From contig JBBRPR010000027.1 of the NCBI GenBank assembly GCA_038227875.1, forward strand, positions 1 through 64,000: 64,000 bases of DNA. Reading direction: 5' to 3'. Positions within the stretch are counted from its first letter, which is position 1, and every line of letters starts with the position of its first letter. Positions 1 to 64,000 of this stretch are shown here, piece after piece. Source of the stretch: Planctomycetota bacterium (lineage in GTDB: Bacteria; Planctomycetota; SZUA-567; H5-PLA8). The notes beneath the pieces are model-generated. The model was not told the DNA's origin and made no database searches. It worked only from the letters and a program-made list of their open reading frames with translations. The translations under genes were made by a program, and so were the position numbers.

Positions 1-6
1 CATTGG

Positions 7-20
7 TCATCGGTCATTTT
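7..20 (+). repeat. Left att core direct repeat
   Basis: TCATCGGTCATTTT is identical to 10287-10300. The match extends to ATTG(G/C)TCATCGGTCATTTT. Confidence 0.75.
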
Positions 21-30
21 CACAAAAACC

Positions 31-95
31 AAGTCCTTTAGTACAAAGGATTTACAGGAACACTAAATTTGAAATGGATACCCCTTTCGGATACC
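31..95 (+). promoter_or_regulatory. Left att arm: IHF-like palindrome and two GGATACC putative integrase arm sites
   Basis: AAGTCCTTT-AGTAC-AAAGGATTT at 31-53. GGATACC at 76-82 and 89-95; the same motif is repeated at the right end. Confidence 0.6.
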
Positions 96-109
96 TCTAA
101 AAGATGAAT

Positions 110-364
110 TCAAAGTACCTCCCTAAAAATCGTTACGGGGTCCACGTCTAGGGCTCTGCAGTACTCGATAAACTCCAAAACATCTAACCTACGTTTTCCC
201 TTTTCAACCTTACCAACGTAACTCTCCCATATGGGCTTTCCTTCTGGGGTTTTCAATTTCTTACACAGGTCCCGTTGAGTAAGGTTTTGAGCCCTTCTCA
301 GACGAACTAGGATTTCAATTAATTTATCGTACCTAGGACTTCCGGGCTCTGTCATGGGAATCAT
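110..364 (-). CDS. XRE-family HTH transcriptional regulator
   Basis: LRRAQNLTQRDL...YVGKVEKGKRRLDVLEF pattern typical of XRE HTH proteins. Confidence 0.85.
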   Translation of the reverse strand: MIPMTEPGSPRYDKLIEILVRLRRAQNLTQRDLCKKLKTPEGKPIWESYVGKVEKGKRRLDVLEFIEYCRALDVDPVTIFREVL

Positions 365-382
365 CGTACACGGAAAAGAATA

Positions 383-436
383 AATCTAAAATGGGTTTGG
401 ATTTATCTTGAACCCAAAATGGGTTTAGCTTATATC
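383..436 (+). promoter_or_regulatory. Tandem palindromic operators overlapping a divergent sigma70-like promoter
   Basis: AATCTAAAATGGGTT (383-397) and AACCCAAAATGGGTT (411-425). TTGAAC-N17-TATATC at 408-436. Confidence 0.55.
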
Positions 437-690
437 AAAAGTCCATAACCCATCTTTGTTGTGCAGTGGACAACGATAGTTAGCATGTAGAATGAGACTC
501 TGTTAGAGTCAAACTTCACTCATTTGAAAACGGACAATGAAAACCCGCGTCACTCATGTTAAAGCCGTACCGTTATTCACCTTCAATGTAGAACAATTGC
601 CGAGCGCAAAAAAGACGATTCCACTGCGCCACGATTTTAATAAGCGGCTTTTTAGTCGTGACTTGGGAATTAATCTAGAGATAAAATAGC

Positions 691-1770
691 ATGTCGGGCC
701 GAGCCAACCTGTTCCTACTAACATGTGTGCTAACATGCCGTAGCATTTGGGCGGAGGAGCACCAAACTCGAGTTTTCCCTCCGCTAGATGAGAATGAGTC
801 GGTGGTGAAATATTCCGAAAGAGTGGGAGTACCTAGTACTAAAACTATTGAGCTCGGAAATGGCATTAAGATATATCTCGTGCTCATCCCACCCGGGAAG
901 TTTATGATGGGAACTGTCGATCCTAAAGAGCCATCAAGAACGGACGTCTTTGGAAAGGTGATCACCGGTTGCGGAATTGTCTGTATTCTTGCCATTGGTG
1001 TTTGGTATGCGATTCGGTGGAGAGCCTCCGGTCGTGTTTCCTCCTTTTCACTGCGCTTTCTAATCGGGATTTCGTTCGTGGTCGCACTAATTTTGTATGG
1101 TATCGTTGATTGGATATACATCTCAGATAAATGGGCAAAGTATTACGTGGAGCACGACCGAGCTAAATGGGCTGATAGCAATGAGAGACCAGCGCGCGTA
1201 TGCGAGATTCGCAAACCGTTTTATATGAGCCGTACAGAGATAACACAGGAACAATATTATGAAATAACGGGCTCAAATCCAAGTACTTTCATTGGCAAGA
1301 GCTTACCCGTGGAAACGGTGTCGTGGACTGAAGCTCACGATTATTGTGTGAAGGTGACAGCGGCAACTAAGATTTCTATCCGGCTTCCAAATGAGACCGA
1401 GTGGGAATATTCGTGCAGATCGGGAATGCAGACTAATTATTACAGCGGTGATTCGGAAGCTGACTTAAAGCGAGTGGGTTGGTATTGCGATAATAGTAAT
1501 TATGCTACGCATCCTGTCAGCCAAAAAGAGGCTAACGCCTTTGGCTTGTTCGATATGCATGGCAATGTCTGGGAGTGGTGCGAGGACTGGTATAGAAATG
1601 ATTCGAGTGGTGAAGAAGGAATTGCACCGTCAAATACGTTTCGCGTAATTCGAGGCGGCTCTATGAATATGGAAGCAAAAGGTTGTAGGTCGGCTAGTCG
1701 CGCTGGTACGAACGGGCCAGACGATAGGCACTACAGCATTGGTTTTCGAATCATAACCGATTGCAATTAG
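691..1770 (+). CDS. Membrane-anchored FGE-sulfatase (SUMF1/formylglycine-generating-enzyme-like) domain protein
   Basis: Motifs IPPGKFMMG, RLPNETEWEYSCR, NAFGLFDMHGNVWEWC, RVIRGGS and IGFR. Signal peptide and two inserted TM segments. Confidence 0.9.
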   Translation: MSGRANLFLLTCVLTCRSIWAEEHQTRVFPPLDENESVVKYSERVGVPSTKTIELGNGIKIYLVLIPPGKFMMGTVDPKEPSRTDVFGKVITGCGIVCILAIGVWYAIRWRASGRVSSFSLRFLIGISFVVALILYGIVDWIYISDKWAKYYVEHDRAKWADSNERPARVCEIRKPFYMSRTEITQEQYYEITGSNPSTFIGKSLPVETVSWTEAHDYCVKVTAATKISIRLPNETEWEYSCRSGMQTNYYSGDSEADLKRVGWYCDNSNYATHPVSQKEANAFGLFDMHGNVWEWCEDWYRNDSSGEEGIAPSNTFRVIRGGSMNMEAKGCRSASRAGTNGPDDRHYSIGFRIITDCN

Positions 1771-1793
1771 CCGATCGTACCGAATTAGCCACT

Positions 1794-2167
1794 GGGGCCG
1801 AATGACTTACAGGCCCCCCTTCAGAGTGAATAGCATAGGCTGCATAAGCACTTACATCAACCCAACTTTCGCTATTGAAAGTCTATAAATTAGGTTGCTA
1901 GATTAGCGATTCTAGCACAGTTTCCAGCATTGGCCGGACTTGCAAGAACGAAGTATTGAGCAGAATTTGACCGATTTCAAACGATGTGCCACAGGTAATC
2001 GTCTTCAAATGCGACGCGAGGCGGCTGCCGATGAGGTGAAAGCTCACAATGCTAGTAACGACTTTAAGAAAGGGTTTGCAGATGAGTGCAAAGCAAAATA
2101 CAAAGTGAGCGATCCATCTGATCCCCCATGTTTGGCCTGTGACAGCACGCCAAAGTACAAGGAGTAG
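1794..2167 (+). pseudogene. Degenerate ORF remnant (copy A), possibly a toxin C-terminal tip
   Basis: Interrupted frame ending in a Cys-containing tail (NLTDFKRCA...CLACD). Shares sequence blocks with 2933-3056. Confidence 0.35.
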
Positions 2168-2193
2168 TCGCGTTCTGAGAAAGGGTCACTCTC

Positions 2194-2637
2194 ATGCATA
2201 TACTTTTGGTAATCTGCTCGATAATGTTGATACCTTGTTTGTTTGCTGCCGAATTGGGATCGCCGACGACCGACGAACGACTGAAAGGTTTAATTGGAAA
2301 GTATGACACATTCATTCGTGGAAAGGTGGTTTCCATATCACATAACCAGAACGCCCCGGAGGACTTTAAGGCTTTCACAGTTGTAGTCGAAGTGGAAGAA
2401 CAACTAAGCGGTGCGCCATACAATGAGAAACAGATTTCCGTTTTTATACACAGTCCTACAATGGAATTTGGAGGATTGCGAGAAAACGAGATTAAGGAGC
2501 ATCAATGTGTTTTTGCTTGTTCGTTTAAGGACGGAAAATTACAGGGATCGGCAACGCCGTTCGAAGGCCACGTCTTCAACGCGGCTGATATTGAAAGATT
2601 AAAGAAGTTCTTAAAAGAATCTAATGCCAAGAAATAA
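2194..2637 (+). CDS. Secreted hypothetical protein (possible immunity protein)
   Basis: 147-aa ORF with an N-terminal hydrophobic signal, directly behind the remnant ORF. Confidence 0.7.
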   Translation: MHILLVICSIMLIPCLFAAELGSPTTDERLKGLIGKYDTFIRGKVVSISHNQNAPEDFKAFTVVVEVEEQLSGAPYNEKQISVFIHSPTMEFGGLRENEIKEHQCVFACSFKDGKLQGSATPFEGHVFNAADIERLKKFLKESNAKK

Positions 2638-2706
2638 ATCAGCGGCCTAGAAGCCGATGGAGTGTAGCGGCTCAGGGTGTCCCCGCCCAAATTCTGATCG
2701 AAGTCG

Positions 2707-3056
2707 TTGCCAAATTCGCTCTGTACAAATGTAGCCCTAAAACAGGCCCGTATTCCCGAATTGTTGAGAAAATTGGAGCAGCGCAAGCGTGCGGGAATCC
2801 ATGGCTCCGGGTATGGAACGCTTACGATTTTCGATTACGATAGTTGCGCGTCTGGAGAATCTTATGCTCCGCATTCGCACCCCTCAACCGACCAATGCGC
2901 CGACATCGTGATTTTAGCAAACGAAGGTTGAAGGGGCCGAACGACTCTCAGGCCCCCTGTTAGCGTAGGCATCCAGAAGTTTCACAAGGTGCTTTATCCC
3001 GATCATTGAACGTTCTGCGAGCCTGTGCGGAATTTGGCCGATTTCAAACGATGTGC
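2707..3056 (+). pseudogene. Degenerate ORF remnant (copy B)
   Basis: In-frame stops. Block GCGGAATTTGGCCGATTTCAAACGATGTGC matches 1960-1989 at 28/30. Confidence 0.3.
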
Positions 3057-3240
3057 AGCATTTGTGTAGGGGCTATATCGTTTTATTCTTGCGCTAAAAT
3101 AGTCCATTTCATTATGCATTTGTATTCCTATTAAAATTAAATGTAGCATCAGATTAACAACAAACGGGAAAGGCAAATTAACCGCTACTAGGTCGGGATG
3201 GAATCCGCTAGTAAAACCTGATGCTACAAGTCGATACGTA

Positions 3241-3363
3241 TTACTTTCCTTTGGGTGTACCAGCAGTACCAGAAGTAGGTGCTGGGGGAGGTAGTTTATT
3301 GGGCTGAGAAATTGGAACAGGCATAGACTTCTGAGGTGGTAACTTATTAATTTTGATTTGCAT
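3241..3363 (-). CDS. 40-aa Pro/Lys-rich small protein (below the ORF-track cutoff)
   Basis: MQIKINKLPPQKSMPVPISQPNKLPPPAPTSGTAGTPKGK*. ATG lies 1 nt after the upstream stop, with AAAGGA as RBS. Confidence 0.55.
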   Translation of the reverse strand: MQIKINKLPPQKSMPVPISQPNKLPPPAPTSGTAGTPKGK

Positions 3364-3364
3364 C

Positions 3365-4303
3365 TTATTTTCCTTTTAAGTACATGTCGATTAAACGATT
3401 CTGTTCTATTTTAGAGAATGCCTGAACTGGTTCTTGTACTTGAACTATTGGGGCTTCAGGCTGTACATGAACTCTGGTATTATTTCTTAACTCGGAATCA
3501 ATAACTAGGGCTACTCTATTCATAGCATCCGTACAAGTATTTTCAATATCTCTTGACGTACTGGCGATGAAATTTAGATGCTTGTCACGTTCAGATGACA
3601 ATGGGGATAGTTCTGAAGTAACGGCATTAACCTCGTCGCGTAGGGCCTTTAGCTTAATTTCTAACGGAGTAATATCCGTATTTAAAGTACTAATTTTGTT
3701 CTGTAAATCCTCAATTTTGAATTGGTGCTCTTTTCTAAATGCTTCTTTCAATTCATTAAGGAGGTTACCTAGATGCTTTCTATCTGCATCGGATGGATCA
3801 AAGGCAAGAATTTTGGGGTAGTAATTACGTACTAGAACCGTGTAATAATTAACGGGCTCAATCGTTTTCTGAAGGTCCAGAATCATTTCTTGTAGGGAAT
3901 ACATATCTAAAGTCAACTCCTCCCGGCGCAAACTGAAATTATCAACGTCCGACGTGGTTGCTTTAAATCTGAATTTGTCCTTACGGGTTTGGGACTCACT
4001 AGCTTTAACGGTCTCAAGTTCCGAGCACAATTCTTGGAGCTTGGCTCTGTACCCCTCTAATTCGGCCTGAAGTAGTCTACGGGAGGCTAAATTATCAAGG
4101 ATAGCACTATTAGCATCTTCGTTGGCTTTGGATTTAGCATCTTCCAAGGTTTTAATACTAGCCTGTGCTAGTTCCTCATGTGAGCGCAAGTGCTGAACTT
4201 CCTGAACTACAGGTGCTACAGGGAGTACACGATTAGGGTTTTTCGTCTGAGGTACTGATTCGGGCTCTGGATTTACATTGTAATTTGTTCTTATTTCGTT
4301 CAT
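3365..4303 (-). CDS. Long coiled-coil hypothetical protein
   Basis: 312 aa, heptad-like and E/L/K-rich. AGGA RBS upstream. Confidence 0.8.
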   Translation of the reverse strand: MNEIRTNYNVNPEPESVPQTKNPNRVLPVAPVVQEVQHLRSHEELAQASIKTLEDAKSKANEDANSAILDNLASRRLLQAELEGYRAKLQELCSELETVKASESQTRKDKFRFKATTSDVDNFSLRREELTLDMYSLQEMILDLQKTIEPVNYYTVLVRNYYPKILAFDPSDADRKHLGNLLNELKEAFRKEHQFKIEDLQNKISTLNTDITPLEIKLKALRDEVNAVTSELSPLSSERDKHLNFIASTSRDIENTCTDAMNRVALVIDSELRNNTRVHVQPEAPIVQVQEPVQAFSKIEQNRLIDMYLKGK

Positions 4304-4365
4304 TTGGATTTTCCTAAAATGTTAGTATCTCTTCCTTCACATAAATATAATCCGGCATACTTTTA

Positions 4366-4788
4366 CTAAAAAAGTACAGCTATCACACGGTTAGAATTGA
4401 ACGTCAAAAGTACTAAGGGCTTACTAATTGAAAATTTAGAGAGATCATTTTCAATTACAGTCCAAGTCCCATTTTTATTAATAAGTACCTCATCATACGG
4501 AGTATCCTTCAGGGAATTAGCAATTCGGTAGCATGTTTGACGTGTTAGATGGATATCGTAATCCATTAATAACGTCCCCGGTAATTCAGGGATGGTTAGC
4601 CATTTCTGAGGACTAACTCTAAAAAGAGCCCTACATACGGACTCTGAGCTATCCGGGGTAAGTCCCTCCGAACGTAGGACTGCATCTAGCTCAATTGCAA
4701 GATCGTACCGTTTGGACTTACTAACACGGCTAAGACATTCAGGTATTAATAATTTAAGGACTTTAAGGCGTTCGTCTAGTGTGAGCAT
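4366..4788 (-). CDS. Hypothetical protein
   Basis: 140-aa ORF co-oriented with the element core. Confidence 0.65.
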   Translation of the reverse strand: MLTLDERLKVLKLLIPECLSRVSKSKRYDLAIELDAVLRSEGLTPDSSESVCRALFRVSPQKWLTIPELPGTLLMDYDIHLTRQTCYRIANSLKDTPYDEVLINKNGTWTVIENDLSKFSISKPLVLLTFNSNRVIAVLF

Positions 4789-5180
4789 ATCACCATTTGG
4801 GGTTAGTTTTGATTAAGACTAATTACAAAGTATTAATTAGTAGGATTCAAATTGAATCTAAGTTTTAATATGTCCCGGGATTAGAGGTAATATTACAATG
4901 TTCTAATAACATTATTACTATTTATTAATTTCCCTAGTGTGGTGAGCTGAGGAGCGATACTAGCGCAGGGGGTGTGTAAACTCAGGAAGAACCTAAGATT
5001 CCTAGGCAAATCGTCTTTTAACCTTTGTTTCTAAGGCATGAGTATAACCTGTTACTGCTAATGGACTTATAAGTATCATTTGGACTATGCCTTTAAACGT
5101 ACACAGTTCAACGCTACTAAGTTCAGACTACCGGCCTTCACTATTACGCCTTAGGACTGAGATAAGCCTATAGCTTTGCT

Positions 5181-5432
5181 TCTATCGTCACTAATACGCA
5201 AAGGTGACGATAGATTCAGGTTCAGGTTTTACCTATGAAAGGTGACGATGGTGACGATAGTGACGATAGAATCCGGGAGAAGTGGCAACAGCACGTTAGG
5301 GTGACGCTATATCTCTTTATCTATACCTTTTTATGATAAAGAATAAGTATCGTCACTATCGTCACTATCGTCACCTTTCATAGGTAAAACCTGAACCAAA
5401 TTCTATCGTCACTTATCGTCACTATCGTCACC
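5181..5432. repeat. Putative replication origin: GTGACGATA iterons and a 50-bp inverted repeat around an AT-rich core
   Basis: About a dozen GTGACGAT(A/G)-type copies on both strands. 5219-5268 is the inverted repeat of 5348-5397 with one mismatch. Lies directly downstream of the helicase gene. Confidence 0.8.
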
Positions 5433-6974
5433 TGTGATTGGTACGCGTTTAATAATATAGTACTTCCCGGACTTCGTCTTTTTACTTTGTACCTCAATAC
5501 CAAGCTCTTCCCGGATTGCCTCCACGAGTCTATCCAACCTTGCTTTGAGCTTATTTGGTGCACTAGGAAACTCCACAGGGACCTTATTATTTCCATACGT
5601 CCCCTGTAGTGCCAGTAGTAGACCCTGTGCCGTACCATTAAATATTACTTCCTGTTGTCCCGGGCATGCGGAAACTAAAACCTGAAGAGCCAATCCCACG
5701 GAGTCATTCTCAAGAGTGACTGTGCTGCAGTTACTGATATTCTTGAGATACGCTGAACTAAAGCTACCTTTAGGCAATCCTAGCTTGAACTCACACGCAT
5801 TTACCCAGATGTAAAATCCACTCATCCTAGGCAAGTTTTCTTTTGGCACTAGATTTGAATTCTGAAGTCCAAAACTAACGGCGTCTAATAGTGCCCCTAA
5901 AATATGAGGTACTTCGGAGTTAAAATCTTTATTATACTGCACCTCATCTACGCGTTCAGTCTTTGGGATTTCAGGCAAATCCAGCAATATACATCTACTC
6001 AATAAATCCCCCTTAGTTACTAGCTGCTCGATACAATTAATCATGCAGGGTTTTCTGGACTTAAACGAAGTCTGATCCGTATTTGCGTACAGCGTACGTT
6101 TACTTAACGCGCACCCCGTACTTAGTTTTGATAAATTATCACTATCCCTGAGTGATAGGTGAGATAGATTTTCAAAGATTAGGACTTGGTTAAATTTAGT
6201 TATCATCATTAACTGATCGGCTTCCGTTGGTAGTGCTATCCGCATTGAATCGTTAGGGTCAATTAATAATTTAGTAAATTCGCATAGCGTACTTTTAGCT
6301 GAACTATGCGGACCTATCACCACTAAATGCGGATAGCTCCCCTCGGGATTAAATAGCTGGATCAAAAATCCTAGATACAAAGCCCATGCGTCATCTGTCC
6401 TTATATTGACGTACTTTCTTAGAGCCTGAACTGTTCCACCCCGTATAGGTTTTGGTAGTGCTAGATTCTGCGGGGAGCGTATGAAATTTACTGGAGGATT
6501 TTTAATCTCCTCCCACCCATGAGAGCTAATTTTTATTACCGTCCATTCATCGTTGCATAGGTCCAGATAAATGTTATCCCCATGCTTGGCAATTCTAAAA
6601 TGTACCTCATCTTTCGTTCCTATACCACCTTCAATAATCATACTCTCTAACTGCAAGACAGCTTCAGTAATATTAGTTGAGTTTGGGAAGTCCTTATGGG
6701 TTAACTGATACATAACCCGCATTACACGTGCGAATGCAATTGATTTCAGTTCAAGTATTTTCGACGTGGAATTATGAGGCACTTTCACAAAGCACTCAAA
6801 CTTTGCATTGTAAAAAAACTTAAACGCTGAAAGTGCCTGATTTACCAATTTTGTTACCGCATGCACTGATTTTGGTTTCTTTACTTTTTTATCATCATCA
6901 TTTTCGTCATTATTCAGGCTACAATCGTTAGGAATTGGGGTTTCCATCTTGGACTCCATATCGGTTAAAGGCAT
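5409..6974 (-). CDS. Primase-associated P-loop NTPase/helicase of mobile elements
   Basis: Walker A-like GPHSSAKST, Walker B-like LIFENL, motifs RTLY and DLLSR. Overlaps the primase gene. Confidence 0.8.
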   Translation of the reverse strand: MPLTDMESKMETPIPNDCSLNNDENDDDKKVKKPKSVHAVTKLVNQALSAFKFFYNAKFECFVKVPHNSTSKILELKSIAFARVMRVMYQLTHKDFPNSTNITEAVLQLESMIIEGGIGTKDEVHFRIAKHGDNIYLDLCNDEWTVIKISSHGWEEIKNPPVNFIRSPQNLALPKPIRGGTVQALRKYVNIRTDDAWALYLGFLIQLFNPEGSYPHLVVIGPHSSAKSTLCEFTKLLIDPNDSMRIALPTEADQLMMITKFNQVLIFENLSHLSLRDSDNLSKLSTGCALSKRTLYANTDQTSFKSRKPCMINCIEQLVTKGDLLSRCILLDLPEIPKTERVDEVQYNKDFNSEVPHILGALLDAVSFGLQNSNLVPKENLPRMSGFYIWVNACEFKLGLPKGSFSSAYLKNISNCSTVTLENDSVGLALQVLVSACPGQQEVIFNGTAQGLLLALQGTYGNNKVPVEFPSAPNKLKARLDRLVEAIREELGIEVQSKKTKSGKYYIIKRVPITGDDSDDK

Positions 6975-7929
6975 CTGTAATTTTACGCACTAATTCACTT
7001 CTTGGATACATCGGATCGCACTTGTAATTATTCAGTATTAGCTCTATTGCTATTTCCGGATTTAATCGATACGTTTCAATTAACGTCCGGATCACATACC
7101 ACGTATAGCTATCTCTTCCCCCGCCATTTCTATCTTTAGCTCGAATCGCTGGGAGAGTAGATAACCACCCTCTGGCACAGGATTCCATTAGTGAAGTATC
7201 TAGACCTACTAGGGGGGCTATTCTTAAGGGCTCTTCAGGAATGTTGGATTTCGCTTCGCTCCATTTATCAGCAAACCAGTTATTATAATCCTCAATTTTA
7301 GGGATATCCGATTTTATAATTCCGAATGAATTCTCAGTAGGTTTAGCCGTCCATAGCCAGCACAATTGTCTCCCTTGAGCAGTGGGATCACATTTTAATT
7401 TAAATCCACGCGTTAGAATTCTCGATACATGAGAATTAATTTTCTTAACCCCTAATCCATCGGTACCCAACGGTATTTTGATTGTACTTGGCAAATCCAA
7501 ATAAATTCGTACGCCACTACCCCCTGTACTGAAAGTAATAAAGCATTGCCCATCCATTTTGGCATCAAATTCTAATGCCGCTTTTATTGCTTCGTTTGTG
7601 CTCTTATACTGGGCTGTCTTATTTCCCTTCTCCACATCTAAATCGAAGAAGATGTAGTCATAGCAATAATCCCGATGATTGCAGGTGCTACATCCTAACT
7701 TCAGCCATTGGGGGTTATAATCCAAATCCATATAGTTCACGAAGGGTCGTAGTGATTGCGTACCATATCCAAAATACGCAAATTCATAAAACTTCCAGTA
7801 CTTTCCTTTCCATGGATTAAGCCCTACATCATTCTTAATGAGGTCAAGTATTTTCATACTGAAACAAACCCGGGATTCATTTGAATTAATCTTGTAATAG
7901 TGTTCAGCACTACAGTACTTAACTCGCAA
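6928..7929 (-). CDS. AEP-superfamily primase/polymerase with PriCT-like C-terminal domain
   Basis: FFDLD (DxD motif) and STGGSGVRIY (motif II-like). C-terminal GGGRD...NNYKCDPMYPRSEL resembles PriCT. Start codon uncertain. Confidence 0.7.
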   Translation of the reverse strand: MRVKYCSAEHYYKINSNESRVCFSMKILDLIKNDVGLNPWKGKYWKFYEFAYFGYGTQSLRPFVNYMDLDYNPQWLKLGCSTCNHRDYCYDYIFFDLDVEKGNKTAQYKSTNEAIKAALEFDAKMDGQCFITFSTGGSGVRIYLDLPSTIKIPLGTDGLGVKKINSHVSRILTRGFKLKCDPTAQGRQLCWLWTAKPTENSFGIIKSDIPKIEDYNNWFADKWSEAKSNIPEEPLRIAPLVGLDTSLMESCARGWLSTLPAIRAKDRNGGGRDSYTWYVIRTLIETYRLNPEIAIELILNNYKCDPMYPRSELVRKITDAFNRYGVQDGNPNS

Positions 7930-8147
7930 TCCCAGATTCCTGACTCATTTTGAAACCAAATCTCATTAAATAGTTCTTCATGAATTTTATTTTTGCAATC
8001 ATGGGACTCTAAGTCCTCTAATAATTCTGGAATATTTACATAGCGTCGGGGTAACTGTCCCCCAAGTGCTATACTGCAATCGCACACGGCGTTAATTAAC
8101 TCCGCATAAGTTTTGATCTTATCAACTTTATTAATCATCGTATCCAT
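7854..8147 (-). CDS. Hypothetical protein
   Basis: 97-aa ORF with GGAG RBS, in the operon between the HTH and primase genes. Confidence 0.65.
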   Translation of the reverse strand: MDTMINKVDKIKTYAELINAVCDCSIALGGQLPRRYVNIPELLEDLESHDCKNKIHEELFNEIWFQNESGIWDCELSTVVLNTITRLIQMNPGFVSV

Positions 8148-8208
8148 TTAGTACTCCATATTTTTAGGTGTAGTTGCTGACTCTATTAGTGCCACAAAGC
8201 ACTATTAG

Positions 8209-8427
8209 TTATTCAGTCTTTGTGTTTACTTTTTCGTATTGCTGTAATAGGACTGCAAAATACTCTGTAGGACTAACGCCTAATACTTTAGCAACCTTGA
8301 CTAACATAGAAATTTTGGGATTAGCCTTCTTCTCAAGGCTATTGACAGTACCCTGCGAAATTTTCGCATAGCATGCAAGGTCCTCGTGCCGAAGTCCTTT
8401 AGAAATTCTTAGTTCTCGTGGTGTCAT
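8209..8427 (-). CDS. XRE/Cro-like HTH protein
   Basis: ELRISKGLRHEDLACYAKISQGTVNSLEKK...LVKVAKVLGVS. Confidence 0.85.
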   Translation of the reverse strand: MTPRELRISKGLRHEDLACYAKISQGTVNSLEKKANPKISMLVKVAKVLGVSPTEYFAVLLQQYEKVNTKTE

Positions 8428-8500
8428 GGGCTATACCTATACTTTGGGGTTAAAAAAATTCTGAATAAAACAAACGTCTGTTTAATATACTACGCTACTA

Positions 8501-8528
8501 ATTATAACATATTAAATCCAAAAGTCAA
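8501..8528 (-). promoter_or_regulatory. Sigma70 promoter for the HTH-primase-helicase operon
   Basis: Minus-strand TTGACT-N16-TATAAT with extended -10 (TGT). Confidence 0.65.
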
Positions 8529-8625
8529 GGAACTACTGACCTATATTCTGTGGATTGTCAACATATTTCTTTGTAATTATTTGATTTCTTTATCATCTGA
8601 GCTTGCATTCAAAATCAAATAAATA

Positions 8626-8651
8626 AGGACTCCCATTCGTAGCGGAGTCCT
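8626..8651 (-). terminator. Hairpin after the integrase gene
   Basis: AGGACTCC...GGAGTCCT stem followed by a T-rich tract on the minus strand. Confidence 0.55.
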
Positions 8652-8683
8652 ATAAAGGTGCAGATTAAAAGTCAGATGAACTA

Positions 8684-10117
8684 CTACGCCCTAACGTCCT
8701 GAGGCAGTAATCGCGCGTAATGATCCCGTACCATCTGAACACCATCCCTCAGGAATGCTGCAGCGGGCTCTGCTTTTTGGTGCCTAAGAATCAATTCCCG
8801 GGCTCTGGAGCGTCTTAGAGTCCTACAATCCATCCTACCGGGCGTAGTAAATCCTAGCTCTATAGCGCACGTTCTAAGTACCTTCCTGTATTCCTTCCAC
8901 AATTGCTGTCCTTTCCATATACGATTTTCCTTCTCAAAATCTGATCCAACTTGGGTATCCCTTTTTGTGAGCCCCTTTTCCTTTGGAAATAGGACTACAT
9001 TTCCTTGAGTACTTCTACGCGTTAAAATCTCATGGATGTAATCGGGATAATTCAGGACTCCACTGCATCCATCGTTTTTCATATCCCGGATAACTTCAGA
9101 ATTGTGCTCTAACGCGCATAGCTCGAACGTACGAGCTTCTAGATTCACTCTAGAGGATTGTAGAAAGGTTAGTTCCTCTGGACGTGCTGCAAGCCCGTAC
9201 TGCACTAGGATAAGGTCACTCCAGTACTTTCCGTACTTCTCTTGAGCCACAAAAGCTAACTTCAGAACATCAACGAAGCTTTCTATCCAATAATAATCTT
9301 TAGATTTCTTCTTAGAGCCATTAAGATTTTGCTTCCTGTATCTCTCAATTTTGGAATCATCAAACCCTATACTCTGATCCTTCATCAATGAAACCACTGA
9401 GAAGGATAACTTTTTGACGTACGGAACTCGTAACTTTCCGTTCTTCCCGGGAAGTTTAGCCTTCAGAAACTCAATAATCATTTCAGATGTTAAGTCCGTA
9501 AGTAGAGTACTACTGGGAATGATTTTGGAGAATACCGTAAAGTGCGAGGTGTATTCCGTTAACGTATCGGGCTTAATTTCCTTAAGAATTACCCTGTCCC
9601 TCAAATTCTTTAGGAACTTATCGATAGCATCTTTGAGTGTTTTTTTGGAGTTAAAGCCCCTGTGAGCCCTTCCAAGTTGCGCTAGTACCGCTTCACGCTC
9701 TGAAAGCTTATCCTGCAATATAGAGATATCGTGTAGGGCTTGCTTGTACTTGCGCTCTAGGAGGATGTAATCATGAGCGGAATTTATTCCAGAATTAAGG
9801 GCTTTAGCTTCAAGGTCCGTTAATTCGTGTTCCTCATCAAACACAGGCAGGGCATCGGCTACACTTTGAATGTCTATTTGGTCTTGGGGCTTTAGATTTA
9901 AAATGCGTTTAGTTACTTCAGATAATTTACTAAAATCATAGTTCCCCTGAATTACACTATAAATCTCTAGGGCATAGTTTTCAGCTATACCCCTGTCTTG
10001 AGTCCCCAAACCCTTACGGTATTCGGTCCCTTCAAACGTGAAGCGTACAAGTTGAGCTAGAGAATTGTTGTTTTTGGAGTACACCGTAACACCGGGATGG
10101 ACTTGATTGTGAGCCAT
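8684..10117 (-). CDS. Tyrosine recombinase/integrase (divergent)
   Basis: LAARPEEL (R), MKND (K), CRTLRR (HxxR position), RDHY (Y). N-terminal arm-binding-like region (FTFEGTEYRKGLGTQDR). GGAG RBS. Confidence 0.85.
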   Translation of the reverse strand: MAHNQVHPGVTVYSKNNNSLAQLVRFTFEGTEYRKGLGTQDRGIAENYALEIYSVIQGNYDFSKLSEVTKRILNLKPQDQIDIQSVADALPVFDEEHELTDLEAKALNSGINSAHDYILLERKYKQALHDISILQDKLSEREAVLAQLGRAHRGFNSKKTLKDAIDKFLKNLRDRVILKEIKPDTLTEYTSHFTVFSKIIPSSTLLTDLTSEMIIEFLKAKLPGKNGKLRVPYVKKLSFSVVSLMKDQSIGFDDSKIERYRKQNLNGSKKKSKDYYWIESFVDVLKLAFVAQEKYGKYWSDLILVQYGLAARPEELTFLQSSRVNLEARTFELCALEHNSEVIRDMKNDGCSGVLNYPDYIHEILTRRSTQGNVVLFPKEKGLTKRDTQVGSDFEKENRIWKGQQLWKEYRKVLRTCAIELGFTTPGRMDCRTLRRSRARELILRHQKAEPAAAFLRDGVQMVRDHYARLLPQDVRA

Positions 10118-10163
10118 TGGTTTTTCTCCAGATATAGGGGTCTAGGGGGTCTAAATCCTGAAC

Positions 10164-10258
10164 CCATTATAGGTCCTATAATGGATACCGCAACAGGATA
10201 CCTATCCTATGGATACCGCTTAGGATACTTGCTAAGTCAATATGTGATAAGGGGGTTA
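10164..10258 (+). promoter_or_regulatory. Right att arm: palindrome, four GGATAC(C/T) arm-type sites and an IHF-like site
   Basis: CCATTATAGG-T-CCTATAATGG at 10164-10184. GGATACC at 10183, 10196 and 10211, GGATACT at 10223. GATAAGGGGGTTA at 10246-10258. Confidence 0.6.
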
Positions 10259-10286
10259 TATTATTTCAGGAATCTTTAGAAATTGC

Positions 10287-10300
10287 TCATCGGTCATTTT
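10287..10300 (+). repeat. Right att core direct repeat
   Basis: Identical to 7-20. Composition switches to GC-rich immediately after. Confidence 0.75.
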
Positions 10301-10350
10301 TCATTTAACGGCGCTTCGCTGAGGGCGGGCGTGCATGGGGCTGCGATTGC

Positions 10351-10398
10351 GGGATCGGGAATCGGGATCGGGAATTGGGATTCGGGATTCGGGATTCG
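10351..10398 (+). repeat. Short tandem 6-7-mer repeat (GGGATTC-like)
   Basis: gggatcgggaatcgggatcgggaattgggattcgggattcgggattcg. Confidence 0.8.
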
Positions 10399-10434
10399 AA
10401 ACAGAAACGAATCGCGCTTTTGTCACGCTCTTGG

Positions 10435-10481
10435 TCGGCTTGGAAGGCCGATCGTCAGTAGCCATGGGCGGGAGCCAGTGG
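10435..10481 (+). repeat. REP-like palindromic repeat (family B, solo arm)
   Basis: Near-identical to 12089-12135. Confidence 0.75.
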
Positions 10482-10900
10482 CACACAACTGCGGGGCAGA
10501 TTGCAAGCGCGGCGCGTCTCTACTCGCCTCAACGACAGACGGCATGCTGCGATTGTGCGGGGAGGTATTCATTGTGAGGACTCCTGGGCGATGAGATGAT
10601 CGATAAGAGTGTTGCGATAGCCTGGAGACTGAATATGAAGAGCGGGCGCGGAATATCTGAAATAACTCTGCATCTATTAAGCAACCGTCGACGGCAAAAG
10701 TCAAGTAAAATCTTGAAAATTCGTGTGTAAAAGTAAAGTATTTTTCAATCAATAAGGACTTATGAGAATTTCATTTTGAGTTTCCATGGTGCAGGTTCAG
10801 TTCGATTGGGCCGAAGGAGCGGTGAGGAGCGCGTCGTAATGCGAAAGTGTCCTTATATATAAGCGGTGATTGATCCCGAAAATCAAGGGAAATCTGGCGA

Positions 10901-11030
10901 ATGAGCTAAAATGAGCAGGTTTGAGAGCGAATGATAGCAAATGAGCTAAAATGAGCGCGAATGAGCAGGAATGAGCACGAATGAGCACGAATGAGCGTAA
11001 ATGAGCGCGTTTGAGCGTAATTGAGCACGT
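10901..11030 (+). repeat. 10-bp tandem array, 13 units, consensus ATGAGC-NNNA
   Basis: Exact 10-nt phasing of (A/T)TGAGC-like starts from 10901 to 11021. Confidence 0.9.
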
Positions 11031-11128
11031 GGCACGAAGATGTTGATTCGTGGCACGAGAGCGGTGAGGTTGGACTTGGGGCGGCGCTGAATCTGATGGG
11101 AACGACGGGCGAGCGACAGGATCCTCAG

Positions 11129-11785
11129 ATGGCGGACAAACCTAGGTGGTGGCGGTTTCAATTCAGTTTAAAGATGGCGATTGGGATTTCGCTGGTGGCG
11201 GGGTTGTTGGTGGGCGGGGGTGTCTGGTACTTCAAGAGCACGCGGGTATTGGTGGTGATTTCAAACAAGCTTGAACGTCCGGTTTCAGTGGCGCTGATTA
11301 GTTATTATACAAATTCAGGGGGAAAGCAGCCCGAAGTCGATAAAGCAAAATTCGTGGTCGGGGCTAACTCTTCTGAATCGGTGCATCTTCGCGTTGAGGA
11401 AGGTCGCCGCTCGTATGTGGATTATGACGTTTATGAGGAGTCCAAGGAGTATTTTTATCGAGCACATGCTAGTGTTGCGGTAAATCAAGGGACGACTACT
11501 CAATTTAGTATCGATTCGGAGGGGATCTTCGAATATTCCATTACCAATCGATCGGGCAACCCAATTCGTGTGGAATTATGGCTTCGTGATCATCATTTAA
11601 CTGTAGTCCCTTTAGCCGACCCTATATTGCCTGCGGGTGCCACTCGGTATTTCCAACCACCTGGATATGCAAAAACACTTGTTAGGATTTTTCTAAAGGG
11701 GGCTACGGAACCCATTGTGCGAAGCGTCTGGGATTCACAAGTGTATGATTACGTTGTGACGGAAGATGGCACTGTGGTGCCTTAG
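11129..11785 (+). CDS. Membrane-anchored hypothetical protein
   Basis: N-terminal KPRWWRFQFSLK motif plus TM helix, followed by a beta-rich ectodomain. Start chosen at the ATG after AGGA. Confidence 0.75.
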   Translation: MADKPRWWRFQFSLKMAIGISLVAGLLVGGGVWYFKSTRVLVVISNKLERPVSVALISYYTNSGGKQPEVDKAKFVVGANSSESVHLRVEEGRRSYVDYDVYEESKEYFYRAHASVAVNQGTTTQFSIDSEGIFEYSITNRSGNPIRVELWLRDHHLTVVPLADPILPAGATRYFQPPGYAKTLVRIFLKGATEPIVRSVWDSQVYDYVVTEDGTVVP

Positions 11786-11799
11786 TTTGCGCGGTTCGA

Positions 11800-11890
11800 T
11801 AGTTCGGGCTTTCAGCCCTTTGGGGTCAGGGAGTGATTTATTCCCAGGGCGATGCCCTGGGCTGGTATGGCGCCGGGCCTTTGGCCCTGT
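11800..11890. repeat. REP-like multi-hairpin repeat
   Basis: Hairpins GGGCTTTCAGCCC, CCCAGGGCGATGCCCTGGG and GGGCCTTTGGCCC. Confidence 0.6.
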
Positions 11891-12088
11891 TGAGGCGGGC
11901 GCTGATGGAAGCTCTGTTCATCCTCCACGCCATGCTCTCCAGCAACTTCAGAAAGTCGGCTGGATGCAACGGACTCAACTGACACCACCGCCTGAAGGCG
12001 ATGGCAAGCAACGGCTTGAACTGCAACGGCAACTATATCTGCAATGTTACCTACGGCTGGAATAGCAGCGGGCCGTTCGGGTTGTTGC

Positions 12089-12281
12089 TCGGCCTGGAAG
12101 GCCGATCGTTAGTAGCCATGGGCGGAAGCCCGTGGTTGGCGTGGCATTAAATATATTGAAGCCCTGGAAGGCGGCCGCCGGTGGCGCGGATTTTTCGAGC
12201 GCCCTTCCAGGGCTTTGAGATTCAGGAGTGGCGGTCCAGGGGCTTCCGCCCCTGGCTACTGACGAGCGGCCTTCCAGGCCG
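12089..12281. repeat. MITE/REPIN-like nested inverted-repeat element (family B)
   Basis: Outer arms 12089-12135 and 12236-12281 are inverted. Inner arms AAGCCCTGGAAGGGCG and CGCCCTTCCAGGGCTT. Confidence 0.75.
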
Positions 12282-12837
12282 CGGGTGGCCCGTGCGATCG
12301 TGAGCATAGCGAACGGGCGAGTATTGTTTTTCGATCGCGAGTGGTGGCGGGTGGCAATGTATCCACCTTAAAGATCGTCCAAGCTGCTTGGACGATGTTC
12401 TAATGGAGTGATTTATTCTTAGCCGCTACAGGCCGCACACCGGGATAGTTATACGACCTCGCATTCAATGAATTCGATACCCCGAACGTTGTTTGCTCGC
12501 AGTGCGCCAACCACGTCAGTCGAAATAAAAACTGCGCTTCCAATGTCAGTCCTAAATACATGGGCATGGTGTTGCTCTATGAGGACCTCAGCCGAGCACC
12601 CTGAAGAGGTGCTGGAATGATGTGTTTTAAATTTGGAGTTTCAGTCGTCAATTTTCCAAGAGATCAATTTTTTCCGGCGCCCTGTCAGGGCGCTGAATTT
12701 CCAAGGGAATTCTGGTCCGGGGGCTCGGCCTTTCAGGCCGGCCCCCGGCTAAGCTCCAACGTCCCTCCGGGACAAAACGGCGGGCTTAAAATGCGGGTAA
12801 AGATAAGACCTGAAATTGGTGGCAAGCAAGGGTATGT

Positions 12838-12924
<87 letters not shown>

Positions 12925-13160
12925 CTCATCCTTGTGGCGACGACGCTTTTTGAATCGCAGCCGAACTGTTGCTTGATGAAGTGGAATTTCGCGGTCCGAT
13001 TGGTTGATGTGCGAAAAATATCCAATTGGAATTCGTCTCTTTCCAACAAGAAATATTTACAAACACAAAATCGCACGGCGCAGTGAAATTTGAATCCTGT
13101 TTGCGCTTGTGACTTCGGTGTGGTGTATTGAAGTGAAAGGACAATCACGCCTCTTCGCAC

Positions 13161-13250
13161 GTTGTCACTGCCAACGTTTGTTGTCACTGCCAACGGGTGT
13201 AGTCGCTGCCTGGCGAGTGGTTACTTCCCACGCGTGTTGTCACTGCCAAC
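13161..13250. promoter_or_regulatory. Array of five 15-bp imperfect palindromes (GTTGTCACTGCCAAC), ~19-bp period
   Basis: Exact copies at 13161, 13180 and 13236. Degenerate copies at 13199 and 13217. Confidence 0.7.
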
Positions 13251-13299
13251 ATTAGAAACACTAGCGTTGGCATCCAATTGAACCCTCCGGAGAACGTTG

Positions 13300-14409
13300 A
13301 TGAAAGTTGCGTATCATCCCTTCCGCACGTACGTCAAGAAGCAGGCGACCTATTCCGATGAGGCGGCGCTGGAGGGGCTTTCGCGCGACGAACGGGCGCG
13401 CGCGGAAGAGAATTTGTATTCGTTCGTTTCGATGTGCCCGGATTTGCGCACCAATACGCTCTACCTGGGGACCACGCATCGCACGGGCGATATTCTGGTC
13501 GCATTCGATCTGAAGACGAAGCAGTTCAAATCCTGCGGGTACGACAAGAGCGGGTTGTTCGCCAAGGGCGATGTGAAAATTCACAAGGGGTTGTGGCTGG
13601 ATCCGGAACAGAACGCGCTGTATTTCGGGATCGCGACGCTGATGCCGTTTTCGGAAGCGGTGGATTCGCCGGGCGGGAAGTTCATCCGCTTCGACATCAA
13701 ATCGGAGAAGTTTACCAATCTTGGCAATCCGACGCCGGGGCAGCATTACCAGGGCACGCTGTACGACGGGCGTCGGCACATGATGTATGCGTTCACGAAC
13801 ATGGGCGCGTTTGTCGCGTACAATTTTGAGCAGAAAAAAGTGATCCGCTTTACGGTCACGGAGACCAGCCCGCACAACGGTTGCGTGGATCCGGAAGGCC
13901 GCGTGTGGGGATTGTGCGACATCAACGAGCAGCGCTTTTTCCGCTACGATCCGGACAAGGACAAGTTTGAATTTCCCGGCAAGCCGCTGCCTCACGCGCT
14001 GGAAGCGTCGAACATCATGTACCGCGGCGCGGGGCCGGTGGATGCGCTGATCAACGGCAATGACGGCCATTTGTATTGCGCCACGCCGCTGGGCGAGATT
14101 TTCAAACTCAATTACACCACGGGTGAATCGCAGTACCTCTGCAAGCCGTTCTCGGACCGGCGGCTGCCGGGCCTGGCGCTCGGCGGCGACGGGTGGCTGT
14201 ACGCGTCCGGCGGCAATTCGAACGTGTCGATGCTGGCGCGCTATCATCTGGAATCGGGGCGCTGCGAATATCTCGGACCGATCCAACACGCGGACGGGAC
14301 GTTCATGCATTACGTCCATGAAATTGTGGTGATCGGCAAGACGGTGTACGCGGTGGAGACGGACAATCCGAATCGCTCGGGTTATTTGTGGTCGTGCGAG
14401 GTGGATTGA
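13300..14409 (+). CDS. Beta-propeller-like hypothetical protein
   Basis: Repeating blade-like motifs (DPEGRVWG, GNDGHLY, GGDGWLY). Host-like codon usage, GGAG RBS. Confidence 0.75.
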   Translation: MKVAYHPFRTYVKKQATYSDEAALEGLSRDERARAEENLYSFVSMCPDLRTNTLYLGTTHRTGDILVAFDLKTKQFKSCGYDKSGLFAKGDVKIHKGLWLDPEQNALYFGIATLMPFSEAVDSPGGKFIRFDIKSEKFTNLGNPTPGQHYQGTLYDGRRHMMYAFTNMGAFVAYNFEQKKVIRFTVTETSPHNGCVDPEGRVWGLCDINEQRFFRYDPDKDKFEFPGKPLPHALEASNIMYRGAGPVDALINGNDGHLYCATPLGEIFKLNYTTGESQYLCKPFSDRRLPGLALGGDGWLYASGGNSNVSMLARYHLESGRCEYLGPIQHADGTFMHYVHEIVVIGKTVYAVETDNPNRSGYLWSCEVD

Positions 14410-15761
14410 CGGCGGAAGTTGCGCACTAGCGAGACCGCGACAACCAGGGTCAGCCAGAATTCGGGAACGCAGGCGAGGCCCCACCACGCCTCCGGGTGGC
14501 AGCGGGTGATGATGTAGAGGTCGGAGGCTGAATAGTAGTAAATACGATCGCGGGACGGGGAGAAAACAAACTGCCTCACCTCGTCCCCAAAAGAAGTACG
14601 GCTGGGATTCTCCATCAGCGTGGCAATCTGGGTTCCCTTCCGGGTGTCGAATAGTTCGATTGAGCCGTCTTCGTCGGAGACGAAGCGCTCGTAGTCGTCG
14701 GAGTAGATTCCGGATATTCCGTAGCGCGCGCCGCCAAATTCAATGCCTTGAAATAGCAGTGCGCCGGATTTGCGGTCGCGAATGTTGACGCGCGATCTGG
14801 TGGCAGAAGCGTCCTTGAAGTTTGTGCGGGAGAGCATGCGCATATTCTCCGGCGAGAAGCCGAGAAAGATCTCATCGGGTGTGTCCGCAACCTGGCTGGC
14901 ACCCGTGACGGCATTCCAGCGCCGGGCGGTGCCGTAGGCCTCTCCCGCAAAGAATTCTTTGCCGTCTGGCGCGATGCGGTGGCCAATGAACCAGAGTCCA
15001 GTGGGATACCCCGGAATCTCAATAAAACTGCCGTCGCTGAGCGTGAGCAGTCCGGTCTTGCCCGATTTGTTCGTTAAGATCCGCTCGTCAGAACCATGGA
15101 AATTCCAGACCATGCCTGTGTATTCGCTCACTATTTTGTGAGCGGCACTGTCCCAAATGCGCACGCCGCCTTCGTCTTCGTCTTCACTGGGATAGTAGGA
15201 GACGGCGAGGCGCTGGCCTGACTGCGAGAAGTACAGGCTGACGTCGACGCCGAGCTTTCTGCCTGGAGCAGGCGGAAGTTCTTCCTGCAACGCTCCCGAG
15301 GTGGTGTCCCAGATTTTCAGGACGCCGTCTTTTGAAAATGTCGCCAGGCGCTTGCTGTCCGGCGAGAATGCGGCGGACTCCATGTCTGTGGCGTGGGACA
15401 GTTCAGCTACGGGAGTGTTGCTCGCGACGTCCGTGAGTATCCCGGCGGAAAGCTGGCCGGGCTTCAGCGTCAGAATGCGGCGACCGTCGGGCGAGAGCGC
15501 GACGCAGCCTGCGCCGGCCGGAATGCCATGGATGAGCAGATTCTGGCGCGGCGCGCACAGCGACAGTTTGTCATTGGCGATCGTGTAGCAATACGGTCCT
15601 GAAAACTGCTCGATCCAATTGCCGTTTGAGATCTGCGGAACGCGCTCGGAGATCCAGGGGTTTCGTTTGCGCCAGAGCCCGTACACGCCGCCGATCAGGA
15701 GCACTAGCAGGATCAGTGTCAGCAGCGAGAAGCGGCGGAGAGTACGTTTCGGTTGCTCCAT
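14382..15761 (-). CDS. WD40-repeat membrane protein
   Basis: AFSPDSKRLATFSKDGVLKIWD repeats. N-terminal RRFSLLTL plus TM; C-terminal TM. Confidence 0.85.
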   Translation of the reverse strand: MEQPKRTLRRFSLLTLILLVLLIGGVYGLWRKRNPWISERVPQISNGNWIEQFSGPYCYTIANDKLSLCAPRQNLLIHGIPAGAGCVALSPDGRRILTLKPGQLSAGILTDVASNTPVAELSHATDMESAAFSPDSKRLATFSKDGVLKIWDTTSGALQEELPPAPGRKLGVDVSLYFSQSGQRLAVSYYPSEDEDEGGVRIWDSAAHKIVSEYTGMVWNFHGSDERILTNKSGKTGLLTLSDGSFIEIPGYPTGLWFIGHRIAPDGKEFFAGEAYGTARRWNAVTGASQVADTPDEIFLGFSPENMRMLSRTNFKDASATRSRVNIRDRKSGALLFQGIEFGGARYGISGIYSDDYERFVSDEDGSIELFDTRKGTQIATLMENPSRTSFGDEVRQFVFSPSRDRIYYYSASDLYIITRCHPEAWWGLACVPEFWLTLVVAVSLVRNFRRQSTSHDHK

Positions 15762-15918
15762 TGCTTTCTGTCTTACAGTGCGGCTGCGCGAACTCCACGG
15801 GAAACTCAAGCGTGTAACTGCCAACAGACCAGTGTGATACAGGATGGTGCAGATTTTTAAAGAATTCGTTGGGGGGATCTCTTTCCGGGGTTTTAGACTC
15901 GTGGAAGGGCCGAGAGCC

Positions 15919-17361
15919 ATGCACTCGCAGGATGGATCGATGACGGAAGTAGACGACACAGCGTTGTTGGAACGCATTGCGCGCGGGCGCGATCACGAGG
16001 CGTTTGCGGAGTTGTATGAGCGCCATGTGCGCGCGGCTCACAGCATAGCCTTGTATGTCACCGGAAACGCGGCGATGGCCGACGATGCGCTGCAGGAGGG
16101 GATGTTGCGCGTCTGGCGCTCGGCGGCGCAGTTCACGCCGGGGACCTCTGGCGCGTCCGGCAGTTCGGGCAAGGTCCGGGCGTGGATTGTCCGCATTGTC
16201 GCACGGGAAGGTATTCGACTGATGAAACAAAAGCGAGGCAAGACCGTGGTGGAATTGAGCGACGAGCGCGTGTCTGCGGAGGGAAAGGCGGCCTCATCGG
16301 ATGCCGTGGAACACGAGGAACGAATCTCAGCTCTGAACGGCGCCATGCGCGGGCTGCCGGCGTTGGAGCGACAACTGCTGGCGCTCTATTACGGCGTGGA
16401 AATGTCGCAGAGCGAAATTGGCGAAGAGCTGGCGATGCCCAATCAGACGGTTTCGTTCCGGATCAACAAGGCGCTGGAGTCGCTGCGATTGAATCTGACG
16501 AAGGCGGGCTTCGCATCGGTGGTGCCGCTGGTGGGCGCGGGGATCTTGAGTGAAGCGATGACCCGCGGGCCGGCGTGTCCGCTGGCCACGACGGAAAAGT
16601 TGATGCAGCGGATCCGGCTTCCTGAAAATGCGGCGCGGTCGTTGTCGCGCCGCGGCGCCAAGGCCAAAGTGGCCGGCGGGAAATGGGCGCTGGGCGCGGT
16701 GATGGCGGCGGCAGCGGTGGCAGGTTGTTTCTGGATGGTTCAGGCGAATTCGAATGCGGTGCCGCCTCAGGCCGCACCGCCGACGAAAGTCGAGAGCGAA
16801 CGGCCGGAGTTCAATTACCACTGGACGTTTGAAGAGAACGCGCCGAAAGAGATTGTCGTTCGCGAAGGGACTTGGACTCGAAACGCTCAGACCCGGCAGA
16901 TGGAGGCGCGGTCGATGGTCCGGCTGAAGCTGCCCAATCCGCCGCACAAACCGTTGCTGATTCAAGCCACGATTGTCTTTCGCGGCGGCGCCTCTCCGAA
17001 ATGCGGCGCGATGTGGTCGGACGGCACGAAGCTCTTGAATTGCCGCATCTGGCGGCCGACCACGGCAATCGCGCTGGGCAAGAAAGGCAATCATCAGATC
17101 TATTTGATCGGCCAGTTTGGTTACGGATTCATGGATGGCAAACTGACGGCCGTGGCTGAATACGACTCGGCCTATCCCACGGACCAGATTGTGCTGGGCA
17201 TTACCAATCTGGACACGGAGGAGTTGATCTTCAAAGAAGTGAAAGAAAGCGAATTGCCCGCGGAAGTCCGCGAAGATCCCAGGGCGTTGATCGCGCGGCG
17301 CGGCTGGACCAGCATCGACGTACCGCCGCAGCCGTTGCCGCCGCTGGAAAATCAAAACTAG
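15919..17361 (+). CDS. ECF sigma factor with long C-terminal extension (TM + extracytoplasmic domain)
   Basis: Sigma2 (AFAELYERH, ADDALQEG) and sigma4 (SQSEIGEELAM) regions, then a TM helix and a ~200-aa domain. Confidence 0.85.
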   Translation: MHSQDGSMTEVDDTALLERIARGRDHEAFAELYERHVRAAHSIALYVTGNAAMADDALQEGMLRVWRSAAQFTPGTSGASGSSGKVRAWIVRIVAREGIRLMKQKRGKTVVELSDERVSAEGKAASSDAVEHEERISALNGAMRGLPALERQLLALYYGVEMSQSEIGEELAMPNQTVSFRINKALESLRLNLTKAGFASVVPLVGAGILSEAMTRGPACPLATTEKLMQRIRLPENAARSLSRRGAKAKVAGGKWALGAVMAAAAVAGCFWMVQANSNAVPPQAAPPTKVESERPEFNYHWTFEENAPKEIVVREGTWTRNAQTRQMEARSMVRLKLPNPPHKPLLIQATIVFRGGASPKCGAMWSDGTKLLNCRIWRPTTAIALGKKGNHQIYLIGQFGYGFMDGKLTAVAEYDSAYPTDQIVLGITNLDTEELIFKEVKESELPAEVREDPRALIARRGWTSIDVPPQPLPPLENQN

Positions 17362-17442
17362 GAATTGGACGTTCGTCGTCTGGCTGAGTGCCACGGTTTG
17401 CCGTGGGCGGAGCGTCGTTGTCACTTTTCGGAGGAGCAAGCC

Positions 17443-18155
17443 ATGCAGGCAACGGTCGGATACCCGGAAATCACGCTTCAGAAGGACGAACTGACCGGCT
17501 CGCGCGTGCTGGAATCCAGTCCCGTTCACGAAGCGGAAGAAGCGGACGAATATGGCGCGATGATCCGGCGGCACGCGTGGCTGTTGAACCAGCCGATGGT
17601 GACGATGCTCTCGAAAACGGGACTGACGCGCGGGCGCGTGCTGGACATCGGCACGGGTCCGGGATGGATCCCGGTGGAGTTGGCGTTGCGCCATCCGCAG
17701 TGGGAGATCTGGGCCGTCGATCCCTCTGAGGACATGCTCACGCACGCCGAGGAAGCCGCGCGGCGCGCGGGTGTGTCCAGCCGCATGCATTTCATCAAGG
17801 GCGAAGCGGGCGCGCTGCCGTTTGAGCGCGGCATGTTCGACCTGGTCTATTCGCATTTCGTGCTTCACCATCTGCCACGCCCGAAGCGATGTTTGACGAA
17901 GCGGCGAAAGTAGTGCGCGGCGGCGGGCGGATCGTGATCAAGGATCTGCTGCGGCAGCCGGCGTGGAAGGCGGCGGTGCTGCTGGCGTTTTCCAAGCTCG
18001 TCCTCCGCTACACGCCGGCGCAGATGAAGATGTACCAGGAGTCGCTGAGCGCCGGATTGACCTTCGAAGAACTGCGCGCTGCGCTGGAAAATTCAAAATT
18101 GTCGATGGCGCGTGTGCAGGGATTTCGCGGGCTGGATTTTGTGGTTTCGGCATGA
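17443..18155 (+). pseudogene. Class I SAM methyltransferase split by a 1-nt frameshift near 17883
   Basis: VLDIGTGPG and LPFERGMFDLV in the first frame, then MFDEAAKVVRGGG in another frame. One extra G in CCG(G)AAGCG restores HHLPRPEAMFDE. Confidence 0.75.
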
Positions 18156-19027
18156 ACGAACGTTGGGGAGAGCACACAGCCATGCTGACCTCTGAAGCAA
18201 CGGAGTGCGCACAGGTTCGGCGGCCGACGGCCGTCTCGCGGATGCTGCGTGCGCTCAGCGACGCGGTGGAACTCGGCGAAACCTGGCGAGACCGGACATT
18301 TGCCGCGGGGAAGTACCGCATTCGTGTGGCATCCGAGCGGATGCTGCGGCGGCGTGCGTACGCGTTGGCGCACCGCGTGTATTCCGGCCGAGGATACGTG
18401 TGCGACGAAAACGGACTGGTCGTGTCGCCGTTCGATGCGCATGCGGAGACGCTGACGCTGCTGGTGCAGGACGAAAAGGGATGCGACGCGGCGACGATTT
18501 CGCTGGTCTTCGATACGCCCGCGGGGTTGCCGTGCGACGCGATTTACGGGCAGGAATTACAATCATTGCGCGCGCAAGGGCGGCGCCTGGTGGAGGTCAC
18601 GCGGCTGGCGATCGATCCCGCGCACCAGCATTCGAAGGCGCTGCTGGTCTGTCTCTTTAATTTTATTTACATCCACGCACGGCGGGTGAAGGGCTGCGAC
18701 GATTTCGTGATCGAAGTCAATCCGCGCCACGAGTGCTATTATCGCCGCTTGCTGAATTTCGAATTGGCCGGATCCGAACGCGCATGCCCGCGCGTTCAAG
18801 GCGCGCCCGCGGTGCTGCTGCGGCAGGACTTGTGGGCTGGCGAGCGTGAGATTCAGCGCGTAGGCGGTCTGGGTGATGCGGCCGGAGAACGGACGCTCTA
18901 TCCGCACTTTTATGCTCCGGCGGAGGAAGGTGTGGTGGCGAAGTTTCTGGCGCGCGGGCACCAAGCGATGACGCCGGTAGATGCGCGGTATTTTGGATTG
19001 GAAGCGCGCTTGGACAGCGTTTCCTGA
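18152..19027 (+). CDS. FeeM-like N-acyl amino acid synthase (GNAT/LuxI-like fold)
   Basis: Motifs AYALAHRVYSGRGY, LVEVTRLA, FVIEVNPRH..YY and VQGAPAVLL. ATGA overlap with the methyltransferase stop. Confidence 0.8.
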   Translation: MNERWGEHTAMLTSEATECAQVRRPTAVSRMLRALSDAVELGETWRDRTFAAGKYRIRVASERMLRRRAYALAHRVYSGRGYVCDENGLVVSPFDAHAETLTLLVQDEKGCDAATISLVFDTPAGLPCDAIYGQELQSLRAQGRRLVEVTRLAIDPAHQHSKALLVCLFNFIYIHARRVKGCDDFVIEVNPRHECYYRRLLNFELAGSERACPRVQGAPAVLLRQDLWAGEREIQRVGGLGDAAGERTLYPHFYAPAEEGVVAKFLARGHQAMTPVDARYFGLEARLDSVS

Positions 19028-19196
19028 AAGAACCGCACGTCTGCGGCGCTGGCATGGACTATGGTGTCGTCTCAAATTAGTATTATTCACGCACTATACA
19101 ATCCGAACTAAATAATGTACAACGTTCTCTGCATAGAACTGGGCCTGAATCCTTCATTCGCCGCAGCCGCGTGGCGACCCTCCAGGGATTTCTTCC

Positions 19197-22100
19197 ATGC
19201 CGATGAACCGGGTGCTGCTCGCCGTTCTCATTTTCGTCGCGTTCGAGCGTGCGGGTGACGTCGCTGCCGCGGACGCATCGTCGGTGGTCAACGACGGGCC
19301 GCGCGCGATGCTCGATCTGGCGGGGACGTGGGAGGGCGTGGAGACCGGTCTTGCGCTGCCCTGGCCGGCGCCCGAGGCCGGCTGGAAGCCGCTCAAAGTT
19401 CCGGCTCAGGATTGTGCGCTGATCGATGGCGACGTCGGGCCGTACGGCTATCCGCTGCCGGAAAAGGTGATCGCGGCCGATGGCGTCGGGCCGCTCAAGA
19501 AGGAGAAGCAGGCGGCGTGGTTCCGGCGGAATTTCGATCTTCCCGGTGGCGTTCCGGCGGGGAAGCGCGCGCTGCTGCACTGCGACGGCATCGCCTGGCG
19601 CAGCGTGGTGCGGCTCAACGGCACACAGGTGGGCGCCTCGATTCTCGGTGTGGCGCCGAGTACGTACGACGTCACCAGCGCGATCAAAGCGGGGACGAAT
19701 GAACTCATCATCGGCGCGACGTGCCGCGCGGGACTTTGGGACGCGGAACACAAGACGTACATCGCGCCCACGCCGGCGGTGATGCCGGGCATCTGGGGCG
19801 GCGTACGGCTGGAGCTGGTTCCGGAAGCGCGCATCGATGACATCTGGGTGCGCACGTCCGTCGCGAAGAAATTGATCGAGACGGAGCTGACCCTGATCAA
19901 CGCGGGCGCGGAGAAGCGGACGTTCGTGCCGCATGTCATCGTGCGCGGTCCTGATGGCCAGCCGGCGTGTGCGTTGGAAGGGCAGGCGGTGACCCTGTCC
20001 GGCGGCGAAACACGCGCGGTGGTACTGTCGGCGTCGTGGATCGCGCAATTTTTGTGGACTCCCACCACGCCCGTCACGTACTCGGCGGAGGCGACGCTGC
20101 AAGACGGGCCGCTAGAAGCCGACCGCGTTGGGACGGTCTTCGGCTTTCGCGAGTTCACGGCCAGTGGGCGTGACTTTCTGCTCAACGGACGGCGCCAAGT
20201 GCTGCTGCGCAATTCGTGGCTGACCAGTCCCGGCACCGACCGCGAGCGCGTGTTCCGCCAGATGCGGGACGAGACCACGCATTTCAATTGCATCCGGCTG
20301 CATCTGAATTTCATCAATCCCTTCACCATCGAACAGGCCGACCGCGTCGGGATGATGGTGATCCCGGAGTTCTGGGGCTGGTTTGACAGTGGTAATCACT
20401 GCTGGCCGACGGCGCAGTCGGCGGTGTGGCTTCCGGCGACGCAGGAGACGATGGCGCGGCTGGTGAAGCGCTACCGCAATCATCCGTCGGTGGTGATGTG
20501 GAGCCTGGCCAATGAAATCATGTGGAACGACACGCGGCCGGAATGGATGGCGATTACCGGCAGCCTCGTGGACACGGTGCGGAAAGTGGATTCGACGCGG
20601 CTGCTGCAGGGCGATGCGGAGATCACGTGGAACGGCCGCCTGGATGCGATCAGTATTCATTATCCGGAGGGCGACGCCAACGACACCGGCACGCCTCGGG
20701 ATCGCTACCCGAACGCCAGCTGGATTATTCCCAACGATCTGGATTGGATCAAGAAGGAGGGCGTGAAGCATGCGTGGCGCGCGGACTTCACTTGGGACCG
20801 GCCGCTGATGATCGGCGAATTTTATTGCATGGACGATTTTGTCCTCGAAGGCTGCTCCGCGTACATGGGCGACGAAGCCTTCGATGGCTCGAAGTGGCAT
20901 TGGCAAGCCTGGGACGGCCGCGAAGCGCTGATGCCGCGCCAGGACAACGCGTGGCTGCGCATGGCCAAGATCAGCTGCGACCGCTACCGCGCGGCCGGAG
21001 TGGCGTGCCTCAATCCGTGGACGGGACTCGGCGTGGACCTGATTCCGCCGCTGCTGGTGCGGCCACTGGACCTGCATCCCAACGCGTTCGGCGGCGAAGC
21101 CTGCACGCGCCGTATCCTCGTGGCCAACGATACAGGAGAATCCTGGAATGAAATGCATCTGCAGGTTGGACTGCAGACCGGCGGCCGGACGTTGTGGAGC
21201 GACGAGTTGATTCCCGCGCAAGTTGGGCCGGGCGAGTCCAAGGAGATCGCGGTGACACTGCGGCCGCCGGCCGTCGATGCGGTTACTCCGGCAACGCTGG
21301 TCGTGCGGCTGTGCTGGCACCGCTGGTCCGGCAACGCGGAGCTCGCGCGCCACGAGGAGCCAATGTGGATCTGCCCGCGCGCGAATTTGAATGGCGCCGA
21401 TACGACCACCCTGGTGCTGGCTGACGCCGCGGACGGTCCGACGGTCAAAGCGCTCGCCGACCTGGGATTGAAGCTTGCTCCGGGCGTCTGCGACGACGCG
21501 GCGCTGGCGGGAAAGCGCCTGCTGATCATCGGCGAAAATGCGCTCGCGAAGGCCGATCTCGCCGCCGCCGCGCGCTTCGCGGAAGCGGGCGGGCAGGTGC
21601 TGGTGTTGCATCAGGAAACGCTGGAGCCCTTCGTGCCCGGCCTGCCGGAAGTGGATCCGCTCCACGCGGCGTCGATGTCGTGGCGCAACGACGCGGTCAA
21701 TCCGGCGCTGAATGGACTCGCCGATGGGCAGTTGCGCTGGTGGCGGCCCGATCATCTCGTGGCGACGCGCAGTCTGGTTCGCCCGTCTGCCGGTCCGGCG
21801 GCATCGGTCGCGGCCAGCGGCGGGCGATACGGCATGCACTGGTCGCCACTGGCGGACGTGCGCTGCGGAAAAGGCTCCGTCACGGTCTGTCAGTATCTGC
21901 TCTGCGACCGCGTTGCGGTGGAGCCGGCGGCGCGTTTGATTCTGGCTCAGTCAATTCGCGCGGCGCTGGCGAGCAAGCCGGTTGAACCGGCGCCGGCGCT
22001 GCGCCTCACGGCTGGCGTGAGCAAAGCCGTGCAGACGGTGCTCGCCGATTGCTCGGTTTCAGTGACGAACGAATTGGCCGGCAGCGGTCCGGTGCTGCTC

Positions 22101-23819
22101 GATGCCGCCACGCCGCCGGACGCGGCGGCGCTGATGCGGCTGCGCGCGGAAGTGGAGGCCGGGGGAGCGCTGTGGCTGCGGGGACTCAATGAAAAAACGC
22201 TGCCGGGCGTTGCGGCCTTGCTACCGTGGTCGCCGGGCTTCGCGCCGCTGGCCGCCGGGGATCTGGGCGCGGCGAAGCGCGCCGAGCATCGCTTGATCAG
22301 CGGACTGTCGACGGCCGATTTCGCCTGGTCGCGCGGAAAGAAAGCGACCGCCGCGCTCGGCGGACCGGCGTTGATTCCGCCAACCGACGGGGCTGCCGTG
22401 ACGCTGATCGAACCGGCGCTGCTGATGGCAGTGCCGCTGGGCAAGGGCGTGCTGCTGCTCGACCAACTCGCATGGGACGGCGCGGAAACCGCGGAGACCG
22501 AGCGCGTCACGCGCATCGTCAGTTCGCTGGCGCGCAATCTTGGCGCGGGATTTCATTCGGTCTCCGCGAAGCGTTACCGCTACACGCAGCTGGATCTGTC
22601 GGCTCAGGCCAACCGCGGTTACATGGACGAGAAAGCCGGCGACGGCGTCGGCGGCTGGACCGATCAAGGCGATAACGACATGCGTTATTTCCTGATCAAT
22701 CATACCGGAATGGTGGGCGGCATGGCCGTGCCGACGCAATCGTTTCCGGCCAACCCGCAGTTCAACGGCGTGCCCTTCCGCCTGATTGATCCGAAAGCCA
22801 ACGGCGGCAAAGCGGTGATCACGCTGCGCGGCGGCCCGCACGATCCCGCCGCGCCGACGGAAGTGCGCGGTATTCCCGTCAACGGCGCGAAGGCCGACCG
22901 GCTCTGGTTCCTGCACACCGCCTGCTGGGGCAGCCCCGGCGGGTATCTGGTGCCAGTCGCGCGTTACGAGGTGGTCTACGTGGACGGCACGCGCGCCGCG
23001 ATTTCGCTACGGCAAGGCTGCGAAGTCAGCGACTGGTGGAATCCGCAGCCGCTGGCCGGCGCGCAAGTCGCGTGGAGCGGCCGCAACGAACAGCATGCGC
23101 CGATCGGCATCTACTTGATGCCGTGGAACAATCCGAATCCAGAGAAAGCCATCGCGACGATCGATGTCATCGGAAATCTCGCGGAAACGCAGATCGTACT
23201 TTTAGGCGTGACGCTCGGCACTGAAGACGGTCCGGAACGTACCGCCGCCGCGTGGGATTGCGGCACGTTTGCCGATGGCAAAGTTGCAGGCATGGGCGCG
23301 GCGCTGCAAGGCAGCGGCACCGCGGTGAAAGTCGGCACGCGCGCGCTGCTGCGCCTCGCAGGCGGACAGTCGCTGGCGACCGAGCTGACGACCGGCCCCC
23401 TGGCGGCGGGCACGCCCGTGGCCATCGAAATCGAAGTCGCACCCGATAGCAAACCGGGCGGCTACTATGGCGGTCTAGTCGAGGCCGGCAGTTATCAGCA
23501 CGCCGGCGTGCGCGTGCTGCTGCGCAACGATCTGCATGTAGTGATCGAACATTTCGCCGGCGATGGCGCGAAGCAGTCGACGTATCTGACGTCCAAAGAA
23601 CCGCTGACCCTCGGGCAGCTCAGCACCGTCCGTTACGAATACGATGGAAAGCAAGCGCGGCTGCTGATCAACGGACGGCTGCACGCGGCGGAAGTCTGCC
23701 CGCCGCCGGCGCCGTGGACGGGTCGGCTGACCGTCGGCAACGCCGGCGGGAAAGATTATTTCCTCAACGGCGCGGTGGGGAACGTGCGGGTGATAGGGTT
23801 GGCGGCCGGAAATCCGTGA
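19197..23819 (+). CDS. Secreted multidomain glycoside hydrolase family 2 protein
   Basis: Motifs FGFREF, NCIRLH, RNHPSVVMWSLANE and MIGEF. C-terminal lectin/LamG-like domains. Confidence 0.85.
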   Translation: MPMNRVLLAVLIFVAFERAGDVAAADASSVVNDGPRAMLDLAGTWEGVETGLALPWPAPEAGWKPLKVPAQDCALIDGDVGPYGYPLPEKVIAADGVGPLKKEKQAAWFRRNFDLPGGVPAGKRALLHCDGIAWRSVVRLNGTQVGASILGVAPSTYDVTSAIKAGTNELIIGATCRAGLWDAEHKTYIAPTPAVMPGIWGGVRLELVPEARIDDIWVRTSVAKKLIETELTLINAGAEKRTFVPHVIVRGPDGQPACALEGQAVTLSGGETRAVVLSASWIAQFLWTPTTPVTYSAEATLQDGPLEADRVGTVFGFREFTASGRDFLLNGRRQVLLRNSWLTSPGTDRERVFRQMRDETTHFNCIRLHLNFINPFTIEQADRVGMMVIPEFWGWFDSGNHCWPTAQSAVWLPATQETMARLVKRYRNHPSVVMWSLANEIMWNDTRPEWMAITGSLVDTVRKVDSTRLLQGDAEITWNGRLDAISIHYPEGDANDTGTPRDRYPNASWIIPNDLDWIKKEGVKHAWRADFTWDRPLMIGEFYCMDDFVLEGCSAYMGDEAFDGSKWHWQAWDGREALMPRQDNAWLRMAKISCDRYRAAGVACLNPWTGLGVDLIPPLLVRPLDLHPNAFGGEACTRRILVANDTGESWNEMHLQVGLQTGGRTLWSDELIPAQVGPGESKEIAVTLRPPAVDAVTPATLVVRLCWHRWSGNAELARHEEPMWICPRANLNGADTTTLVLADAADGPTVKALADLGLKLAPGVCDDAALAGKRLLIIGENALAKADLAAAARFAEAGGQVLVLHQETLEPFVPGLPEVDPLHAASMSWRNDAVNPALNGLADGQLRWWRPDHLVATRSLVRPSAGPAASVAASGGRYGMHWSPLADVRCGKGSVTVCQYLLCDRVAVEPAARLILAQSIRAALASKPVEPAPALRLTAGVSKAVQTVLADCSVSVTNELAGSGPVLLDAATPPDAAALMRLRAEVEAGGALWLRGLNEKTLPGVAALLPWSPGFAPLAAGDLGAAKRAEHRLISGLSTADFAWSRGKKATAALGGPALIPPTDGAAVTLIEPALLMAVPLGKGVLLLDQLAWDGAETAETERVTRIVSSLARNLGAGFHSVSAKRYRYTQLDLSAQANRGYMDEKAGDGVGGWTDQGDNDMRYFLINHTGMVGGMAVPTQSFPANPQFNGVPFRLIDPKANGGKAVITLRGGPHDPAAPTEVRGIPVNGAKADRLWFLHTACWGSPGGYLVPVARYEVVYVDGTRAAISLRQGCEVSDWWNPQPLAGAQVAWSGRNEQHAPIGIYLMPWNNPNPEKAIATIDVIGNLAETQIVLLGVTLGTEDGPERTAAAWDCGTFADGKVAGMGAALQGSGTAVKVGTRALLRLAGGQSLATELTTGPLAAGTPVAIEIEVAPDSKPGGYYGGLVEAGSYQHAGVRVLLRNDLHVVIEHFAGDGAKQSTYLTSKEPLTLGQLSTVRYEYDGKQARLLINGRLHAAEVCPPPAPWTGRLTVGNAGGKDYFLNGAVGNVRVIGLAAGNP

Positions 23820-23867
23820 CCGGGGCTGCGCATCGTGGTGCAATCTCTAGAGGGAGCTTGCGCAGCG

Positions 23868-24248
23868 ATGGCGAAACGCGGTTCACGGCGATTCTGGCAG
23901 ATTCATCTGAGCACGGCGCTCATGAGCACCGTGTTCGCCAGTCTCTTCCTGGGCATGAATCTGGTTCAACAAGATGTGCGGAGCGAATACCAGGAATGGT
24001 ACGCAAAGGAATTCACGACGCTAACGGAGTGGGGCTGGCCGTGCCGGCTGGGACAGAATTTCGTTCCAAAGAATTCTCAGCAGCCTTCATTGTGCCGCGT
24101 CTGGAATGAGGATGCGCTGGTTTCAGGCCTGATTAATTTTGGCGTCTGCGGGGTCATGACGCTGATGTTGATGGCGTTTTCAGAGTATCTTATTCGCGAA
24201 GAAAACGCCCGCCGCGCCGCGCAACCGAATCTTCGACTCAAGCAATAA
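23868..24248 (+). CDS. Small membrane protein
   Basis: RRFWQIHLSTAL plus TM, EWGWP motif, second TM. Confidence 0.7.
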   Translation: MAKRGSRRFWQIHLSTALMSTVFASLFLGMNLVQQDVRSEYQEWYAKEFTTLTEWGWPCRLGQNFVPKNSQQPSLCRVWNEDALVSGLINFGVCGVMTLMLMAFSEYLIREENARRAAQPNLRLKQ

Positions 24249-24336
24249 TTGCCTCCTCGAACTCACATTCTTCCACTTTCCTCGAATTTCCCGTCACCTC
24301 GCCGGGTCCAAAGCGGAGAGAAAGAGAGAGAAGAGT

Positions 24337-24420
24337 AGTTTTGAGTTGTGAGTTTTAAGTTTTGAGTTGCGTTGAAGCAACTAGACACAACTCAAAACTT
24401 AAAACTCAACACTCAAAACT
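24337..24420. repeat. Inverted heptamer (AGTTTTG-type) repeat hairpin
   Basis: agttttgagttgtgagttttaagttttgagttg pairs with caactcaaaacttaaaactcaacactcaaaact. Confidence 0.8.
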
Positions 24421-24444
24421 GTCTTAACGCGAGGGTCTACAACG

Positions 24445-25719
24445 ATGCACACGCAGATTACCGATGGCCAGTTGCTCGCGGAGTTCTCGCGGACTCGGCG
24501 CGAAGCTCCGTTTGAGGAGTTGCTGCGTCGTCACGGCGCGCTGGTCTTCAACACCTGCCGGCGCGTGCTGAATCACTCTTCCGATGCTGAGGACGCGGCG
24601 CAGGCGGTGTTTGTCGCACTGGCGCAGAAGGCTGGCGACCGCTCGCTGCACGCGCGGGAGTCGCTCTCGGGATGGTTGTACGCGGCGGCGTGGCACATTG
24701 GCGTGCGCGCGCGGTCGGCGCTGAAGGCCCGGGCGCGGCGTGAGCAGGAGGCGGCGGTGATGCACGGAACGACGGATCACGCGGCGCAGTGGCGGGAACT
24801 CGAGCCGGTGCTCGACGGAGAACTACACGCGCTGCCGGAAAAATATCGCCTGCCGATCGTGCTTCATCATTTTCAAGCGCTGTCGGTGGAGCAGATTGCG
24901 ACGGCGACCCGCAGTTCGTGCGACGCGGTCAAGCAGCGGCTTTCGCGCGGGCGCGAGATGCTGCGCGAACGCTTGAGCCGGCGCGGAGTGAACGTGACGG
25001 GCGCGCTGCTGCCGTTGCTGCTCAGCAACGGTGCGACGGCGACGCTGCCGTTTACGTTTGCGGCGACGACGGCGCGCATGGCGGTCGCGGTGGCGGCCGG
25101 ACAGGCGGTGACGTCCGGGCTGATCGCGCAGCGCGTGCTGGACCTGGCGCGCGCGGGTTCGCCGGGAATCTCGCACGCGGCAAAATGGCGGCTCGCGGCG
25201 GCCGCGGTGATGCTCGCGCTGCTCGCGGGCGGCGTTGCGGCGGTCCACGCGTTCGCGCCGAACTCCCGGGCGGGAGTGACGCGCGTGCGGGTGGAGGTGC
25301 CAGCGACGGGTACGGCAGTGGCGGCAAGTTCAAGTGTGACGCGATCGGACGTGCATGAAATGCGGAGTGAGGGCGGGCGCTACCAAGACAACGACGAGAC
25401 GGTGACGGTGCTGCATCCGTCGCCGGCTACAACATCGACGGATGAGAACCGCGACGTGGCGTTGAAGACTCCGACGTCGCAGCCGGATTTGAAGAAGCGT
25501 GCCGACGGCGATGCGCCGGGCACGTTTGGGCCGGATGCGGAAATCGACCTCTCGAAATTTGTTGCAGCGACGGAAGAAAAAGAGGAACAGGCGAAGAGTG
25601 TGGGTACGCCCGCTGCCCCGCGAACTGTGCCGCCGGCTAAAACGATGCCGTTTGTGGAACCGCAAACTTCGACTCCGCCGCGATCGCAGGCTCCCGAGGA
25701 ACCTTCAGCGCGACGCTAG
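24445..25719 (+). CDS. ECF sigma factor with TM and low-complexity C-terminal extension
   Basis: DGQLLAEF..FEELLRRHG..DAEDAAQAVF and LPEKYRLPIVLHH..RLSRGREMLR. Confidence 0.9.
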   Translation: MHTQITDGQLLAEFSRTRREAPFEELLRRHGALVFNTCRRVLNHSSDAEDAAQAVFVALAQKAGDRSLHARESLSGWLYAAAWHIGVRARSALKARARREQEAAVMHGTTDHAAQWRELEPVLDGELHALPEKYRLPIVLHHFQALSVEQIATATRSSCDAVKQRLSRGREMLRERLSRRGVNVTGALLPLLLSNGATATLPFTFAATTARMAVAVAAGQAVTSGLIAQRVLDLARAGSPGISHAAKWRLAAAAVMLALLAGGVAAVHAFAPNSRAGVTRVRVEVPATGTAVAASSSVTRSDVHEMRSEGGRYQDNDETVTVLHPSPATTSTDENRDVALKTPTSQPDLKKRADGDAPGTFGPDAEIDLSKFVAATEEKEEQAKSVGTPAAPRTVPPAKTMPFVEPQTSTPPRSQAPEEPSARR

Positions 25720-25798
25720 CCTGTATCGCGCTGAGTGGCTTTGCTGTCGCGATAGAGCGTGTTGCGCCCGAAGTCTCGTCTCACTTCGCATTGAGTTT

Positions 25799-25827
25799 AG
25801 TTAGACCGGGCGAGACGCCCGGACTAC
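25799..25827 (-). repeat. GTAG-type REP (family A)
   Basis: Reverse strand reads GTAGTCCGGGCGTCTCGCCCGG. Near-identical to 49592-49620. Confidence 0.75.
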
Positions 25828-25881
25828 AAAGAGCACGGGCGCTCCGCGTAGGACGCGCGCGGAGCTTGGGCACTTCATCAC

Positions 25882-28575
25882 ATGAGAACAGCATCGATTA
25901 TGCTCAGCGCGATTTTGCTCGCGACGACTCTCTCCCGAGTTCACGCGGCCGACGCGGCGTTCTCGGCTACACTGCCGGCGAAGGCGGGGCTCTTCGAGAA
26001 GGTCGAGCTGACGCTCGTTTTCCCGCCGGATGTTCAGAACGCTTTGAATGAGCTTCCCGACACGCAGATTCACGACGCCTACGACGCGGACCGCAACGGC
26101 ACGTACGTGCGCGCGTGGGCGGAGTTCTCCGGACCGGACGAGAAGTGCGTCGTCCCCGCCTTCGCGATGCGTGAGAAAGCTGGCGGTCCGTGGACGTGGC
26201 GCGTGCGCTTCAGTCCGCGGAAGCTCGGAGCGTACTCGGCGACATTGCATTTCGAGGCCTGCTTTGGCGACTGCACACAACCCAAAGGCCTCATGCGAAA
26301 CGAACTCTCCGCTCAGCTTCCCGGCACGATGCTCGTCGAAGACCACGGCCTTCCCGGACCGCTCGTGGTTCCGGAAAACGAGAAGCAACCGGCGCTGCTG
26401 CGCCGAAAGAACGCGGCGGGCAGCTCGGACGCGCTGTGGCTCTTCGGCGCGTGCCGGGCGTGGGTCGCGGAGACGCAGGACTCGAAAAACGAGTGGCCCG
26501 ACGAATGGCTCGACCGCGACACGGAGCTCTTCCCGCCGATGCGCGCGTCCGGCTACAATTTGCTCAACCAGTGGATGGCGCCGTGGGAATTCATGCTGAT
26601 CCACCACGACCGCGCGGAATACTGGAAAGACGCGCACGACAAATTTCAGCGCACGCCGCTGCCGGAAAAGCGCGCGTGGTCCTCGTACCAGTGCCTTGAC
26701 CAGGGGCGCGCGGCGGCCTTCGATCAGCTCGTCGAGAAATGTGAAGGCGGTAAGGACAAGGACCTGATCTACCTGCTGCTCTCGCCGCTCCCGCACAACG
26801 CGCTGGAGTCCTCGGCGCACGCCTGGTCATCGCAGGAGAGCGGCTTCAGCCCCAGCGACGACAAGCTCAAGCAATCGTTGGAACGCCTGAACGGCTTCAG
26901 CGGATTTCCGCAGACCGGCACCGGTCCGAAAGCGAAAACCTTCGACGTCTGGAGTTTCTTCGCCGCCGATCCCGCCAGGCCGCTCGACGATTGGCGCAGC
27001 CAGCTCTTCGATCATCAGGCGAATTTCTACCGCTATGTCATCGCGCGCTGGGGCTACTCGCGCGCCGTCGGCGTCTGGGTGCTCGCCGATGAACTCGATG
27101 CCGTCGGCGATGAAGTCGGCAATTTCAAAATCAAAACCGGCTGGTGGGGCCACGCGGAATGCGAACTCTGGCTCGCCAATCTCGTCCGGCTCTTTCGCGG
27201 CGGGCTGAAGCGCTCGGATGGCCTCGCGTACGCCGGCGATCCGTTCCACCATCCGCTGCACGCATCCTCGACGAGCTCCCGCGGCCAGGCGACGCGCGGC
27301 GGGAACATCGATTGGGACGGCGGCCCGGCGGGCGCGCAGCCGGATCTGTACGGCTTCCACTGGTACCCGTACTGGCCGCACGATTCCACCTGGTCGGACG
27401 TGTGGGAGTACGTGATCGACGGCGTGGAAAGCTACGCGCGCGCGCCGATTGGCCATCGCCCGCGCCTGATGAGCGAATTCGGCGCCGAGGACCGCGGCAA
27501 GCCGTCGGACGAGGCCTCGTATCTGTACCCGACGCTGTACCATCACGCGATCTGGGCGGCGATCTTCAACGGCCACGCCGGCACGCCGATGGACTGGGAC
27601 GACGGCAAGGAATTCGGCGACCTGCTCGCGCGCAAGCGGATGGGCATTTTCGACGAAGCGCATTACCCGATCGACAACCCCGCGCAGCTGCGCGCGCTCC
27701 GGAAATTCCTCGTGCTGCTTAAGCCCGAGGAACTCCTCCCCTGCAGTGCATTCGACGCAAAGGTCGTCTGCTCCGGCCGCGGCGAAGCGCGCGCCGCGGC
27801 GCTCTACGAGCCCAGCCACACGTCCGTCTATGGCTGGATGTTCACGCGCGGCGGCGAATCGACGATGATCACGCTCCGCGGCGTGATGCCGGGCAAGTAC
27901 ATGCTGACCTGGTACGACCCGTGGACCGGCGAGTTGATCGACGCGCCGGGCGCCAACGGCGTCGTCACCATCGCGCCCAACACCGGCCCGATCGGACTGG
28001 ACGCCAAGCCCGCGCTGAAAGTGCTGAGCCCCAAAGAAGAGTTCCCCAAGAAAACGCGCCTCTCGCGCGGGCAGGACGTGGCCTTCCGGCTGGAGAACTT
28101 GCAAGTCGACCTCTCGGGTGAGATGAGGATAACAGGGCAGTCTGCACTGATTTATAATCTTGACCACGACTGGGAGGGCGTACCTCTCAATCTTGGTGTG
28201 CTCAGCGAGAAGGATCGAGCGTCGTTCGTACAAACGAATGGCAAATACGTGCACGTCGTCGCTGAGATGTCAAACGGATGGTATGTAGTCCGTTCCTTTG
28301 AAATTATTGCAGAGCATTTCTTCATCGACGGACGAGTCGTTCCGCATGTGCCAGATGCAAGCACGTCTGACTTGGTGTTCGCTCTTCAAACAGCAGAGGG
28401 AAAAAGTATTGCGATAAACATGGATCAAGAGAAGGCTAGAAGCCTTCAGGAATCTCAAAAGCGGGTCCGGTTGTCAGGAAGCTTTAGGCACACCGGACAC
28501 AAGAGCTTGCTTACCGAATTTGCCGTGGCGGGTAGCGAGGTGCTTGCGGAGGAAACCAACACCAGGAAGCCGTGA
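25882..28575 (+). CDS. Secreted clan GH-A-like glycoside hydrolase with N-terminal Ig-like (DUF5060-like) domain
   Basis: Signal peptide; motifs WRVRFSP, RYVIARWGYS, LADELD, MSEFG and LTWYDPWTG. Confidence 0.7.
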   Translation: MRTASIMLSAILLATTLSRVHAADAAFSATLPAKAGLFEKVELTLVFPPDVQNALNELPDTQIHDAYDADRNGTYVRAWAEFSGPDEKCVVPAFAMREKAGGPWTWRVRFSPRKLGAYSATLHFEACFGDCTQPKGLMRNELSAQLPGTMLVEDHGLPGPLVVPENEKQPALLRRKNAAGSSDALWLFGACRAWVAETQDSKNEWPDEWLDRDTELFPPMRASGYNLLNQWMAPWEFMLIHHDRAEYWKDAHDKFQRTPLPEKRAWSSYQCLDQGRAAAFDQLVEKCEGGKDKDLIYLLLSPLPHNALESSAHAWSSQESGFSPSDDKLKQSLERLNGFSGFPQTGTGPKAKTFDVWSFFAADPARPLDDWRSQLFDHQANFYRYVIARWGYSRAVGVWVLADELDAVGDEVGNFKIKTGWWGHAECELWLANLVRLFRGGLKRSDGLAYAGDPFHHPLHASSTSSRGQATRGGNIDWDGGPAGAQPDLYGFHWYPYWPHDSTWSDVWEYVIDGVESYARAPIGHRPRLMSEFGAEDRGKPSDEASYLYPTLYHHAIWAAIFNGHAGTPMDWDDGKEFGDLLARKRMGIFDEAHYPIDNPAQLRALRKFLVLLKPEELLPCSAFDAKVVCSGRGEARAAALYEPSHTSVYGWMFTRGGESTMITLRGVMPGKYMLTWYDPWTGELIDAPGANGVVTIAPNTGPIGLDAKPALKVLSPKEEFPKKTRLSRGQDVAFRLENLQVDLSGEMRITGQSALIYNLDHDWEGVPLNLGVLSEKDRASFVQTNGKYVHVVAEMSNGWYVVRSFEIIAEHFFIDGRVVPHVPDASTSDLVFALQTAEGKSIAINMDQEKARSLQESQKRVRLSGSFRHTGHKSLLTEFAVAGSEVLAEETNTRKP

Positions 28576-28627
28576 CTCCCAATACAAAAGAGTATCTCTC
28601 GTACGCAGAGCCGGTATAATTTAACGC

Positions 28628-29530
28628 ATGAAAAGCTTCGAACTGTCCCGAGAGCGAGCTCTGCTCGCTCTCGACGGACTTTCCGTCGGAGACGCGCTCG
28701 GCAATTTCTATTTGTATGCGATGAATCCCATCGAGCCGCTCATTGCCGACCGGTTCCTGCCACCGACGCCGTGGAAGTACACCGACGATACGGAAATGGC
28801 ACTGGGGATTCTGGAGGTCCTGCGGGCGCGGGGCGGCATCGATCAGGATCTACTCGCGACAGTGTTTGCGCGGCGCTACAAGGCTGACGACACACGCGAC
28901 TACGGCGCGAGCGCCTGCGACGTGCTCGAGGAAGTCGCGAACGGCGGTTCATGGCGCGCCGCCGCTGCGCGGGTCTTCGGAGGTCGCGGCTCGATGGGAA
29001 ACGGCGGCGCGATGCGCGTCGCGCCGCTGGCAGCGTGGTTCGCGGATGATCTTGCGCGGGTTGCGAAGGAAGCGCGATTGTCCGCGCAAGTCACACATGC
29101 TCACGAGGAAGGTCAGGCAGGAGCCATCGCGATTGCCGTTGCCACGGCCTCCGCATGTTCGCCATCGCGTGGCATACTGCAGCTGCGGAAAGATCTGTTC
29201 GAATCCGCACTCGAATATTGCTCTGCTGGATCAACTCGGGCTGGAATCGAAGCCGCCCGCCTGCTCGATGCTCAAACCAACCCCGAGCAAGCCGCGAAAA
29301 GGTTAGGCAACGGAAGCACCGGCACCGCGCCGGAGACAGTCCCCTTCTGTCTTTGGTGTGCGGCGCGGCATTTGGACTGTTTTGAGGACGCGATCTGGAC
29401 GGCGATAGAAGCCGGAGGCGACATGGACACGACCAGCGCGATCATCGGCGGCATCGTGGCACTAGCCGCCGGTCGCGAATCCATTCCTGAGCACTGGATC
29501 GAAGCACGGGAAGTCTTGCGATTTAAATGA
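28628..29530 (+). CDS. ADP-ribosylglycohydrolase (ARH/DraG family)
   Basis: Motifs VGDALG, YTDDTEM, SMGNGGAMRVAP, THAH and GGDMDT. Confidence 0.92.
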   Translation: MKSFELSRERALLALDGLSVGDALGNFYLYAMNPIEPLIADRFLPPTPWKYTDDTEMALGILEVLRARGGIDQDLLATVFARRYKADDTRDYGASACDVLEEVANGGSWRAAAARVFGGRGSMGNGGAMRVAPLAAWFADDLARVAKEARLSAQVTHAHEEGQAGAIAIAVATASACSPSRGILQLRKDLFESALEYCSAGSTRAGIEAARLLDAQTNPEQAAKRLGNGSTGTAPETVPFCLWCAARHLDCFEDAIWTAIEAGGDMDTTSAIIGGIVALAAGRESIPEHWIEAREVLRFK

Positions 29531-29748
29531 ACAGCATCGAGAAAAATTCTCGACACTCCTCCGCAAAAAATCCGTTCCTTTGCGTCGTTGTGACTTTGCG
29601 AGAGATTAAAAACCCCGCGCCTTCGCGAAAGAAAACGCCATAAGCCATTGCCTGCCTAGGAACAGTGTACCCTAACAGACGGCCACGAAGTCCGCAGTAA
29701 TTGCCTCAATCTTAGTGTTAAAGTAGCCGAAAACCGCCCCGAATCGGG

Positions 29749-29844
29749 TTATCAGAGTTATCAACAGTTATCCACTGCCAAAGATTTTCATTCCTACAAG
29801 GCTCCTAATTTCAAGGGCTTAGGATGTGAATAACATGTGAATAT
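29749..29844. promoter_or_regulatory. DnaA-box-like cluster flanking an IHF-like site
   Basis: TTATCAACA at 29758, TTATCCACT at 29768, TGTGAATAA at 29825, TGTGAATAT at 29836. TTTCAAGGGCTTA at 29809-29821. Confidence 0.6.
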
Positions 29845-29862
29845 GTTATAAAGTTTTCATCG

Positions 29863-29916
29863 TTGACACCCACTACATGTTGGGGTATCTTCCCGCTTCT
29901 CAACTACAAAAGGTAT
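29863..29916 (+). promoter_or_regulatory. nrdJ promoter with tandem NrdR boxes
   Basis: TTGACA-N17-TATCTT. NrdR-box-like CCACTACATGTTGGGG at 29870-29885 and a weaker copy 31 bp downstream. Confidence 0.75.
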
Positions 29917-30212
29917 TTTTGATTGAAGACCAGCATACCGACCGACGATCCCTATTTCTGCCTGGAGTCATAACACGAGCTTGGTAGATTAGGGTCGGAT
30001 TAGGTTGGATGTTTTGTCGCTTTTTGTATTGACCGTTTTAGGGTGTTCAGTCAGTCATACAATAAATGGGGCGTGGGCGCGGGTAGGAAGGGACGACGGT
30101 GTGGTAGCCGGTGGTGGAGGGTGGGCAGTGCTCCTGCCAACTGTCTTCCGCCTGCTGCAAAAGGCCGTCGGGGTTTCTTACCATTCCACACAAGTCATAA
30201 AGAGGAGGGTGC

Positions 30213-32945
30213 ATGATTTATCCGGCGAAGAAAAGTGCGGTAGACGGTGGCGTGGCCAAGGCGGAGACTTCAATTCCTGTGAAGGATCGCGATGCAAAAC
30301 TTCAGGAAGCTGCCGGTGCCAAGCCGGTCGACCCGGTCTGGGCCAACGGCAAGTCGTTGGGTCTGACGGACAATTGCGTCCGCGTGCTGATGTCGCGCTA
30401 CCTTAAGAAGGGGCCTGACGGCAAGTGCACCGAGACGCCCGAAGAACTCTTCACGCGCGTCGCCAAGACCGTCGCCGCCGCCGAAGTCCGTTACGGCAAG
30501 AAACCCGCCGAGATCGCCCAGATTGAACGCGAATACTTCGACCTGATGATCAAGGGCATCTACATGCCCAACAGCCCCACGCTGATGAACGCCGGCCGCG
30601 AAATGGGCATGCTCTCCGCCTGCTTCGTGCTGCCCGTGGGCGATTCGATCGATGAGATTTTCGACACGGTGAAGGCCACGGCGCTAATTCAGAAGGCCGG
30701 CGGCGGCACCGGGTTCGCCTTTGACCGTCTGCGCCCGACCGGCGACTGGATCAAGTCCTCCGGCGGCACCACCTCCGGCCCGATCAGCTTCTGGAAAGTC
30801 CTGAGCGAAGCGACCAACGCGATTCAGCAGGGCGCGTTCCGCCGCGGCGCCAACATGGGCATGCTCAAGATCACGCATCCCGACATCCTGAAGTTCATCT
30901 ACGCCAAGCAGGATCTCTCGCGCTTCCAGAATTACAACATCTCGGTCAAGGTCACCGACCCGTGGATGGAAGCGTACCGCAAGAACCCCGACCAGCCGCA
31001 TCTGGTCCAGAATTTCCGCTCCAAGAAGGAATATGTCCTTCAGAAGAGCCTGAAGATCGAAGATTACCAGTTGAACGACCTGATGCCGCTGGAAGAGTAC
31101 CTCGCGCTGCCGGCCGAAAAGCGCCCGTCGGTGTGGAAGATGAGCGACGTCTGGGACACGATCGTCAACCATGCCTGGCAGACCGGCGAACCGGGCGTGA
31201 TTTTCATCGACCGCATCAACCAGTTCAACCCGACCCCCAACGTCGGCGAAATGGAAGCGACCAACCCGTGCGGCGAGCAGCCCCTGCTGCCGTTCGAAGC
31301 CTGCAATTTGGGCTCGGTCAATCTCGGTCTCTTCGTGAAGGACAACTGCGACGGCAAGACGCCCGAACAGGCCGTCGACTGGGATGGCCTGCGCAAGGCC
31401 GTGCGTCTTTCCACGCGCTTCCTGGAAAACGTGGTCGAAGTCAACAACTACGTCATTCCTCAGATCGCCAAGGTCTGCACGGAAAACCGCAAGATCGGCC
31501 TGGGGATCATGGGCTTTGCCGATGCGCTCTACAAGCTCGGTGTCGGCTACAACACCCAGAGCGGCGTCGAATGGGGCGAACGCTTCATGAAGTTCGTCAA
31601 CGACGAAGCGCACAACGAATCCGAACACCTGGCCGAAGAGCGCGGCGTCTTTAAGAACTGGAAGGGCAGCCGCTGGGAACTGGAATGGAAGCGCAAGCAG
31701 CGCAACGCCTGCTCCACGACCGTCGCGCCGACCGGCACGATCTCGATCATCTCCAACTGCTCCGGCGGCGTGGAACCGCTCTTCTCGCTGGCATTCTTCC
31801 GCCACGTGATGCGCGACCACAAGGGCGAAGCGCAGCGCATGGTCGAAGTCAACGACGCGTTCAAGGCCGTCGCCAAGGCCGCCAACTTCTGGGGCTATAA
31901 CGAAGCGGAGCTCTTTGACCGCATCGCCACGGAAGGCACGCTGCACAACATCCCCAACATTCCCGAAAAGGTGAAGCAGACGTTCGTCTGCGCGCACGAC
32001 ATTTCGCCGGAATGGCACATCCAGATGCAGGCGGCTTTCCAGCGCCACTGCGACAGCTCCATCAGCAAGACGACCAACTTCCCGTCCCACGCCACGCCCG
32101 CCGCCGTTCGCGCCATTTACGAACTGGCGTACGACACCGGCTGCAAGGGCGTCACTGTCTACCGCGACGGCTGCCGCAAGGGCCAGCCGATGGCGCTGAA
32201 GGAAGAGAAGAAGAAGGAAGAACCGAAGCCAGCCGCGCCGGTCGCGCACACCCTGGCCACGCAGCCGGTCATCAAGCCGGTGAAGACGCCGACGATTCTT
32301 TCGGCCGTCCGCATCCGCTCGAACACGCCCTTCGGCCACATGCATCTGACGATCTCCGTGGATCCGAAGACCGAACGCGAGTTGGAAGTGTTCGCGCAGC
32401 TGGGCAAGGCCGGCGACGTTGCCGCCTCCGACCTGGAAGCGATCTGCCGCATGGTCAGCCTGTTCCTGCGCAGCGGCGGTTCGATGGACCTGGTGATGGA
32501 TCAGCTCGAAGGCATCGGCTCGCACCTGTCGATTCCGACGAAGGACGGCCGCGTCATGAGCCTCGGCGACGCGCTGGGCAAGACGATCCGCAAGTACTGG
32601 CAGGCGAAGAAGAGCTACGGTCTGAAGGCGATCCTGCTGGGCGAAGTGGACATCGACGCCCCGCACGGCGGCAACGGCAATGGTCATGGCAACGGACATG
32701 GCAATGGCCACGCCAACGGCCATCCCACCGCCGCCGGCACGGAAGCGCCGAAGGCCTCCGCGACGTCGATCATCGCCGAAGCCGTGGCGCACGCAGTCGC
32801 GCCGCGGTCGGGCAATTCCAAGACGACGATCAGCGACGAACTGCTCACCGGCTACAAGTTGAAGTGCCCCGAATGCGGCGCCGGCACCCTGGCGTTCGTT
32901 GAAGGCTGCGTCAAGTGCGCGGCATGCGGGTACAGCAAGTGCTAA
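30213..32945 (+). CDS. nrdJ: Adenosylcobalamin-dependent (class II) ribonucleotide reductase with fused C-terminal TSCPD/Zn-ribbon region
   Basis: Motifs PNSPTLMNAG, LSACFV, ATNPCGEQPL, VAPTGTIS and KGVTVYRDG. C-terminal CPECG..EGCVKCAACGYSKC. Confidence 0.95.
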   Translation: MIYPAKKSAVDGGVAKAETSIPVKDRDAKLQEAAGAKPVDPVWANGKSLGLTDNCVRVLMSRYLKKGPDGKCTETPEELFTRVAKTVAAAEVRYGKKPAEIAQIEREYFDLMIKGIYMPNSPTLMNAGREMGMLSACFVLPVGDSIDEIFDTVKATALIQKAGGGTGFAFDRLRPTGDWIKSSGGTTSGPISFWKVLSEATNAIQQGAFRRGANMGMLKITHPDILKFIYAKQDLSRFQNYNISVKVTDPWMEAYRKNPDQPHLVQNFRSKKEYVLQKSLKIEDYQLNDLMPLEEYLALPAEKRPSVWKMSDVWDTIVNHAWQTGEPGVIFIDRINQFNPTPNVGEMEATNPCGEQPLLPFEACNLGSVNLGLFVKDNCDGKTPEQAVDWDGLRKAVRLSTRFLENVVEVNNYVIPQIAKVCTENRKIGLGIMGFADALYKLGVGYNTQSGVEWGERFMKFVNDEAHNESEHLAEERGVFKNWKGSRWELEWKRKQRNACSTTVAPTGTISIISNCSGGVEPLFSLAFFRHVMRDHKGEAQRMVEVNDAFKAVAKAANFWGYNEAELFDRIATEGTLHNIPNIPEKVKQTFVCAHDISPEWHIQMQAAFQRHCDSSISKTTNFPSHATPAAVRAIYELAYDTGCKGVTVYRDGCRKGQPMALKEEKKKEEPKPAAPVAHTLATQPVIKPVKTPTILSAVRIRSNTPFGHMHLTISVDPKTERELEVFAQLGKAGDVAASDLEAICRMVSLFLRSGGSMDLVMDQLEGIGSHLSIPTKDGRVMSLGDALGKTIRKYWQAKKSYGLKAILLGEVDIDAPHGGNGNGHGNGHGNGHANGHPTAAGTEAPKASATSIIAEAVAHAVAPRSGNSKTTISDELLTGYKLKCPECGAGTLAFVEGCVKCAACGYSKC

Positions 32946-32974
32946 GTTCGTAGTTCAGAACGATGAATGAACAG

Positions 32975-33008
32975 AAACGCCCTCCGAGTGGAGGGCGTTT
33001 TTGTTTTG
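32975..33008 (+). terminator. Rho-independent terminator
   Basis: AAACGCCCTCC-GAGT-GGAGGGCGTTT followed by a T tract. Confidence 0.85.
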
Positions 33009-33075
33009 TTGAACCCGGAGTGTTAATAGACATTAGCCGGCATAGACCTAAGTTTAAAATTTATGTATTAAATAA

Positions 33076-33104
33076 TTGACAAACCCTAATCCACGGTCTA
33101 TTAT
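33076..33104 (+). promoter_or_regulatory. Sigma70 promoter without an obvious downstream CDS
   Basis: TTGACA-N17-TATTAT with an AT-rich upstream element. Confidence 0.6.
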
Positions 33105-33396
33105 CAACCGATGGAGTGGTCTGATCTCTGACAACCGCATAGTCCATTCAACACCCGCGATCGGGCAACCGCGCGCGATCCACGCACGGACGCGCCGTCG
33201 TAATTCCCAACTGCCGACATCGCATACGGTTGAGCAACCCTTTGGCGTAGTACAACAATATTTTTGTACTGGAAAACACTAGGCACCTGAAAATGCGTAA
33301 CATTATGTAACATTTTGTAACATTCGCCTATGAACGCGGTGTGGTACTTCACCCCGTGCAATCGAGCCCAATGTTACATCGCCGGACAAACGTTTC

Positions 33397-33870
33397 TCAT
33401 TCCGGCACCACGCTCACCGACCACTCGCCATTCGCCTGCTTCGTCGCGGTGCTCGTGAAACGGCCCGTGCGCTTCGTTCGCGCGGCGAACTGAGCAATCA
33501 GCATCTGCGCGGCCTGGCTCGGCTGAAACGACTGCTTATTCGGCCCGTAGATGCAACACAGGTATCCGCCCTGCGGATCGGGGGCGACGGTGAACTTGAA
33601 ATTCGTCCAGCCCGGTGGCGCTTCGCGGATCAACTGCGATCCGATCGCTTGCGTCAGCTTCGGCATCTCGAAAATGTCGACCGGCGGACCTCCCGCCGCA
33701 GGGGCGCCCTGCAATGACGCGCGGATTATCCCGACGGCGATCCCGATGCTCACCAGGCCACACGGAATAAACACGGCCGACTCGCTGCCAAACACCGCAA
33801 CATAAATCAACGCCAGACCGAAGAGTCCAAAAAAGCCGCCCGCGAGAATGCTCGATATGCGTTCGCCCAT
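33397..33870 (-). CDS. Small two-TM membrane protein
   Basis: MGERISSILAGG start, two hydrophobic helices, then a soluble domain. Confidence 0.7.
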   Translation of the reverse strand: MGERISSILAGGFFGLFGLALIYVAVFGSESAVFIPCGLVSIGIAVGIIRASLQGAPAAGGPPVDIFEMPKLTQAIGSQLIREAPPGWTNFKFTVAPDPQGGYLCCIYGPNKQSFQPSQAAQMLIAQFAARTKRTGRFTSTATKQANGEWSVSVVPE

Positions 33871-33940
33871 GGAAAGCCCCTTCAATAATGTGTTGGGACA
33901 GCGTATCTGGAACGGATGGCAATTTTCAAGCCCCCTGTAC

Positions 33941-33969
33941 TTGACAACGTGTAAAATATACACTATGAT
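33941..33969 (+). promoter_or_regulatory. Promoter with NrtR-type operator
   Basis: TTGACA-N17-TATGAT. Palindrome GTGT-AAAATAT-ACAC (GT-N7-AC) in the spacer. Confidence 0.8.
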
Positions 33970-33999
33970 TAAGCCGTCGCTCAAATGTGGAGAACAAAA

Positions 34000-34689
34000 A
34001 TGCCGTTTACCTACGAGTACGCCCGGCCCAGCCTGACCGTCGATTGCGTCATCTTCGGGTTGGACGAGGAGAATCTGAAGGTGCTGCTGATCGAGCGCGA
34101 TCTGGAGCCCTTCAAGGGCAAGTGGGCGCTCCCAGGCGGGTTCGTGCGACTCGACGAAACGCTCGACGAAGCCGCGCGTCGCGAACTGCGAGAAGAGACC
34201 GGCGTCGAGAATGTTTTTCTCGAGCAACTCTACACGTTCGGCGAACTCCACCGCGATCCACGGGAGCGCGTGGTCACCGTGGCGTACTACGCGCTGATCA
34301 ACTTGAGCGACTATCAGATCAAGGCGAGCACCGACGCGCGCAACGCGGCCTGGTTTGCGCTCTCGGATCTCCCCAAGCTCGCCTTCGATCACGACAAGAT
34401 TTACGACACGGCGCTCAATCGCCTGAAAGGCAAGCTGCGTTACCAGCCGATCGGCTTTGAACTGCTGCCGCATAAATTCAAGCTCTCGCGGCTGCAGAAA
34501 CTCTACGAAATGGTGCTCGAGCGCCCGCTGGATAAGCGCAACTTCCGCAAGAAAATCCTGAGCATGGATCTGCTGATCGAACTCGATGAAATCGAACAGG
34601 ACGTCGCCCACCGCGCCGCGCGTCTGTACAGCTTCGATGAGAAGAAGTATCAGCGCCTGGTGAAGAAGGGCTTCAACTTCGAACTGTGA
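34000..34689 (+). CDS. nrtR: NrtR Nudix-related transcriptional regulator
   Basis: [33 protein letters not shown] and LAFDH. C-terminal wHTH ([15 protein letters not shown]). Confidence 0.92.
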
Positions 34690-35177
34690 GCGCGCAGTAT
34701 GTGGAAGAAGGATGGGTGAAGGCGATGGCAAACATTATAAAATTCTACCGCATTGGCGATGAGTACGGCTGCTTCTCCAACTTTGCGGCGTACCCGATCA
34801 AACTGGATGGAAAGACGTGGCCAACGAGCGAGCATTATTTTCAGGCGCAGAAATTTGTTGATCCCCAGGACGCGGAAGCGATTCGCGACGTGAAGTCTCC
34901 GATGGTCGCCGCAACGATGGGGCGTGACCGCAAGAAAAAGATTCGACGCGATTGGGACAGCGCCAAGGATGAAATCATGTACTGCGCCATTCGAGCCAAG
35001 TTCTCCCAGCACGCGGATATTCGGGAAGGGCTACTGGCAACGGGCGATGCGAAACTGATCGAACATACCGCCAACGACAACTACTGGGCCGATGGCGGCG
35101 ACGGCAGCGGCAAGAACATGCTGGGTATTCTCCTGATGCGGTTGCGCGACGAACTGCGCGTGGAGGCGGCAAAATGA
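34686..35177 (+). CDS. NADAR (YbiA-like) family protein
   Basis: Motifs [42 protein letters not shown]. An alternative ATG lies at 34725. Confidence 0.92.
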
Positions 35178-35788
35178 ACGCGTTAATTCTCGTCGATCTT
35201 CAAAACGATTTCATGCCCGGCGGCGCGCTCCCCGTGGCCGACGGCGACGCGGTCGCGCCGATTGCCAATCGCCTGCTCGCGAAATTTCCGTTCGTCGTCG
35301 CCACACAGGATTGGCATCCGGCGTCGCATGGCAGTTTTGCGGCCAATCACTCGGGCAAGAGGCCGGGGGAGATGATGGAACTCAACGGGCTGCCGCAGGT
35401 GCTCTGGCCGGTGCATTGTGTTCAGCATTCCCCGGGCGCGGCTTTTGTGCAGGAACTCGATACCACGAAGATCACGCGCGTATTTCAAAAAGGCACGGAC
35501 GCAGGCATCGACAGCTACAGCGGGTTCTTCGACAACGGACACCGCAAAGCGACGGGCCTCGGCGATTACCTCAAAGCACAGGGCGTCGACGCGGTATGTG
35601 TGCTTGGCGTTGCGACCGATTACTGCGTGAAGTTTACGGCGCTTGATGCGCGTGAGCTTGGGTTTAAGACCACGTTGATTGTTGACGCCTGCCGCGGCGT
35701 GAACTTGAAGCCCGGCGACGTCGAGGCCGCAGTTATGGAGATGCAGCGCGCAAGCGTGACCGTCGTGAACAGTGCGGACATCAAATAA
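35174..35788 (+). CDS. pncA: Nicotinamidase/pyrazinamidase
   Basis: VDLQNDFMPGGAL, TQDWHP, WPVHCVQ, DSYSGF and GVATDYCV. Confidence 0.95.
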   Translation: MNALILVDLQNDFMPGGALPVADGDAVAPIANRLLAKFPFVVATQDWHPASHGSFAANHSGKRPGEMMELNGLPQVLWPVHCVQHSPGAAFVQELDTTKITRVFQKGTDAGIDSYSGFFDNGHRKATGLGDYLKAQGVDAVCVLGVATDYCVKFTALDARELGFKTTLIVDACRGVNLKPGDVEAAVMEMQRASVTVVNSADIK

Positions 35789-35803
35789 CGAGGAGTGATA
35801 CCC

Positions 35804-36340
35804 ATGGCGACGCCAACAGACAAACCGGACGACGTGCTCTACGACGGAAAATTCCTGCGGTATGTGCGGCGCGGGAATTGGGAGTTCGTGCAGCGCAAGA
35901 AGGTCTCGGGCATCGTCGGCATCGTGGCGGTGACGGCCGAGCGCAAACTGCTGCTCGTCGAACAGTACCGCGTCCCCGTCAAATGCAACGTGATCGAAAT
36001 TCCCGCGGGACTGGCGGGCGACATCGCCGGCCAGGAAAATGAAGCGCTCGAACTGGCCGCCGCGCGCGAACTGTTCGAAGAGACCGGCTACGAGGCCAAG
36101 AAATTCACGCAGCTGACGGCCGGCGCCGTCTCAGCGGGGCTCACCGATGAATTCATCACGCTCTTCCGCGCCGAGGAACTCAAGAAAGTAAACGCGGGCG
36201 GCGGCGACGGCACCGAGAACATCGTCGTCCACGAAATCCCGCTCAGCGACGTCCGCCGCTGGCTCGACGAACGCCGCCGCGGCGGCACGATGATCGACTT
36301 GAAGGTGTATTCGGGGTTGGCGTTTTGTCCGGAGAAGTAG
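35804..36340 (+). CDS. Nudix hydrolase (ADP-ribose pyrophosphatase-like)
   Basis: VEQYRVPV..IEIPAG..AARELFEETGY. AGGAG RBS. Confidence 0.88.
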   Translation: MATPTDKPDDVLYDGKFLRYVRRGNWEFVQRKKVSGIVGIVAVTAERKLLLVEQYRVPVKCNVIEIPAGLAGDIAGQENEALELAAARELFEETGYEAKKFTQLTAGAVSAGLTDEFITLFRAEELKKVNAGGGDGTENIVVHEIPLSDVRRWLDERRRGGTMIDLKVYSGLAFCPEK

Positions 36341-36342
36341 TC

Positions 36343-36819
36343 ATGAACACCATCTACTACCTCAAAGGCGACGCTACGTCCCCCAAGGCCTCGGGCCGCA
36401 AGCTCATCGTTCACATCTGCAATGACATGGGCGGATGGGGCAAGGGCTTTGTCCTCGCCATTTCCAAGCGGTGGCCGGAACCGGAAGAACACTATCGAAA
36501 ATGGCACCGCGAACGCAATCGCAATGATTTCGCGCTGGGCTCGGTCCAGTTCGTGCAATGCGAATCGTACATTTGGGTCGCCAACCTGATCGGCCAGCAC
36601 GGCATGAAAACCGGCAGCGAGGGTCCGCCGATTCGCTACGACGCCGTGGAGACAGGACTCGCCAAAATCGCGGCGAAGGCGGCGGAAATCAAGGCGAGCG
36701 TGCATATGCCGCGCATCGGCTGTGGCCTCGCCGGCGGGAAATGGGAGCAGATCGAGCCGCTCATCGAGCAGACGTTGCTCGCCGCGGGAATCGATACATA
36801 TGTCTACGATTTTGGATGA
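36343..36819 (+). CDS. Macrodomain protein (Appr-1''-p processing, TARG1/DarG-like subgroup)
   Basis: KGDAT..IVHICND.GGWGKGFV and HMPRIGCGLAGGKW. Confidence 0.88.
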   Translation: MNTIYYLKGDATSPKASGRKLIVHICNDMGGWGKGFVLAISKRWPEPEEHYRKWHRERNRNDFALGSVQFVQCESYIWVANLIGQHGMKTGSEGPPIRYDAVETGLAKIAAKAAEIKASVHMPRIGCGLAGGKWEQIEPLIEQTLLAAGIDTYVYDFG

Positions 36820-36838
36820 TCGTGTTCGGCCTTTCGCA

Positions 36839-37660
36839 TCAGCGAGCGTCACGTTTTCCGTTCCATCCCATCGAGACCAGATTCGCGGCGCTCGTGGGAT
36901 CGCCGCCGGCGGCGGTGATCGCTTTGGCGATCAGCGGCAACAGCTGTCCGTAAACGGCAGGCGTGACGTAAATCTGTTCCAGCGCGGTTTTGTCGTTTCG
37001 CCGCACGTCGATCAGGCCGCGGACGGCCCGCAGGTAACCGTCGCGCAAGTCCTGCAGCGCCTCCGCATCGCGCGTCGCGTACCACGGATAACTCATGACT
37101 TCAAGATACCGCGCATCAGCTCCGGCATCGTTCTTCATCACGTGGCTAAGCTCGCCGGCGGTGACGCCGCAAGCAATCTTGCCGCGGTCGCAGGCCAGAC
37201 CCATGCGGGAATATTCTTTGGCGGCGGCGTCGAAGACTTCGACGGCGTCTCCGTACTTGCCCTCCAGATTCAGAAGTTCAGCCTTGGCCCGCAGCAACTC
37301 GGCCACGAGCTGGGATTGGTGTTGAAATTGTTTGACCGTGGAATCGATGAATCCTCGCGTTGCCGGGTAACTTTGCACGCCGGACTTGACCGACGCCTCG
37401 CCCTCGAATCCGCGGAACGCGCTGAGGCACGCGAGCACCGTTTGATCGGTAACCATGCGATCGGCGTCCACGCGTGTCGACAGCGCAGCTCCCAATTCTC
37501 TGGGATCTTCGCCGGGCTTTCGCGTGTCCCGGCCGTGCGTCATCCACGTTTCAAATTCAGACGCCTTCAAGTCCAGCGCGGCACGGCTCTCCGCCGCGAT
37601 CGCCGCTGCGCCACTCGATGCCAGAACCAGGACGACCACGACCCACATGCTGCGATCCAT
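36839..37660 (-). CDS. Secreted helical (TPR-like) hypothetical protein
   Basis: Signal peptide and helical-repeat character. Start uncertain. Confidence 0.6.
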   Translation of the reverse strand: MDRSMWVVVVLVLASSGAAAIAAESRAALDLKASEFETWMTHGRDTRKPGEDPRELGAALSTRVDADRMVTDQTVLACLSAFRGFEGEASVKSGVQSYPATRGFIDSTVKQFQHQSQLVAELLRAKAELLNLEGKYGDAVEVFDAAAKEYSRMGLACDRGKIACGVTAGELSHVMKNDAGADARYLEVMSYPWYATRDAEALQDLRDGYLRAVRGLIDVRRNDKTALEQIYVTPAVYGQLLPLIAKAITAAGGDPTSAANLVSMGWNGKRDAR

Positions 37661-37806
37661 GCCGATGACCTCGTGAGAGTTGGAAATTTTGACGCCTCGG
37701 ACTGCAATCGGTTTCGCCCAAAATTCGTGCAACCTGCCTTGGGCTGCTGAGTCTCAATACTGTCCGCTCAAAATACGAATTCCTGTGCGACTGCCTGGAG
37801 TGCTGA

Positions 37807-38373
37807 ATGATGAAGCGATCGAATGGTCTCCTCTGGTTGTTTTTGATGATGCAACTTCCAATCAGTCTGGCCGGAGCGAAAGAAGCGGCCGGACTTTGGC
37901 CGTATGTCCATTCGGATCTGGATGACCGGTTCTACGCGCGCTGCATTCCTGCTGGCGATTCTGGAGACAAAGGCGCGACCACGATTTTTATGGTGAAGCG
38001 TACGGACGACGAACGCGTTGACGCGTACGACTGGTACAACCGAAATGGTGTAGTTCTGGGTTGGAGCCCCATTGCCGGAAAGGTCGCGGTCTGGCGGTTG
38101 CGCCAGGACGACTCCAAACCCGATCCGCAACGCGTGGAGTTCAGTTTCTATCTGGGCGGCAAGCTATTGAAAAGCTATACCGCTCAGGAACTCATCGACC
38201 GCGGGTCAAAATTCCAAGACAGACTTCCGCGGCTGGATCATGCGCCCTTGGACTACCGTGTTCTGGGTTGTCAGCAGGTTCCGGGAACCAACGATTACAA
38301 CTTCAGTATTGAACTACGCGACGGTACTCCAATCCACTTCGATATTCTCACGGGTGAAGAGCGTAAGAAGTAG
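37807..38373 (+). CDS. Secreted hypothetical protein
   Basis: Signal peptide, GGAG RBS. Confidence 0.7.
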   Translation: MMKRSNGLLWLFLMMQLPISLAGAKEAAGLWPYVHSDLDDRFYARCIPAGDSGDKGATTIFMVKRTDDERVDAYDWYNRNGVVLGWSPIAGKVAVWRLRQDDSKPDPQRVEFSFYLGGKLLKSYTAQELIDRGSKFQDRLPRLDHAPLDYRVLGCQQVPGTNDYNFSIELRDGTPIHFDILTGEERKK

Positions 38374-38473
38374 CCGCTCTATAGGTAAACCAAACCCGAT
38401 CGTGGCAGTTTCTGCCGATTGAGCGAAGTGTATAAACTCGTGCAGATTTTCGTTTGTTTTCGTCGTCTACTCC

Positions 38474-40015
38474 ATGCACACTGTGAGGATCATGACAATC
38501 ATTGCGGGCCCTTGGCCTAAGTTCCCATTAGTTTACGAGATTAACACACGTATCTGGCTGAATGAACTTTCGGCTCGCGCTAACCGCGGCCTGTTCCTGG
38601 ATCAGGTGCCCAACGAAGAACTCGAACGCATCGCGCGGCTGGGTTTTCACTGCATCTGGCTGATGGGCGTATGGACCACCAACGACGAAGCCATCCGCAT
38701 TTCGCGCACCGATCCGGACCTGCAGAAGGACTACAAGAAGGCGCTGCCCGACGTCGCGACTCAAGACATCATCGGCTCGCCGTACGCAGTGTCGAAATAC
38801 GAAGTCTCGCCGAAGCTCGGCGGCCGCCAGGCGCTGGCGGGCATTCGTGAAAAGATGGGCCGCTACGGTCTGCGCCTGATGCTCGACTTCGTTCCCAACC
38901 ATTTTTCACGCGACCATTGGTCCATCGCCGAACAACCCGATGTCCTCGTGCAGGGCACCGACGACGATCTGGCGCGCAATCCGAAAGCGTTTTTCAAATC
39001 GCCGTCTGGAAAAGTAATCGCCTGCGGCCGCGATCCCTATTTCCCCGCGTGGGAGGACACCGCGCAGATCAACTACGCTCAGGCCCCCGGCCGCGCGTTG
39101 ATGAGAAAGAAGCTGCTCGATGTCGCGTCCCAGTGCGATGGCGTGCGCTGCGACATGGCGATGCTGATCCTGCCGGAAATTCTCGAGCGGACGTGGGGCC
39201 CCAAGCTCGGACCCAATCCCAACAAGACCAGCTTCTGGAAGGAAACGATTCCCGAAGTGCTTAAGCAGGAGCCGCATTTCCTGTTCATGGCCGAAGCGTA
39301 CTGGGACCTGGAATGGCGGCTGCAGCAGGAAGGCTTCAATTTCACCTACGACAAGACGCTTTACGACCGCCTGCGCAAGAGCGATTTCAGCGGCGCGCGT
39401 CAGCATCTGCAGGGCGACAAGAGTTTCGAAGAGCGCTGCGCCCGCTTCATTGAAAATCACGACGAACCGCGCGCCGCCGCGAGTTTCGGGCCGGGCCGCG
39501 CACGCAGCGCCGCCGTCGCCACGTTTTTCGGGCCGGGACTGAAACTGTTTTACGAGGGCCAGCTCGAAGGCCGCAAAGTTCGCCCGCCCGTGCAGCTCGG
39601 CCGGCGCCCGCAGGAACCCGAAGACATCGAAACGGCCATCTTCTACGAGAAGATCCTCGACGTGCTTCACGATCCGATTTTCCAGGATGGCAACTTCGAA
39701 GTCCGCGACGCGCAGTCCGCCGGCTGGGGCGACGTCTCCAACGATGCCATCCTTGCGCTCTACTGGACGCCCTCCGCGCGCGCCACGCAGCGTTACATTG
39801 GCTACCTGATCGTCGTGAATTTGAATGGCCTGCGCGCCTACGGCCGCATCCCGCTGCCACAGAATACGTACCTCTCCGGCAAGCAGTACGTGTTCTACGA
39901 CCGCTACGACGCCAAGCGCTACGAACGCGACGGTAACGAACTCGCCTGGCCCGGCCTGTACGTCTCGCTCGAAGCACATCAGGCCCATCTGTTTGAGATC
40001 ACGGCCAAGGCGTAG
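38474..40015 (+). CDS. Alpha-amylase family (GH13) protein
   Basis: MLDFVPNH, DGVRCDMA, MAEAYW and FIENHDE. Confidence 0.9.
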   Translation: MHTVRIMTIIAGPWPKFPLVYEINTRIWLNELSARANRGLFLDQVPNEELERIARLGFHCIWLMGVWTTNDEAIRISRTDPDLQKDYKKALPDVATQDIIGSPYAVSKYEVSPKLGGRQALAGIREKMGRYGLRLMLDFVPNHFSRDHWSIAEQPDVLVQGTDDDLARNPKAFFKSPSGKVIACGRDPYFPAWEDTAQINYAQAPGRALMRKKLLDVASQCDGVRCDMAMLILPEILERTWGPKLGPNPNKTSFWKETIPEVLKQEPHFLFMAEAYWDLEWRLQQEGFNFTYDKTLYDRLRKSDFSGARQHLQGDKSFEERCARFIENHDEPRAAASFGPGRARSAAVATFFGPGLKLFYEGQLEGRKVRPPVQLGRRPQEPEDIETAIFYEKILDVLHDPIFQDGNFEVRDAQSAGWGDVSNDAILALYWTPSARATQRYIGYLIVVNLNGLRAYGRIPLPQNTYLSGKQYVFYDRYDAKRYERDGNELAWPGLYVSLEAHQAHLFEITAKA

Positions 40016-40026
40016 TGCTCAACAGA

Positions 40027-40194
40027 GTCATCGGTCATTTTTCAGTGGTCATCGGTCATTTGTCATTTGAACGGCAACAGCGCTCTCGTCTATCGCGAGA
40101 GCGGCTTGAATTCAGCACACGCTTTGAGAAGATCAAGTCTTCGTGAGTCCCAATCCGCGACAGCGCCAATGAAACATGACCGATGACCAATGAC
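40027..40194. repeat. Host GGTCAT(T/C) heptamer repeat cluster in inverted arrangement; matches the element att core
   Basis: 40028-40044 equals 10287-10303. 40046-40061 equals 4-19. The reverse complement of 40176-40192 equals 1-17. Confidence 0.85.
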
Positions 40195-41328
40195 TCCGTT
40201 CCCGATCTTCTCATCATTGGCGGTGGCGTCATTGGCCTGAGTCTGGCCGACCGCGCGTTGCGCGATGGGTTGCGCGTGAAGGTGCTCGATAAGTCCACGC
40301 CCGGCCGCGAGTCGTCGTGGGCTGGGGCGGGGATGATCACGTGCCGGCCGCGGCCGCGCGTGCGCGAAGGCATTCCGGATTATCACGATCTCACGCTGCT
40401 GGCGGCGAAGCTCTACCCGGAATGGACCGCGCGGCTGCAGGCGGAGACGGGCATCGACACGGGCTACCGCGTCTCCGGCGCGCTGGAGTTACTGCCGCAG
40501 ACGCTGCTTGATGAAGAGGAACAGAACGTCGCGTCGCTGATCGCGGGAGGCCGTGAACGCGGCATGCCGGCCCGGCGCATCGACCAACTGGAGCTGCGCC
40601 AGCGCGAACCGGGATTGAACGCGGAGATCTTCAGCGGCGCCGTGGAGTACACCACGGAAAGCCAGATCCGAAGTCCGTGGCTGGTCGGCGCGCTGCTGTC
40701 CAGCATCCAGAAGCGCGGCGGGAGCGTCGAGCCGGAGGCTGCCGTCGCCGACGTGACGCTGAGCACCGACGGTTCGCGTGCGACCGGCGTGGTGCTGAAG
40801 TCGGGTCGGGAACTACCGGCCGGCGCGGTGGCCGTCTGTTCCGGCGCGTGGGCCGCGGAACTGCCGGCGCTGGTGAAACTCGCGCCGGCCTGCGGCAAAG
40901 TTCATCCGGTGAAGGGCCAGTTGCTCTGCTACAACGCCGACCCGAAACTCGCCCGGCGCGTGATGACCTGCGACAAGAATTACATCGTGCCGCGCGGCGA
41001 CGGCATTTATCTGATCGGCGCGACGCACGAATTATCCGGCTTCGAAAAGACGCCGACCGAAGCCGGCCGCGAGCAGTTGACAAAGTTTGCGCACGCGCTG
41101 CTCCCCGGACTGAAGAATTTTGCCCCGATCAAAACCTGGGCAGGCTTGCGCCCCGGCATCAAAGGCAAACACCCGCTGCTGGGCGAAGTGCGGAGCACCC
41201 AGCGCCTGTTCGTCGCCTGCGGCCACTACCGTAATGGCCTGACCCTAGCTCCCGCGACGGCGGAGCTGCTCAACGCTGCGATCCAAGGTCGCGAGACTGC
41301 CGTGGGGATTGAGGCGTGGCGGGTGTAG
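40183..41328 (+). CDS. thiO: Glycine oxidase ThiO-like FAD oxidoreductase
   Basis: IIGGGVIG, SSWAGAGM, PVKGQ, WAGLRP and GHYRNGLTLAP. Confidence 0.8.
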   Translation: MTNDSVPDLLIIGGGVIGLSLADRALRDGLRVKVLDKSTPGRESSWAGAGMITCRPRPRVREGIPDYHDLTLLAAKLYPEWTARLQAETGIDTGYRVSGALELLPQTLLDEEEQNVASLIAGGRERGMPARRIDQLELRQREPGLNAEIFSGAVEYTTESQIRSPWLVGALLSSIQKRGGSVEPEAAVADVTLSTDGSRATGVVLKSGRELPAGAVAVCSGAWAAELPALVKLAPACGKVHPVKGQLLCYNADPKLARRVMTCDKNYIVPRGDGIYLIGATHELSGFEKTPTEAGREQLTKFAHALLPGLKNFAPIKTWAGLRPGIKGKHPLLGEVRSTQRLFVACGHYRNGLTLAPATAELLNAAIQGRETAVGIEAWRV

Positions 41329-41335
41329 CGGATAG

Positions 41336-41764
41336 TTATTGCGTTGGAACCCAAGGCGTGCCGTCTTCATTCAAATAGTCCGGTCCCACTGACATATGAA
41401 TCCAGAAGTTTCCAAGATCACAGGTAAGAAGCTCATCTGGCGGACCGAGATACCCCGGCGCACCAAAACTACTCATTATGAATTTGGGCGGCGGGCGAAG
41501 TTTTGCGATTACCCTGAGTAGATTTGCCGTAACAGTTCGACCGCGAGCGTATGAAAAGAGACGCATGCGCTGAGGCGACGTAGTTCCCATCTCAATGTAG
41601 AGTGTATTTTGAGGCTTTTGAAAACCGAATTCCTCCACCTTCGATTGAAGTAGTTTTTTCTGTTCGAAGGAATAGCTTGGAAAATGGGTGGTTATTGCTC
41701 CAATGAGAGTAATTAGAGCGACGATGATTTGTCTGCCCTTCTTCAGCGCTGGAATATCGCTCAT
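41336..41764 (-). CDS. Hypothetical membrane-anchored protein
   Basis: 142 aa with an N-terminal hydrophobic helix. ATGA-coupled to the upstream gene. Confidence 0.6.
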   Translation of the reverse strand: MSDIPALKKGRQIIVALITLIGAITTHFPSYSFEQKKLLQSKVEEFGFQKPQNTLYIEMGTTSPQRMRLFSYARGRTVTANLLRVIAKLRPPPKFIMSSFGAPGYLGPPDELLTCDLGNFWIHMSVGPDYLNEDGTPWVPTQ

Positions 41765-42729
41765 TGTGTCGGCACCCAGTTTGTATCGGGATCGAATTCG
41801 GTCGTTGCCGCAGCGACGAAGGGTGTGTTTGGACCGAGATCGCGCTCAAAGATGGTTCCGTTCTGATTGATGATGTAGCAAACTCGCCCGGTTTCAGTGT
41901 ATTTGGATGGAATCGCAATTAGCGCGTATCCAAGCGTCATTTTGCCGCTGGCATCAATATACGAACGGCGTCCGCCTGGAGCACTGGGGCCTTGGGCCGT
42001 GAGTACTTTGAAATAATATCCTGCCTTGGGTTGCATTTTTGAGCCGCCAATCTCCGCGTGCGCGAGCGACGAATCAATGAGCGATAATTTGCCCTTGTCG
42101 CCCCATAAAATATTCAGAGAGGTGGCATATTGGATGCCCGTTTCGGAATAATCGGTGCGATGATAAACTTCCTGTGCTTCCGCGAAAGCGCTGCAATCCC
42201 ATGAAGGTCCTCCACAACTGCACGCATATCGCCTCAGCAACAGAGGTGGCGCGATTGTGCATAGTATTTCACCATACATTGCAATGGATACGAGAAAGAG
42301 TGGTAGCTGAGGAACATTGCGGGAGCCGTCCACGCGAGATCGGAGCCTGATCGTGTATCCTAACAAGACGAAGAGCGGAAGCCCCAAGAGAACAACCTTG
42401 AATGCGCGTTCGTGCCAGCCGGTGGAAACAGCGTGTGTGATCACCACTATCCAGAACGTCAGCATCCAACCCGTAAGGATGCCCCCGATAAACCACATTT
42501 TCCGATTCGAACACCCCGATGAACAGGCGATCAAACCTATTAAAGCACCGACTCCTGTTCCAAGTATGACAATTAAGCACGCGAGTATTCGGGAGTCCTT
42601 ACTAACGGTAGGTTCATAGAGCGCCATGCCAAGAAATGTCATCGCCACGAATAGCAGTAATTCCGCCAGTGTGAATTGCAGCCGTGCACGTTTGTTCTTA
42701 ATAGGTAGCGAGTCGACATTATTTGTCAT
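41761..42729 (-). CDS. Multi-TM protein with DUF2950-like C-terminal domain
   Basis: GYYFKVLTAQGPSAPGG, GYALIAIP..Y..TG, NGTIFERDLG and FDPD..W. Confidence 0.75.
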   Translation of the reverse strand: MTNNVDSLPIKNKRARLQFTLAELLLFVAMTFLGMALYEPTVSKDSRILACLIVILGTGVGALIGLIACSSGCSNRKMWFIGGILTGWMLTFWIVVITHAVSTGWHERAFKVVLLGLPLFVLLGYTIRLRSRVDGSRNVPQLPLFLVSIAMYGEILCTIAPPLLLRRYACSCGGPSWDCSAFAEAQEVYHRTDYSETGIQYATSLNILWGDKGKLSLIDSSLAHAEIGGSKMQPKAGYYFKVLTAQGPSAPGGRRSYIDASGKMTLGYALIAIPSKYTETGRVCYIINQNGTIFERDLGPNTPFVAAATTEFDPDTNWVPTQ

Positions 42730-42812
42730 GACAATTAGTTATTAACAAATGCGTTGCCAAACCGGAGGCAGTGCCTTGGCAGGAGTGAAAGATATCGGTA
42801 GATTGGTGAACC

Positions 42813-43490
42813 ATGGCAAGAACCTTGGAAGAATTGATCGAAACAAACGATCCCGCGTGGCCCGTCCTACAGGAGTGGATCGCGACCGCCGAAGTGCCGG
42901 TCGAAGTACTCCCTCCGGATTTAGGGGCGCGCGAGACGTGTTTGCTGGAGATACAAGTAACCACACGCAGTCCCATGGGCGCGGTCGTCTATGAAACCGG
43001 CGGGCTGCTCATTGATCATGGCTGGCTCCGCGTTCTCGGTTCCGGTCATCCTCGTTTCCCGCGCACACTTCCCGGTTGGAACGCTTTCGCGCGCAAAGAA
43101 TTGGAGGCGGATGATCCCGGATTCCTCTTTATTGCCGACGATGTTTTGGGCGGCTTCTTTGCATTGGATTGTGGCGGGTTGGGTGACGCTAAGGGCGAAG
43201 TGTTCTACTTTGGACCTGATACGTTGCGATGGGAAAATCTGGAGGTGAAATACAGTGCCTTCCTTCAGCAGATGATGAGCGCATCATTACAAAAATTCTA
43301 CTCAAACGTGCGGTGGGATGGTTGGGAAACGGAAGTATCCAGCGTTCAAGGCGCGCGATCAATCATGATGTATCCATTTCTTTGGACCACGGAAGGTAAA
43401 GATCCGTCGAAAAATAAACGATCAACCGTTCCAATCACTGAAACGTTTGGATTGCACCTCATTGAATTTCCTAAACAATTGGGCTCCTGA
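42813..43490 (+). CDS. DUF2625-like protein
   Basis: TTRSPMGAVVYETGGLLIDHGWLRVLGSG and ADDVLGGFFA. Confidence 0.8.
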   Translation: MARTLEELIETNDPAWPVLQEWIATAEVPVEVLPPDLGARETCLLEIQVTTRSPMGAVVYETGGLLIDHGWLRVLGSGHPRFPRTLPGWNAFARKELEADDPGFLFIADDVLGGFFALDCGGLGDAKGEVFYFGPDTLRWENLEVKYSAFLQQMMSASLQKFYSNVRWDGWETEVSSVQGARSIMMYPFLWTTEGKDPSKNKRSTVPITETFGLHLIEFPKQLGS

Positions 43491-43724
43491 ATGCTCTGGA
43501 GTTACGCATTCCCACGGCTCACGCCGTGGGCTACTTTATTTCGCCACTCCGTGGCAAATGATGGATTGTTTTCTCGGAGTTAATCGCGATTCCACTGCGA
43601 TCGCACTGGCAAGGCCGGAGTTTCGCTTCGCTCAAATCCATCCGTGCCAGTGGTACCAGGATCTCTCGGTAAAGCGGTGACTCTCCGCTCCCAAGAGCCA
43701 CGAGCTAACAGCCAAGAGCCGCCG

Positions 43725-45236
43725 CTACGCACCGACCATTGCGCGGCCTACCGCTTCCTTTGCCACGCCGCGGGGGCCGACTTCTTTGATCTTGCCGCGG
43801 TAGAGGACGCTGACGCGGTCAGAAAGCAGGAGGATTTCGTCGAGGTCGGAGGAGATCAGTAACACGCCGGCTTGCTGTTCGCGCGCGGCGGTGAGCAGAC
43901 GCTGATGCACGTCGCCGGTGGCCCCGACGTCCAGGCCGCGCGTCGGATTGCAGGCGACGATCAGCGCGGGGGCGCAGGAGAGTTCGCGGGCGATCACGAC
44001 TTTCTGCTGGTTGCCGCCGCTGAGTGAACGCGCGGGAAGATCGGGCTCCGGCGGGACGGCGCCGTAGTCGCGGAGCAGCTCGGCACCGCGCGAGGTCATC
44101 GCGGCGTGATCGAGAATCGCGACGCTGGCAAAGTTGCGCGTCAGTTGCTTGCGCGCGAACAGATTTTCGCTCAGCGAAAAATCGAGCACCAGGCCCTCGT
44201 GATGGCGGTCGGACGGAATGTACGCCAGCCCCGCGTCGCTGCGCGATTTTACGGAGAGCGCGGCCAGCGGTTGGCTGCGCATGTCGATCGCGGCACTGGA
44301 GTCAAGTGGGTGAGGAAGCGTGCCGGCGATCGCGGCGGCGAGTTCCTCCTGGCCGTTGCCTTCGACGCCGGCGATGCCCAGAATCTCTCCGGGGCGGATT
44401 TCGAGCTGATCGATGTCGAGTACCCCAGGAAGGCGCAGGTTGCGGACGGAGAGCACCGGTGCCGTGTTCGGCGAGACGGATTGCGTGGCGACTGGCGTGG
44501 TCGGCAGCGCGCGTCCGATCATCTTTTCAGCGAGGGTCGCGGGCGTCAGGTCGCTGAGCATGCCGGAGAAAACCGTCTTTCCCCGGCGCAGCACGGTCGT
44601 GGCGCTGGCCAGCGCGAAGACTTCGTCGAGCTTGTGGGTGACGACGACGATGGTGCGGCCGGCGGCGCGCAGACCGCGGAGCGTTTCAAAAAGCGTCGCC
44701 ACTTCCGGCGGAGCGAGCACGGCGGTCGGTTCGTCGAGGAGCAGAATTTTGGCACCGCGGCCGAGCGCCTTTAAGATCTCGACGCGCTGCCGCAGGCCGA
44801 CGGGCAGGTCGGCGACGCGCGCGGCCGGATCGATCGCCAGGCCCGTCTGCTGCGCGAGCTCGGCGACGTGCTTTTCCGCGGTGCGCCGGTCGAAGCGCAG
44901 ACCCAGCGGACTGGCGCGGATGCCCAGCGCCACGTTCTCGGCGACGGTGAGCGCATCGGCGAGGAGGAAATGTTGATGAACCACACCGATGCCGGCGGCG
45001 ACGGCATCCAGCGGCGAGGAGAAATTCGCGGTCGTGCCGAAGACGCTGCAGGTGCCGGCGTCGGGCTGGAGCAATCCCGAGACGATGCCCAGCAGCGTCG
45101 ACTTTCCGGCTCCGTTCTCGCCGACGAGCGCGTGAATCTGCGCGACTTCGACGCGCAAACTGGCGTCGTCGAGCGCCGTGTTGCTGCCGAAGCGCTTGGT
45201 GATGCCGGTGCAGACGAGTGCGGGCGCGTCGCTCAT
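43725..45236 (-). CDS. Sugar/nucleoside ABC transporter ATP-binding protein (two NBDs)
   Basis: GENGAGKST, LLLDEPT and LSGGNQQK. Confidence 0.93.
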   Translation of the reverse strand: MSDAPALVCTGITKRFGSNTALDDASLRVEVAQIHALVGENGAGKSTLLGIVSGLLQPDAGTCSVFGTTANFSSPLDAVAAGIGVVHQHFLLADALTVAENVALGIRASPLGLRFDRRTAEKHVAELAQQTGLAIDPAARVADLPVGLRQRVEILKALGRGAKILLLDEPTAVLAPPEVATLFETLRGLRAAGRTIVVVTHKLDEVFALASATTVLRRGKTVFSGMLSDLTPATLAEKMIGRALPTTPVATQSVSPNTAPVLSVRNLRLPGVLDIDQLEIRPGEILGIAGVEGNGQEELAAAIAGTLPHPLDSSAAIDMRSQPLAALSVKSRSDAGLAYIPSDRHHEGLVLDFSLSENLFARKQLTRNFASVAILDHAAMTSRGAELLRDYGAVPPEPDLPARSLSGGNQQKVVIARELSCAPALIVACNPTRGLDVGATGDVHQRLLTAAREQQAGVLLISSDLDEILLLSDRVSVLYRGKIKEVGPRGVAKEAVGRAMVGA

Positions 45237-46168
45237 TCGTTGCGCCGTTCATTCAAAACCGCGTTGGCGACGCTGCGCGGTAAGTAAATGTAGCCTTCGT
45301 CGGCGGCCTGTTCGGCATTCCAGCGTTTCAATTTATACTGCTCGATCATGAACTCGACGAGGCGCTCTTTGTGCCAGGGTTTCGACCAGACGACAGCCTG
45401 ATCGAATTCCTTCTGCTGGAGCGCCGTGTCACCGGCGTCACCCGCCAGCGCGCCCATGTGAAGATGATAGTACGGGCTGAAGATCGTCCAGCGCGCGGCG
45501 GCCACCACGCTTCCCAGCAGGACCGCGACGGTCAGTACAAGCGGAAGCGCGAGTCGTCGCTGCTTTCTCCAGATTTCAAAGAAGCCGCCGATGATCAGTC
45601 CGAAAACCAGTCCCCCGAGATGGCCCCAGTTGTCGACATTGCCCAACATTCCGCACACGCCGGCGAGGTACATCAGGACGATCCAGAACGTATGCCCACG
45701 GACTTCCGAATTGCGGTACGCGTACTTGAGCACCGGTACGCGCAGAATCGTCAGGGCCAGCAGCGCGCCCATCACGCCAAAAAGGCTGGTCGATGCGCCG
45801 ATGGAATGATGGCCGCCGAAAATCTGGCTGAAGGCGATTCCTCCCACGCCGCTGAGCAGATAGAGCGTGCCGTAGTTTGCATGGCCGTACTGGACCTCCG
45901 TCGCCGGGCCGTAGCGGTAGAGGGCGATGGTGTTCAGGGCGATGTGCCAGAATCCGCCGTGCAGAAACATCGGCATGATCATGCGGAACCATTCGCCCTG
46001 CCAGACGCGTTCGCGAACACTCATGCCCAGGCCGAGCAGTACGTCACTGTTGACCGTGCCGAGATTTCCAGAGGCGATGCCGCAGTAAATGAAAAGCAGA
46101 ATGTTGACGCTCAGCAGCAGCATCGCAACGGGCGCGATAGCGAACAGATCGGCGTTGCGCGAATTCAT
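45233..46168 (-). CDS. Rhomboid intramembrane serine protease
   Basis: GEWFR, FLHGGFWHI..N, GAS and HLGG. Confidence 0.9.
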   Translation of the reverse strand: MNSRNADLFAIAPVAMLLLSVNILLFIYCGIASGNLGTVNSDVLLGLGMSVRERVWQGEWFRMIMPMFLHGGFWHIALNTIALYRYGPATEVQYGHANYGTLYLLSGVGGIAFSQIFGGHHSIGASTSLFGVMGALLALTILRVPVLKYAYRNSEVRGHTFWIVLMYLAGVCGMLGNVDNWGHLGGLVFGLIIGGFFEIWRKQRRLALPLVLTVAVLLGSVVAAARWTIFSPYYHLHMGALAGDAGDTALQQKEFDQAVVWSKPWHKERLVEFMIEQYKLKRWNAEQAADEGYIYLPRSVANAVLNERRNE

Positions 46169-46827
46169 TTTCGGCGCGCATCCCGCAGGCGCTGCGCGGC
46201 GGCAACCTTCAGCCCGGCCAGCCAGATCGGAAACGACGCCAGAAGACCAAACAGACTGCAGTACAGCCATGCGTTGGCGTTGACAGCGGCGTTGGCTATC
46301 TCCATTGTTATTTCCGGCTGCCCGGGTTGGATGTGCTTGTTGATCTCGGTCAGCATTTCAGGGCTAATTCTGAAGACGTAGCCCAGTTGCGAGAGCAGCG
46401 GCATTGACAACGCGACCGTCAATCCCGCCGCCAGAAAAACGGTGAACGGGCCCGTGCGCATTTGCATGCGGCTGAAGGTCAGGCCGGCAATGAGCACGAT
46501 ATCGAAGACGACGGCGAATCCCGCGATGTCCTCCTGGCCGAGCATCATCACCATCAAAAAAATCATCCACGACGTCGTGGCCATCACCGCGAAACGCGCG
46601 ATGGAGCGCCAGATCGCGTCGGGTTCGGCCGGAGCACGGGGCCTGGGATTGAGGCGCGCGGGTGAAAATTCCTGGCCCGGCTCGCTGGGCGTCATCTCCA
46701 CAGGCTGGGATGTTTGCGGAATGACGTTGCCCGTGCGGCATTCGGGACAATTCACGTGCTGACCCGCGAACTGGTCCTGCGCAAACATTTTCTTCCCGCA
46801 TTTGGAGCATGTAAAATGGATTGGCAT
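46165..46827 (-). CDS. Zinc-ribbon membrane protein
   Basis: MPIHFTCSKCG...CPEC followed by four TM helices. Confidence 0.8.
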   Translation of the reverse strand: MPIHFTCSKCGKKMFAQDQFAGQHVNCPECRTGNVIPQTSQPVEMTPSEPGQEFSPARLNPRPRAPAEPDAIWRSIARFAVMATTSWMIFLMVMMLGQEDIAGFAVVFDIVLIAGLTFSRMQMRTGPFTVFLAAGLTVALSMPLLSQLGYVFRISPEMLTEINKHIQPGQPEITMEIANAAVNANAWLYCSLFGLLASFPIWLAGLKVAAAQRLRDARRK

Positions 46828-46946
46828 TGGATACGTGGGTCTCACCCGGAGTTGGACTTCCGCTTCATTATCTGCGGCGGGTGCGGCGTGTCGAGTGGGG
46901 ATGCTTGTTGGAGGTGTGGAACCTGGGGACGAATTCGTCTCCAGGT

Positions 46947-48266
46947 CTATTTGCGTCCGAAGACGAACACTTCCATGTGGCGCAGCGATTTGACCGCGAG
47001 ATCGGCGAGATTGGCCAGGCCGATGGCGCTGAGTTCTCCCTTGTCCAGCGCGGCCGCGTTGTCCTTGTACGCGAAGGCGATGTCGACCCACGGCGCGCCG
47101 GTCTGCCTGCTGGCCGTCGCGGCGGCGGAATAGAGTCGATCGAGATTGGTGCGGTCCTTGGCGATGGAGGTCATTCCCGGCGGCGCGTTGCAGACGATCG
47201 GAATCACGCCGCTTTCCAGGGCGCGCTCCTGGATCACGCGGATCGTTTCGCTGCCCGGCGTGACTCCGTCGGCGACATCCGAATGGCCCAGCACCAGCAG
47301 CGCCATTTCCGCTTCGCTTTTTTGAAGATTATACTGGAGCAGCGTGTGCATGTCCTCCAGACCGGTGACGGGCGAACCGTCGGGAGCTTCGGCGAAGACA
47401 AAGCGGAATTCGGATTTGGCTTTCGTCTGCGCGGCGGTGAGCGCAGCTTTCAGCGGCTCGACGTCTTCCGTGCGCGACGCGAGCACCAGCACGGTCTTGG
47501 CCTTGCGCTTGCCGCGGGGAGACTTGATGGCGTTCTGCAGCGCTTCCTGTCCAATGTAGTTGAACGAATATCCATCGCGTGGGGCCATGCGGAAGACTTC
47601 GCTGCGCTTGTTTTCCACGGCCAGCAGGCGCGGCAGGACTTCGGGCGGCCGGAGGCCGTTAATGATCACAAATTCGTCGATGTAGACGGCAGTCTGCTTC
47701 GGTGTGTTCGGTTTAAACGCCACGCGGATCTGATTCAGAACTCCGGTTTCCCTCATGATCTGATGGCCGTTGTACAGTTCGGCGAGATCCATGCTGATCG
47801 TCGTCCACGTCTGCGCTTTGCCGACGGAAGTAGTCTCCGAAAACCAGCCCTTGTCGTCGCCCATGCTGGTGACGACTTTTCCGGTGGCCTCGGCCCAGAT
47901 CATGAACTGCAGTTTCACGTCCGACGGGCGCAGCCCGCCCATTAGATGGAACGGACCCAGGCCGGAGATGTTGGCTTCGCCGCGGGTGCTCTGTTCTTTT
48001 TCTTCGAAGGCGGCGAGCTTGAGGGCGTGCGAGCCGGGTGTCTGCACGACTTTGTCCTGAATCGTGCCGATGTTCCAGATGCCCGGGCCTTCGCCTTCGA
48101 AGGATTCAAAATAAAGGACCTCGGGTATTTCCTTGTACGGGCGCCACGGTTTGGGCGGATCCTTTTTCACAGGCGGATCGTCGGGCGGCGGTGTCGCTCC
48201 GAAGACAGATAAGGGGAGCGCGGTCAGCGCCAGGAGAATCGCGGCGAGCAGGCGGCGCGGCATCAT
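46947..48266 (-). CDS. Secreted protein, CBM-like N-domain + SGNH-like C-domain
   Basis: Signal peptide; YFESFEG..VYIDEF jelly-roll pattern; alpha/beta C-terminal domain. Confidence 0.6.
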   Translation of the reverse strand: MMPRRLLAAILLALTALPLSVFGATPPPDDPPVKKDPPKPWRPYKEIPEVLYFESFEGEGPGIWNIGTIQDKVVQTPGSHALKLAAFEEKEQSTRGEANISGLGPFHLMGGLRPSDVKLQFMIWAEATGKVVTSMGDDKGWFSETTSVGKAQTWTTISMDLAELYNGHQIMRETGVLNQIRVAFKPNTPKQTAVYIDEFVIINGLRPPEVLPRLLAVENKRSEVFRMAPRDGYSFNYIGQEALQNAIKSPRGKRKAKTVLVLASRTEDVEPLKAALTAAQTKAKSEFRFVFAEAPDGSPVTGLEDMHTLLQYNLQKSEAEMALLVLGHSDVADGVTPGSETIRVIQERALESGVIPIVCNAPPGMTSIAKDRTNLDRLYSAAATASRQTGAPWVDIAFAYKDNAAALDKGELSAIGLANLADLAVKSLRHMEVFVFGRK

Positions 48267-49423
48267 TCGTCACGCACCTTTCCCGCGCCGCCGTGCGTTT
48301 TGTCATCCGGCGCGTCTTTGGAGTCGCGGCCAAAAATGTGCTTCGCGGCCAGCATGGCCAGATCACCGATGCGCGCGGATGTCGCTCCGCCGGCCGCGCC
48401 TAATTCCATCACGGGGCAGTGCACGACATCGGCGGCGTGTAGCATCGCGGCGCGGACGACATCCTTCTCTTCGTTATTCACACCGACCGGCACGACGAGC
48501 ACCGGAACAGCGCCGAGGCGCAGACAGACCTTGGCGAGATCCTCCCAATCAATCCGTTCCAGGCCGGGAGGTTTGCGCGTGGGGTTGCCGTCGCCGATCA
48601 GGTAGACGATTTCCGGCTTGTCGCGGCCGATGGCTTCGGGCAGCACGGCCAGGAGCGTGCGTGGCGTCGCGTCGAGTTCCTTGGCGGTCTTCGCGGTCCA
48701 GCCGGCGGGTGGTTTGCCGTCGAGTTCCGGAATCGGCAGCCCGGGTCCGGCAAACATCATGACGCCCGGTGTGGCCTTGCTCTTTTCATGGCCCTTCTGC
48801 ATTGCTTCGGCCACATCCGGTCCGAACGCGACGCCGCCCATGTCCATCTTGCGGGCTGGCGCTTTCGACGCGGCTTCGGCGAGTTGTTCCTGGCGCGTGT
48901 CGGGATCGATTTCCACACTGACAGTGCCGAACTGAACTTCACCCGCGGCGAGATTGAGCGTGAGATTGACGCAGGCCATCGCGGAGTCCTTGTCGACGGC
49001 AGCCAGCAGCGAAAGGCGCTGCCATTCCTTGTTGTCGGACGCGGGAACCTTGGTCAGCACCTTGTCGGTGCCTTCGTGGTCCTTGGTGATGAACTTGAGC
49101 TGCGGTACGCCGTCGGGTTTGCCGTCGACCGGCTTGAGCGCAACCGGCACGCGCACGAACGCCACGATGCGAAGGTTGTGCCCGGCGACTTTGTTTAGAT
49201 CCAACTGCATGGAGAGTTCCGGGTCGTCTCCGCCGCGCTGTGAGATTTTGAGCACTTTGCCACGGGTCGCGTCAGGAATGATCGCGAACTCGCCACGGAA
49301 GGTGGAGTAGCCGGTCGGGAGCGCTTTCAGATCGAGCTTATCGAAATCTTCATTAAGCACGATCTCGCCTGCGCTGAGCGTGCGAAAGAGCATAAATAGC
49401 GGAACCCACGCGAGAATTCTCAT
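48263..49423 (-). CDS. Secreted protein with architecture similar to 46947-48266
   Basis: Signal peptide, LNEDFD, C-terminal KPEIVYL..LGAVPVL. Confidence 0.6.
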   Translation of the reverse strand: MRILAWVPLFMLFRTLSAGEIVLNEDFDKLDLKALPTGYSTFRGEFAIIPDATRGKVLKISQRGGDDPELSMQLDLNKVAGHNLRIVAFVRVPVALKPVDGKPDGVPQLKFITKDHEGTDKVLTKVPASDNKEWQRLSLLAAVDKDSAMACVNLTLNLAAGEVQFGTVSVEIDPDTRQEQLAEAASKAPARKMDMGGVAFGPDVAEAMQKGHEKSKATPGVMMFAGPGLPIPELDGKPPAGWTAKTAKELDATPRTLLAVLPEAIGRDKPEIVYLIGDGNPTRKPPGLERIDWEDLAKVCLRLGAVPVLVVPVGVNNEEKDVVRAAMLHAADVVHCPVMELGAAGGATSARIGDLAMLAAKHIFGRDSKDAPDDKTHGGAGKVRDE

Positions 49424-49471
49424 TGGCTACGACTGTAACCTCGCTGGGGCCGAATGGCAATGGTCCCGTTC

Positions 49472-49620
49472 GTAGTCCGGGCGTCTGACGTCTTCGTTGG
49501 AAAGTTCAGGTGGATTGCGAAGCAATAATGAAGCGTGCTTTCGCGCAAAAGCGAGACTTTCGAAAGGATGTCGCTTCGTCGCAAAGGCTGCAGTTAGACC
49601 GGGCGAGACACCCGGACTAC
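49472..49620. repeat. Inverted pair of GTAG-type REPs (family A; REPIN-like)
   Basis: GTAGTCCGGGCGTCT at 49472 and an inverted copy at 49592-49620. Confidence 0.7.
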
Positions 49621-49799
49621 AAAAAAACTTGCGTTCCTATTTTAATTTTGTGTCTACTACCTTGACAATGCCGCACAAATAACGTTATTGAAGAATCTTC
49701 AAAACGCATGCGCAGCGAACTCACTTTTCCGCGGGCAAAATTGCCGGCGCAGGCGCGTGTTTGAAGGGTCCGGGAAGTACGGAGGCTTGAGAAAAACCG

Positions 49800-51257
49800 A
49801 TGAAATTCGAAGGCAAGATTCTGGTGATTGGGCTCGGCGCGGTGTCGCGCTGCACGCTGCCGCTGCTGTTCAAACACATCGAAGCGCCGACCAGCAGCTA
49901 CACGGTCATCGATTTCGCCGACGTGGATACCAATGCGCGCTTCGTCAAGGAAGCCGGTGCACACTTCGTCAAGGATCGCGTCACTCGCGAGAACATGGGC
50001 GAACTGCTCGGCAAGTACGTCGGCTCCGGCGACATCATCATCGATCTGGCCTGGAACATCGGCTGTACCGACATCCTGCAATGGTGCTACGACAAGAACG
50101 TCCGCTACATGAATACATCCGTGGAGCTGTGGGATCCGTATGAAGGTTCGCCGACGCAGCCGCCGACGGAACGCACGCTTTACGCTCGCCAGATGATGAT
50201 CCGGCGCATGATCAACAACTGGAAGCCCAAGCGCGGCGCGACAGCGGTGCTCGACCACGGCGCCAACCCGGGGCTGGTCTCGCATTTCACCAAGGCGGCG
50301 CTGGAAGATATTTCGCAGAAGTGGCTGGCAGAACACACGGAAGTCAACGAACGGCGCAACCTGATCGAAGAAGTCTACAAGAAGCGCATGTACAACCGCA
50401 TGTCGCAGCTGCTGGACGTCAAGGTCATCCACATTTCCGAACGCGACACGCAGATCAGCAACGTGCCGAAGAAGATGAACGAGTTCGTCAACACGTGGTC
50501 GATCGAAGGATTCTACGAGGAAGGCATCGCGCCGGCCGAAATGGGCTGGGGGACACACGAACGCACGCTGCCGCCGACGGCGCAGATGCATCTGGCCGGG
50601 CCGCTGAACCAGATCTGCATGGCCAACATGGGCGCTCGCACCTGGGTCCGCTCGTGGGTGCCGTGCGGTGAGATCGTGGGCATGGTCATCCGCCACGGCG
50701 AAGCGTTCTCGATTTCCGAGAGTCTCACGGTCAAGGAAGACGGTCTGCCCGTTTACCGTCCGACGGTCCATTACGCCTATTGTCCGTGCGACGCGGCGAT
50801 TGCCAGCCTGCATGAACTGCAGATGCGCCATTACAAGCTGCAGGACAACCAGCGCATCATGACCAACGACATCGTCGACGGACGCGATGAGCTGGGCGTG
50901 CTGCTGATGGGCCACGAATACAAGAGCTGGTGGATCGGCTCGCTGCTGGACATTCACGAAACGCGGCGCCTGAATCCGGATCAGAACGCGACGACGCTCC
51001 AGGTTGCCTGCTCGGTGATGGCCGCGGTACTGTGGATGATCAAGAACCCCAGCCAGGGCGTGTGCGTGCCCGACGACCTGCCGCACCGCGAAATTCTCGG
51101 CTACGCCAAGCCGTACCTCGGGCCGTTCATTTCGCAGCCCGTCGAATGGACGCCGTTGAAGAACTGGAACAGTTCCTTCGAACGCTACGGTACGCCGCGC
51201 CCGTCGGAGGAGGACGTGTGGCAGTTCAACACGTTCCTGCACCGCGGACTGACCTGA
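49800..51257 (+). CDS. hss: Homospermidine synthase
   Basis: HGANPGLVSHF, IHISERDTQ, FVNTWSIEGF, RPTVHYAY, DGRDELGVLL and NATTLQV. Confidence 0.93.
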   Translation: MKFEGKILVIGLGAVSRCTLPLLFKHIEAPTSSYTVIDFADVDTNARFVKEAGAHFVKDRVTRENMGELLGKYVGSGDIIIDLAWNIGCTDILQWCYDKNVRYMNTSVELWDPYEGSPTQPPTERTLYARQMMIRRMINNWKPKRGATAVLDHGANPGLVSHFTKAALEDISQKWLAEHTEVNERRNLIEEVYKKRMYNRMSQLLDVKVIHISERDTQISNVPKKMNEFVNTWSIEGFYEEGIAPAEMGWGTHERTLPPTAQMHLAGPLNQICMANMGARTWVRSWVPCGEIVGMVIRHGEAFSISESLTVKEDGLPVYRPTVHYAYCPCDAAIASLHELQMRHYKLQDNQRIMTNDIVDGRDELGVLLMGHEYKSWWIGSLLDIHETRRLNPDQNATTLQVACSVMAAVLWMIKNPSQGVCVPDDLPHREILGYAKPYLGPFISQPVEWTPLKNWNSSFERYGTPRPSEEDVWQFNTFLHRGLT

Positions 51258-51296
51258 GAACGGCAGTTTTGAGTTTCCACAATTCAAAACTGCTGT

Positions 51297-51890
51297 TCAG
51301 AAGCCATTGTTCTTCAACGTGTTCGACAAATTGCCGTTGTTGTATTGGTTGATGGCGTCTTTGTAGCGCGAGTTGCGGTACTGCTGATCGCGCTGCTTGC
51401 GCTGCTGCTCGTCCTGCTTGGCCTGTTGGGCTTCCAGTTGAAGCTCCTGCGCGAGCTCGGCTTCCAGCTTTTTCTTCAGCGCAATGGCTTCTTCTTCGGC
51501 CTTCTTCTTGGCGGCGGCTTTTTCTTCGTCGCGCTTTTTCTTGGCGTCGGCGATCTTCTTTTCGTCCGCGGCTTTCTCTTCGGGCTTGACCCACTTCCCC
51601 TTGTATTGAACCTTGCCGGCGGCGATGGCCTTTTCGGTCTCTTCCTTGAGCTTCTGCGCGCGGGCCTCGCGCTCGGCGATTCTCTCGGGCGTATCGGTCT
51701 CGATGCGCAGTACCTTTTCCATCGGGACGCGCATCGTTCCAAATTCGACCTGCAGTTCGATGTACTCTGCGTTCGATTTAACGATCGTGCCGTCGATGGT
51801 CTCGAGTGTTTTCATCACGACCGTGTCGGCGCGGGCGCTGAGGCCTAATAAGGTGGTGACGAGCACGAGGGCGAGTTTTGAAATTTTCAT
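51297..51890 (-). CDS. Secreted protein with charged coiled-coil tail
   Basis: Signal peptide, ADTVVMK and YKGKWV motifs, K/E/Q-rich tail. Confidence 0.75.
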   Translation of the reverse strand: MKISKLALVLVTTLLGLSARADTVVMKTLETIDGTIVKSNAEYIELQVEFGTMRVPMEKVLRIETDTPERIAEREARAQKLKEETEKAIAAGKVQYKGKWVKPEEKAADEKKIADAKKKRDEEKAAAKKKAEEEAIALKKKLEAELAQELQLEAQQAKQDEQQRKQRDQQYRNSRYKDAINQYNNGNLSNTLKNNGF

Positions 51891-52087
51891 CGTCTATTCC
51901 TGAGACGTTCACGCGGCTTCGAGATCCCGTCGCACTCCTCCAACTAACTATGCAGCCTAGTCTTAGGTCACCTAAAAAGCAAGAGGCAGGGCGCGCGGGG
52001 AGCTTAGAAAAAAATATTCAAGAAGTCTATAATAAGTGTGCCACATATTAGTTTTATGGGTGGGACCTCTGAAGAAAGGCAACCACC

Positions 52088-52318
52088 ATGAACGAGATTA
52101 AGAGCAAGGCTGGCCGCAAACCGTTGGGTGATCGTCCGATGGACGCGGTGATGCATGTACGCATTACGCGCGATGAGCATTCGGCGCTGAAGGCGTTGGC
52201 GGCGCAGAAGGGTGTATCGATTGGCAGCCTGTTGCGCACCGCCGTCACCGGCATGGTGGGCAAACCGGGCTCGATGGCTGCGGTTGCGGCTCCGGCAGTC
52301 CTGGAAAAGACCGTGTAG
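52088..52318 (+). CDS. Ribbon-helix-helix (CopG-like) DNA-binding protein
   Basis: AGRKP..MHVRITRDEHSALKALAAQKGVSIGSLLR. Confidence 0.75.
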   Translation: MNEIKSKAGRKPLGDRPMDAVMHVRITRDEHSALKALAAQKGVSIGSLLRTAVTGMVGKPGSMAAVAAPAVLEKTV

Positions 52319-52616
52319 TTCACCCTGTTGCGTTTCGATTCGTTTAAAATTTCGCAGTGGTAAAGTTTACCCCGGTTTCAAATTTGAAGCCGGGGTCGCA
52401 CACTCAAAATTCCACGAAAAAATTTCAATCGCAACTTCGAACAGCGATGTTCTGATGCGTCACGCGCAAACCCAACCCGCAGGCCCGCTTCCTTGAAAGG
52501 AGGCGGGAAAGTGGATCGGCGTGCGCTGTCGATTGATCCTGCTTTTGGCGCGCGTTCAAAAAATTGAGCTGCGCGGTTTTCAAATTTCGGTGTTTCCATA
52601 ACTGGAGGACACCGGA

Positions 52617-54371
52617 ATGAAAAACTGGCGCGTTCGAATTTTACCAGCGGTACTTTTCCTTGGTTCGGGTCTCGCCGCATGCGCGGAAAATGCGCCGCGC
52701 GTGATCGGCGATTTCGAATCGGCCGACGCGATCGCACTGATTGCAAAGAATGCCGAAGCGGCGAAAGCGGAACTTGCCACGAACAAAGGTGTGACCCACG
52801 GCAAGGGCGCACTGAAAGTGGCGTTTCAAAAAGGCGCGCAGTGGGCCTCGCTGGTATTCGACGGCGACGCGGTGAAGGGCTGGGATGCGGCGGAAGCCGT
52901 GAGCGTCGATGTCTTCAGCGACGATGAGAAATCGGTCGAACTGGTCTTCGAACTGTTTGATGCGCGGAGCACGAACCACGGTACGCGCTGCACTTTTCCA
53001 GGAATGGCCATCGAAAAGGGCCAGCGCACACTCACGTGGAGTCTGCTGAAAGCGCGCCGCAACGAGAAGGAAAACGCCGACTGGGAATCGCTCTCCGACG
53101 CAGACAAGATCGAGCTCAAAGCGCTGACGCGCATCAAGTTTTTCACGACTCCGCCGGCCGACCACGATGCGGTTGTGTACTTCGACAACCTGCGCCTGAT
53201 CCCCAAGAGCGCCGCGCGGCTGGAGGCTGAACAGAAAGAAGTCGCCGCCGCGAAGAGCGAAAAAGTCATCTACTTCAATGATTTTGAGAACGGCAAAGGC
53301 TTGCGCGGCGAAGGCGTTCCCTTTAAAGGCAGCTGGGGTCCGCTCGACGAGAATGGCCAGGCGGAAATCGTTGCGCCCTTGGGAAAGGGCAATGATTCGC
53401 AGAAAGTGCTCTCCGTGAAAGCCGTGAAAAAAGCGCCGTCGATCTGCATGGAACTGCCCATGCATCACACGGTCTGCGAACCGGAGCATTGGGACGCGAT
53501 TGTTTCGATGCGGCTATTCAACGAGAGCTTTGACTCGTTTGAGATGACGTACTCGCCGATCATCCCGAGCGATACGACGTTTCATCGCGTCGCGTTCAAA
53601 GCGCCGAAAGGCGAATGGACCACCATTGAAATGCCGCTGGATAAATTTCTCTTCCAGGGCCGGCGTCCGCGGCGCGGGTGTCCGCTGGAGTACCTCTGCT
53701 TCATTGGCATCGGTCCGGAACACGAAGGCAGCAGCTTCCAGCTCGATGATTTCAAAATCCGCCGCGTGATGCGCACGGGCCAGCCGGAACCGAAACCCAA
53801 AGCGGCGCTGAGCGCCGGGATGATTTATCGGCAGGACTACAATGACCCGCAGGATTTCGACATCGAAGGCTACTACCCGTTCACGAAAAACTGCAACGTC
53901 TTCCGGATTCCTGGCGGTCTTGACGGAGCAGGAAGAGCAGTCGCGCCGACGAAGGAAGACGAAGCCGCGTTTCCGTTCGGTTGTTTGACCGTCGAATGTT
54001 ACGAGCCGGGACAGAATTTTCTCGGCGGGCGGAGCCTGGATTTTCCGGCCGAGGGCAACGTAATCGAATTCGATTGCCTGATGGAAGGCGCCGTCGATCT
54101 GGCCGTGGTCACGCGCGGTCCCAAGGGAAAATGGCGCAACTATCCCAAGCCGTTCCCGGCCGGAACATGGACGCATGTCGTGGTGGCCGCCGACGAATTC
54201 ACATTCTTCGGCCAGCCGATCAAGGATCCCGCGCAGACCAAGCCCAGCAAGGCCGAGCGCTTTACCGCGCTGTTGTTCAGTGCGACGGCGGACAAATCGG
54301 GAACGAGTCATGTGCTGATCGACAATCTCGTCGTCCGCAAAGCCGACGCGCCGAACGAGAAGGGAAAGTAG
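52617..54371 (+). CDS. Secreted protein with three tandem CBM-like jelly-roll domains
   Basis: Repeated DFE/DYN starts and YFDNL, QLDDF, LIDNL ends. GGAGG RBS. Confidence 0.7.
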   Translation: MKNWRVRILPAVLFLGSGLAACAENAPRVIGDFESADAIALIAKNAEAAKAELATNKGVTHGKGALKVAFQKGAQWASLVFDGDAVKGWDAAEAVSVDVFSDDEKSVELVFELFDARSTNHGTRCTFPGMAIEKGQRTLTWSLLKARRNEKENADWESLSDADKIELKALTRIKFFTTPPADHDAVVYFDNLRLIPKSAARLEAEQKEVAAAKSEKVIYFNDFENGKGLRGEGVPFKGSWGPLDENGQAEIVAPLGKGNDSQKVLSVKAVKKAPSICMELPMHHTVCEPEHWDAIVSMRLFNESFDSFEMTYSPIIPSDTTFHRVAFKAPKGEWTTIEMPLDKFLFQGRRPRRGCPLEYLCFIGIGPEHEGSSFQLDDFKIRRVMRTGQPEPKPKAALSAGMIYRQDYNDPQDFDIEGYYPFTKNCNVFRIPGGLDGAGRAVAPTKEDEAAFPFGCLTVECYEPGQNFLGGRSLDFPAEGNVIEFDCLMEGAVDLAVVTRGPKGKWRNYPKPFPAGTWTHVVVAADEFTFFGQPIKDPAQTKPSKAERFTALLFSATADKSGTSHVLIDNLVVRKADAPNEKGK

Positions 54372-54404
54372 CCAGCGGCGGGAAGTCCGTTAGGATGCGG
54401 CAGT

Positions 54405-55046
54405 ATGAGCATGCCCAAACTTCCCCAGCGCGGTTTTGAACGCGAAGATGAATCGCCGGATGCGCTGTTTTATCTGCAGCCGCGCCTGGTCACGCACATC
54501 GACGACGGCGCGATCGCGGCGGTCACGCAGCTCTATCGTGAATTTCTGCCCGCTGGCGGCACGATTCTCGATGCGATGACCAGTTGGATCAGCCACCTTC
54601 CGCCGGAAGTGCAATATGCGCACGTCGCCGGCCTCGGCATGAACCACGCGGAACTCGCCGCCAATCCACGCCTCAATCGTTTCGTCGTTCACGACCTGAA
54701 CCGCAATCCGGTGCTGCCCTTTTCAGATGCGGAGTTCGATGCGGCGGCGATCTGCGTTTCGATCGATTACCTCACCGATCCCGTCGCTGTGTTGCGCGAT
54801 CTCGGCCGGGTCGTGCGCGCGGGCGGGCCGCTGGTGATCACGTTCTCCAACCGCTGCTTTCCGACCAAGGTGATTCGCGCGTGGCTGCGCACCGACGACG
54901 CCGGCCGCATCGAGCTGGTGAAAGCGATGCTGCGCGGCGCGGGGAATTGGGATCGGATCGAAAGTGTCGACCGCAGCCCCGCTCCGGGGCGCAGCGATCC
55001 CTTGTATGGGGTAATTGCGCGAAATATGGGTACCGTCGTGTCTTGA
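54405..55046 (+). CDS. SAM-dependent methyltransferase (type 11-like)
   Basis: REDESPD..FY..PRLVTHIDD and ITFSNRCFPTK. Confidence 0.88.
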   Translation: MSMPKLPQRGFEREDESPDALFYLQPRLVTHIDDGAIAAVTQLYREFLPAGGTILDAMTSWISHLPPEVQYAHVAGLGMNHAELAANPRLNRFVVHDLNRNPVLPFSDAEFDAAAICVSIDYLTDPVAVLRDLGRVVRAGGPLVITFSNRCFPTKVIRAWLRTDDAGRIELVKAMLRGAGNWDRIESVDRSPAPGRSDPLYGVIARNMGTVVS

Positions 55047-55204
55047 TCGCGCAGCTTCATGCACGGATTTTCAGGCGGGACGCCTGCAAAAGTTTGCCGG
55101 ACAGACACAGCCCGCCGTTGCTTGATTCTAATTCGCGTTCCTGCTCTAATACGAACAGCAAGTTAACCACAGTGCCGCAACCGATTTCCATACTGGAGTG
55201 ATTC

Positions 55205-55954
55205 ATGGCCGGACATTCACACTCAGCCAACATCGCCGTTCGCAAAGGCAAGCAGGACGCCTTGCGCGCACGCATGTTTGCCAAGCTTTCGAAGAACATC
55301 ATGGTCGCGGCGCGCAAGGGTCCGGATCCGGATTCCAATTTCGGGCTGCGTCACGCGATCGAACTGGCGCGCGCGCAGTCGATGCCCAAGGACAAGATCG
55401 ACCATGCCGTGAAAAAAGGTGCGGGCCTGATCGAAGGCCAGAAGTTGTCGGAAGTCACGTACGAAGGCTTCTACGGCAATGTGGCGATCATCGTCGAAAC
55501 GCTCAGCGACAACCTCAACCGCACGCGCCCCGAAATCGCCAAGATGTTTGAGCAGGGCGGCGGCCGCATTGGTGCAGCGGGCGCGGTGATGTGGATGTTC
55601 AAGCGGGCCGGATTGATTGCCGTCAAGACGGACAAGATCGCCGAAGAAAAGCTGATGGACATCGTGGTTGAAGCCGGCGCGGACGACTTAAGCACCGCCG
55701 GCGATGTTTACGAGATTCTCACCAGCGTGGAAAAGTTCGAATCCGTACGCAAGGCGCTGGCGGCGAAGAATATTCCGACCGAACTGGCCGAGCTGAAATT
55801 CCTGGCGGAAAACGAGACTGAAGTCGACGTCAAAACCGCGCGCAAAGCGCTGGAACTGATCGACGACCTCGATGGCCACGACGACGTCAACAACGTCCAC
55901 CATTCCATGAAGCTGACCAGCGAACTGATCGCAGCTTTGAAAGCTGAAGCATGA
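55205..55954 (+). CDS. yebC: YebC/PmpR family protein
   Basis: MAGHSH, YEG, LSDNLNRT and LDGHDDV. Confidence 0.93.
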   Translation: MAGHSHSANIAVRKGKQDALRARMFAKLSKNIMVAARKGPDPDSNFGLRHAIELARAQSMPKDKIDHAVKKGAGLIEGQKLSEVTYEGFYGNVAIIVETLSDNLNRTRPEIAKMFEQGGGRIGAAGAVMWMFKRAGLIAVKTDKIAEEKLMDIVVEAGADDLSTAGDVYEILTSVEKFESVRKALAAKNIPTELAELKFLAENETEVDVKTARKALELIDDLDGHDDVNNVHHSMKLTSELIAALKAEA

Positions 55955-55986
55955 TGTGAATGCAGCATACCTGTCGAGTGGAATGG

Positions 55987-56013
55987 AGCCGGAAGCATTG
56001 CTTCCGGCTTTTT
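55987..56013 (+). terminator. Terminator-like hairpin between yebC and ruvC
   Basis: AGCCGGAAGCA-T-TGCTTCCGGCT-TTTT. Confidence 0.7.
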
Positions 56014-56090
56014 AATTCCGGCCGTGCACGAATTACGCCGATAAATAGATCGTCACCGGACTACCGCGCACCACTTTCTGAGCATTGCCA

Positions 56091-56744
56091 ATGGCGTTGG
56101 ACGGAATCTCGATCGATGAATTTCTGGCCATGACATCCAGCAAGGGCGGGAAGCGGAGTAAGCGCTCTGGTGCGGCGGCGTTGCTGCCGTCGACATCGCT
56201 GCTCCCGCCGTCGGCGTCGCACCATCGCCAGACGCTCGCGCCCTCGAAACTCGCGCCGCCGCTCAAGCCGCTCCGGCTGATGGGCATCGATCCCGGCACG
56301 CGGTTCGTGGGCTGGGGCGTTGTTGAGATGCAGCCGCGCGATCGCTCGCTGCGGCTGATCGACTGCGGGTGCATCGCGCCGTCGGTTAAACTGGAACTGC
56401 GCTTCCGCCTCCGCGCGATTTTCACGGACCTGGAACTGATTCTCGCTCAGACCAAACCCGATGCAGCGGCGCTCGAAGAAACGTTCGCCGGCGTGAACAT
56501 GAAATCCGCCATCGCCATGGGCGAAGGTCGCGGCGTAGCGCTGCTGTGCTTAACGCGCGCCAATCTGGACGTACTCGAACTGTCGCCACGCTCGATCAAG
56601 CAGGCTGTTACGGGCAGCGGCGCATCGGGAAAAGCTCACGTCGCGGCCATGGTTGCGGCGCATCTGAAACTTCACAAAGCGCCCGAACCCGAAGACGTCA
56701 CCGACGCGCTCGCCGCAGCCATCGCGCTGGCTCAACGACTGTAG
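56091..56744 (+). CDS. ruvC: Holliday junction resolvase RuvC
   Basis: MGIDPG, ALEE, IKQAVTGSG and DVTDALA. Start uncertain. Confidence 0.92.
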   Translation: MALDGISIDEFLAMTSSKGGKRSKRSGAAALLPSTSLLPPSASHHRQTLAPSKLAPPLKPLRLMGIDPGTRFVGWGVVEMQPRDRSLRLIDCGCIAPSVKLELRFRLRAIFTDLELILAQTKPDAAALEETFAGVNMKSAIAMGEGRGVALLCLTRANLDVLELSPRSIKQAVTGSGASGKAHVAAMVAAHLKLHKAPEPEDVTDALAAAIALAQRL

Positions 56745-56760
56745 ATTTGAGAGTTTTGAC

Positions 56761-56796
56761 TTCTAACCACATGGCCAATTGGCCATGTGGTTAGAA
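56761..56796. repeat. Perfect 36-bp palindrome between convergent genes
   Basis: TTCTAACCACATGGCCAA|TTGGCCATGTGGTTAGAA. Confidence 0.9.
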
Positions 56797-56837
56797 TCAG
56801 ACAGTTTCGATCATGATCATTAGAAAACGACTTGGTT

Positions 56838-57131
56838 TTACGGCTCGAAGTCTGCCATCACGCGCCGCGCCGGGATGCCGTGGTGGAGCAGGAATTGAAT
56901 GTAGTCGTCGATCAGCCAGGAGTACGCGCGGTACGATTCAGTCGTCAGCTCCGACGTAAAATACGTGAGCGGAATCGTGAACGAATCCGTCTCGGAATGG
57001 AGCGCGACACCGAGTTCAAACGAACCGGTGTCGAGCCCGTCCTTGTACATCGAGACGATGATCTTCGGCGCGTCCTGACCAGCGATGTGTTCGCGGCACC
57101 ATTCCAGCGCATCGGTGTCGATTTCAACCAT
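56838..57131 (-). CDS. Small acidic hypothetical protein
   Basis: 97-aa ORF with host-like codon usage. Confidence 0.65.
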   Translation of the reverse strand: MVEIDTDALEWCREHIAGQDAPKIIVSMYKDGLDTGSFELGVALHSETDSFTIPLTYFTSELTTESYRAYSWLIDDYIQFLLHHGIPARRVMADFEP

Positions 57132-57198
57132 GTCCGATAATGTAGGGAGCTTTTTTTCGCGCGCAAGACGTATTGATCATGGTGCAGCGCAAAACTTC

Positions 57199-58218
57199 TC
57201 AGGGCGCTTTTTCGTCGGGCTTGGCGCCCAGTTTCTTCACGAGATTGCTGGCTTCATCGAGCGTTTTTACCAGCGTGGCGGTCTGGTCGTGAAGCTGCGC
57301 CACTTCGGCGCGCAGTGACACCAATTGTTTTTCAGCATCCGCGAGCACTTCGGGAAGCGAGGCCGTCTTCGCTCTCGGAGCAAGCGCGGCCCCGGCCTCC
57401 TCGATCTGCGTTTCACCCACCAGTCCGGCGCGCTTTCGCATCATCTCGGGCGAGACGACCGAAATGGACGCAGGGGCGGGCGCTGCCTGTGGTTCAAGCG
57501 CTTTCATCAGCAGGCGGGCGCGGATCTGGATCTCCGGCTTGTCGTCGCGCGCGGCGATCTGGCTGAGGACTTCGATCGCCGGCGTTCCCAGCGCGAGCAG
57601 CGCTTTTTCTGAAGCGGCGCGCTTGTCGGCGTCATCGAGACTCAGGTCCTTGGCGAGTTTCTCCGCTTCTTTCGTCGCATCGTCCGGATCGTAGTGCATG
57701 CCGAGCACATACACATCGCCGGCTGCTTTCTGGTTGTAGACGAGCAGATCGATCGCGCGCACGTCGCCAGAGGATTCGACGTCCTGCGTGTAATTCCAGT
57801 CGCTCGACGCGGTCTTCCAGATCTTCGCGGAGACGTCGAACTCGAGTTTGTTCCAACCGGGCTTCACCGCGACGCGCTTGGCCTCGTGATAGATGTACGC
57901 AGGGGCCGTCGACAGGGCGAGACTGACGTCGATTGCCTTCTCAGAATATACCTGCAGCGTGAACTTTCCGTTCTTCGGCAGACCCATACCGGTGTTGTGG
58001 CGGAACGCAGCTTTTTCCTTGCCAGCGGGAACGAAGATCAGTTTCATCAGTTTGCATTTCTTGGCGTCAACATGATCCACAGCGCCGGGATTGCCCCAGC
58101 CTTCGACGAGCCACTCGCCACTTTCCGGGCCCGGCGCGGCGTCGGGAACATCCGGGATCTCGATGGCCAGAACCAGTGGAGTTAAAGAGACAAGGAGCAG
58201 CAGCAGGGCAGCGCGCAT
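57199..58218 (-). CDS. Secreted protein: beta-sandwich + HEAT-like + coiled coil
   Basis: Signal peptide, DLSLDDADKRAASEKALLALG, AAGGA RBS. Confidence 0.75.
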   Translation of the reverse strand: MRAALLLLLVSLTPLVLAIEIPDVPDAAPGPESGEWLVEGWGNPGAVDHVDAKKCKLMKLIFVPAGKEKAAFRHNTGMGLPKNGKFTLQVYSEKAIDVSLALSTAPAYIYHEAKRVAVKPGWNKLEFDVSAKIWKTASSDWNYTQDVESSGDVRAIDLLVYNQKAAGDVYVLGMHYDPDDATKEAEKLAKDLSLDDADKRAASEKALLALGTPAIEVLSQIAARDDKPEIQIRARLLMKALEPQAAPAPASISVVSPEMMRKRAGLVGETQIEEAGAALAPRAKTASLPEVLADAEKQLVSLRAEVAQLHDQTATLVKTLDEASNLVKKLGAKPDEKAP

Positions 58219-58362
58219 GATCCATTCCTTTCGTTGTGGTGAGTTGACGAAGCAGGTCCTGCTCTACATTGAATGAGCGGGCGCCAACGTTTCACAAATC
58301 ATAAAAAAAACCGCGCAGGCCGCGCGGTGAACTTCAGGACCGGGACTCAAAGTCTCCGTCGG

Positions 58363-59481
58363 CTATTCGCTGGGCGGGGGCAGGGAGGCTTCCTTGATGC
58401 GTGCGCCGCAGGCGATGCGGACATTATAGCGACCCCGATCGCGGCCGTTAACGTTGCCGTTGTTCTGAAGGACTTCGTCACTGGCGTAAATGCGGAGGAA
58501 GAGGCGCTGGTTGCTATCGGGCTTCCACGTCTTTTCGTCGCCGATCAGAAACGGTTCGCCGTCCGGCCCGAATTTTCCAATCACCGCGCCGAAGGGGAAG
58601 GGCTGGTTGTCCTGGTTGGAAATGCCAGTCGGCGTGATCTGCGTGTTGAAAAGCGTCGCATTGCCGCTGCAGTTGACGGTCATCTGTTCCCCCACGATCG
58701 AATCGATGCCGGTGTCGGTCCAGTCGCGCACGGCGACAAGCGCATCGAGCTCCAGGGTTTCCAGATCGCCGTGGGCCACCCAGCGGACGCTGGCCAGATC
58801 GATGAGCTTGATTGAGAGGTCGCCGAGCTTGCTGCTGACTTTCAGCGCTTGTATGGCCAGCGTGCCGGCGGCCGTGAATTCGACCGTGCGGACGGTGTCG
58901 CGTGCATCCGCGTCCTCATCGGCCTGCTGGTAGATGCGCTTGAGCAGGTCGTCGAGACGCGGCTTGAGTTCCGGGGACGCGCCCGAGCGGAGCGTGAACA
59001 GCGGATCGAGACTGTTTTTGCCGGCATCGAGGAGCAAGCGGTCGGCTGCGGCACGCTTGACCAGATCCGCGCCTTTGAAATCGTCCAGCGTCACCGCGAG
59101 CTGCTTTTCGTCCAGCGGCGCGATGCCATCGCCGTGGGAGAGCTGCAGCAGCGATTCCATGGGAAATTTCAGCACGCCGAAGCTGGTCTTCAGGCTGATC
59201 GGTTCGTTGCTTTTCAATTCACCGCGCAGCGAGGAGCCATCCTTCAGACGGATTTCGACGGTCTGGGGATTCATGCGCTCTTTTTTGGAGGGTGCCGGAG
59301 CCGCGACTCCCGACTCCGCCGGATTTTTAGGCGAGGGCGGCTCGAGGTCAGGCATTTTCGGAAGGGTGGGCGCCGCTGCATTCTGGATCGGATCCAAATC
59401 CGCCGCGAAGAGCAACGAAGGCGCGAAGAGCAGCGTGGGGACGGCCGCCAGAGAGAGAGATAATCGGGTGATAGTATTCAT
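58363..59481 (-). CDS. Secreted HEAT + lectin-like protein (paralog 2)
   Basis: LKDGSSLRGE, LKTSFG, WTDTGID and GKFG..GEPFLIG. Confidence 0.75.
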   Translation of the reverse strand: MNTITRLSLSLAAVPTLLFAPSLLFAADLDPIQNAAAPTLPKMPDLEPPSPKNPAESGVAAPAPSKKERMNPQTVEIRLKDGSSLRGELKSNEPISLKTSFGVLKFPMESLLQLSHGDGIAPLDEKQLAVTLDDFKGADLVKRAAADRLLLDAGKNSLDPLFTLRSGASPELKPRLDDLLKRIYQQADEDADARDTVRTVEFTAAGTLAIQALKVSSKLGDLSIKLIDLASVRWVAHGDLETLELDALVAVRDWTDTGIDSIVGEQMTVNCSGNATLFNTQITPTGISNQDNQPFPFGAVIGKFGPDGEPFLIGDEKTWKPDSNQRLFLRIYASDEVLQNNGNVNGRDRGRYNVRIACGARIKEASLPPPSE

Positions 59482-59527
59482 GAACGGATCCTCGCTAACT
59501 TTTCCGCCATTCGCACAGTGATGGGCC

Positions 59528-60562
59528 TTACCGTCTCGCTCGAAGGCGAGCCTGATGATTGGGAGTTCCTGTCGCGTCGCCGGAAGTCGCGGTTTCATCG
59601 GACCAGACGCCGGTGGCCACGCGAACCTTGAATTCACCCGTGGACTGGTTGGTATTGTTGTTGGCGGTGTTCTCGGCGCAGAAGATTTTGACGTACAGCC
59701 GCAGCTTGTTGGGCGTGGCCCACTGCTTCGTGGCGCCGATCAGGAAAGGCTTGCCAGTGTCGCCCAGCTTCCCAACCACCGCGCCGGTCAGAAACGGCCG
59801 GTTGCCCCAGTTGGTCGTGCCTTCTGGGCCGGTCTGGAGGTTGCCGAAGAGGTTCACGGTGCCAGTACAAGTCACGGAGATCTTTTCGCCGGGTGTGGAA
59901 TCGACGCCGGTATCGAACCAATCGTCCATGCCGGTGCTGGCGTCCAGCGTGAGGCTCTTGTCGGAACCATTGGCGAGAAAGCGGATCGAATCCAGGTCTT
60001 CGAGCTTCACTTTCACGTCGCCGATGTGGCTCTTGACTGTCACAGTCTCAAATTGCAATGTGCCGGTCGCCTCGAATTCATCGGACTTGATCGAATCGTC
60101 GAGGACCAGTTTGGGATTGTTGTCGCCGATGCGCTTGAGAATCGCATCGATGCGGCTGCGCGCTTCGGCGGAGACCTTGCCTTTGACGTCGCGCAGCACG
60201 GAAGCGGCGGCCGCACCGCGTTCTTCCAGCCGCTTCTGCGCCTGGCCGCGGACGTTGAACTCGTCACTGTCCAGATCCTTGATCAGGGCGAGGATGTCCG
60301 TTTCGTCCTGCTTGGCCAGACGGAATCCCGCGCGCACGCGGAGCACATGATTGAGGGGAAAGTTAAGCGTGCCGTAGGGCGTTTTTAGTGAGAGCGCATC
60401 GACGCCGGAAATTTCGCCCAGGAGCATCGAGCCATCGCGAAGATGAACTTCCACCTGGTTGGGCGCGAACTTTTCGTCTGGAGTATCGTGATCGGTGGCG
60501 CCGCCGGCGAAGGCTGGAACGCAGAACATAAAGGCGGAAATCAGCAGTGCCAATCGCTTCAT
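59528..60562 (-). CDS. Secreted HEAT + lectin-like protein (paralog 1)
   Basis: LRDGSMLLGE, LKTPYG, WFDTGVD and GKLG..GKPFLIG. GGAGG RBS. Confidence 0.75.
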   Translation of the reverse strand: MKRLALLISAFMFCVPAFAGGATDHDTPDEKFAPNQVEVHLRDGSMLLGEISGVDALSLKTPYGTLNFPLNHVLRVRAGFRLAKQDETDILALIKDLDSDEFNVRGQAQKRLEERGAAAASVLRDVKGKVSAEARSRIDAILKRIGDNNPKLVLDDSIKSDEFEATGTLQFETVTVKSHIGDVKVKLEDLDSIRFLANGSDKSLTLDASTGMDDWFDTGVDSTPGEKISVTCTGTVNLFGNLQTGPEGTTNWGNRPFLTGAVVGKLGDTGKPFLIGATKQWATPNKLRLYVKIFCAENTANNNTNQSTGEFKVRVATGVWSDETATSGDATGTPNHQARLRARR

Positions 60563-60941
60563 ATCACATCCCTCCAATTTGTATCGGCGTGTCGTTTAAA
60601 ACCTCGCGACCTGTTTTGATGAATTCGAATTTAAACTTTTCTAAATTGGACTCCATGGGTTGACGAAAGTTACGATCGCTCCTTCAATTCGAAAATAGTT
60701 TCTTTGCTCGCATTTGATCTTCCTCGAACAATACACAATAAACAGCTCGTTCATAAGCCCCTCGGCAAACGCCTCTACAGCCAGGCGTTTCACGGAGAAC
60801 ATTGGCAGAATGAAACTTTCCCCCGAGCTGTTAGATAAGCACCACAGTCACGTGGTTACACAAGTTCAACGAGAACTGACACGAATAATTACGCACTTTT
60901 TGACAATTGCTTTGAGCATAAGTTCGTTGTCCAATAATCAC

Positions 60942-61916
60942 ATGCGCATCATTTTCTGCGGAACTCCTGAATACGCCGTACCCTCACTCCAACGCCTCGC
61001 GGCCCTTGCGCCCACGCATGAAGTTGTGGCGGTCGTCTCTCAGCCGGATCGTCCCGTCGGACGCTCGCGTGCACTGACGTCACCGCCTGTAGTACAAGCC
61101 GCGCGGTCCTTGGGAATTCCGCCCGAGCGCATTTTTCAGCCCAAAAGCATCAATAAGCCGGACGTATTGAATGCCCTCAGGGCGCTCGATTCCGATCTGC
61201 TCTGTGTCGTCGCCTACGGCAACCTGCTCAAAGCCGAGGCACTCGCCCTACCCAAACTTTACCCCATCAACGCACATGGATCGCTATTACCGCGCCATCG
61301 TGGAGCTGCTCCGATTCAGGCCGCGCTGCTGGCCGGAGACGCCGAGACCGGCATCACGATCATGCGCATGGAACTGGCGTTGGATTCCGGGCCGATGATG
61401 CTCACGCGGTCAATTCCCATCCGACCCGAAGACGACGCCGGGACGCTTCACGATACGCTGGCGCAACTCTCGGCGGCGTGTTTCGTGGAGGCCGTCGAGC
61501 AAATTGCCGCGGGGACCGCGCAGTTTACGCCGCAGGACGAAGCACGGGTGACCTACGTTTCGAAGCTGGAGAAGGATTCCGGACAGATCGACTGGAACAA
61601 GGACGCCGAATTCCTCGGCCGCTTCGTCCGTGCGATGAACCCGTGGCCGGGCGCGTGGACGCGCGTGAGCGCCTCCGACGGCAGCGCGACGCTGCGCGTG
61701 CGGATCGCTCGGGCGCTTCCGGATTCCACGCCAACCGGCCCAGCCGGCGACGGCGTTCTGGAGGGAACCGGCGACGCGACCGTGTTTCGCATTGCCTGCG
61801 GTTCGGGAAGTCTGCGCGTCAGCACCGTGCAGCCGGAAGGCAAGCGCGAAATGCGCGTCGCGGAGTTCGCGCGCGGATCAGGGAAGAAGTTCGCGCCGCA
61901 TTCCAAGTGGGCTTAG
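60942..61916 (+). CDS. fmt: Methionyl-tRNA formyltransferase
   Basis: MRIIFCGTPEYA, SQPDRP.GR, NAHGSLLP.HRGAAPI, LDSG and NPWPGA. Confidence 0.95.
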   Translation: MRIIFCGTPEYAVPSLQRLAALAPTHEVVAVVSQPDRPVGRSRALTSPPVVQAARSLGIPPERIFQPKSINKPDVLNALRALDSDLLCVVAYGNLLKAEALALPKLYPINAHGSLLPRHRGAAPIQAALLAGDAETGITIMRMELALDSGPMMLTRSIPIRPEDDAGTLHDTLAQLSAACFVEAVEQIAAGTAQFTPQDEARVTYVSKLEKDSGQIDWNKDAEFLGRFVRAMNPWPGAWTRVSASDGSATLRVRIARALPDSTPTGPAGDGVLEGTGDATVFRIACGSGSLRVSTVQPEGKREMRVAEFARGSGKKFAPHSKWA

Positions 61917-61925
61917 AATTCAAGC

Positions 61926-62888
61926 ATGCGTACCTGGCTTCCCATTCTGGTGATCTTCAGTCTCTTCCTCGGCGTCTATACGTGGCGGCGGGCGAAATCG
62001 CAACCTGTGCCCGTGGCGCGCGCGCCTTTTCCGGGAGCGCAAGTGCCTGAGGGCGCGCTGCTGCCAGGCAGCCAGGTCACGGCGCGGATGATTCGCGGCG
62101 GGTTGCTGGTCGACGGCGATCTGGCCGATCCGCTTCAAGAGATCGACGCCGTCCGCGTCGGCACGCCGGAGAAACCGGAAGAGAAGGTGACCTTCAGCGG
62201 CGGCTGGACCTCGCCCGTGCGCGCGATCTGGTTTTTCGACGTCGATCCGGCCGCGAAGTACCGCGTAAACATCCGCACGCGCCACCGTTCCATGGCGGAG
62301 GTACTGACACCCGGAAAGACCGAGCCCCTGGAATTGCAGCGCGTCCGCGTGCATGTCAAAGCATCAGAAGGTGGCGGCAAGGCCGTCGTCGCGAACTTTT
62401 CTCCCGATGGGGCGTGGCTGGCTGTTGGCACCAACGCGGGGGATTTGAAGCTGGTGTCGACGCCGGGAGATCAGACGCGGATTGATCTGCATGGGTTGGG
62501 GAAAATTGCGCGCCTTTTTTTTGCGTTCGATTTCAAAACTCTTTTCGTGTTTTCGAACGACAACGAATTTCGCACATTCGACATCGCCACTGGAAAGGAG
62601 TCACCCGAAAAGGTTGCCTTTCCTAAAATCAGTTTGACCATTCAAACATTCGACGCGAACGTGATCGGGCATTCCGACGATGGGCGCTGGCTGGTCAAGA
62701 CAGGAGCAGCCGCAGGCTCGATGGCGTTGTTCGATACTAAATTGGATAAACCGACTAAACCGGTCTACGCCATCGCCCACCCGTTCGCGGCGCTGTCGAG
62801 CGACGGACGTTATCTGGCCGTGATCGACGAGCGCAATCTCGCCACGGAGCCGGAAGAAGCGGATGTGGATGTGATTGTCGAGCACTAA
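61926..62888 (+). CDS. Membrane-anchored protein with WD40-like repeats
   Basis: FSPDGAWLAVG and LSSDGRYLA. Confidence 0.7.
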   Translation: MRTWLPILVIFSLFLGVYTWRRAKSQPVPVARAPFPGAQVPEGALLPGSQVTARMIRGGLLVDGDLADPLQEIDAVRVGTPEKPEEKVTFSGGWTSPVRAIWFFDVDPAAKYRVNIRTRHRSMAEVLTPGKTEPLELQRVRVHVKASEGGGKAVVANFSPDGAWLAVGTNAGDLKLVSTPGDQTRIDLHGLGKIARLFFAFDFKTLFVFSNDNEFRTFDIATGKESPEKVAFPKISLTIQTFDANVIGHSDDGRWLVKTGAAAGSMALFDTKLDKPTKPVYAIAHPFAALSSDGRYLAVIDERNLATEPEEADVDVIVEH

Positions 62889-63024
62889 GAATTGGGAAGG
62901 GCGCCACCCTGTCACGAATTCGTTACAGGGTGTCTACTTTTAACGAGCGCGTAAATTTTCACACAGCGTTCTGCAACTCGAACTCGTATTCATCACTCAT
63001 CATTCAAAATTCATCGTTTAGTTG

Positions 63025-64000
63025 TTACGCGCTTTGTTTCACCAATTGCGCCACGACTTCCGTCAGCGTGGCCGGCTCGACGGGCTTGGCGAGGTGCCGC
63101 TGGAAACCTTCAGCCAGCGCGCGTTCGCGGTCTTCGGTCCGTGCGAACGCCGTCAACGCCACGGCCGGCATGTTGAAGCCGCGCTGACGCAGTTTCTGAA
63201 TCAGCACGTAGCCGTCCTCGTCGGGCATGCCGATATCGCTGACGATGATGTGCGGCGTGAATGTGTCGAGGCGTGTCAGGGCGGCGGCGACGGACTCGGC
63301 GTGCAGCACTTCAGCGCCATACTTCTGGAGCACGAACGAGACGAAATCGCGCGCGTCGGGTTCGTCGTCGACCACCAGCACGCGCACGCCGGAGAGCACC
63401 GACTTGGCGTGCTCTTCGGTCATCAGGGTGGGCGGAGGCGCCGGATCGAGGTTGACCGCAGGGATCGGAAGGCGGATGGTAAACGCCGCGCCTTGGCCTT
63501 TTCCGCCGCTCTCGGCGGACACGCTGCCCCCGTGAAGTTCAATCAAATGCTTGACGATGGACAGGCCCAGTCCCAAGCCGCCGTAGCGGCGCGTGGCGGA
63601 ACTGTCGAACTGGCTGAAGCGGCGGAAGAGCATCGGCATATACGACGGCTCAATGCCTTCACCGGTGTCGCTCACGCGCATAAGAATGTGGGATTCCTGC
63701 CGCGAGAGGCGCACTTCGACGTTGCCGCCGCGGGGCGTGAACTTGATGGCGTTGTTGAGCAGATTCCAGACGGCCTGCTGCAGACGGTTGAAATCGCCGC
63801 GGATCGGGCCGACGGATTCTTCCATTACGAAGCGGACTTTGATCGCCTTGGCGTCGGCGGCGGAGCGGACGACGTCCATCGCGGCTTCAACCACCTGCGC
63901 CAGACCGACGGGCTTGAGATCGAGCTTGAGTTTTCCCGCGACGATACGGCTGACGTCGAGCAGTTCCTCGATGATCGCGGCCTGCGCCTTGACGTTGCGC
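63025..64000 (-). CDS. Hybrid sensor histidine kinase/response regulator (5' end outside window)
   Basis: NLLNNAIKFT, DTGEG and GGLGLGL; receiver motifs VVDDE, SDIGMP and KP. Confidence 0.93.
   Translation of the reverse strand, partial: RNVKAQAAIIEELLDVSRIVAGKLKLDLKPVGLAQVVEAAMDVVRSAADAKAIKVRFVMEESVGPIRGDFNRLQQAVWNLLNNAIKFTPRGGNVEVRLSRQESHILMRVSDTGEGIEPSYMPMLFRRFSQFDSSATRRYGGLGLGLSIVKHLIELHGGSVSAESGGKGQGAAFTIRLPIPAVNLDPAPPPTLMTEEHAKSVLSGVRVLVVDDEPDARDFVSFVLQKYGAEVLHAESVAAALTRLDTFTPHIIVSDIGMPDEDGYVLIQKLRQRGFNMPAVALTAFARTEDRERALAEGFQRHLAKPVEPATLTEVVAQLVKQSA

Follow-up and report, generated by a model that had tools for sequence, protein, structure and literature searches.

Integrases are usually valued and understood as single-site tools. 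Repeat-borne attB sites are already known, for phiRv1 in REP13E12 and for the Nf phages in dRS3. The attB of phiRv1 in Mycobacterium tuberculosis lies within the repeated chromosomal sequence REP13E12 (PMC9317374), and the Nf1/MDA filamentous prophages of Neisseria integrate at the commonest member of dRS3, a family of short intergenic inverted repeats with hundreds of copies, the Nf recombinase being suggested as a driver of repeat-to-repeat rearrangements (PMC3898611). Because other recombinase classes are thus known to enter dispersed repeats, the description of the present locus in its initial annotation as an undescribed system is too strong. Within the window, i.e., the whole stretch of 64,000 nucleotides analysed here, we find a 10.28-kb integrative element that likely entered by conservative site-specific recombination into the most conserved block of a host repeat arm.

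The element-specific DNA spans positions 21..10286, has a GC content of about 0.40 and occurs once in the assembly; with one copy of the core included, the element measures 10,280 bp. A 14-bp core, TCATCGGTCATTTT, can be read in the sequence on the plus strand at both ends, as the attL copy at 7..20 and the attR copy at 10287..10300, and the GC content by bin is 0.39–0.47 over positions 1–10000 and mostly 0.52–0.68 past 11000, which together bear out the AT-rich block of about 10.3 kb between direct core copies that had been described initially. Allowing up to one mismatch, the window contains five instances of the core 13-mer where 0.09 would be expected, a count of five being reached in none of 100 shuffles. 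The host repeat arm ends at attL (1..20, plus strand), with its remainder on another contig, C60, and its right part is recognised at attR (10301..10324, plus strand) by a repeat-profile match. The profile is covered at positions 8–59 by attL and at positions 37–83 by attR, and the junction rebuilt in silico by removing the element and one core is one continuous arm, scoring 65.2 bits over profile positions 8–79. Base 1 of the window is base 1 of its contig, C27, and hence a contig end; the left flank is supplied by C60, whose reverse complement overlaps positions 1–141 of C27 exactly (141 nt). This flank, on whose nature the initial annotation had made its reading depend, is GC-rich host DNA that contributes the repeat arm's left half and bears genes matching DUF1559, SASA and GFO_IDH_MocA; it is neither part of the element nor a tRNA, nor the end of a gene. 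Depth in the contigs is 9–12 over the element and 9.7 over the host flank, values so close that a free multicopy circle is not indicated.

Removing the element and one repeat copy would restore the target equally well if the direct repeat were a transposase target-site duplication, or if the element had been captured between two separate repeat copies. However, the element contains no transposase gene, and target duplications are typically shorter than 14 bp. The right end of the element, moreover, resembles the host arm beyond the repeat itself (19 of 20 nt identical, repeat family D12), an agreement consistent with an attP mimicking attB and not with target duplication, and each of the attL and attR flanks supplies the half of one arm that the other lacks, the short core being present in both, instead of the two whole arms of a capture. 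We regard duplication or capture as extremely improbable, and conservative site-specific recombination is retained as the preferred reading.

A profile search of the assembly returned 99 repeat-arm matches on 42 contigs, which merge into 66 loci, and none of the 61 evaluable loci lies inside a long high-GC3 open reading frame, placing the repeat between genes. The repeat is an intergenic hairpin of about 170 nt with heptamer-built arms of about 65 nt and unique tails, arranged in the genome as inverted doublets and singlets; the predicted fold of a complete copy is an extended hairpin (z = −6.4). Within the arm, conservation is highest in the attB block. With at most two mismatches, the 23-mer site pattern has 60 matches in the source assembly, none in a reversed control and one across 16 further genomes from the same family, so far as these counts go marking a repeat family specific to the host lineage. 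The site is matched exactly over its 23 bp by 12 other repeat copies (the C variant), and the occupied arm belongs to a rarer subtype that continues AACGGCGCTTCGC, found at 4–6 of the 60 sites. One unoccupied copy lies in the window at 40007..40205, with an arm at 40007–40074 (plus strand) and its inverted partner at 40168–40205 (minus strand). It is the unoccupied repeat noted earlier some 30 kb from the element and a member of the same repeat family, and the 17-nt matches at 40028–40044 and, inverted, at 40176–40192 are read directly in the sequence. Such vacant sites represent repeat copies elsewhere and not the element's own locus, for which no natural empty site was found in the genomes searched, none of them from the same genus. 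The profile, the copy counts and the rebuilt arm together support the earlier proposal that the integration site is a multi-copy intergenic repeat containing heptamers.

The heptamer had also been likened to STRR2 repeats, which are tandem TTGGTCA heptamers of cyanobacterial genomes. We take the unit of the host repeat to be the same as that of STRR2, but the link itself fails because the host carries Planctomycetota-type genes, including DUF1559 in the flank, and because the repeat is a long palindromic hairpin instead of a plain tandem array. Separately, one Oscillatoriaceae record holds the same 23-mer within a plain heptamer array. A REPIN/RAYT system was considered for the repeat family and rejected, none of the eight Y1_Tnp matches in the genome being flanked by a repeat copy within 1.5 kb.

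The contig ends suggest, on assembly topology, that in part of the sampled population the left end of the element is joined to a second repeat copy. The reverse complement of contig C2 terminates precisely on the core's final base and shares 141 nt with contig C94, the overlap of C2 and C94 being an empty repeat site, and C27 starts at the exact point where the arms of C60 and C2 turn identical. Of all pairs of oriented contig ends, C2 and C27 alone share a suffix-prefix match in the range from 12 to 58 nt, and it measures 20 nt. Use of more than one repeat copy may be read from this arrangement. Alternatively, the element could be an ordinary single-site one with an attB that falls by chance within a repeat copy; its integrase would need additional unique context or the element would by now be fixed, and the C2 link would then be an assembly artefact or an unrelated strain variant. 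A single complete insertion is observed; the reciprocal junction, from the right end of the element to C94, is absent from the contigs, neither C27 nor C94 being broken there; the contigs of public runs show no joints, and a k=31 contig among them extends unbranched 10 nt beyond base 1 of the window; and the occupied arm is of the rarer subtype. Nevertheless, the 23 bp surrounding the core recur unchanged in 12 other copies, and attB sites of tyrosine integrases are typically of about that size. In addition, a single hidden C2-to-element junction predicts the precise positions of the ends of C60, C27, C2 and C94, and none of the other approximately 60 repeat loci breaks the assembly. A single-site element is rather unlikely in our judgement.

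The C2-to-element junction could also be real but reflect a chromosomal rearrangement instead of a second integration, attL having exchanged with the C2/C94 arm by homologous or integrase-catalysed recombination. Such an event implies one new junction and no more, the arms are identical over 20–45 nt, and similar repeat-mediated rearrangements have been suggested in Neisseria, involving dRS3 and the Nf integrase (PMC3898611). However, its reciprocal product, C60 joined to C94, is likewise absent from the contigs, and the evidence does not separate a rearrangement from a second insertion. We hold a rearrangement to be quite unlikely. Under the preferred reading of site-specific integration into the repeat, the element probably has many equivalent gene-free docking sites, because the 23-bp site is unchanged in 12 copies and has near-copies at about 60 places. 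If this is true, an integrative element can escape single-site competition and gene disruption through dozens of gene-free attB copies, a REP-like repeat of unknown function becomes tied to mobile-element traffic and possibly to repeat-to-repeat rearrangements, and a multi-copy landing system becomes conceivable for a poorly tractable bacterial group.

The recombinase gene adjoins the right end of the element and encodes a divergent tyrosine integrase of 477 residues (8684..10117, minus strand), recognised by phrog_1 (integrase, E 9e-7) and by fold. phrog_1 is its sole sequence-model match: searches of Pfam gave no integrase match even at E <= 10, and searches of NCBIfam, and of the PDB by sequence, gave none. 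In its AF2 model (pLDDT 79.8), the protein adopts the two-domain tyrosine-recombinase fold with core-binding and catalytic domains, in agreement with the recombinase type assigned initially. Foldseek returned 30 PDB matches for the model at E <= 0.001, the best being lambda Int (1z1b_B, E 9.6e-7), with further matches to Tn1549 Int, XerA and Cre. The catalytic Arg I, Arg II and nucleophilic Tyr are present as R312, R435 and Y467, which are invariant among 12 sequences, and the catalytic Lys as K347, invariant in an alignment of the five closest sequences. With positions assigned by spacing and not by superposition, the family has R432-x-x-R435 in place of HxxR and an invariant D458 at Tyr-9, the usual His/Trp position; by this spacing the two catalytic histidines of lambda Int are absent, with Arg and Asp in their stead. 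The N-terminus (residues 10–56) is modelled as three beta strands and a helix. Two GGATACC repeats at the left end (73..96, plus strand, repeat family D7) and four GGATAC(C/T) repeats between the integrase gene and attR (10180..10229, plus strand) are candidate arm-type sites; of the 14 GGATACY occurrences in the window, six are no more than 110 nt from an end of the element. No excisionase was recognised in the element.

In every collection searched, relatives of the integrase are at most 36% identical (22–36%), and neither the integrase nor the element has a close relative there. Judged by sequence, the integrase is an orphan with an unusual catalytic signature. Following the earlier suggestion that homologs' boundaries might also sit in the heptamers, we find the relatives at unrelated sites: four of 18 loci are at tRNA genes (tRNA-Pro, tRNA-Val and, twice, tRNA-Leu) and none of 18 at the host repeat, a weak test of the proposal since the homologs are merely 22–36% identical. 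As a tentative idea, which we rate as possible but somewhat short of even, the integrase may derive from tRNA-docking kin and have been retargeted to the core of a species-specific hairpin repeat, gaining dozens of harmless sites, behaving like a site-specific transposon and perhaps recombining repeat copies with each other. Were this so, repeat-to-repeat recombination could reshape the chromosome, and the contig graph would be the first trace of such an element at two copies in one natural population.

The replication genes that had been named as cargo are likewise present. An iteron array, ATCGTCAC, forms a candidate replication origin at 5184..5431, with 11 copies in both orientations; 11 of the 13 matches in the window fall inside this region, against 2.4 expected, and the region comprises a 65-nt inverted repeat (I1) and tandem rows. 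A P-loop replicative helicase-like protein of 521 residues (5409..6974, minus strand) has 137 homologs at 28–39% identity, some of them fused to primase-type domains and three clusters of them named "putative DNA primase/helicase" by their source; its atlas leads are DUF5906 and VapE. Beside it, an AEP-type primase-like protein (309 residues from an inner start; 6928..7857, minus strand) shares the motifs DxD, SxxGxG and D..GRQ with 34 remote homologs. D72, D74 and D157 of motifs I and III are invariant or nearly so among the 35 sequences, while the motif II His is replaced by Arg (His in 29 of the 34 homologs), and a helicase or ATPase domain forms the C-terminal part of 12 of the 18 homologs scanned. 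Its top fold matches, including RepB', NrS-1, LigD-Pol and CAPP Prim-Pol, are almost all AEP enzymes and are weak (best E 7.2e-4, TM 0.35–0.5). The replication operon also holds the gene of an XRE-type HTH regulator (72 residues, 8209..8427, minus strand; Pfam HTH_3, E 5.7e-11), followed first by a family-less open reading frame of 97 residues (7854..8147, minus strand).

A second XRE-type HTH regulator of 84 residues is encoded at 110..364 (minus strand; Pfam HTH_3, E 3.5e-7), and a cargo protein of 359 residues at 691..1770 (plus strand) has an FGE-sulfatase domain (Pfam PF03781, E 5.3e-41). The remaining frames encode proteins of 147 residues (2194..2637, plus strand) and 140 residues (4366..4788, minus strand), with no family found for either, and one of 312 residues (3365..4303, minus strand) whose matches to SMC, Rad50 and filament models (coiled-coil) stay below the cut-off. 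The set of integrase, XRE regulators and primase/helicase, together with a length near 10 kb, resembles the cores of phage satellites, and the element could accordingly be a P4- or PICI-like satellite whose transfer requires a helper phage. However, Pfam, PHROGs, NCBIfam and PADLOC revealed no capsid, terminase, size-redirection or other phage structural gene and no packaging or helper-hijack gene in the 11 open reading frames, and a viral contig collection contains neither the element nor its integrase nor its helicase. The label "satellite-like" given initially finds no backing in these four libraries, and a satellite is very unlikely.

Collectively, in the mechanism that we propose, the element would enter by recombination between its own attachment site and one arm of the host's intergenic palindromic repeat, catalysed by a lambda-type tyrosine integrase that has an N-terminal beta-sheet domain and candidate arm sites in the GGATACC clusters at either end of the element. 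We infer that strand exchange takes place within the 14-bp identity TCATCGGTCATTTT. After excision, replication would start at the iteron origin, driven by the AEP-like primase and the helicase that the element encodes and controlled by the two XRE regulators, and the element may be active at the present day.

Among known systems, islands and prophages of lambda-type (heterobivalent) tyrosine integrases at tRNA genes are alike in fold, in an integrase gene adjoining one end, in candidate arm repeats at both ends, in a short core and in attL and attR as complementary target halves. Their target, however, is a single-copy tRNA gene, whereas here it is a dispersed intergenic palindromic repeat with approximately 60 near-copies, and the integrase departs from their classic signature with two His. 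phiRv1 is alike as an integrase-borne element with its attB inside a repeat, several REP13E12 copies reportedly being usable by it according to Bibb and Hatfull in 2002; yet its enzyme is a serine integrase and not a tyrosine integrase, and REP13E12 is gene-sized with few copies, in contrast to a hairpin of about 170 nt at dozens of intergenic loci. Nf1/MDA in dRS3 likewise represents a mobile element entering a short intergenic inverted-repeat family, but these are filamentous phages, the Nf recombinase is a transposase-like enzyme rather than a tyrosine integrase, and host and repeat are unrelated to those here. REP and REPIN sequences, with their RAYT transposases and REP-targeting insertion sequences, resemble the host repeat in being intergenic, palindromic, lineage-specific and arranged as inverted doublets and singlets; the arms here, by contrast, are built of heptamers over about 65 nt, and the insert is a 10-kb integrase element instead of an insertion sequence.

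The 14-mer TCATCGGTCATTTT, which we regard as the core, occurs twice in the window, at 7-20 and 10287-10300, and its 13-mer, allowing at most one mismatch, has five occurrences there against 0.09 expected, a number reached by none of 100 shuffles. GC content is 0.39-0.47 between the two core copies and mostly 0.52-0.68 per bin beyond ~11 kb. The repeat matches near 40 kb reported in the initial annotation are present on direct reading of the window, and no tRNA or tmRNA gene was detected in the entire 64 kb. An assembly of 176 contigs (9.34 Mb) contains the window as the opening 64 kb of its contig C27; because the window starts where this contig starts, the DNA left of base 1 was invisible to the initial annotation, which had proposed a host repeat, rather than a tRNA or gene, as the target. 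Contig C60, when reverse-complemented, closes with the same 141 bases that open C27. Exact 141-nt overlaps are also found at 18 other contig-end pairs (36 oriented pairs), which suggests a de Bruijn assembly graph with k = 141. The left half of a repeat arm lies on C60 upstream of the core, and beyond it is host-type DNA (GC 0.52-0.65) with genes for DUF1559, SASA/glycosyl-hydrolase, matrixin and GFO_IDH_MocA domains; this flank is neither element DNA nor a tRNA or gene end, the outcomes that the initial annotation had named as refuting its reading.

The left junction, attL, covers positions 8-59 of the repeat profile and the right junction, attR, covers positions 37-83. When the flanks are fused in silico, minus the element and one core copy, they give one unbroken profile match over positions 8-79 with 65.2 bits, against the ~70-79 bits that intact arms score on the same profile; the two flanks are the halves of a single repeat arm. 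Beyond the core, the right end of the element agrees with the host arm at 19 of 20 nt, a likeness that would be expected of an attP mimicking its attB and not of a target-site duplication.

The 13-mer has 33 occurrences in the assembly, among which two pairs each represent one site seen on overlapping contig ends, and nearly all of them share one ~80-nt context. A profile made from 28 of these copies (cut-off E < 1e-3) retrieved 99 arm matches on 42 contigs; many form convergent pairs spaced by 3-95 nt, and merging yields 66 loci. A complete copy is predicted to fold into a long hairpin of -49.2 kcal/mol (z = -6.4), equalled by none of 200 shuffles. By a crude intergenic test, in which long ORFs with high GC3 were taken as genes, none of the 61 evaluable loci lies within a gene; the flanking genes are tandem at 35 loci, convergent at 14 and divergent at 9, with one side unresolved at 3. 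Conservation of the arm peaks in a block around the core, at least 90% per column. With up to two mismatches, a 23-base pattern of this block has 60 matches in the host assembly (30 per strand), none in a reversed control, and a single match across 16 further genomes from its family. Among 185,579 species genomes (own excluded) the exact 23-mer is matched solely within an Oscillatoriaceae MAG, by a plain heptamer array. Given so few matches outside the host assembly, the repeat is read as specific to the host lineage. In the Oscillatoriaceae record (280-345), the 23-mer lies inside a TTGGTCA-type heptamer array with other short tandem repeats adjoining; the match is probably coincidental between simple repeats. 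With cyanobacterial STRR2 repeats, a likeness suggested earlier, the host repeat shares only the heptamer unit. An association with RAYT transposases was also considered and rejected: the genome has eight Y1-transposase matches, and the repeat is near none of them, which gives no support for calling it a REPIN.

Other short repeats lie close to the right junction. A heptamer array with unit CGGGAAT (~7 copies) is located at 10350-10398, 50 nt right of attR, and a second dispersed repeat, ~12 tandem 10-mers with unit GCGAATGAGC after a conserved leader, is located just right of the element at 10897-11029. Sequence very similar to the latter forms 90-138-nt overlaps among the ends of contigs C25, C32, C53, C65, C90 and C102, so that the GCGAATGAGC-unit family breaks the assembly, whereas the heptamer palindrome does not. 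Host intergenic DNA seems rich in diverse short tandem arrays.

The integrase is encoded at 8684-10117 on the minus strand (477 aa). It has no match in Pfam (up to E <= 10), NCBIfam or PDB sequences, and a single PHROG integrase match at 9e-7. In an alignment with 11 relatives from its own and related genomes (18-29% identity over the full alignment), R312, R432, R435, R436, D458 and Y467 are invariant, and K347 is invariant in the five closest sequences. Its AlphaFold model (pLDDT 79.8) gives 30 structure matches at E <= 0.001 and matches lambda Int (1z1b_B, E 9.6e-7), Tn1549 Int, XerA, the integron integrase and Cre. An Arg and an Asp of this family appear to replace the two His residues of lambda Int, positions that were set by spacing from the Tyr rather than by superposition. 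In the family alignments, A1 and A2, the whole Planctomycetota-type integrase clade retains R-x-x-R-R and L-R-D at positions that in classic tyrosine recombinases are occupied by HxxR and the second His/Trp; the Pfam/NCBIfam scan covered the window's integrase as the sole member of this clade. At the N-terminus of the model, residues 10-56 form three strands plus one helix and look like an arm-binding domain. Two copies of GGATACC at 76-95 and four of GGATAC(C/T) at 10183-10229, all in the same orientation, account for six of the pattern's 14 matches across the window, and these end-located clusters are candidate arm-type sites.

The nearest relatives of the integrase anywhere searched are at most 36% identical. 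Its own genome holds four paralogs (28-36%), and the repeat is near none of seven paralogous integrase loci there; related genomes gave matches in 6 of 60 (best 32%), and metagenome contigs, searched by profile, yielded four distant loci (22-30%). The profile came from a 5-sequence alignment, since no stretch of the 12-sequence one was conserved well enough for searching. Closer relatives were found neither in genome contigs nor in viral contigs, a word search of 5.8 billion proteins returned the query itself only, and neither metagenome nor viral contigs contain an exact copy of the element's left-end 30-mer. The initial annotation had suggested examining whether integrase homologs also sit in the repeat: a repeat arm is found at 0 of 18 loci, and four of the 18 are tRNA-linked. 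At one of the four, a paralog of 28% identity lies at the right end of a ~20-kb lower-GC island (contig C54, 13202-33365) bounded by a 49-bp direct repeat overlapping tRNA-Pro(GGG); at the other three, a tRNA gene adjoins the 5' end of the int gene (tRNA-Val in the related genome G006, tRNA-Leu in G013 and in record L039). Many loci are short contigs, and the remaining 14 say little. A fair reading of this distant comparison is that conventional site use would be the habit of the family, from which the window's member departs.

The assembly around the element bears on whether it uses one repeat copy or many. The exact 23 bp of the rebuilt site are present in 12 other repeat copies, and the sequence requirement for integration is therefore satisfied many times. 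The reverse complement of contig C2 breaks off precisely with the final T of the core and has a 141-nt overlap with contig C94, the two together making an unoccupied palindromic repeat copy. The start of C27 is the very base from which the arms on C60 and C2 read the same, and the 20-nt match between the C2 end and the C27 start is the sole suffix-prefix match of 12-58 nt among all oriented contig-end pairs; no further repeat locus sits at a comparable contig break. On our own reasoning about assemblers, one unbinned unitig joining C2 to the left end of the element would explain all four contig ends, and such an edge would be impossible in the graph without reads containing it. A second insertion at C2/C94 should also leave a reciprocal junction, which is absent, since C27 and C94 pass unbroken through its expected branch points; the same single junction would be expected if attL had rearranged with the C2 copy. 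At the contig level, three public runs show no joints at the element, and run X3 contributed no matching contig: loose ends of run contigs at 10282 and 10319 resemble other repeat copies, and a k=31 run contig extends 10 nt past base 1 with no break. In a source-like run the element is covered at a depth of 9-12 and the adjoining host contig at 9.7, which places the element at about one copy per genome; identical pieces occur at ~3x in another sample from the same study. Among truncated repeat arms in binned contigs, low-GC DNA follows only at the element junction, and these contigs reveal no further integrated element. Use of multiple sites is plausible, and contig topology, the one line of direct evidence, hints at it.

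The element is probably self-replicating. A tight minus-strand string comprises an XRE gene (8209-8427), a 97-aa ORF, a 309-aa protein and a 521-aa P-loop protein. The last has 137 homologs at E <= 0.001, with 28-39% identity in the best 120 of the 137; a few are fused to PF13362, PF09250 or PF01751, which we take to be Toprim_4, Prim-Pol and Toprim, and three homolog clusters carry the source label "putative DNA primase/helicase". No relative of this helicase was found in viral contigs. A helicase paralog of 33% identity is located at 6969-8315 of the small contig C112, within an 802-aa open frame, and the end of C112 overlaps contig C118 by 114 nt; this paralog may come from another element of the same type. 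The 309-aa protein has remote relatives alone: 1.84 billion representatives yielded 36 at E <= 0.001. Of 18 relatives scanned, 12 have a C-terminal domain, namely DUF5906/D5 in six, AAA_25 in four and DUF3987 in two, with nothing in the other six. The shared N-terminal domain displays DxD, SxxGxG-H and D..GRQ motifs, with Arg replacing the motif His in the window's protein, whose model (pLDDT 83.7) gives weak fold matches (best E 7.2e-4) to RepB' primase, NrS-1 primase-polymerase, LigD polymerase, CAPP and Prim-PolC. Adjoining the end of the helicase gene, at 5184-5431, eleven copies of ATCGTCAC in both orientations accompany a 65-nt inverted repeat, an array that could plausibly be an iteron origin; an Rfam scan of window 1-12000 gave only a chance miRNA-model match on the iterons.

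Also on the element are a second XRE gene (110-364), a gene whose product has an FGE-sulfatase domain (E 5e-41), and four ORFs that match no family convincingly. Within the FGE-sulfatase gene (1507-1592), 80-87 nt at 79-83% and 42 nt at 90% are common to host genes on six contigs, a stretch that represents a conserved motif of a family expanded in the host. An intergenic part of the element (2678-2790 and 2944-3012) has GC above the rest; ~113 nt of it at ~90% also occur on other contigs of the source-like run, one of 2606 nt at depth 13.8, and may reflect related sequence elsewhere in the community. PADLOC returned HTH matches only, and none of the element ORFs resembles a capsid, terminase, conjugation, relaxase or defence gene in Pfam, PHROGs, NCBIfam or PADLOC. 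With no structural or packaging-type gene found, the earlier "satellite" label stays a guess about transfer.

Our analysis confirms an integrative element whose tyrosine integrase is an orphan and whose insertion point lies in the conserved core of an intergenic palindromic repeat specific to the lineage. Our literature search turned up no description of a REP-like attB for a bacterial tyrosine integrase, nor any of the heptamer repeat. Integration into repeated sequence is itself already known: phiRv1 is described as integrating in the REP13E12 chromosomal repeat by a serine integrase (PMC9317374), and neisserial filamentous prophages are reported to integrate at the commonest dRS3 repeat, of a family of ~700 copies, with the phage recombinase proposed as a driver of repeat-to-repeat rearrangements (PMC3898611). 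The element is a variant on that theme.
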